Source: Candidatus Firestoneibacteriota bacterium (lineage in GTDB: Bacteria; Oederibacteriota; D2-FULL-39-29; JBBTED01). From it: 20,174 nt of DNA. A program made the position numbers and the translations under genes. Under the pieces are notes generated by a model. That model searched no databases and was not told where the DNA came from. It was given only the letters and a program-made list of their open reading frames with translations. Location: positions 1 through 20,174 of the forward strand of contig JBBTED010000079.1 in assembly GCA_038042445.1 (NCBI GenBank), read 5' to 3'. Positions 1 to 20,174 of this stretch are shown piece by piece (position 1 is the stretch's first letter; the number at the start of each line of letters is the position of its first letter).

Positions 1-16
1 AAATGCCAAGAGATTT

Positions 17-295
17 ATGGGACACCACACTAGATTTTGCACTAACTGTTATAAGAAATGGAAAAAGAATGAGGCAAATGAACGAAAATCACTAATATTA
101 GCAGAAGCACTAAGACTAAGAGAATCACTTAAACCAGGAGAATTACTCGAATCAGAAAACGAAAACATAGAGATTGCAGACAAGATTATTGTTACGAGAA
201 ATGTGCAAAACAAATTACTAAAAAGAGCGCAGTTATCCAGTTTTGCTTATCGTATGATTCGAAATCCCCGACTTTTTTACCAATACTATTTCTAA
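17..295 (+). CDS. hypothetical protein, possibly the 3' part of a gene entering from the left edge or a frameshifted remnant
   Basis: The frame is open from position 2 to TAA at 293-295. E/K-rich, no recognisable motif or RBS. Confidence 0.35.
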   Translation: MGHHTRFCTNCYKKWKKNEANERKSLILAEALRLRESLKPGELLESENENIEIADKIIVTRNVQNKLLKRAQLSSFAYRMIRNPRLFYQYYF

Positions 296-391
296 TATAC
301 ATAGTTGGGAATTATAATATTTAATATATGGACGAGCAATTTATAGAAGAATTCGCATTTTACAGTGAATTTTATCAAATTTAAGTTTGTA

Positions 392-421
392 TTGACAATG
401 AATGTTGACATATTTTATACT
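392..421 (+). promoter_or_regulatory. putative sigma70 promoter for the tolC-RND unit
   Basis: TTGACA (392-397), 18-nt spacer, TATACT (416-421), 53 nt before the ATG at 475. A second TTGACA lies in the spacer at 405-410. Confidence 0.6.
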
Positions 422-474
422 ACAGCAAATAAAGAACATAATAAAATTTAGTCAAATTATCCAAAATTTTAAAA

Positions 475-1719
475 ATGAAATATAAATCAATATTTATAAA
501 TATTATTGCGGGATTGGTTTTTTTGCCATTTGTTTTTGCGTCTGATGAAATCTCTAAGGTAACACTTGAAGATGCTTATAGGGCGGCATTGAAAAAAACT
601 GAAGTTTTGCCAATTGAAGAAAGCCAAAAAAGACAGATGGATGCCAGGATAGAACAGGTGGATGCAAATTTTTATCCTAATTTTTCTGCAAAATTAAATT
701 ATCTTTTGCAAGGTGGTGATACGAAACCTACAGATCAGGCAACACTGGGTATTTCTGTAATTCAACCGATTTATCAAGGCGGGAGATATCAAAATGCATT
801 CTCTATTGCAAAATCAGAAAAACTTTCAAAGGAATTTGCCTTAACATCTTTGCGAATAGAAACTTATTCTAAGGTTGCGTATTATTTTTATAGTATTTTA
901 TCAGCCCAGCAGGATATAAAAAATCTTGATACAACAGTTCTACAGACAAAGGAAATAATAGGAGAATTGCAGAAAAGGGAAAGTATTGGAAAAACGAAAA
1001 AAAGCGAAGTTTTAATGGCTCAATCACAACTTGTTATTTTGCAATCAGAGTTAAAAGCTGTGGAAGGGAAACTTATCATTGCAAGGGAACAATTTGCATT
1101 TGTTACGGGTCTTAATCACAATACTACTATTAATAATACTGAAACTTTTCCTGAACTTAAAAATTTTGAATATTATTTGGAAATTGTTAAGAAGAGGCCT
1201 GATGTTGAAGTTTTAAATACTAATTTAATAATAGCTGGGGAAAATGTAAATAAAGAAAAGGCAGGGCATCTGCCGTCTTTGAATTTAATAGGAGATGGAT
1301 ATCCTTTAAGAACGGGTTCAATGAGCGGAGTTAATTGGGATATTGGGCTTGCTCTTACTTTTACTATTTTTGAAGGAGGAAACATTGGGGCAAGAGTCAA
1401 AGAGGCAATAGATAAAGAAAAAGAAGCTGAATTGCTTTTGAGTCGAAAGAATCGACAGGTTGAAACAGAAGTCAGAATTGCATATCAGAATTTAATAAAT
1501 TTGCGTGAACAAATTAAGACACTTGAATTAGCTTTGGTGATTACAGAAAAAAACTATCATGAACAGAAAAAAGATTACAGTTTTAGTTTAGTAACAAATC
1601 TCGATGTTTTACAGGCTTTGAACTCGTTTCAGAGTACGAAAAGATCTCTTGATAGAATACGTATTGAAGTTATGTATGCCTGGGCAAATTTAATGGTATC
1701 TATAGGACAAATTCCTTAA
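475..1719 (+). CDS. TolC-family outer membrane efflux protein
   Basis: 414 aa with signal peptide (MKYKSIF...FVFA). Two OEP-like halves ('ANFYPNFS..QPIYQGG', 'RPDV..AGHLPSLNL..TIFEGG'). Adjacent to an RND permease. Confidence 0.9.
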   Translation: MKYKSIFINIIAGLVFLPFVFASDEISKVTLEDAYRAALKKTEVLPIEESQKRQMDARIEQVDANFYPNFSAKLNYLLQGGDTKPTDQATLGISVIQPIYQGGRYQNAFSIAKSEKLSKEFALTSLRIETYSKVAYYFYSILSAQQDIKNLDTTVLQTKEIIGELQKRESIGKTKKSEVLMAQSQLVILQSELKAVEGKLIIAREQFAFVTGLNHNTTINNTETFPELKNFEYYLEIVKKRPDVEVLNTNLIIAGENVNKEKAGHLPSLNLIGDGYPLRTGSMSGVNWDIGLALTFTIFEGGNIGARVKEAIDKEKEAELLLSRKNRQVETEVRIAYQNLINLREQIKTLELALVITEKNYHEQKKDYSFSLVTNLDVLQALNSFQSTKRSLDRIRIEVMYAWANLMVSIGQIP

Positions 1720-1743
1720 TGGATGCATCACCAAATGATAATC

Positions 1744-1794
1744 GTAGGGGTGAGTTTACTCGCCCAATAAATGGGCAGGTAAACCTGCCCCTAC
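1744..1794. repeat. GTAG-tagged REP-like inverted doublet
   Basis: GTAGGGGTGAGTTTACTCGCCC-AATAAAT-GGGCAGGTAAACCTGCCCCTAC: two small hairpins between GTAG and CTAC ends. Confidence 0.85.
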
Positions 1795-1795
1795 G

Positions 1796-1809
1796 CTGCG
1801 GGAATGACA
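1796..1809 (+). repeat. remnant of a TGACA-tailed palindromic repeat
   Basis: CTGCGGGAATGACA shares CGGGAATGACA with 12153-12163. Confidence 0.45.
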
Positions 1810-1824
1810 AACTATTGGTAATTA

Positions 1825-1875
1825 GTAGGGGTGAGTTTACTCGCCCGTTTATTGGGCGGATAAATCCGCCCCTAC
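1825..1875. repeat. GTAG-tagged REP-like inverted doublet
   Basis: GTAGGGGTGAGTTTACTCGCCC-GTTTATT-GGGCGGATAAATCCGCCCCTAC; 49/51 identical to 15965-16015. Confidence 0.9.
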
Positions 1876-1913
1876 GCGATATGGTTTGTTGTGCATAATA
1901 AAGGTATTTAAAT

Positions 1914-4900
1914 ATGAATATTTCAGAGATATCTATTCGTAATAATGTTTTTTCATGGATGCTAATGGCAGCCCTTCTTATTTTTGGAGGTATATGTTTT
2001 AATCGCTTAGGGATAAGCCAGCTTCCTGATGTTGATTTTCCTGTTGTCAGTATTAGTGTTAGTCTAAATGGTGCAACTCCTGATGTAATGGAGCTTGAAG
2101 TTGTTGAACCTATTGAAGATGCTCTTACTTCTGTGCAAGGTATAAAAAGTCTTTCATCTTCATCAAAAACAGGAAGCGCAAATATTTCAGTGGAGTTTGA
2201 TCTTGATAAAGATATAGATGTGGCAGTGCAGGAAATTCAAAGTGTTCTTAGCCGTATTCAAAGAAGTTTACCTTATGGAATTGAACCACCGTCTATACGA
2301 AAGTCTAATCCGGAAAACAGTCCTATTCTTTGGGTAAGTGTTAGCGCTGATAATATTTCCCAAACAGAGCTTATGAAACTTGTTCGGTATCAGATTCAGG
2401 ATCGTTTTTCGTCAGTTTCTGGTGTTGGTGAAGTTATGATTGGTGGTTTTGCTGAACCCAATTTAAGAGTTTGGCTCAATCAGGAGAAATTAAATAAATA
2501 TCAATTAACTGCATCAGATGTTATCAATACAATTCAACGCGAACATTCAGAACAACCAGGAGGCAGAATTGAAACAGGTAAGAAAGAAATTAATATACGT
2601 ACTTTAGGTGAGGCGCCTACAGTCAAAGATTTTGAAAATCTCACAATAAATAGACGTGGAGGTTCTCTAAATTATATACCTATACCTCTTAAAAATGTTG
2701 CTGTTATTGAAGAAGGAACTGAAGATATTAGAAGTATAAGTCGTGCACAGGGTAAAGCTACTATAGGTCTTGGAATCAGAAAACAGCCTAAAACTAATGC
2801 TGTTCAAGTTGCACATAATATCAAAGAGCGATTAAAAGAAGTGGCTGCTCGATTACCTAAGGGTGTTGATATAGCAGTACGTTTTGATGCAACACAGTTT
2901 ATTGAAGAATCAATACGTGAGCTTAATTTTACTCTGATTCTTTCTGCTGTTTTAACTGCATTAGTTTGTTGGCTTTTTCTTGGATCATGGACAGCAACAA
3001 TTAATGTAATTCTTGCAATTCCAACTTCAGTTGTGGGAAGTTTTATTGTGCTTTATGCTCTTGGTTTTACTCTTAATAGTTTTACACTCCTTGGTTTATC
3101 ACTTGCAATTGGTATTGTAGTTGATGATGCAATTATGGTTCTTGAAAACATTGTTCGTCATAAAGAAAAAGGGAAAGACAGAATGCTTGCTGCATTAGAT
3201 GGTTCACGCGAAATTACATTGGCAGCAATTGCCGCAACAGCTGCTATTATTGCAATATTTCTTCCTGTTGCTTTTATGGAAGGTGTAATAGGCAAATATT
3301 TTTTTCAATTCGGTGTTACACTTTCAGTAGCAGTGGCTCTTTCTTTACTTGAGGCTCTTACACTTACTCCTATGCGGTGCTCACGTTTTTTAAATGTGGA
3401 AAACAGAACTTCTTTTATTGGGAAAATGGTTGAAGGCGGGTTTGTTAAAAGCGCCAATTTATATCGGAAATTGATTCCCAAAACACTTAACCATCCTTAT
3501 GTTACTATTATTATTACCACAGTTTTTTTTGTGGCAACACTGTATATTGGGAAAATGTTGAAAAGGGAATTTGTTCCTTCACAGGATCAAAGTAGATTAA
3601 TGCTTAGTTTGAAAACTCCTGTTGGTTCATCACTTGATTTTACGGATGATAAATTGAAACAAGTGGAAAAATATCTTGCATCAAGACCAGAAGTAGACAA
3701 CTATTTCAGTAATGCTGGTGTTAATACGGGTTCGATATTCTTAAATTTAAAACCGCCGAAAGAAAGAAAGCTTAGTGCTCAAAATTTTGCAGGTGTAATA
3801 CGAAAAGATTTAGGCAAAATTCCAGATGTAAAAGTAATAATACAAGATCCATCTCTTTCAGGATTAACATCAAGAAGAGGATTCCCTATTGAATTTTCAA
3901 TCAGGGGACCTGAATGGAATAAATTGATAGAATTGTCTGGAAAAATGACTGATGAAATGGAAAAAACAGGTTTAATGTCTGATATTGATACTAATTATCA
4001 GGGCGGTATGCCGGAGATAGAAGTAATTCCAAATCGTATAAGAGCTCGTGAAAGAGGAATAGAAATTTCTGAAATTTCCCAAACAGTTAATGTAATGATG
4101 GCGAGTACTATTGTGGGAAAATATTCAGATGCAGGTAGACGTTTTGATATACGTGTGGGATTACCTTCAAAAGACCGAACATCAATGGAAACCATTAAGA
4201 CGCTCAAAGTAAGAAATAACAGGGGAGAACTTATTCCTCTTTCAGAAGTGGTGGAATTAAAGCAAAAAAATAGTCTTCAGTCTATTTCAAGAGAAGATAG
4301 GCAAAGGGCAATTAGTGTTTATGCAAACGTAACGCCAAATAGTTCACAAGCAGAGGCAATTGATGCTGTTCAAAAAATTTCGCGCAAGATACTTCCTTCT
4401 GGTTATTATACTGTTGCAAGTGGAAGTTCCAAAACATTCAATGAATCATTTCAAGGTCTTATTTTTGCATTTATTCTTGGAATTATTGTTGCTTATATGG
4501 TGTTGGCTTCGCAGTTTAACAGTTTTATAGACCCTTTTTCAATTCTTATTGCGCTTCCTTTTAGTATTTCAGGTGCATTTATTGCGCTTTATTTTACTGG
4601 GCAGACACTTAATGTTTATAGTATGATTGGATTGATTTTACTAATGGGTATTGTAAAGAAAAACTCTATTCTTCTTGTAGAGTTTACAAAACAAATGCGT
4701 GCTAAGGGAATGGGTGTCAGGGAAGCACTTATTGAAGCTTGTCCAATACGATTGCGTCCGATTCTTATGACTTCTATTGCAACAGTTGTAGCGGCAATTC
4801 CGCCTGCACTTGCTTTAGGGCCTGGAGCAGAAAGCAGAAAACCGATGGCTATAGCAGTTATTAGCGGAGTGATAGTTTCAACACTTCTAACCCTTTTTGT

Positions 4901-4976
4901 TGTTCCATCTGTTTACAGTATTTTGAATAAAATACGTGGAGAAAAGAAAGTACAGTCTGATGAGAAAGGAATATAA
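1914..4976 (+). CDS. RND efflux transporter permease subunit (AcrB/AcrD/AcrF family, HAE1/MdtB-C-like)
   Basis: 1020 aa. 'LPDVDFPVVS', proton-relay 'GIVVDDAIMVLENI', 'ALTLTPMRC', 'GIVKKNSILLVEF', 'RLRPILMTS', 'LTLFVVPSVY'. Confidence 0.95.
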   Translation: MNISEISIRNNVFSWMLMAALLIFGGICFNRLGISQLPDVDFPVVSISVSLNGATPDVMELEVVEPIEDALTSVQGIKSLSSSSKTGSANISVEFDLDKDIDVAVQEIQSVLSRIQRSLPYGIEPPSIRKSNPENSPILWVSVSADNISQTELMKLVRYQIQDRFSSVSGVGEVMIGGFAEPNLRVWLNQEKLNKYQLTASDVINTIQREHSEQPGGRIETGKKEINIRTLGEAPTVKDFENLTINRRGGSLNYIPIPLKNVAVIEEGTEDIRSISRAQGKATIGLGIRKQPKTNAVQVAHNIKERLKEVAARLPKGVDIAVRFDATQFIEESIRELNFTLILSAVLTALVCWLFLGSWTATINVILAIPTSVVGSFIVLYALGFTLNSFTLLGLSLAIGIVVDDAIMVLENIVRHKEKGKDRMLAALDGSREITLAAIAATAAIIAIFLPVAFMEGVIGKYFFQFGVTLSVAVALSLLEALTLTPMRCSRFLNVENRTSFIGKMVEGGFVKSANLYRKLIPKTLNHPYVTIIITTVFFVATLYIGKMLKREFVPSQDQSRLMLSLKTPVGSSLDFTDDKLKQVEKYLASRPEVDNYFSNAGVNTGSIFLNLKPPKERKLSAQNFAGVIRKDLGKIPDVKVIIQDPSLSGLTSRRGFPIEFSIRGPEWNKLIELSGKMTDEMEKTGLMSDIDTNYQGGMPEIEVIPNRIRARERGIEISEISQTVNVMMASTIVGKYSDAGRRFDIRVGLPSKDRTSMETIKTLKVRNNRGELIPLSEVVELKQKNSLQSISREDRQRAISVYANVTPNSSQAEAIDAVQKISRKILPSGYYTVASGSSKTFNESFQGLIFAFILGIIVAYMVLASQFNSFIDPFSILIALPFSISGAFIALYFTGQTLNVYSMIGLILLMGIVKKNSILLVEFTKQMRAKGMGVREALIEACPIRLRPILMTSIATVVAAIPPALALGPGAESRKPMAIAVISGVIVSTLLTLFVVPSVYSILNKIRGEKKVQSDEKGI

Positions 4977-4977
4977 C

Positions 4978-5799
4978 TTGGAAAAATTTATTGATTTGCA
5001 TGTTCATACTTACATTTCAGACAGCACATTTTCTCCTGAAAGAGTTGTAGAAGAAGCAGTAAAGCAAAAATTTTGCGCTATAGGTATTACTGACCATGAT
5101 ACAGTAAATGGTATAAATAGGGCAATGCAATCTTCTCAGGAATATGACCTTGAAATAATTCCAGGAGTTGAGCTTTCCACAGACGAAAATGGTAAAGAAA
5201 TACATATATTGGGATATCTAATTAATTGGGAAAACAAAGAATTTTTAGACAGGTTGAGTTTTTTACGCGATGAAAGACTGAAAAGAGCAAAACAAATAAT
5301 TGATAAATTACTAAATCTTGGAGTTGAAATAAATTTTGACAGAGTTCTTGAAATTGCAGGGCAGGGAGCTGTTGGCAGAATGCATATAGCTCAGGCAATA
5401 AAAGAAGCAGGTTATATTTCTGACATTAGAGACGCTTTCAAAAAATATCTGGCAAATGATGGTCCTGCTTATGTAAAGAAATATCATCTTTCTCCACAGG
5501 ATGCAATAGAAATCATAAGAAATATAGGTGGTGTGTCAGTATTAGCTCATCCATCAATTATTCAAGATGATGATATAATTCCAAAACTTGTCCAATGTGG
5601 ACTTTGTGGAATTGAAGCTTATCGATTTGAACATTCAGGAGTTAAAGCTGAGTATTATAAAAAAATTGCTCAGGAAAATAATTTAATAGTAACAGGTGGT
5701 TCAGATTGTCATGGTCTTTTTAAAGGCAAAATGTTGCTTGGAACAGTAAAAGTGCCATACGAAGTTCTTGAAAAATTAAAACAATGCAAGGGAAGATAA
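4978..5799 (+). CDS. PHP-domain metal-dependent phosphoesterase (TrpH/YciV-like)
   Basis: Motifs DLHVHT, ITDHDT, IPGVELS, HILGY, GRMHIA, LAHP, TGGSDCHG. Start placed at TTG 4978 (AAGGA at 4966-4970); ATG 4960 is an alternative. Confidence 0.88.
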   Translation: MEKFIDLHVHTYISDSTFSPERVVEEAVKQKFCAIGITDHDTVNGINRAMQSSQEYDLEIIPGVELSTDENGKEIHILGYLINWENKEFLDRLSFLRDERLKRAKQIIDKLLNLGVEINFDRVLEIAGQGAVGRMHIAQAIKEAGYISDIRDAFKKYLANDGPAYVKKYHLSPQDAIEIIRNIGGVSVLAHPSIIQDDDIIPKLVQCGLCGIEAYRFEHSGVKAEYYKKIAQENNLIVTGGSDCHGLFKGKMLLGTVKVPYEVLEKLKQCKGR

Positions 5800-6299
5800 T
5801 TTTAATAACAGGCGGAGCAAAAAGCGGAAAAACCAGCTTAGCTATGAAAATGGCTAAGGGGTCAGTTGTTTATTTAGCTACAGGAGAGCCTCGTGATTCT
5901 GAGATGAAAAGACGAATAAATATGCACAAAAAAAGCAGGCCTGAAAACTGGAAAACAATTGAAGAGCCAATAGATATAATTTCTGCTGTCCAAAAAGAAG
6001 TAAAGAAAAAACAAACCATAATAGTAGATTGTATCACGCTATGGTTAAGCAATATTATTGCTAAAAAAAACATATCAGAAGAAAAAATAATAAAAACCCT
6101 GAAAACATTTCTAAATATATGCAAAAAAGGTAATGCTACTATTATAATTGTATCAAATGAAGTAGGGTTAGGTATTGTTCCAGAAAATAAACTTGCAAGA
6201 TATTTCAGAGACATAGCAGGCAACACAAACCAAACAATCGCAAAATACGCAGACAATGTGTATTTAACCATTTCAGGTATTCCACTAAAACTCAAATGA
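5784..6299 (+). CDS. cobU: bifunctional adenosylcobinamide kinase / adenosylcobinamide-phosphate guanylyltransferase
   Basis: P-loop ITGGAKSGKT, 'YLAT..DSEMKRRINMHKKSRP..WKTIEEP', 'VDCITLWLSN', 'VSNEVGLGIVP..RYFRDIAG..NQ', 'SGIPLKLK'. Confidence 0.93.
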   Translation: MQGKIILITGGAKSGKTSLAMKMAKGSVVYLATGEPRDSEMKRRINMHKKSRPENWKTIEEPIDIISAVQKEVKKKQTIIVDCITLWLSNIIAKKNISEEKIIKTLKTFLNICKKGNATIIIVSNEVGLGIVPENKLARYFRDIAGNTNQTIAKYADNVYLTISGIPLKLK

Positions 6300-6329
6300 A
6301 ATGTGTTCTTTTTTAATAATTTTAAGAAC

Positions 6330-6357
6330 TTGACATCATCAAGCTGTCTGTTATAAT
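6330..6357 (+). promoter_or_regulatory. consensus sigma70 promoter of secA with extended -10
   Basis: TTGACA (6330-6335), 16-nt spacer, TATAAT (6352-6357) preceded by TG at 6349-6350. Confidence 0.75.
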
Positions 6358-6364
6358 TGAGAAA

Positions 6365-9028
6365 ATGTTTAATGAAATATTAACTAAAATTTTTGGGAGT
6401 AGTAATGATAGGTTGCTTAAGGGCTATTGGTTAATAGTTGAGAAAATAAATCTGTTTGAGACGGATATTAAAAAATTAACTGATGCTCAGCTTCGTGCTA
6501 AAACAGATGAATTTAAAGAGCGGCTTTTAAAAGGTGAGACTTTAGATGAGCTTTTACCTGAGGCATTTGCTGTTGTGCGCGAAACAAGTGTTCGTGTTCT
6601 TGGGATGAGGCATTTTGATGTTCAGCTTATTGGTGGAATTGTATTGCATGAAGGTAAAATTGCTGAAATGAAAACAGGAGAAGGCAAAACATTAGTTGCT
6701 ACTTTGCCTGTTTATTTGAATGCACTTACAGGAAAAGGTGTTCATCTTATTACAGTAAATGATTATTTGGCAGAAAGAGATAGTTTTGGAAAAGGCAATT
6801 TTAAAGGAATGGGAAATATATATGGATTTTTGGGTCTTACATTTGGGTGCATAAGACACAGTTCAACGTCTGAAGATAGAAGATATGCATATAGCTGTGA
6901 TGTTACTTATGGAACGAATAATGAATTTGGGTTTGATTATTTACGTGACAATATGGCAATGCATATTTCTGAGGTAAGCCAGAGAGAATTAAATTATGCA
7001 ATTGTAGACGAAGTAGACAGTATTTTAATAGATGAAGCAAGAACTCCGCTTATAATTTCCGGACCTGCAGAAGAATCTACAGACAAATATTATAAAATCG
7101 ACAAAATAATTCCGCATTTAAAATCTGATACCGATTATAAAATTGAAGAAAAAACAAAAACAGTAGCATTAACTGAAGAAGGGGTTGCAAAAACAGAGAA
7201 ACTTCTGGGAGTTGTAAATTTATATGATCCAATACATTTGGAATTGGTTCATCATGTAAATCAGGCTTTGAAGGCACATACACTTTTTAAAAACGATGTA
7301 GATTATGTTATTAAAGACAATCAGGTTCTAATAGTTGATGAATTTACCGGAAGGCTTATGCCTGGAAGACGATATAGTGATGGATTGCATCAGGCACTTG
7401 AAGCAAAAGAAAAAGTAAAAATTGCCCGTGAGAATCAGACACTTGCTACAGTAACTTTTCAGAATTATTTCAGAATGTATAAAAAACTTGCAGGAATGAC
7501 AGGCACAGCATTAACAGAAGCTCATGAATTTATGGAAATATATAAATTAGAAGTGGCAGTTGTTCCAACAAATCAACAAATGATACGTATTGATTATCCT
7601 GATGTCATATATAAAACATATAAAGAAAAATTGAATGCTATTGTTGAGGAAATAGTTGAGTTGAGTAAGCAAAAAAGACCGGTTCTTGTTGGAACAATTT
7701 CAATAGAGAGAAATGAAGAATTGAGTTCTATTTTAAAAAGACGTGGTGTTAAACATCAGCTGTTAAATGCAAAATATCATGAAACGGAAGCAGAAATAGT
7801 TTCACAAGCTGGCCAGCCTGGTGCAGTTACAGTAGCAACTAATATGGCTGGTAGAGGGACAGATATAGTCCTTGGGCCTGGCGTGGTGGAAATGGGTGGA
7901 GTGCATATACTTGGAACAGAAAGGCATGAAGCTCGTAGAATTGATAATCAGCTTCGTGGAAGATCAGGAAGACAGGGTGATCCCGGTTCATCAAAATTTT
8001 ATTTATCATTAGACGATGATTTAATGAGAATATTTGGTTCAGATAAAATAAAAGGGATTATGGAAAAATTAGGTATGGAAGAAGGTCAGGAAATTACACA
8101 TCCTTGGGTTAGCAAAGCAATTGAGAGGTCACAAAGAACAGTTGAAGGACATAATTTTGATATACGAAAACATCTTTTGGAATACGATGATGTGATGAAT
8201 AAACAACGTGAAGTTATTTATGCTGAACGTAAGATGGTATTAGAAGGCAAAGATTTAAAAGAACATATAACAAAAATGATAGACGATGTTTTTGAACATT
8301 CAATTTTTCTTTATTGTCCTGAGAAAGTATATCCTGAGGAATGGAATCTTAAGGGATTATTTGAATGGGCAAAAAATATATTTTTAGTAGAAATTGATAT
8401 TCCCAAAGATGAAATTGTGAGTTTAACACATAGCACATTGAAAGAGACGATTATAAATAAAATAATGTTTGCTTATGAGGAAAAAGAGAAATCCCTGACT
8501 TTGCCTGTGATGCGGCAATTAGAACGTGTTATATTATTAAATACAATAGATTCTAAGTGGAAAGATCATTTGTATATGATGGATAGACTCAAAGAAGGGA
8601 TAGGACTGCGTGCTTATGGACAGAAAGATCCACTTCTTGAATATAAACGTGAAGGTTATGATATGTTTATTGATATGATGGATAGAATAAAAGAAGAAGT
8701 TGTACAATTTATTTTTAGGGTTCAGGTTATGCAAAATGAAGCACCACCTGTTGCACCCGTAGGACAGTCACCAAAAACTACTGTTCAATTTCAGCATGCT
8801 GAATTCGGACAATTTGATGCACTTGGAAAAATGAAGAAAAAAGCACAAGCAATACCTCCAGCTTCAAACACAAATTTTGGGCCAACACCATACCAGTTTG
8901 GCCAACCTCCTGAGAACCAAGAAGAACCTAAAGTAGAGACTATTATTCGCTCTGACTCGAAAGTCGGAAGAAATGATCTCTGCCCTTGTGGAAGCGGAAA
9001 AAAATACAAAAAATGCTGCGGTGAGTAA
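6365..9028 (+). CDS. secA: preprotein translocase ATPase SecA
   Basis: [67 protein letters not shown]-terminal SEC-C motif [18 protein letters not shown]. Confidence 0.99.
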
Positions 9029-9052
9029 CATCGAATAATGGTAATGGATTTG

Positions 9053-9106
9053 ATAGTCGCCTGCCTAGGCGGGCGTGAAATACCGCAGGCTAAAGCCTGC
9101 GACTAC
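9053..9106. repeat. GTAG-type REP doublet with a substituted left hairpin
   Basis: Right arm ACCGCAGGCTAAAGCCTGCGACTAC (9082-9106) is identical to 15240-15264. Left arm is ATAGTCGCCTGCCTAGGCGGGCG. Confidence 0.8.
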
Positions 9107-9177
9107 TATCTCTAATTTATTCATTACGGCTAATTCCAAAAATTTCTTGCTATGACAATAAATTATTGATAGGATAA

Positions 9178-10983
9178 ATGACTATGTTAAAGCAAATGAA
9201 ATCCCGTGTGGCAAAACATATTGTAATTGGAATAGCTATTGGTATTTGTGCAATTATTTTAACAGTAGTTTTGTCAAAATTCGAATTATTTGATACTTTA
9301 GAGCTTAAAAGTTTAGATGCTAAATTCAGATTAAGAGGTGCAAAAACTCCTACATCGGACATAGTGATTGTTAATATAGATGATGAATCTTTTAATGAAC
9401 TTGGCGTATTTCCCTGGCCCAGAAATTTTCATAGTAAAGTAATAGATAATTTAAAAAAATCTGGTACCAAAGTTATTGCATTAGATATAGATTTTTCAAC
9501 TCCTGGGGCTTTTGGAGAAAAAATAGACTCTGAATTTGCGAATTCCATAAAAAAAGCAGGTAATGTAATTTTAGTAAGCACGTTTACTGTTATTAATGAT
9601 TCTAAATTCTCTTATGAAACTCCAAATTTTCCTATACCTGTTCTAAAAAATGCAGTAGCTGATTATGGATTTTCAAAATATGATATGGATAAAGACAGTT
9701 ACATTCGTCACTCAAAACTAAAAATTAATCATCAGAATGAAATCCATTATGCTTTTCCAATAGCAATACTGTCAAAATTTCTTGGAGTGGAAAAAAGTAA
9801 TATTGTTAAAAATATAGGTTCAGATGAGATGTTTGTAAATTTCTGTGGTGTGGCAAGGACATTTAAAAATATTTCATATCATCGTGTTTGTAACTCAGAG
9901 GAATTTGCAAAACTTCCACGTGATTTTTTTAAAGATAAAATTGTAATGATTGGTGCAACAGCTGAAGTTTTACATGATATATTTCCTACATCATTTGGAT
10001 CTATGCCTGGAGTTGAAATACATGCGAATACAATTGATACAATACTTAAAGGGGAATATATAACGAAAACAGGAAGATTTTTGGATTATATAATTTTAAT
10101 AGCGCTAACTTTATTAGTTTCTTCCATTGCAGTTAAATTTTCTCCACTTAAAAGTTTGTCTGCATTTCTTTTTTTAATTGTGTTGTTATGGGTGATAAGT
10201 TTTTACAGTTTTTTTAGTTATAGAATATGTATTAATTCTATGGAGCCATTTGCAGGAATGTTTTTTGCTTATGTTGGGAATACAATTTACAGTGTTATAG
10301 TTGAGGGCAAAGAAAAACGAAAAATAAAACATATGTTTTCACGATATGTTTCCCATAATGTAGTTAATGAATTATTGAGAAGTCCTGAAAAGCTTTCTTT
10401 AGGGGGAAAACGTGAGAAAGTTACAGTTTTATTTTCTGACATAAGAAATTTTAGCACAATGTCTGAGAAGATGACTCCTGAACAGGTGGTAGCAATGCTT
10501 AATGAATATTTTACGGAAATGGTTAATGTTGTGTTAAAATATGATGGAACAGTTGACAAATTTATTGGAGATGCAATAATGGCTGTGTTTGGCGCTCCAA
10601 TTAAGCATAATGATGATGCGAAACGTGCATGCTTAACTGCTTTGGAAATGCGTGAAGCTCTTGCGAGGCTCAGAACAAAATGGCAGACAGAAGGAAAGGA
10701 TTTCCTCGTAGATAATGGAATAGGGATAAATACAGGTGAGGTAGTAGTTGGAAATATTGGTTCTGCGATTAAAATGGAGTATACAGTTATAGGTGATAAT
10801 GTTAATATTGCATCCAGATTAGAAGGTTTGACAAAAAATCTTAAAGCTCCTGTGCTTATAAGCCAAAGTGTTTATGATGAAGTAAAAGATATTTTTGAAG
10901 TAAAAGCACATGGCAAACATCCTTTAAAAGGCAGAGCTGAATTAGTAGAAATATACGAGATTTTAAAAGTAAAAGAGGGGTAA
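9178..10983 (+). CDS. CHASE2-domain membrane sensor with class III adenylate/guanylate cyclase domain
   Basis: CHASE2 motifs 'IVIVNIDDES..FPWPR', 'VIALDIDF', 'KDKIVMIGAT', 'MPGVEIHAN'; three TM helices; cyclase motifs VLFSDIRNFS, DKFIGDAIMA, GINTGEVVVGNIGS, EYTVIGDNVNIASRLEG. Exact start uncertain (9178, 9184 or 9196). Confidence 0.93.
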   Translation: MTMLKQMKSRVAKHIVIGIAIGICAIILTVVLSKFELFDTLELKSLDAKFRLRGAKTPTSDIVIVNIDDESFNELGVFPWPRNFHSKVIDNLKKSGTKVIALDIDFSTPGAFGEKIDSEFANSIKKAGNVILVSTFTVINDSKFSYETPNFPIPVLKNAVADYGFSKYDMDKDSYIRHSKLKINHQNEIHYAFPIAILSKFLGVEKSNIVKNIGSDEMFVNFCGVARTFKNISYHRVCNSEEFAKLPRDFFKDKIVMIGATAEVLHDIFPTSFGSMPGVEIHANTIDTILKGEYITKTGRFLDYIILIALTLLVSSIAVKFSPLKSLSAFLFLIVLLWVISFYSFFSYRICINSMEPFAGMFFAYVGNTIYSVIVEGKEKRKIKHMFSRYVSHNVVNELLRSPEKLSLGGKREKVTVLFSDIRNFSTMSEKMTPEQVVAMLNEYFTEMVNVVLKYDGTVDKFIGDAIMAVFGAPIKHNDDAKRACLTALEMREALARLRTKWQTEGKDFLVDNGIGINTGEVVVGNIGSAIKMEYTVIGDNVNIASRLEGLTKNLKAPVLISQSVYDEVKDIFEVKAHGKHPLKGRAELVEIYEILKVKEG

Positions 10984-11025
10984 TTATACTGTGTCTTTAA
11001 AACATACAGCATAAGGGAGAAAACT

Positions 11026-12039
11026 ATGATAATTGTATTAACACCTGAAGTAACGGAAAAAGAGATAGAACATATTATTGAAAAAATAAAAAAAGTTGGA
11101 TTGGCACCTCATATTGTACGGGGTGTGGAAAAAACGATAATAATGGTAATAGGAGATGAACGTGCTTTTACATCGCTTCCTTTGGAATCTTTTCCTGGTG
11201 TTGAAAAAGTTATGCCTATTTTGCAGCCATTTAAACTTGCAAGCAGGGAATTCAAATCACAGTCTACTGTTATAAAAATAAACGATAAAGAAATAGGTGG
11301 AAATAAAATTGCTGTAATTGCAGGGCCTTGTGCAGTTGAGAATGAAGAAATGATATTAAAAATAGCAAAAGATGTTGCAAAAGCTGGTGCTAATTTTTTA
11401 AGGGGAGGAGCATTTAAGCCAAGAACATCTCCATATAGTTTTCAGGGATTAGGTGAAGAAGGTTTAAAATATTTAGCTAATGCCGGAAAAGCTGAAGGAT
11501 TACCTGTAGTTACAGAAGTTATGGATACACGTTCTGTAGAGCTTGTTGCAAAATACGCAGATATTTTACAGATTGGCACAAGGAATATGCAGAATTTTGA
11601 TTTACTTAAAGCTGTTGGTGATTGCAAGAAGCCTGTTTTATTAAAGAGAGGAATGATGTCTACAATAAAAGAACTTTTAATGGCTGCTGAATATATAATG
11701 TCCAGAGGAAATTACAATGTTATTTTATGTGAAAGAGGTATAAGAACTTTTGAAGATATGACAAGAAACACTTTGGATTTAACAGCAGTGCCGGTTGTCA
11801 AACACTTGAGTCATTTGCCTATTGTAGTTGACCCGAGTCATGGCACTGGGAAATGGAGATGGTCAATTCCAATGTCAAAAGCAGCTGTGGCGTGTGGAGC
11901 TGACGGATTGATTTTAGAAGTTCATCCATCACCTGAAGATGCAGTTTCAGATGGTGACCAGTCAATTCTGCCTGAGAAATTTAAAAAACTTGTTAGTGAA
12001 TTAAAAAGTATAGCTGTAGCAGTTGGACGGACTATTTGA
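11026..12039 (+). CDS. aroF: 3-deoxy-7-phosphoheptulonate (DAHP) synthase, type I-beta with N-terminal regulatory domain
   Basis: [59 protein letters not shown] upstream. Confidence 0.95.
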
Positions 12040-12078
12040 CATTAAAATGACCTGTGGTTTGCTATAGGGAATTTGTAT

Positions 12079-12162
12079 GTCATCCGCCTAGTCGGATTCA
12101 GAATCTTGTTTTGGCAGTATTTTAAAGACACTGGATTCCCGATTAAAGAATTCGGGAATGAC
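12079..12162. repeat. divergent TGACA-tailed palindromic doublet
   Basis: Left GTCATCCGCCTAGTCGGATTCAGAATCT and right GGATTCCCGATTAAAGAATTCGGGAATGAC, with TGTCA/TGACA termini. Confidence 0.65.
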
Positions 12163-12173
12163 AAAGAAACAAT

Positions 12174-13031
12174 ATGAGAAAATTTGATGTAGTTACGATA
12201 ATTGGGGTTGGATTAATTGGGGGTTCAATTGGGCTTGCTATTAAGAAGAAAAAGCTTGCAAAAAAAATTATAGGTGTTGGTCGTTCTATTAAAAATTTAC
12301 GAATTGCAAAAAAACGCGGATGTATTGATATAGGAACAACAGATTTAAAAAGAAGCGTCCAAGATGCTCAATTAATTGTGTTTGCAACACCTGTGCAAAC
12401 AGTGCCGATTATACTAAAAAGTATACTGCCTTATTTAAAAAAAGGATGTCTTATTACTGATGCAGGTAGTTCTAAGGAAGATATAATAAAAGAGATAGAA
12501 AGAATTTTGCCTTCACAATTTCATTATGTGGGTGCGCATCCAATGGCAGGTTCTGAAAAATCCGGTTCAATATACGCAAGTGCTGATTTGTTTAAAAATG
12601 CAGTCTGTATTTTAACTCCAACTAATAAAACAAACAGGGAAGCATTATTAATTATTAGAAAATTCTGGGAATCTTTGGGTTGTAAGATTTTATTTCTTTC
12701 ACCTTTTGAACATGACACTATTATTTCAGGGACAAGCCATATTCCTCATTTGATAGCATGCGCATTAGTTGATTTTATAGGAAAGAAAATTCAGAAAGAT
12801 AAATCTGTTTTAGATTTAATTGGTAGCGGATTTAAGGATACTACTCGTATAGCTTTGGGAGATCCACAGATGTGGAGTCAGATATTCTTATCCAATAGAA
12901 AAAAATTGAGTGCGGATATTCAGAATTTTTGTGAAAGTATAGCAAAAATTGCAAAGTATATAAAAAAGAACGATAAAAATAATGTATTAAAGTTTTTGGT
13001 TAATTCAAAAAAATTACGTAGTAGAATTTAA
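12174..13031 (+). CDS. tyrA: prephenate dehydrogenase
   Basis: IIGVGLIGGSIG, TDAGSSK, GAHPMAGSEKSG, HD..SHIPHL, GFKDTTRIA; lies between aroF and aroA. Confidence 0.93.
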   Translation: MRKFDVVTIIGVGLIGGSIGLAIKKKKLAKKIIGVGRSIKNLRIAKKRGCIDIGTTDLKRSVQDAQLIVFATPVQTVPIILKSILPYLKKGCLITDAGSSKEDIIKEIERILPSQFHYVGAHPMAGSEKSGSIYASADLFKNAVCILTPTNKTNREALLIIRKFWESLGCKILFLSPFEHDTIISGTSHIPHLIACALVDFIGKKIQKDKSVLDLIGSGFKDTTRIALGDPQMWSQIFLSNRKKLSADIQNFCESIAKIAKYIKKNDKNNVLKFLVNSKKLRSRI

Positions 13032-13034
13032 GCT

Positions 13035-13090
13035 GTCATGCCGAACTTGTTTCGGCATCTCATTAGATCCTGAAACAAGTTCAGGATGAC
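13035..13090. repeat. TGACA-tailed palindromic repeat, inverted doublet
   Basis: GTCATGCCGAACTTGTTTCGGCATCTC (13035-13061) and AGATCCTGAAACAAGTTCAGGATGAC (13065-13090). Confidence 0.9.
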
Positions 13091-13115
13091 AAAAAGGTCA
13101 GTAGAAAATTTATTT

Positions 13116-14411
13116 ATGAGCTATATAAAAATTTCTCCAGCCAAAGGACTCAACGGTGTAATTAAAATTCCAGGTGATAAATCTATTTCTCATAGAGCTG
13201 TGATATTAGGCGCATTGTCTTGTGGAGATACAAATATACATAATTTTCTTTATGCCCAAGATACAATGCGAACTGTCCAAATATTTCAGGATATGGGTGT
13301 TGAAATACAGGGTGCTGATTCGGGTTCTACTAATATTACAATTTATGGAAAAGGTTTGCAGGGTTTAAAACCTCCAACTAATGTTTTATATGCCGGAAAT
13401 TCAGGAACTACAATGAGGCTGATGCTTGGAGTTCTTGCAGGCCAGAAATTTAAAACTGTTATTACAGGTGACGAAAGTTTAAAAAAAAGACCTATGCACA
13501 GAGTTGTTGAACCATTGCAATTAATGGGAACAAAAATTTATAATGGCAAAGATGGAAATTTCGCACCACTTACTGTCCAAGGTGGAAAACTGAAAGCTAT
13601 AAAATATATTATGCCTGTTGCAAGTGCTCAGGTTAAATCTGCTGTGCTTTTGGCAGGGCTTTGGGCAGATGGAGAAACTGTAATTACTGAATCAGTAAAA
13701 TCCCGTGATCATACAGAGAGAATGTTAAAATTTTTTGGTGCAAGAATACACAAAAAAGGGAATAAAATCGCAATTAAAAAAACAGACAAGTTTGTTGGTA
13801 AAAAGGTGTCTGTTCCTGGAGATATTTCATCAGCAGCATTTTTTCTTGCTGCAGGATGTTTCTGCAAAAATTCTGATTTGATGCTGTTAAATGTGGGAAT
13901 AAATCCAACACGAATAGGTATTATTACAGTTTTAAAGAAAATGGGGGCTGATATTGAAATCATAAATAAGCATAAAGAGGGGTTTGAACCAGTTGCTGAT
14001 ATTCGTGTTAAATCCAGTAATTTGAAAGGAATTATTATTGAAGGTGGAATAATACCAAAACTTATAGATGAAATACCAATAATTGCTGTAGCTGCCAGTT
14101 TTGCAAAGGGGAAAACAATAATAAGAAATGCCCAGGAGCTGAAATTCAAGGAGAGCAATAGGATTATTTCTATTATTACAAATTTGAGAAAATTAGGTGT
14201 AACTGTTGAGGAATTGAATGATGGAATGGTTATTTATGGTGGGGAGCCTTTAATAGGTGCAAATTTGGATTCGTATGGAGACCACAGAATAGCAATGTCT
14301 ATGGCAATTGCAGGATTGTCTGCTATAGGAGAAACAAAAATAAATGATACTGAATGTATTAACACATCTTTTCCTGAGTTTATGGATATTTTAGAAGAGA
14401 TTAGACAATAA
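13116..14411 (+). CDS. aroA: 3-phosphoshikimate 1-carboxyvinyltransferase (EPSP synthase, class II-like)
   Basis: PGDKSISHRA, GNSGTTMRL, SAQVKSA, SRDHTERML, VPGDISSAAF, NPTR, DHRIAMS. Start moved from 13086 (inside the repeat) to ATG 13116. Confidence 0.95.
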   Translation: MSYIKISPAKGLNGVIKIPGDKSISHRAVILGALSCGDTNIHNFLYAQDTMRTVQIFQDMGVEIQGADSGSTNITIYGKGLQGLKPPTNVLYAGNSGTTMRLMLGVLAGQKFKTVITGDESLKKRPMHRVVEPLQLMGTKIYNGKDGNFAPLTVQGGKLKAIKYIMPVASAQVKSAVLLAGLWADGETVITESVKSRDHTERMLKFFGARIHKKGNKIAIKKTDKFVGKKVSVPGDISSAAFFLAAGCFCKNSDLMLLNVGINPTRIGIITVLKKMGADIEIINKHKEGFEPVADIRVKSSNLKGIIIEGGIIPKLIDEIPIIAVAASFAKGKTIIRNAQELKFKESNRIISIITNLRKLGVTVEELNDGMVIYGGEPLIGANLDSYGDHRIAMSMAIAGLSAIGETKINDTECINTSFPEFMDILEEIRQ

Positions 14412-14424
14412 TTTCCCATTGTAT

Positions 14425-14454
14425 TGTAGGGAACGGTCGCGACCGTTCCCTACA
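14425..14454. repeat. perfect 30-bp GTAG-tagged palindrome
   Basis: TGTAGGGAACGGTCG|CGACCGTTCCCTACA. Confidence 0.88.
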
Positions 14455-14469
14455 GGGGGAATAATACAA

Positions 14470-15129
14470 ATGTTATTATATAAAATTGGCAAGACAGTTC
14501 TTTTTCCATTATTCAAAATGTTTTTTAAATTAGAAATTATTGGTGAAGAAAATATACCAAAAACTTCTGCTGTTATAATTGCGGCAAATCATTTAAGTTT
14601 TCTTGACCCACCTATTTTAGGAACAGCAGTTAGAAAGAGGCACCTGCATTTTTTAGCAAGGCGTTCTTTATTTAAAAATATTTTTTTTGGATGGATATTG
14701 CGTAATGTTCATACATATCCTATTGCCAATGATTCAATAGGAAAAGGTGGAATTGAAACTGCAATAAAATTACTTGAAGAAGGAAAGGCAGTCGTAGTTT
14801 TTCCCGAAGGCACAAGGAGTCATACAGGCGAACTTCAGAAGGGAAAATCTGGAATTGGTATGGTATCCTATAAGTCTAAATTTCCGGTTATTCCTGTATA
14901 CATAGACGGGACTTATGAAATATTGCCGCGTGGAAGCAAAATGTTGAAACCTGCAAAAGTTACAATAAAGGTAGGCAAAATTTTAAAACTTGATGATTTA
15001 TATGCAATGCCTCCATCAAAAGAAATTTACAATGCAATAACTGAAAAAATAATGTTTGCTATTGCCCAGCTTTCAAATGAAAAATATGGTCCGGTGGAAA
15101 AAGACGGACCATACTGTAAAAAATATTGA
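14470..15129 (+). CDS. plsC: 1-acyl-sn-glycerol-3-phosphate acyltransferase
   Basis: NHLSFLDP (HX4D), FPEGTRS, PVIPVYI. ATG 14470 follows AGGGGGA (14454-14460). Confidence 0.9.
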   Translation: MLLYKIGKTVLFPLFKMFFKLEIIGEENIPKTSAVIIAANHLSFLDPPILGTAVRKRHLHFLARRSLFKNIFFGWILRNVHTYPIANDSIGKGGIETAIKLLEEGKAVVVFPEGTRSHTGELQKGKSGIGMVSYKSKFPVIPVYIDGTYEILPRGSKMLKPAKVTIKVGKILKLDDLYAMPPSKEIYNAITEKIMFAIAQLSNEKYGPVEKDGPYCKKY

Positions 15130-15155
15130 CGCAAATAGATATGCTTGGATATAAT
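15126..15155 (+). promoter_or_regulatory. putative sigma70 promoter for the lipoprotein genes
   Basis: TTGACG (15126-15131), 18-nt spacer, TATAAT (15150-15155). Confidence 0.5.
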
Positions 15156-15187
15156 GAAATGCGGTTGTGTTATATTGTATTATAGTG

Positions 15188-15264
15188 GTAGTCGCAGGCT
15201 TTAGCCTGCGGTAAAAAACATAGACGTTTAGTTCGCAAGACCGCAGGCTAAAGCCTGCGACTAC
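15188..15264. repeat. GTAG-tagged REP doublet (REPIN-like)
   Basis: Perfect 25-bp inverted repeats GTAGTCGCAGGCTTTAGCCTGCGGT / ACCGCAGGCTAAAGCCTGCGACTAC around a 27-nt spacer. Confidence 0.9.
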
Positions 15265-15306
15265 AAAAAACAATGGCATAAAAAGTTGTTTGTGAGAATG
15301 GATGTG

Positions 15307-15942
15307 ATGATAATTAAAAAAATAAAAAAAAACATTTTTTTAGCAGTTATTGGTTTAATATTTTTGGCTGGATGTGCTTCAGGGCATAAATATTTAATGA
15401 GGCCGTATAATTCGCCGCAAAGTATTGCTGTGTTACCATTTGCAAATGAAACAACAAGTTTAGATGGGGCAGTTTTGTTAAGATATTTGGTGTGGCAGGA
15501 GCTTAGGGCTAAAGGTTATGATGTCCTGGATTTAGAAGAAACAGATAGAATTTTGCAGGAGCAAGGTATAACTGATGGGGGACAGCTTTCTGCAATTTTA
15601 GAAGATGAGTTGGGAAAAATGCTTTCTGTTGAAGCATTATTATATGGCACAGTTAAAACATTTAAACATATTATGCTGGGATTTTATGAAAATAGAGTAG
15701 TAGAGGCAGAATTTAAATTAGTTGATGCTAAAAGTGTTGCATTGTTATGGAATGATGAACGTGATGAATCTACAAAAAGGTTTAGATTTGGAGCATTGGA
15801 TAGTGTGGGTGCATTGGCTGGAGAAATAGGCAAACAAGCAGCTGTTGCAACTGCGAAAAAAGTATTGTTTTCTTCTCCACTTCGTTTTGAAGCAGAACGT
15901 TTGATTAATAATTCGTTTAGAACATTGCCAAATAGATGGTGA
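15307..15942 (+). CDS. lipoprotein, DUF799/GNA1162-like
   Basis: Lipobox LAGC after a K-rich and hydrophobic stretch; 'SIAVLPFANET', 'KGYDV..ETDRIL..GITDGGQL', 'LLYGTV'. Next to a CsgG-like gene. Start uncertain (15286, 15298 or 15307). Confidence 0.7.
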   Translation: MIIKKIKKNIFLAVIGLIFLAGCASGHKYLMRPYNSPQSIAVLPFANETTSLDGAVLLRYLVWQELRAKGYDVLDLEETDRILQEQGITDGGQLSAILEDELGKMLSVEALLYGTVKTFKHIMLGFYENRVVEAEFKLVDAKSVALLWNDERDESTKRFRFGALDSVGALAGEIGKQAAVATAKKVLFSSPLRFEAERLINNSFRTLPNRW

Positions 15943-15964
15943 AAAAATATATAGGTATTTAGTC

Positions 15965-16015
15965 GTAGGGGCGAGTTTGCTCGCCCGTTTATTGGGCGGA
16001 TAAATCCGCCCCTAC
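15965..16015. repeat. GTAG-tagged REP-like doublet
   Basis: GTAGGGGCGAGTTTGCTCGCCC-GTTTATT-GGGCGGATAAATCCGCCCCTAC; near-identical to 1825-1875. Confidence 0.9.
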
Positions 16016-16022
16016 GTCCTAT

Positions 16023-16070
16023 GTAGGGTCCGCCTAGGCGGACTAATGCAAACCTAAAGGTTTGCCCTAC
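16023..16070. repeat. GTAG-type doublet containing the perfect palindrome GTCCGCCTAGGCGGAC
   Basis: GTAGGGTCCGCCTAGGCGGAC-TAAT-GCAAACCTAAAGGTTTGCCCTAC. Confidence 0.8.
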
Positions 16071-16117
16071 AGTAGTTTATACTTTAATTTTTAAATTATA
16101 TGAAGAGGGGGAATTGA

Positions 16118-17059
16118 ATGAAAAAATTTGTAATAGTAATTTGTTGTATGGTTTTAGTGCCTGGTTTGTTTTTATTATCGGGTTGTGGGACAAGTACGTA
16201 TGTTAAAGGCGAAAGTCTTAGTTCGGATGCTCAGGCAAGTGATAAAAAAGAAGATGTGTTAGTTGGTCCTAAACGTAGAGTGGCAGTAGTTGATTTTGAA
16301 AATAAAACAATATACGGTAAACGTAGATTAGGTTCATCTGTTGCAGATATTCTTGTGACAGAGTTGAAAAAATCAGACCGTTTTATTTTAGTAGAGAGAG
16401 AAAAAATAAATAAAATACTTGAGGAACAAAAATTTCAATATACAGGTGCAGTTGCTGAATCTACTGTAGTTGAATTAGGTAAAATTCTTGGAGTAAGCGC
16501 TATGATTACTGGAAGTGTATCTCAATTTGGAGTTAAGACAGAAAGTGGTTCTGCAATAATTTCAGAGAGCAAAACACAAACTGCTCAGGCAGTAGTGGAT
16601 GTGCGAGTTGTTGATATAGCAACTGGTAAATTGCTGTATGCGGAATCTGCAAAGGGAACTGCTAAAAAAACATCATCTTCTTTTTTGGGTATAGGTGGAA
16701 GTTCCGGGTATGACGAAACTTTGGAAGGAGATGCATTGCGAGAATCAATAATTCAGCTTGTGAAAATAATTACATCAAAAATTGATTCAATTTCCTGGAA
16801 TTGCACTGTAGCAGAAATTATGGGGGACAAAATTTATCTTGATGCAGGCAAAGAATCAAATTTGCAAATAGGTTCTAAAGTTGATATTTTCAGAACTACT
16901 AAAGAAATAAAAGGTTCATCAGGTGAAGTAATTGGTAAATTGGAAGATAAGATATGCACATTAGAATTAGTAGAATATTTTGGAGAAAACGGTTCTATTG
17001 CGAAGTTAGTATCCGGTGAAGCTCCGCAAAACGGGGATATTTGCAGGGTTGCGAAGTAG
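16118..17059 (+). CDS. CsgG/HfaB-family lipoprotein with C-terminal extension
   Basis: Lipobox LSGC; 'RVAVVDFENK', 'RFILVERE..ILEEQ', 'GKILGV..ITGSVSQFG', 'VDVRVVDIATG'. RBS GAGGGGG. Confidence 0.8.
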   Translation: MKKFVIVICCMVLVPGLFLLSGCGTSTYVKGESLSSDAQASDKKEDVLVGPKRRVAVVDFENKTIYGKRRLGSSVADILVTELKKSDRFILVEREKINKILEEQKFQYTGAVAESTVVELGKILGVSAMITGSVSQFGVKTESGSAIISESKTQTAQAVVDVRVVDIATGKLLYAESAKGTAKKTSSSFLGIGGSSGYDETLEGDALRESIIQLVKIITSKIDSISWNCTVAEIMGDKIYLDAGKESNLQIGSKVDIFRTTKEIKGSSGEVIGKLEDKICTLELVEYFGENGSIAKLVSGEAPQNGDICRVAK

Positions 17060-17140
17060 AGATGCTGATGAGATGCTGATGAGATGCTGATGAGATGCTG
17101 ATGAGATGCTGATGAGATGCTGAAACGAGTTCAGCATGAC
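17059..17140 (+). repeat. 11-bp tandem array (GAGATGCTGAT)x5 running into a TGACA-tailed palindrome
   Basis: Units start at 17059, 17070, 17081, 17092 and 17103, followed by GAGATGCTGAAACGAGTTCAGCATGAC (17114-17140). Confidence 0.95.
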
Positions 17141-17149
17141 AATATAAAT

Positions 17150-17437
17150 ATGAATGGTCATTATTGTGTGTATATTCTTACAAATAAGTCTGATAGAGTT
17201 CTTTATATCGGAGTAACAAATAATCTTGAACGTAGAATGTTTGAACATAAAAATAAATTGATTGAAGGTTTTTCAAAAAGGTATAATCTTAACAAGCTTA
17301 TTTATTACGAAGTTACAAACGATGTAAGTGCTTCTATAAGTAGAGAAAAACAACTTAAAAATTGGCATAGGGATTGGAAAATAAATTTAATAAATCAATT
17401 TAATCCTAATTGGGAAGATTTAAGTGAAGAATTTTAA
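17150..17437 (+). CDS. stand-alone GIY-YIG nuclease family protein (95 aa)
   Basis: 'YCVYIL..VLYIGVTNNLERRMFEHK', 'FSKRYNLNKLIYYE', 'ISREKQLKNWHRDWKINLI..NPNWEDL'. Start moved from 17117 (inside the repeat) to 17150. Confidence 0.9.
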   Translation: MNGHYCVYILTNKSDRVLYIGVTNNLERRMFEHKNKLIEGFSKRYNLNKLIYYEVTNDVSASISREKQLKNWHRDWKINLINQFNPNWEDLSEEF

Positions 17438-17560
17438 GAGATCCTGAAACGAGTTCAGGATGACAAAAAAACAGAAAAGTTGTCACCCTGAACTTGTTTC
17501 AGGGTCTAAAAGAGATGCTGATGGGATGCTGATGGGATGCTGAAACGAGTTCAGCATGAC
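17438..17560. repeat. cluster of three TGACA-tailed palindromes plus a short 11-bp array
   Basis: 17438-17464 (+), 17482-17507 (-), 11-mers at 17512 and 17523, then 17534-17560 (+). Confidence 0.92.
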
Positions 17561-17566
17561 AAAACT

Positions 17567-19288
17567 ATGTTACGGGAAATACATATTAAAAACTTTGCTA
17601 TAATTGATGAGATTACTGTTGAATTTGCAGAAGGGTTAAATATATTTAGCGGTGAAACAGGTGCAGGCAAATCAATAATAATAGATGCTTTAAATCTTGT
17701 TTTGGGTGAACGTGGTTTTACTGAACAGATTCGCACGGGTGCTGATGCTTCTGTAATAGAAGCGATATTTGATGTAGAGGCAGGTCGCGACCTGCTTCTA
17801 CGGAATAAAGGTATAGATATTGATGATAGTAACATTCTCATTTTAAAGCGTGAATTAAATAAATCAGGAAAAAATAAATGTTATATAAATAGTAGCCCTG
17901 TTCCATTAAATACACTCTATGAAATAGGTGTCCAACTTGTAGATATTCATGGCCAGCATGAACACCAGGCACTCTTGAAGTCTGAAACCCATATAGAATT
18001 TCTTGATAATTTTGCCGTATTAACCAATAAAGTAACAGAAATAAAAGAATTATTTTTGAAATTAAACACACTTAAGACAAAAAAAGAGAATTTAACAATT
18101 GATGAGCATGAAAAAACAAGAAAAATAGATTTATTATCATTTCAGATAAATGAGATAGAAGATGCTAATTTAAAAGCTGGGGAAGAAGAGGAGCTTAAAA
18201 GCGAAAAAACAATTCTTATGAATGCACAAAAGATTTTTAATCTTGCAGATGAGTCTTATTCTAAATTAAAAGGCGAAGGTGTAAATGTATTAAATGAAAC
18301 AAATAAAATTATAAATATATTAAAAGAAATTTCTGCGATGGATGCAAAAATTTCTTCTTGCGTTGATGTGTGTGAAAAAGCAAAAGCAGATTTAGATGAA
18401 GTGGGGTATTTTTTGCGCGAATATAAAACTAAAATAATAGCTGATGATAAACGCCTTGAAGAGGTAGAGGACAGATTGGATTTGGTTGGTAAACTTAAGC
18501 GAAAGTATGGGGATAATTTTGATGCAATATTGGTATATAAAGAAAAAATAAAGGAAGAATTAAACTCTATTATTAAGTCAGATGAGGAAATAAAAAAAAT
18601 AGATGAAGAAATAATAAAAGGACAGGGAGAACTTGTTAAGCTATCACTTGAAGTGTCAAAGATGCGTGAAAAAGCAAGTAAGTCTTTGCAGGAAAAAGTT
18701 GTAGCGGAATTGAAAAATCTAGGTATGGAGAATATAAATTTTAGTGTTTGTATTTCGCATATAGAGGAAAACAATCCCCCTATCCCCCCTTGTCAGGGGG
18801 GGGATAAGTACAAAGTTTTTGAAAATGGGATGGATATAGTGGAATTTTTAATTTCTCCAAATCCAGGCGAGGAATTAAAACCGTTATCTAAAATTGCATC
18901 TGGTGGTGAAATATCAAGGGTAATGCTTGCTTTAAAAGTGGTTTTGGCAAAAGTTGATAAAGTGCCTGTAATGGTTTTTGATGAAGTTGATTCTGGAATT
19001 GGCGGTAGAATTGCAGAAGCTGTCGGCAAAAAATTAAAAGTTGTGAGTAAAAATTATCAGGTTATATGTATTACACATTTACATCAGATTGCAGGTTTTG
19101 CAGATATACATTTTAAAGTATGGAAAGAAACAAGCAACAAAAGAACAAAAGTGTTAGCAGAGAAACTTGATAATAAAGGGCAAGTGGAAGAATTAGCGCG
19201 TATGATTGCAGGAGAAAAAATAACTGATAGTGCAATCAAACATGCCCAGGAACTACTTTATTCCTGCAGAGTCAAACAAACTAAGTAA
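17567..19288 (+). CDS. recN: DNA repair protein RecN
   Basis: IKNFAII, Walker A GETGAGKS, DIHGQHEHQ, long coiled coil, VEFLISPNPGE, IASGGEISRVML, FDEVDSG, ICITHLHQIA, ELARM. Start moved from 17537 to ATG 17567. Confidence 0.96.
   Translation: MLREIHIKNFAIIDEITVEFAEGLNIFSGETGAGKSIIIDALNLVLGERGFTEQIRTGADASVIEAIFDVEAGRDLLLRNKGIDIDDSNILILKRELNKSGKNKCYINSSPVPLNTLYEIGVQLVDIHGQHEHQALLKSETHIEFLDNFAVLTNKVTEIKELFLKLNTLKTKKENLTIDEHEKTRKIDLLSFQINEIEDANLKAGEEEELKSEKTILMNAQKIFNLADESYSKLKGEGVNVLNETNKIINILKEISAMDAKISSCVDVCEKAKADLDEVGYFLREYKTKIIADDKRLEEVEDRLDLVGKLKRKYGDNFDAILVYKEKIKEELNSIIKSDEEIKKIDEEIIKGQGELVKLSLEVSKMREKASKSLQEKVVAELKNLGMENINFSVCISHIEENNPPIPPCQGGDKYKVFENGMDIVEFLISPNPGEELKPLSKIASGGEISRVMLALKVVLAKVDKVPVMVFDEVDSGIGGRIAEAVGKKLKVVSKNYQVICITHLHQIAGFADIHFKVWKETSNKRTKVLAEKLDNKGQVEELARMIAGEKITDSAIKHAQELLYSCRVKQTK
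17774..17801. repeat. GTAG-tagged palindrome inside the recN coding sequence
   Basis: GTAGAGGCAGGTCG|CGACCTGCTTCTAC (one G:T pair); same length, ends and GGTCGCGACC core as 14426-14453. Confidence 0.75.
18773..18806. repeat. C-run/G-run hairpin repeat inside the recN coding sequence
   Basis: AATCCCCCTATCCCCCCTTGTCAGGGGGGGGATA, similar to the intergenic copy at 19965-19997. Confidence 0.75.
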
Positions 19289-19534
19289 ACTCGATGTTTT
19301 TTGCAGTTCTTTTGCTTCTTTTGCCTGTCGGACTTTAAAATATTCGTCAGCAATATTTAATGCAGAAAGAATGGTTATTTTATTCATATTTACTAATCCA
19401 GTAGCTGTAACTATTTCCCGTATTTTGGAGTCAACATATTTAGCAAGCTGAGTTATGTATTCTGGGTCAGCATCTCCTTTAATAAGATATTCAATACCGT
19501 ATATTTCTACTTTTACTACATTTTTTTGTGACAT
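19253..19534 (-). CDS. zapA: cell division protein ZapA
   Basis: 'VEIYGIEYLIKG..YITQLAKYVDSKIREI..ITILSALNIADEYF'; RBS AGGAGG (19545-19550); downstream of pheT. Confidence 0.9.
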   Translation of the reverse strand: MSQKNVVKVEIYGIEYLIKGDADPEYITQLAKYVDSKIREIVTATGLVNMNKITILSALNIADEYFKVRQAKEAKELQKTSSLLSLFDSAGIK

Positions 19535-19575
19535 ATTTATTTATCCTCCTTTGCTTTCTTCAATAACCTATTTTT

Positions 19576-19641
19576 GTCATGCTGAATTTATTTCAGCATC
19601 TAATAAAATTATTTGAGATCCTGAAACGAGTTCAGGATGAC
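19576..19641. repeat. TGACA-tailed palindromic repeat, inverted doublet
   Basis: GTCATGCTGAATTTATTTCAGCATCT (19576-19601) and GAGATCCTGAAACGAGTTCAGGATGAC (19615-19641, identical to 17438-17464). Confidence 0.9.
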
Positions 19642-19692
19642 ACTCTTCCTTTAATTCCCTTATGTGTCATTGATAAAGGGGTGGGGAGATTT

Positions 19693-19962
19693 TTACAATT
19701 TTACTTTTTCTAATTGAGCTAATATTTCTTCAATTCTGTTTTTCATTTTTTCTTTTTCTGCTTTTAATGTGTCAAGTTCAGCAAGAGAATTTTTATACAT
19801 TTCAATGTTGTGTTCAAGTTTTTTAATGTTTTCATCTTTTTGTTTGAATTCATTTATGAGTTTGTTATTTGCATCGTCTAATTCTTTTTTTTCTTTGCGT
19901 AAACTTTCAATTAATTCAATTGCATTTCTAACTTTTGCCTCAACTAATTCCCAATTGTCCAT
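19693..19962 (-). CDS. ZapB-like coiled-coil cell division protein
   Basis: 89 aa coiled coil 'LVEAKVRNAIELIESLRKEK...KNRIEEILAQLE', in pheT-X-zapA synteny. Confidence 0.7.
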   Translation of the reverse strand: MDNWELVEAKVRNAIELIESLRKEKKELDDANNKLINEFKQKDENIKKLEHNIEMYKNSLAELDTLKAEKEKMKNRIEEILAQLEKVKL

Positions 19963-19964
19963 TT

Positions 19965-19997
19965 AACCCCCTTTAATCCCCCCTTATCAGGGGGAAA
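19965..19997. repeat. C-run/G-run hairpin repeat
   Basis: AACCCCCTTTAATCCCCCCTTATCAGGGGGAAA fills almost the whole 35-bp spacer between pheT and the ZapB-like gene. Confidence 0.75.
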
Positions 19998-20174
19998 TTA
20001 CCTTCTTATTTCTACAGATAATTCTTTTGTTAGTTTTTTACATAAGTTTTCATACGCTACATTGACTTCTTCGTCAGTTAATGTTCTGTCTTTTGCGCGG
20101 TATATAATCTGATATGCTACACTTTTTTTGTCTTCTGGTATGGATTTACCGATATACATATCAAAAAGCTCTAT
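19998..20174 (-). CDS. pheT: phenylalanine-tRNA ligase beta subunit, C-terminal anticodon-binding (FDX-ACB) domain, partial
   Basis: Manual translation gives IELFDMYIGKSIPEDKKSVAYQIIYRAKDRTLTDEEVNVAYENLCKKLTKELSVEIRR*. Not in the ORF track because it runs off the window edge. Confidence 0.92.
   Translation of the reverse strand: MELFDMYIGKSIPEDKKSVAYQIIYRAKDRTLTDEEVNVAYENLCKKLTKELSVEIRR

Follow-up and report, generated by a model that had tools for sequence, protein, structure and literature searches.

The small GIY-YIG nuclease gene in this 20,174-nucleotide stretch of DNA (the window) is closely surrounded by copies of one hairpin repeat, and this arrangement raises the question of whether the enzyme and the repeats belong together and, if they do, whether such a pairing is already known. 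A first-pass annotation of the window had suggested that the nuclease recognizes or cuts the hairpins around its gene, and had likened the locus to a REPtron with a GIY-YIG enzyme in place of the usual one.

The nuclease gene and its hairpins

The gene and the four nearest repeat copies are as follows (bit scores and E-values are from a covariance model, and folds were computed for single-stranded DNA):

17150..17437, + strand: ssn-like gene for P0001, a 95-aa single-domain GIY-YIG nuclease (ORF translation and Pfam)
17111..17143 (core 17116-17141), - strand: repeat copy 1; 33.2 bits, E 1.4e-6; fold -6.7 kcal/mol, z -5.35
17435..17467 (core 17440-17465), - strand: repeat copy 2; 36.4 bits, E 2.2e-7; fold -6.1 kcal/mol, z -5.1
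17479..17511 (core 17481-17506), + strand: repeat copy 3, with a TGTCAC tag and a GACCC-type stem; 35.0 bits; fold -7.1 kcal/mol, z -3.03
17531..17563 (core 17536-17561), - strand: repeat copy 4; 34.1 bits; fold -6.7 kcal/mol, z -4.77

The 95-aa gene that had been placed at 17150-17437 between two unrelated genes is borne out by its open reading frame and by the match of P0001 residues 5-79 to Pfam GIY-YIG (PF01541, E 1.4e-17), no other Pfam family being matched; its Pfam-identified neighbors are a CsgG-family gene (16118-17059) on one side and recN on the other. The recN open reading frame is listed from 17537, and its real start is likely the ATG at 17568. Comparison of P0001 with the NCBIfam profiles gave sub-threshold GIY-YIG-type matches and no model above cut-off, and a PDB search found no relative at E <= 0.01. 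Eighty homologues from many phyla share 51-72% identity with P0001, whose residues Y8, Y19, R29, E32, H33 and E66 are invariant in a 13-sequence alignment (A1). The closest homologue (72% identity) is from an Atrimonadaceae genome, which belongs to a different phylum, and has the same CTGAA-type hairpins beside it.

All four repeat copies lie within 130 nt of the gene, one upstream and three downstream, at positions that the first-pass annotation had right to within 1-3 nt. With their flanks they score 33-36 bits (E about 1e-6 to 2e-7), and the predicted single-stranded fold of each is an 8-bp stem closed by a 5-nt loop (-6.1 to -7.1 kcal/mol, z -3.0 to -5.4). Four copies within 500 nt occur at only two places in the 2.81-Mb genome, the ssn locus being one of them, so the cluster is not a chance gathering. 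Copy 1 reads on the - strand as TGTCAT, the 8-bp stem with its 5-nt loop, and ATCTC; its tag ends 9 nt before the ssn start codon, pointing towards the gene, an orientation atypical of the 80 homologous loci, where about 27 of 32 upstream-nearest copies point their tags away from the gene at distances of 32-133 nt. Copy 2 runs over the ssn stop codon, and its orientation is the one usual for downstream copies. Copies 3 and 4 form a doublet with tags outward, and the hairpin-plus-tag core of copy 4 ends 6 nt ahead of the likely recN start. The CTGAA-type copies of the window have the short tails CTC, CTA or CCC.

Comparison with the Ssn nucleases

The Ssn enzymes (CDD cd10448) are GIY-YIG nucleases of about 94 aa, and "CGTCAT + hairpin" repeats, called NTS or SRM (Ssn-related motifs), lie on the flanks of their genes; the enzymes bind these repeats in single-stranded form and cleave shortly upstream of them (Chenal et al., Nat Commun 2025, PMC11893778). 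Cutting of the repeats was demonstrated in that work for four homologues, those of N. meningitidis, N. elongata, N. wadsworthii and Wolbachia, and mutation of Y6, Y17 or E64 abolished cleavage by SsnA. Cleavage is governed by the conserved, unpaired, oriented tag, and N. meningitidis SsnA activity was lost when the palindrome was altered with the hairpin kept (PMC11893778), which counts against carrying these results over directly to repeats with another stem.

Like these enzymes, P0001 consists of a lone GIY-YIG domain, is close to 94 aa long and conserves the catalytic Tyr of GIY, the Tyr of YIG and the metal-binding Glu; judging by a uniform shift of 2 residues, used here in place of an alignment with SsnA, its Y8, Y19 and E66 probably correspond to SsnA Y6, Y17 and E64. 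Its gene is likewise flanked by oriented 'YGTCAT + hairpin + ATC' repeats in the layout of the NTS (CGTCATTCCCGCGMAVGCGGGAATCYRG; PMC11893778), and its genome holds hundreds of mostly extragenic copies, 46 of which fit the published SRM search pattern, HGTCWYN(0-2)YYVSBRHN(0-5)WNVSBRGN(0-2)RNCYNB (PMC11893778). It differs in that the locus copies, with their CTGAA-type stem and 5-nt loop, fall outside this degenerate pattern (a search of the ssn contig gave 0 matches, so no window copy fits), the upstream copy faces the opposite way to the usual one, two of the locus copies bear iterated half-hairpin arrays (below), and the host is an uncultivated lineage.

The positions of the copies, one on the ssn stop codon and others stopping 9 nt short of the ssn start and 6 nt short of the likely recN start, would also suit hairpins that are mainly RNA or transcription signals (terminators, mRNA stabilizers or operators of the flanking genes) which the nuclease gene uses for its own regulation, and RNA-level roles for REPs are proposed in PMC3733652. 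However, the stems are not followed by a T-run and the terminator scan called none, which leaves the terminator reading unsupported; moreover, SsnA failed to bind its repeat as RNA, and it is the unpaired, oriented tag, here TGTCAT and conserved, that governs cleavage (PMC11893778). We therefore consider it very improbable that signalling in RNA or transcription is the main role of these hairpins.

Hairpins beside homologous genes

If P0001 and the hairpins belong together, homologous genes should have such repeats at their flanks, an enrichment that the first-pass annotation had proposed looking for. One or more tagged perfect hairpins are present within 330 nt of the gene in 38 of the 80 homologous loci, which come from many phyla, and lie on both sides in 29; there are 93 such hairpins in 52.5 kb near the genes versus 10 in 176.9 kb further out (a 31-fold difference in density) and 0 inside the genes. 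Hairpin-flanked genes form essentially one clade that includes P0001, the flanked or unflanked state changing 4 times on the nuclease tree, whereas 200 label shuffles averaged 30 changes. The expected co-variation of repeat sequence with nuclease phylogeny is weak: stem type changes 6 times (shuffled mean 9.3, minimum 7), a loose tracking on a poorly resolved tree (94 columns, 56 of 87 branches under 80% support).

The repeat at ssn reads TGTCAT, an 8-bp stem beginning AT, a 5-nt loop and ATC. An alignment of 79 copies, taken from the window and from 42 other loci, shows no variation in GTCA or ATC and variable stems; GTC is present in 79/79 and is preceded by T or C in most, the first stem pair is A-T in 79/79, and the second is T-A in 75/79. 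The 79 copies were chosen with a hairpin finder that accepts perfect stems only, so their 100% stem pairing is by construction.

The published pattern finds a repeat within 1.5 kb in only 12 of the 80 loci (within 330 nt in 11, further out in the twelfth) versus the 38 with tagged hairpins, and it is thus narrower than the repeat class; it is a search tool and not a defining property of the family. The genes of the 11 loci with pattern-fitting repeats within 330 nt are 52-65% identical to P0001, and P0001 is also 53-62% identical to genes in five species that were scored YES for an ssnA homologue at tblastn E < 1e-10 and for a cd10448 homologue (Supplementary Data 4 of PMC11893778). Moreover, a species with 0 SRMs in the table of that paper has a tagged hairpin beside its homologue, and homologues from Atribacterota-like genomes, the candidate phyla radiation (Parcubacteria, Roizmanbacteria), Alphaproteobacteria and flavobacteria have CTGAA-stem or other variants at their flanks. 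Placed indirectly, through these homologue species and pattern-bearing loci, the gene very probably encodes an Ssn-family nuclease (cd10448) and the repeats are very probably its cognate SRM, within the CGTC/TGTC-tagged REP class.

The same data bear on whether the co-location could be incidental, the hairpins being ordinary REPs spread by an IS200/RAYT-type Y1 transposase or by no enzyme at all, and the GIY-YIG protein having an unrelated role, with both simply gathering in intergenic DNA. The genome does have five Y1_Tnp matches and several other hairpin-repeat families, and its three other small GIY-YIG genes are each at least 6 kb from the nearest perfect tagged hairpin. Three hairpin-rich relatives, G038 (80 hits), G018 (36) and G022 (9), also gave no strong homologue (E <= 1e-20) to the P0001 query. 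Across relatives as a whole the count favors the Ssn pairing, a strong homologue being present in 8 of 11 genomes with at least five model hits and in 4 of 30 with fewer. Against an incidental association, no tagged hairpin lies within 1.2 kb of any of the five Y1_Tnp loci, two of which have flanking hairpins of another kind, and a RAYT was rejected on this ground as the repeat's enzyme; the 31-fold enrichment with fixed position and orientation is likewise unlike intergenic clutter. In addition, PMC3733652 reports no transposase flanked by CGTC-type repeats, and four homologues cut at their own repeats (PMC11893778). An incidental association looks refuted at the family level, and at this locus we regard it as extremely improbable.

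Relation to other tagged hairpin repeats

Repeats with a CGTC/TGTC tag were catalogued in 2013 as "lacking a dedicated transposase" (Di Nocera, De Gregorio and Rocco, BMC Genomics, PMC3733652); this REP superfamily takes in Neisseria dRS3 and Rickettsia RPE-4/6, is found mainly in Alphaproteobacteria, and has no associated enzyme named. Its members are like the present repeats in having a terminal, unpaired CGTC/TGTC tag next to the stem, 8-9-bp stems opening with complementary A-T and T-A pairs and 4-5-nt loops, and in being mostly inverted dimers with no transposase gene between. The short tail gives a mixed picture, being CCA in their consensus, CTC, CTA or CCC in the CTGAA-type copies of the window, and CCAG or CCAT in the ATTCCCGC-type copies of the genome.

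RAYT/REP systems share with this locus short extragenic hairpins with an unpaired tag, often as inverted doublets, and a single small nuclease gene that is itself flanked by repeats and acts on their single-stranded form, as P0001 would by analogy. They differ in the fold of the enzyme (HUH/Y1 in RAYT, or TnpA-REP, and the unrelated GIY-YIG here) and in the tag (GTAG there, TGTC, as TGTCAT, here), and the Y1 genes of the present genome sit among other hairpin families. The locus is therefore not a REPtron in the strict sense, having neither an HUH/Y1 transposase nor a GTAG tag, and the analogy to IS200 and RAYT-REP was already drawn in the Discussion of the March 2025 paper (PMC11893778). The nuclease-hairpin pairing itself is published there, and the locus is very probably a further example of it with a repeat variant that the published pattern misses. 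The suggestion that P0001 recognizes or cuts the hairpins around its gene agrees with the four characterized homologues and with the flank statistics, by analogy with which it may well hold; its further suggestion, that the nuclease spreads or maintains the repeats, stays a hypothesis.

Other copies in the window and the genome

The window has five further repeat copies beyond the four at ssn, and the genome has about 250, mostly extragenic, which answers the genome-wide count that had been suggested at the outset. The two inverted doublets that had been reported at 13035-13090 and 19576-19641 were recovered with slightly wider limits, and the looser relatives fared unequally:

13032..13093 (13032-13064 +, 13061-13093 -): gene-less tags-outward doublet between tyrA-like and aroA genes; covariance model 34.8 and 39.0 bits
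19573..19644 (19573-19605 +, 19612-19644 -): gene-less tags-outward doublet between zapA-like and zapB-like genes; covariance model 33.8 and 33.6 bits
12079..12165: second-type doublet; 12129-12165 (-) is a ATTCCCGA-stem copy with a CCAG tail (covariance model 33.1 bits), and about 12079-12107 (+) is its degenerate partner
1796..1809, - strand: half copy, 3' arm plus tag, GCGGGAATGACA, read from the sequence beside an unrelated GTAG-type repeat

The genes beside the first two doublets are named from Pfam matches. Thus 12129-12165 proved to be a full copy of a second stem type, whereas its partner is degenerate and 1796-1809, which has no covariance-model match at E <= 1, is a half copy only. 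The GTAG-tagged hairpins of the window are separate families.

Long open frames cover 89% of the genome, yet 212 of the 253 copies fall outside them, and 75 of 80 adjacent pairs are tags-outward, as in the usual gene-bearing cassette. Fuzzy matching to one consensus with up to 4 mismatches counted 147 or 122 copies depending on settings, and a structure-based finder gave 262, of which 9 are apparently unrelated. About 166 copies are CTGAA-type and 87 ATTCCC-type, an approximate split, since a few copies are mislabeled by the class rule. The published SRM pattern matches 46 times elsewhere in the genome, versus 0-3 times in 10 simulated genomes, and most of these matches read TGTCATTCCCGCGAAAGCGGGAATCCAG; genome copies of the ATTCCCGC type end in CCAG or CCAT. 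The host genome has two hairpin classes and two Ssn-like paralogues, the second of which is at 19765-20040 of contig C63 and has an imperfect TGTCAT-tagged element at its flank.

Half-hairpin arrays and possible mobility

Two short tandem arrays that the first-pass annotation overlooked adjoin the locus hairpins:

17059..17123, no strand assigned: 11-bp tandem array, GAGATGCTGAT x 5.9; TRF score 130, 100% matches; runs into copy 1
17514..17543, no strand assigned: second 11-bp array, GATGCTGATGG x 2.7; TRF score 60; runs into copy 4

Both consist of a hairpin arm iterated (half-hairpins), and they are the only such arrays in the genome; iterated half-hairpin arrays recur beside the 72%-identical gene of the Atrimonadaceae genome. 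Array and adjoining hairpin together make a 51-nt direct repeat (17092-17142 and 17512-17562, 96% identical) that brackets the gene and two hairpins.

These direct repeats are among the observations that would fit a mobile cassette of gene plus hairpins, whose gene-less doublets are non-autonomous derivatives copied or moved through Ssn cleavage, as a GIY-YIG counterpart of RAYT/REPIN. The gene-less doublets share the tags-outward arrangement of gene-bearing cassettes (the 75 of 80 pairs above), the closest homologue, with its like hairpins, is in another phylum, and the csgG-ssn-recN order is present in none of the five class-level relatives with downstream sequence and none of 29 metagenome loci; the same idea is offered as a hypothesis in PMC11893778. 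On the other hand, no Ssn has demonstrated transposition or copying, strand transfer or ligation is not evident as an activity of a nuclease of 95 aa, and stem type follows the nuclease tree only loosely (above). Nor was an orthologous empty site found, none being definable because synteny is already lost among the nearest relatives compared, in which CsgG is about 50% identical (46-50% in six class-level loci, five of them with downstream sequence, and 50% or less in the metagenome loci) and neither recN nor the nuclease gene follows csgG. A mobile cassette adds a claim to the Ssn explanation and is compatible with it; we hold it possible, though rather unlikely.

A more specific proposal, to which we give a still lower probability and offer as speculation, is that the cassette is a mobile or recombining unit with specialized gene-proximal hairpins, that the arrays are either an autoregulatory or decoy site or the scars of repeated Ssn cleavage and repair, and that the 51-nt repeats mark integration or duplication by hairpin-to-hairpin recombination. 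The arrays offer several alternative pairing partners for a tagged arm and therefore could be an autoregulatory or decoy site. If the 51-nt repeats are indeed such marks, these cassettes would have a route by which to move without a transposase.

Proposed action and implications

Returning to P0001 as an Ssn-family nuclease with cognate repeats, the characterized enzymes suggest that it would bind the hairpin with its 5' TGTCAT tag only in single-stranded DNA, would read one strand (- for copies 1, 2 and 4, and + for copy 3), and would cut a few nucleotides 5' of the tag. The sole demonstrated role of an Ssn is the cutting of incoming single-stranded DNA during Neisseria transformation (PMC11893778), and P0001 may act here in a Neisseria-like restriction of single-stranded DNA, whether incoming or exposed, or may belong to a selfish cassette.

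The locus very probably extends the Ssn/SRM pairing to another uncultivated lineage and is no new kind of system. Because CTGAA-stem and other variants accompany homologues, counts made with the published SRM pattern fall short of the full repeat class. A genome that combines two Ssn-like paralogues with two classes of hairpin would suit a comparison of how enzymes this small recognize stem sequence, a question that bears on their proposed use as programmable single-strand DNA cutters.

The ssn-like gene and its hairpins

The 20,174-nt contig belongs to a 2.81-Mb draft genome (31.9% G+C, 181 contigs). The ssn-like gene in it lies between a CsgG-family gene and recN, and its surroundings and the other repeat copies in the contig are as follows (doublets and single copy by covariance model):

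12129–12165, single repeat copy, second stem type
13032–13093, repeat doublet
16118–17059, CsgG-family gene
17059–17123, 11-bp tandem array, 5.9 units, iterated hairpin arm
17111–17143, minus strand, hairpin copy 1
17150–17437, plus strand, ssn-like gene, 95-aa ORF
17435–17467, minus strand, hairpin copy 2
17479–17511, plus strand, hairpin copy 3
17514–17543, 11-bp tandem array, 2.7 units, iterated hairpin arm
17531–17563, minus strand, hairpin copy 4
19573–19644, repeat doublet

The gene product, P0001, is a GIY-YIG domain alone (Pfam PF01541, E 1.4e-17, residues 5–79) and has the size and single-domain architecture of the Ssn family, whose SsnA from Neisseria meningitidis is a 94-aa single-domain GIY-YIG protein (cd10448; Chenal et al., Nat Commun 2025, PMC11893778). 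Y8, Y19 and E66 are invariant in the alignment of P0001 homologues and, judged by their constant offset, are probably the counterparts of the mutated Y6, Y17 and E64 of SsnA.

On its sense strand the repeat reads TGTCAT (an unpaired tag), stem, loop, stem, ATC. The four repeats that the first-pass annotation had placed around the gene are present at positions that agree to 1–3 nt; they score 33–36 bits with the covariance model, and as single-stranded DNA each forms a stem of 8 bp and a loop of 5 nt (−6.1 to −7.1 kcal/mol, z −3.0 to −5.4). The gene thus has repeats both upstream and downstream, as genes of the family often do. The model finds five further full copies in the window, and the sites previously listed as looser relatives hold one degenerate copy and one half copy. 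Four copies within 500 nt occur at just two places in the genome, of which this locus is one. Copies 2 and 3 (17438–17507) lie tag-to-tag, as do only 2 of 80 adjacent pairs in the genome, and as single-stranded DNA could pair into one long hairpin with 27 paired bases; the entire 17435–17566 segment folds at −30.3 kcal/mol (z −7.9).

The repeat across the genome

Fuzzy matching to one consensus with at most 4 mismatches finds 122–147 copies in the genome, and a search for the tag plus a perfect stem of 7 bp or longer finds 262. About 166 of the latter have the CTGAA-type stem seen in the window or its compensating variants (GATCC, GATGC, GACCC, GATGCC), about 87 have a ATTCCCGC-like stem with a CCAG tail, and 9 are apparently unrelated. 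Long open frames make up 89% of the genome, yet 212 of the 253 related copies fall outside them, and 75 of the 80 adjacent pairs are inverted with both tags outward. The genome resembles the known Ssn/SRM systems in its many copies, 46 of which fit the published degenerate SRM search pattern (0–3 matches in simulated genomes); unlike published SRMs, however, the window copies have stems outside that pattern, which has no match in the contig.

Besides uvrC, four small GIY-YIG genes occur in the genome, and the three other than the ssn-like gene have a perfect tagged hairpin nowhere closer than 6 kb. Contig C63 encodes a second Ssn-like paralogue, with 54% identity to P0001 and an imperfect TGTCAT-tagged element on both sides, of which more copies occur on several further contigs; element and paralogue may be a third repeat class with its own nuclease. 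Tagged hairpins are also absent within 1.2 kb of all five Y1_Tnp (IS200/RAYT-type) matches in the genome, two of which are bracketed by different hairpin families of their own and are candidates for true REPtrons in the same genome. The C63 element and these two Y1_Tnp genes lie as follows:

C63 19598–19640, 19700–19736 and 20054–20090, imperfect tagged element TGTCATGCTGAGTRTCAACGAAGCATCTC
C59 5177–5930, Y1_Tnp gene with hairpins GTCAGGCA-NNN-TGCCTGAC
C74 19653–20036, Y1_Tnp gene with hairpins GTAGGGAAYGGTCGCGACC

Other repeats were seen in passing. A GTAG-tagged double-hairpin family, GTAGGGGYGAGTTTRCTCGCCC ... GGGCGGATAAATCCGCCCCTAC, has three window copies (1743–1795, 1825–1876 and 15964–16016) and a relative on contig C21 (~3455–3528), next to a further small GIY-YIG gene. 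A third hairpin repeat, GTAGTCGCAGGCTTTAGCCTGCGGT, also GTAG-tagged, has perfectly complementary copies at 9081–9106, 15188–15213 and 15240–15264, two of them in an inverted pair, 27 nt apart, 3′ of an acyltransferase gene. Contig C91 (912–1005) carries 2.8 tandem copies of a 33-nt unit, GTTTCAATCCACGCTCCCGCGCGGGGAGACACA, that resembles a CRISPR-type repeat.

Hairpins beside homologous genes

A homologue scan with one genome per species gave 80 loci from many phyla (51–72% identical), whose flanks were searched with the same tag and perfect-stem finder. At least one tagged hairpin lies within 330 nt at 38 loci, and 29 have them on both sides; the published values are 71% of homologue loci with such repeats and 42% with repeats on both sides (PMC11893778). 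There are 93 tagged hairpins in the 52.5 kb up to 330 nt from the gene, 10 in the 176.9 kb beyond and none within the genes, a 31-fold difference in density that bears out the flank enrichment for which the first-pass annotation had proposed a check. The published SRM pattern is evidently a search device that is too narrow, since it matches 12 of the 80 loci versus the 38 with tagged hairpins; Winogradskyella eximia has one 39 nt downstream of its homologue, and the paper's table gives it 0 SRMs.

In a poorly resolved protein tree (90 rows, 94 columns; two rows with stops removed, one locus omitted as a duplicate stretch) the hairpin-flanked genes come close to forming a single clade (42 rows, support 88), of which P0001 is a member. 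Flanked state changes 4 times on this tree versus 30 times on average over 200 shuffles, a comparison that overstates independence because kin share labels. Many "unflanked" loci are not bare of tagged palindromes; at 20 of 49, an imperfect palindrome preceded by a GTCAY tag turns up in the best inverted match of one flank to the other. The hairpin model was also run on 41 genomes (this one and 40 relatives), with at most 150 candidates scored in each so that counts are minima. A strong homologue (E ≤ 1e-20) is present in 8 of 11 genomes with at least 5 hits and in 4 of 30 with fewer than 5 scored hits; the P0001 query found none in three hairpin-rich genomes, G038 (at least 80 hits), G018 (at least 36) and G022 (at least 9).

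Half-hairpin arrays and orientation

Both 11-bp arrays had been missed by the earlier annotation. Each array with its hairpin forms one copy of a 51-nt direct repeat, 96% identical, that encloses the gene and two hairpins. These are the only hairpin-arm arrays among 658 tandem arrays in the genome, and at least three additional copies of the arm lie beside only 2 of 262 hairpins, both at this locus. The closest homologue, in an Atrimonadaceae chromosome record, has like arrays by hairpins on both sides (~1230–1305 and 1800–1893), with four to five arm units of alternating GATCC and GACCC types and a period of 16–17 nt, and a GC-rich Propionicimonas locus has arrays of tag-plus-arm units. We found no mention of half-hairpin arrays in the abstract, Results, Discussion and SRM Methods of Chenal et al. 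2025 (PMC11893778).

Upstream copies usually lie 32–133 nt ahead of the match start with the tag on the side distal to the gene, as in ~27 of the 32 nearest upstream copies at other loci, and downstream copies are usually inverted, 3–57 nt past the match. Copy 1 has its tag turned towards the gene, 9 nt upstream of the ATG, a tag-proximal arrangement shared by the C63 paralogue. Stem class, copy 1 orientation and half-hairpin arrays are the peculiarities of this locus, and are minor new details.

Relation to the Ssn system and possible role

The central inference of the first-pass annotation, that the nuclease recognises or cuts the tagged hairpins, is probably sound, and the pairing of such nucleases with such repeats was published in 2025 (PMC11893778). 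SsnA binds its repeat, CGTCATTCCCGCGMAVGCGGGAATCYRG, as single-stranded DNA only and on one strand only, and cleaves a few nucleotides upstream of it; homologues from three further species cleave at their own repeats (PMC11893778). The repeat class had been catalogued earlier as CGTC-tagged REPs with TGTC variants, with 8–9-bp stems opening A-T, T-A and loops of 4–5 nt, mostly in inverted dimers, that "lack a dedicated transposase" (Di Nocera et al. 2013, PMC3733652). P0001 appears to be linked to SsnA and cd10448 indirectly, through species in which both an ssnA homologue and cd10448 are scored as present (PMC11893778), and a second indirect link to the family is suggested by 11 homologous loci whose gene has SRM-pattern repeats at a distance of 330 nt or less.

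By analogy, we infer that P0001 would bind the folded hairpin and its TGTCAT tag once the strand is exposed as single-stranded DNA and would go on to introduce a nick 5′ of the tag, a few nucleotides away. The sense strand of copy 1 is the minus strand, and therefore its cut would fall in the 8 nt at 17142–17149 that separate the tag from the ssn start codon. Chenal et al. liken the gene between repeats to IS200/RAYT-REP systems as a hypothesis in their Discussion (PMC11893778), and spreading of the repeats by the nuclease is likewise hypothetical. In Neisseria the enzyme reduces transformation by DNA bearing the repeat (PMC11893778), and the present findings are compatible both with a similar restriction of incoming single-stranded DNA and with a selfish cassette.
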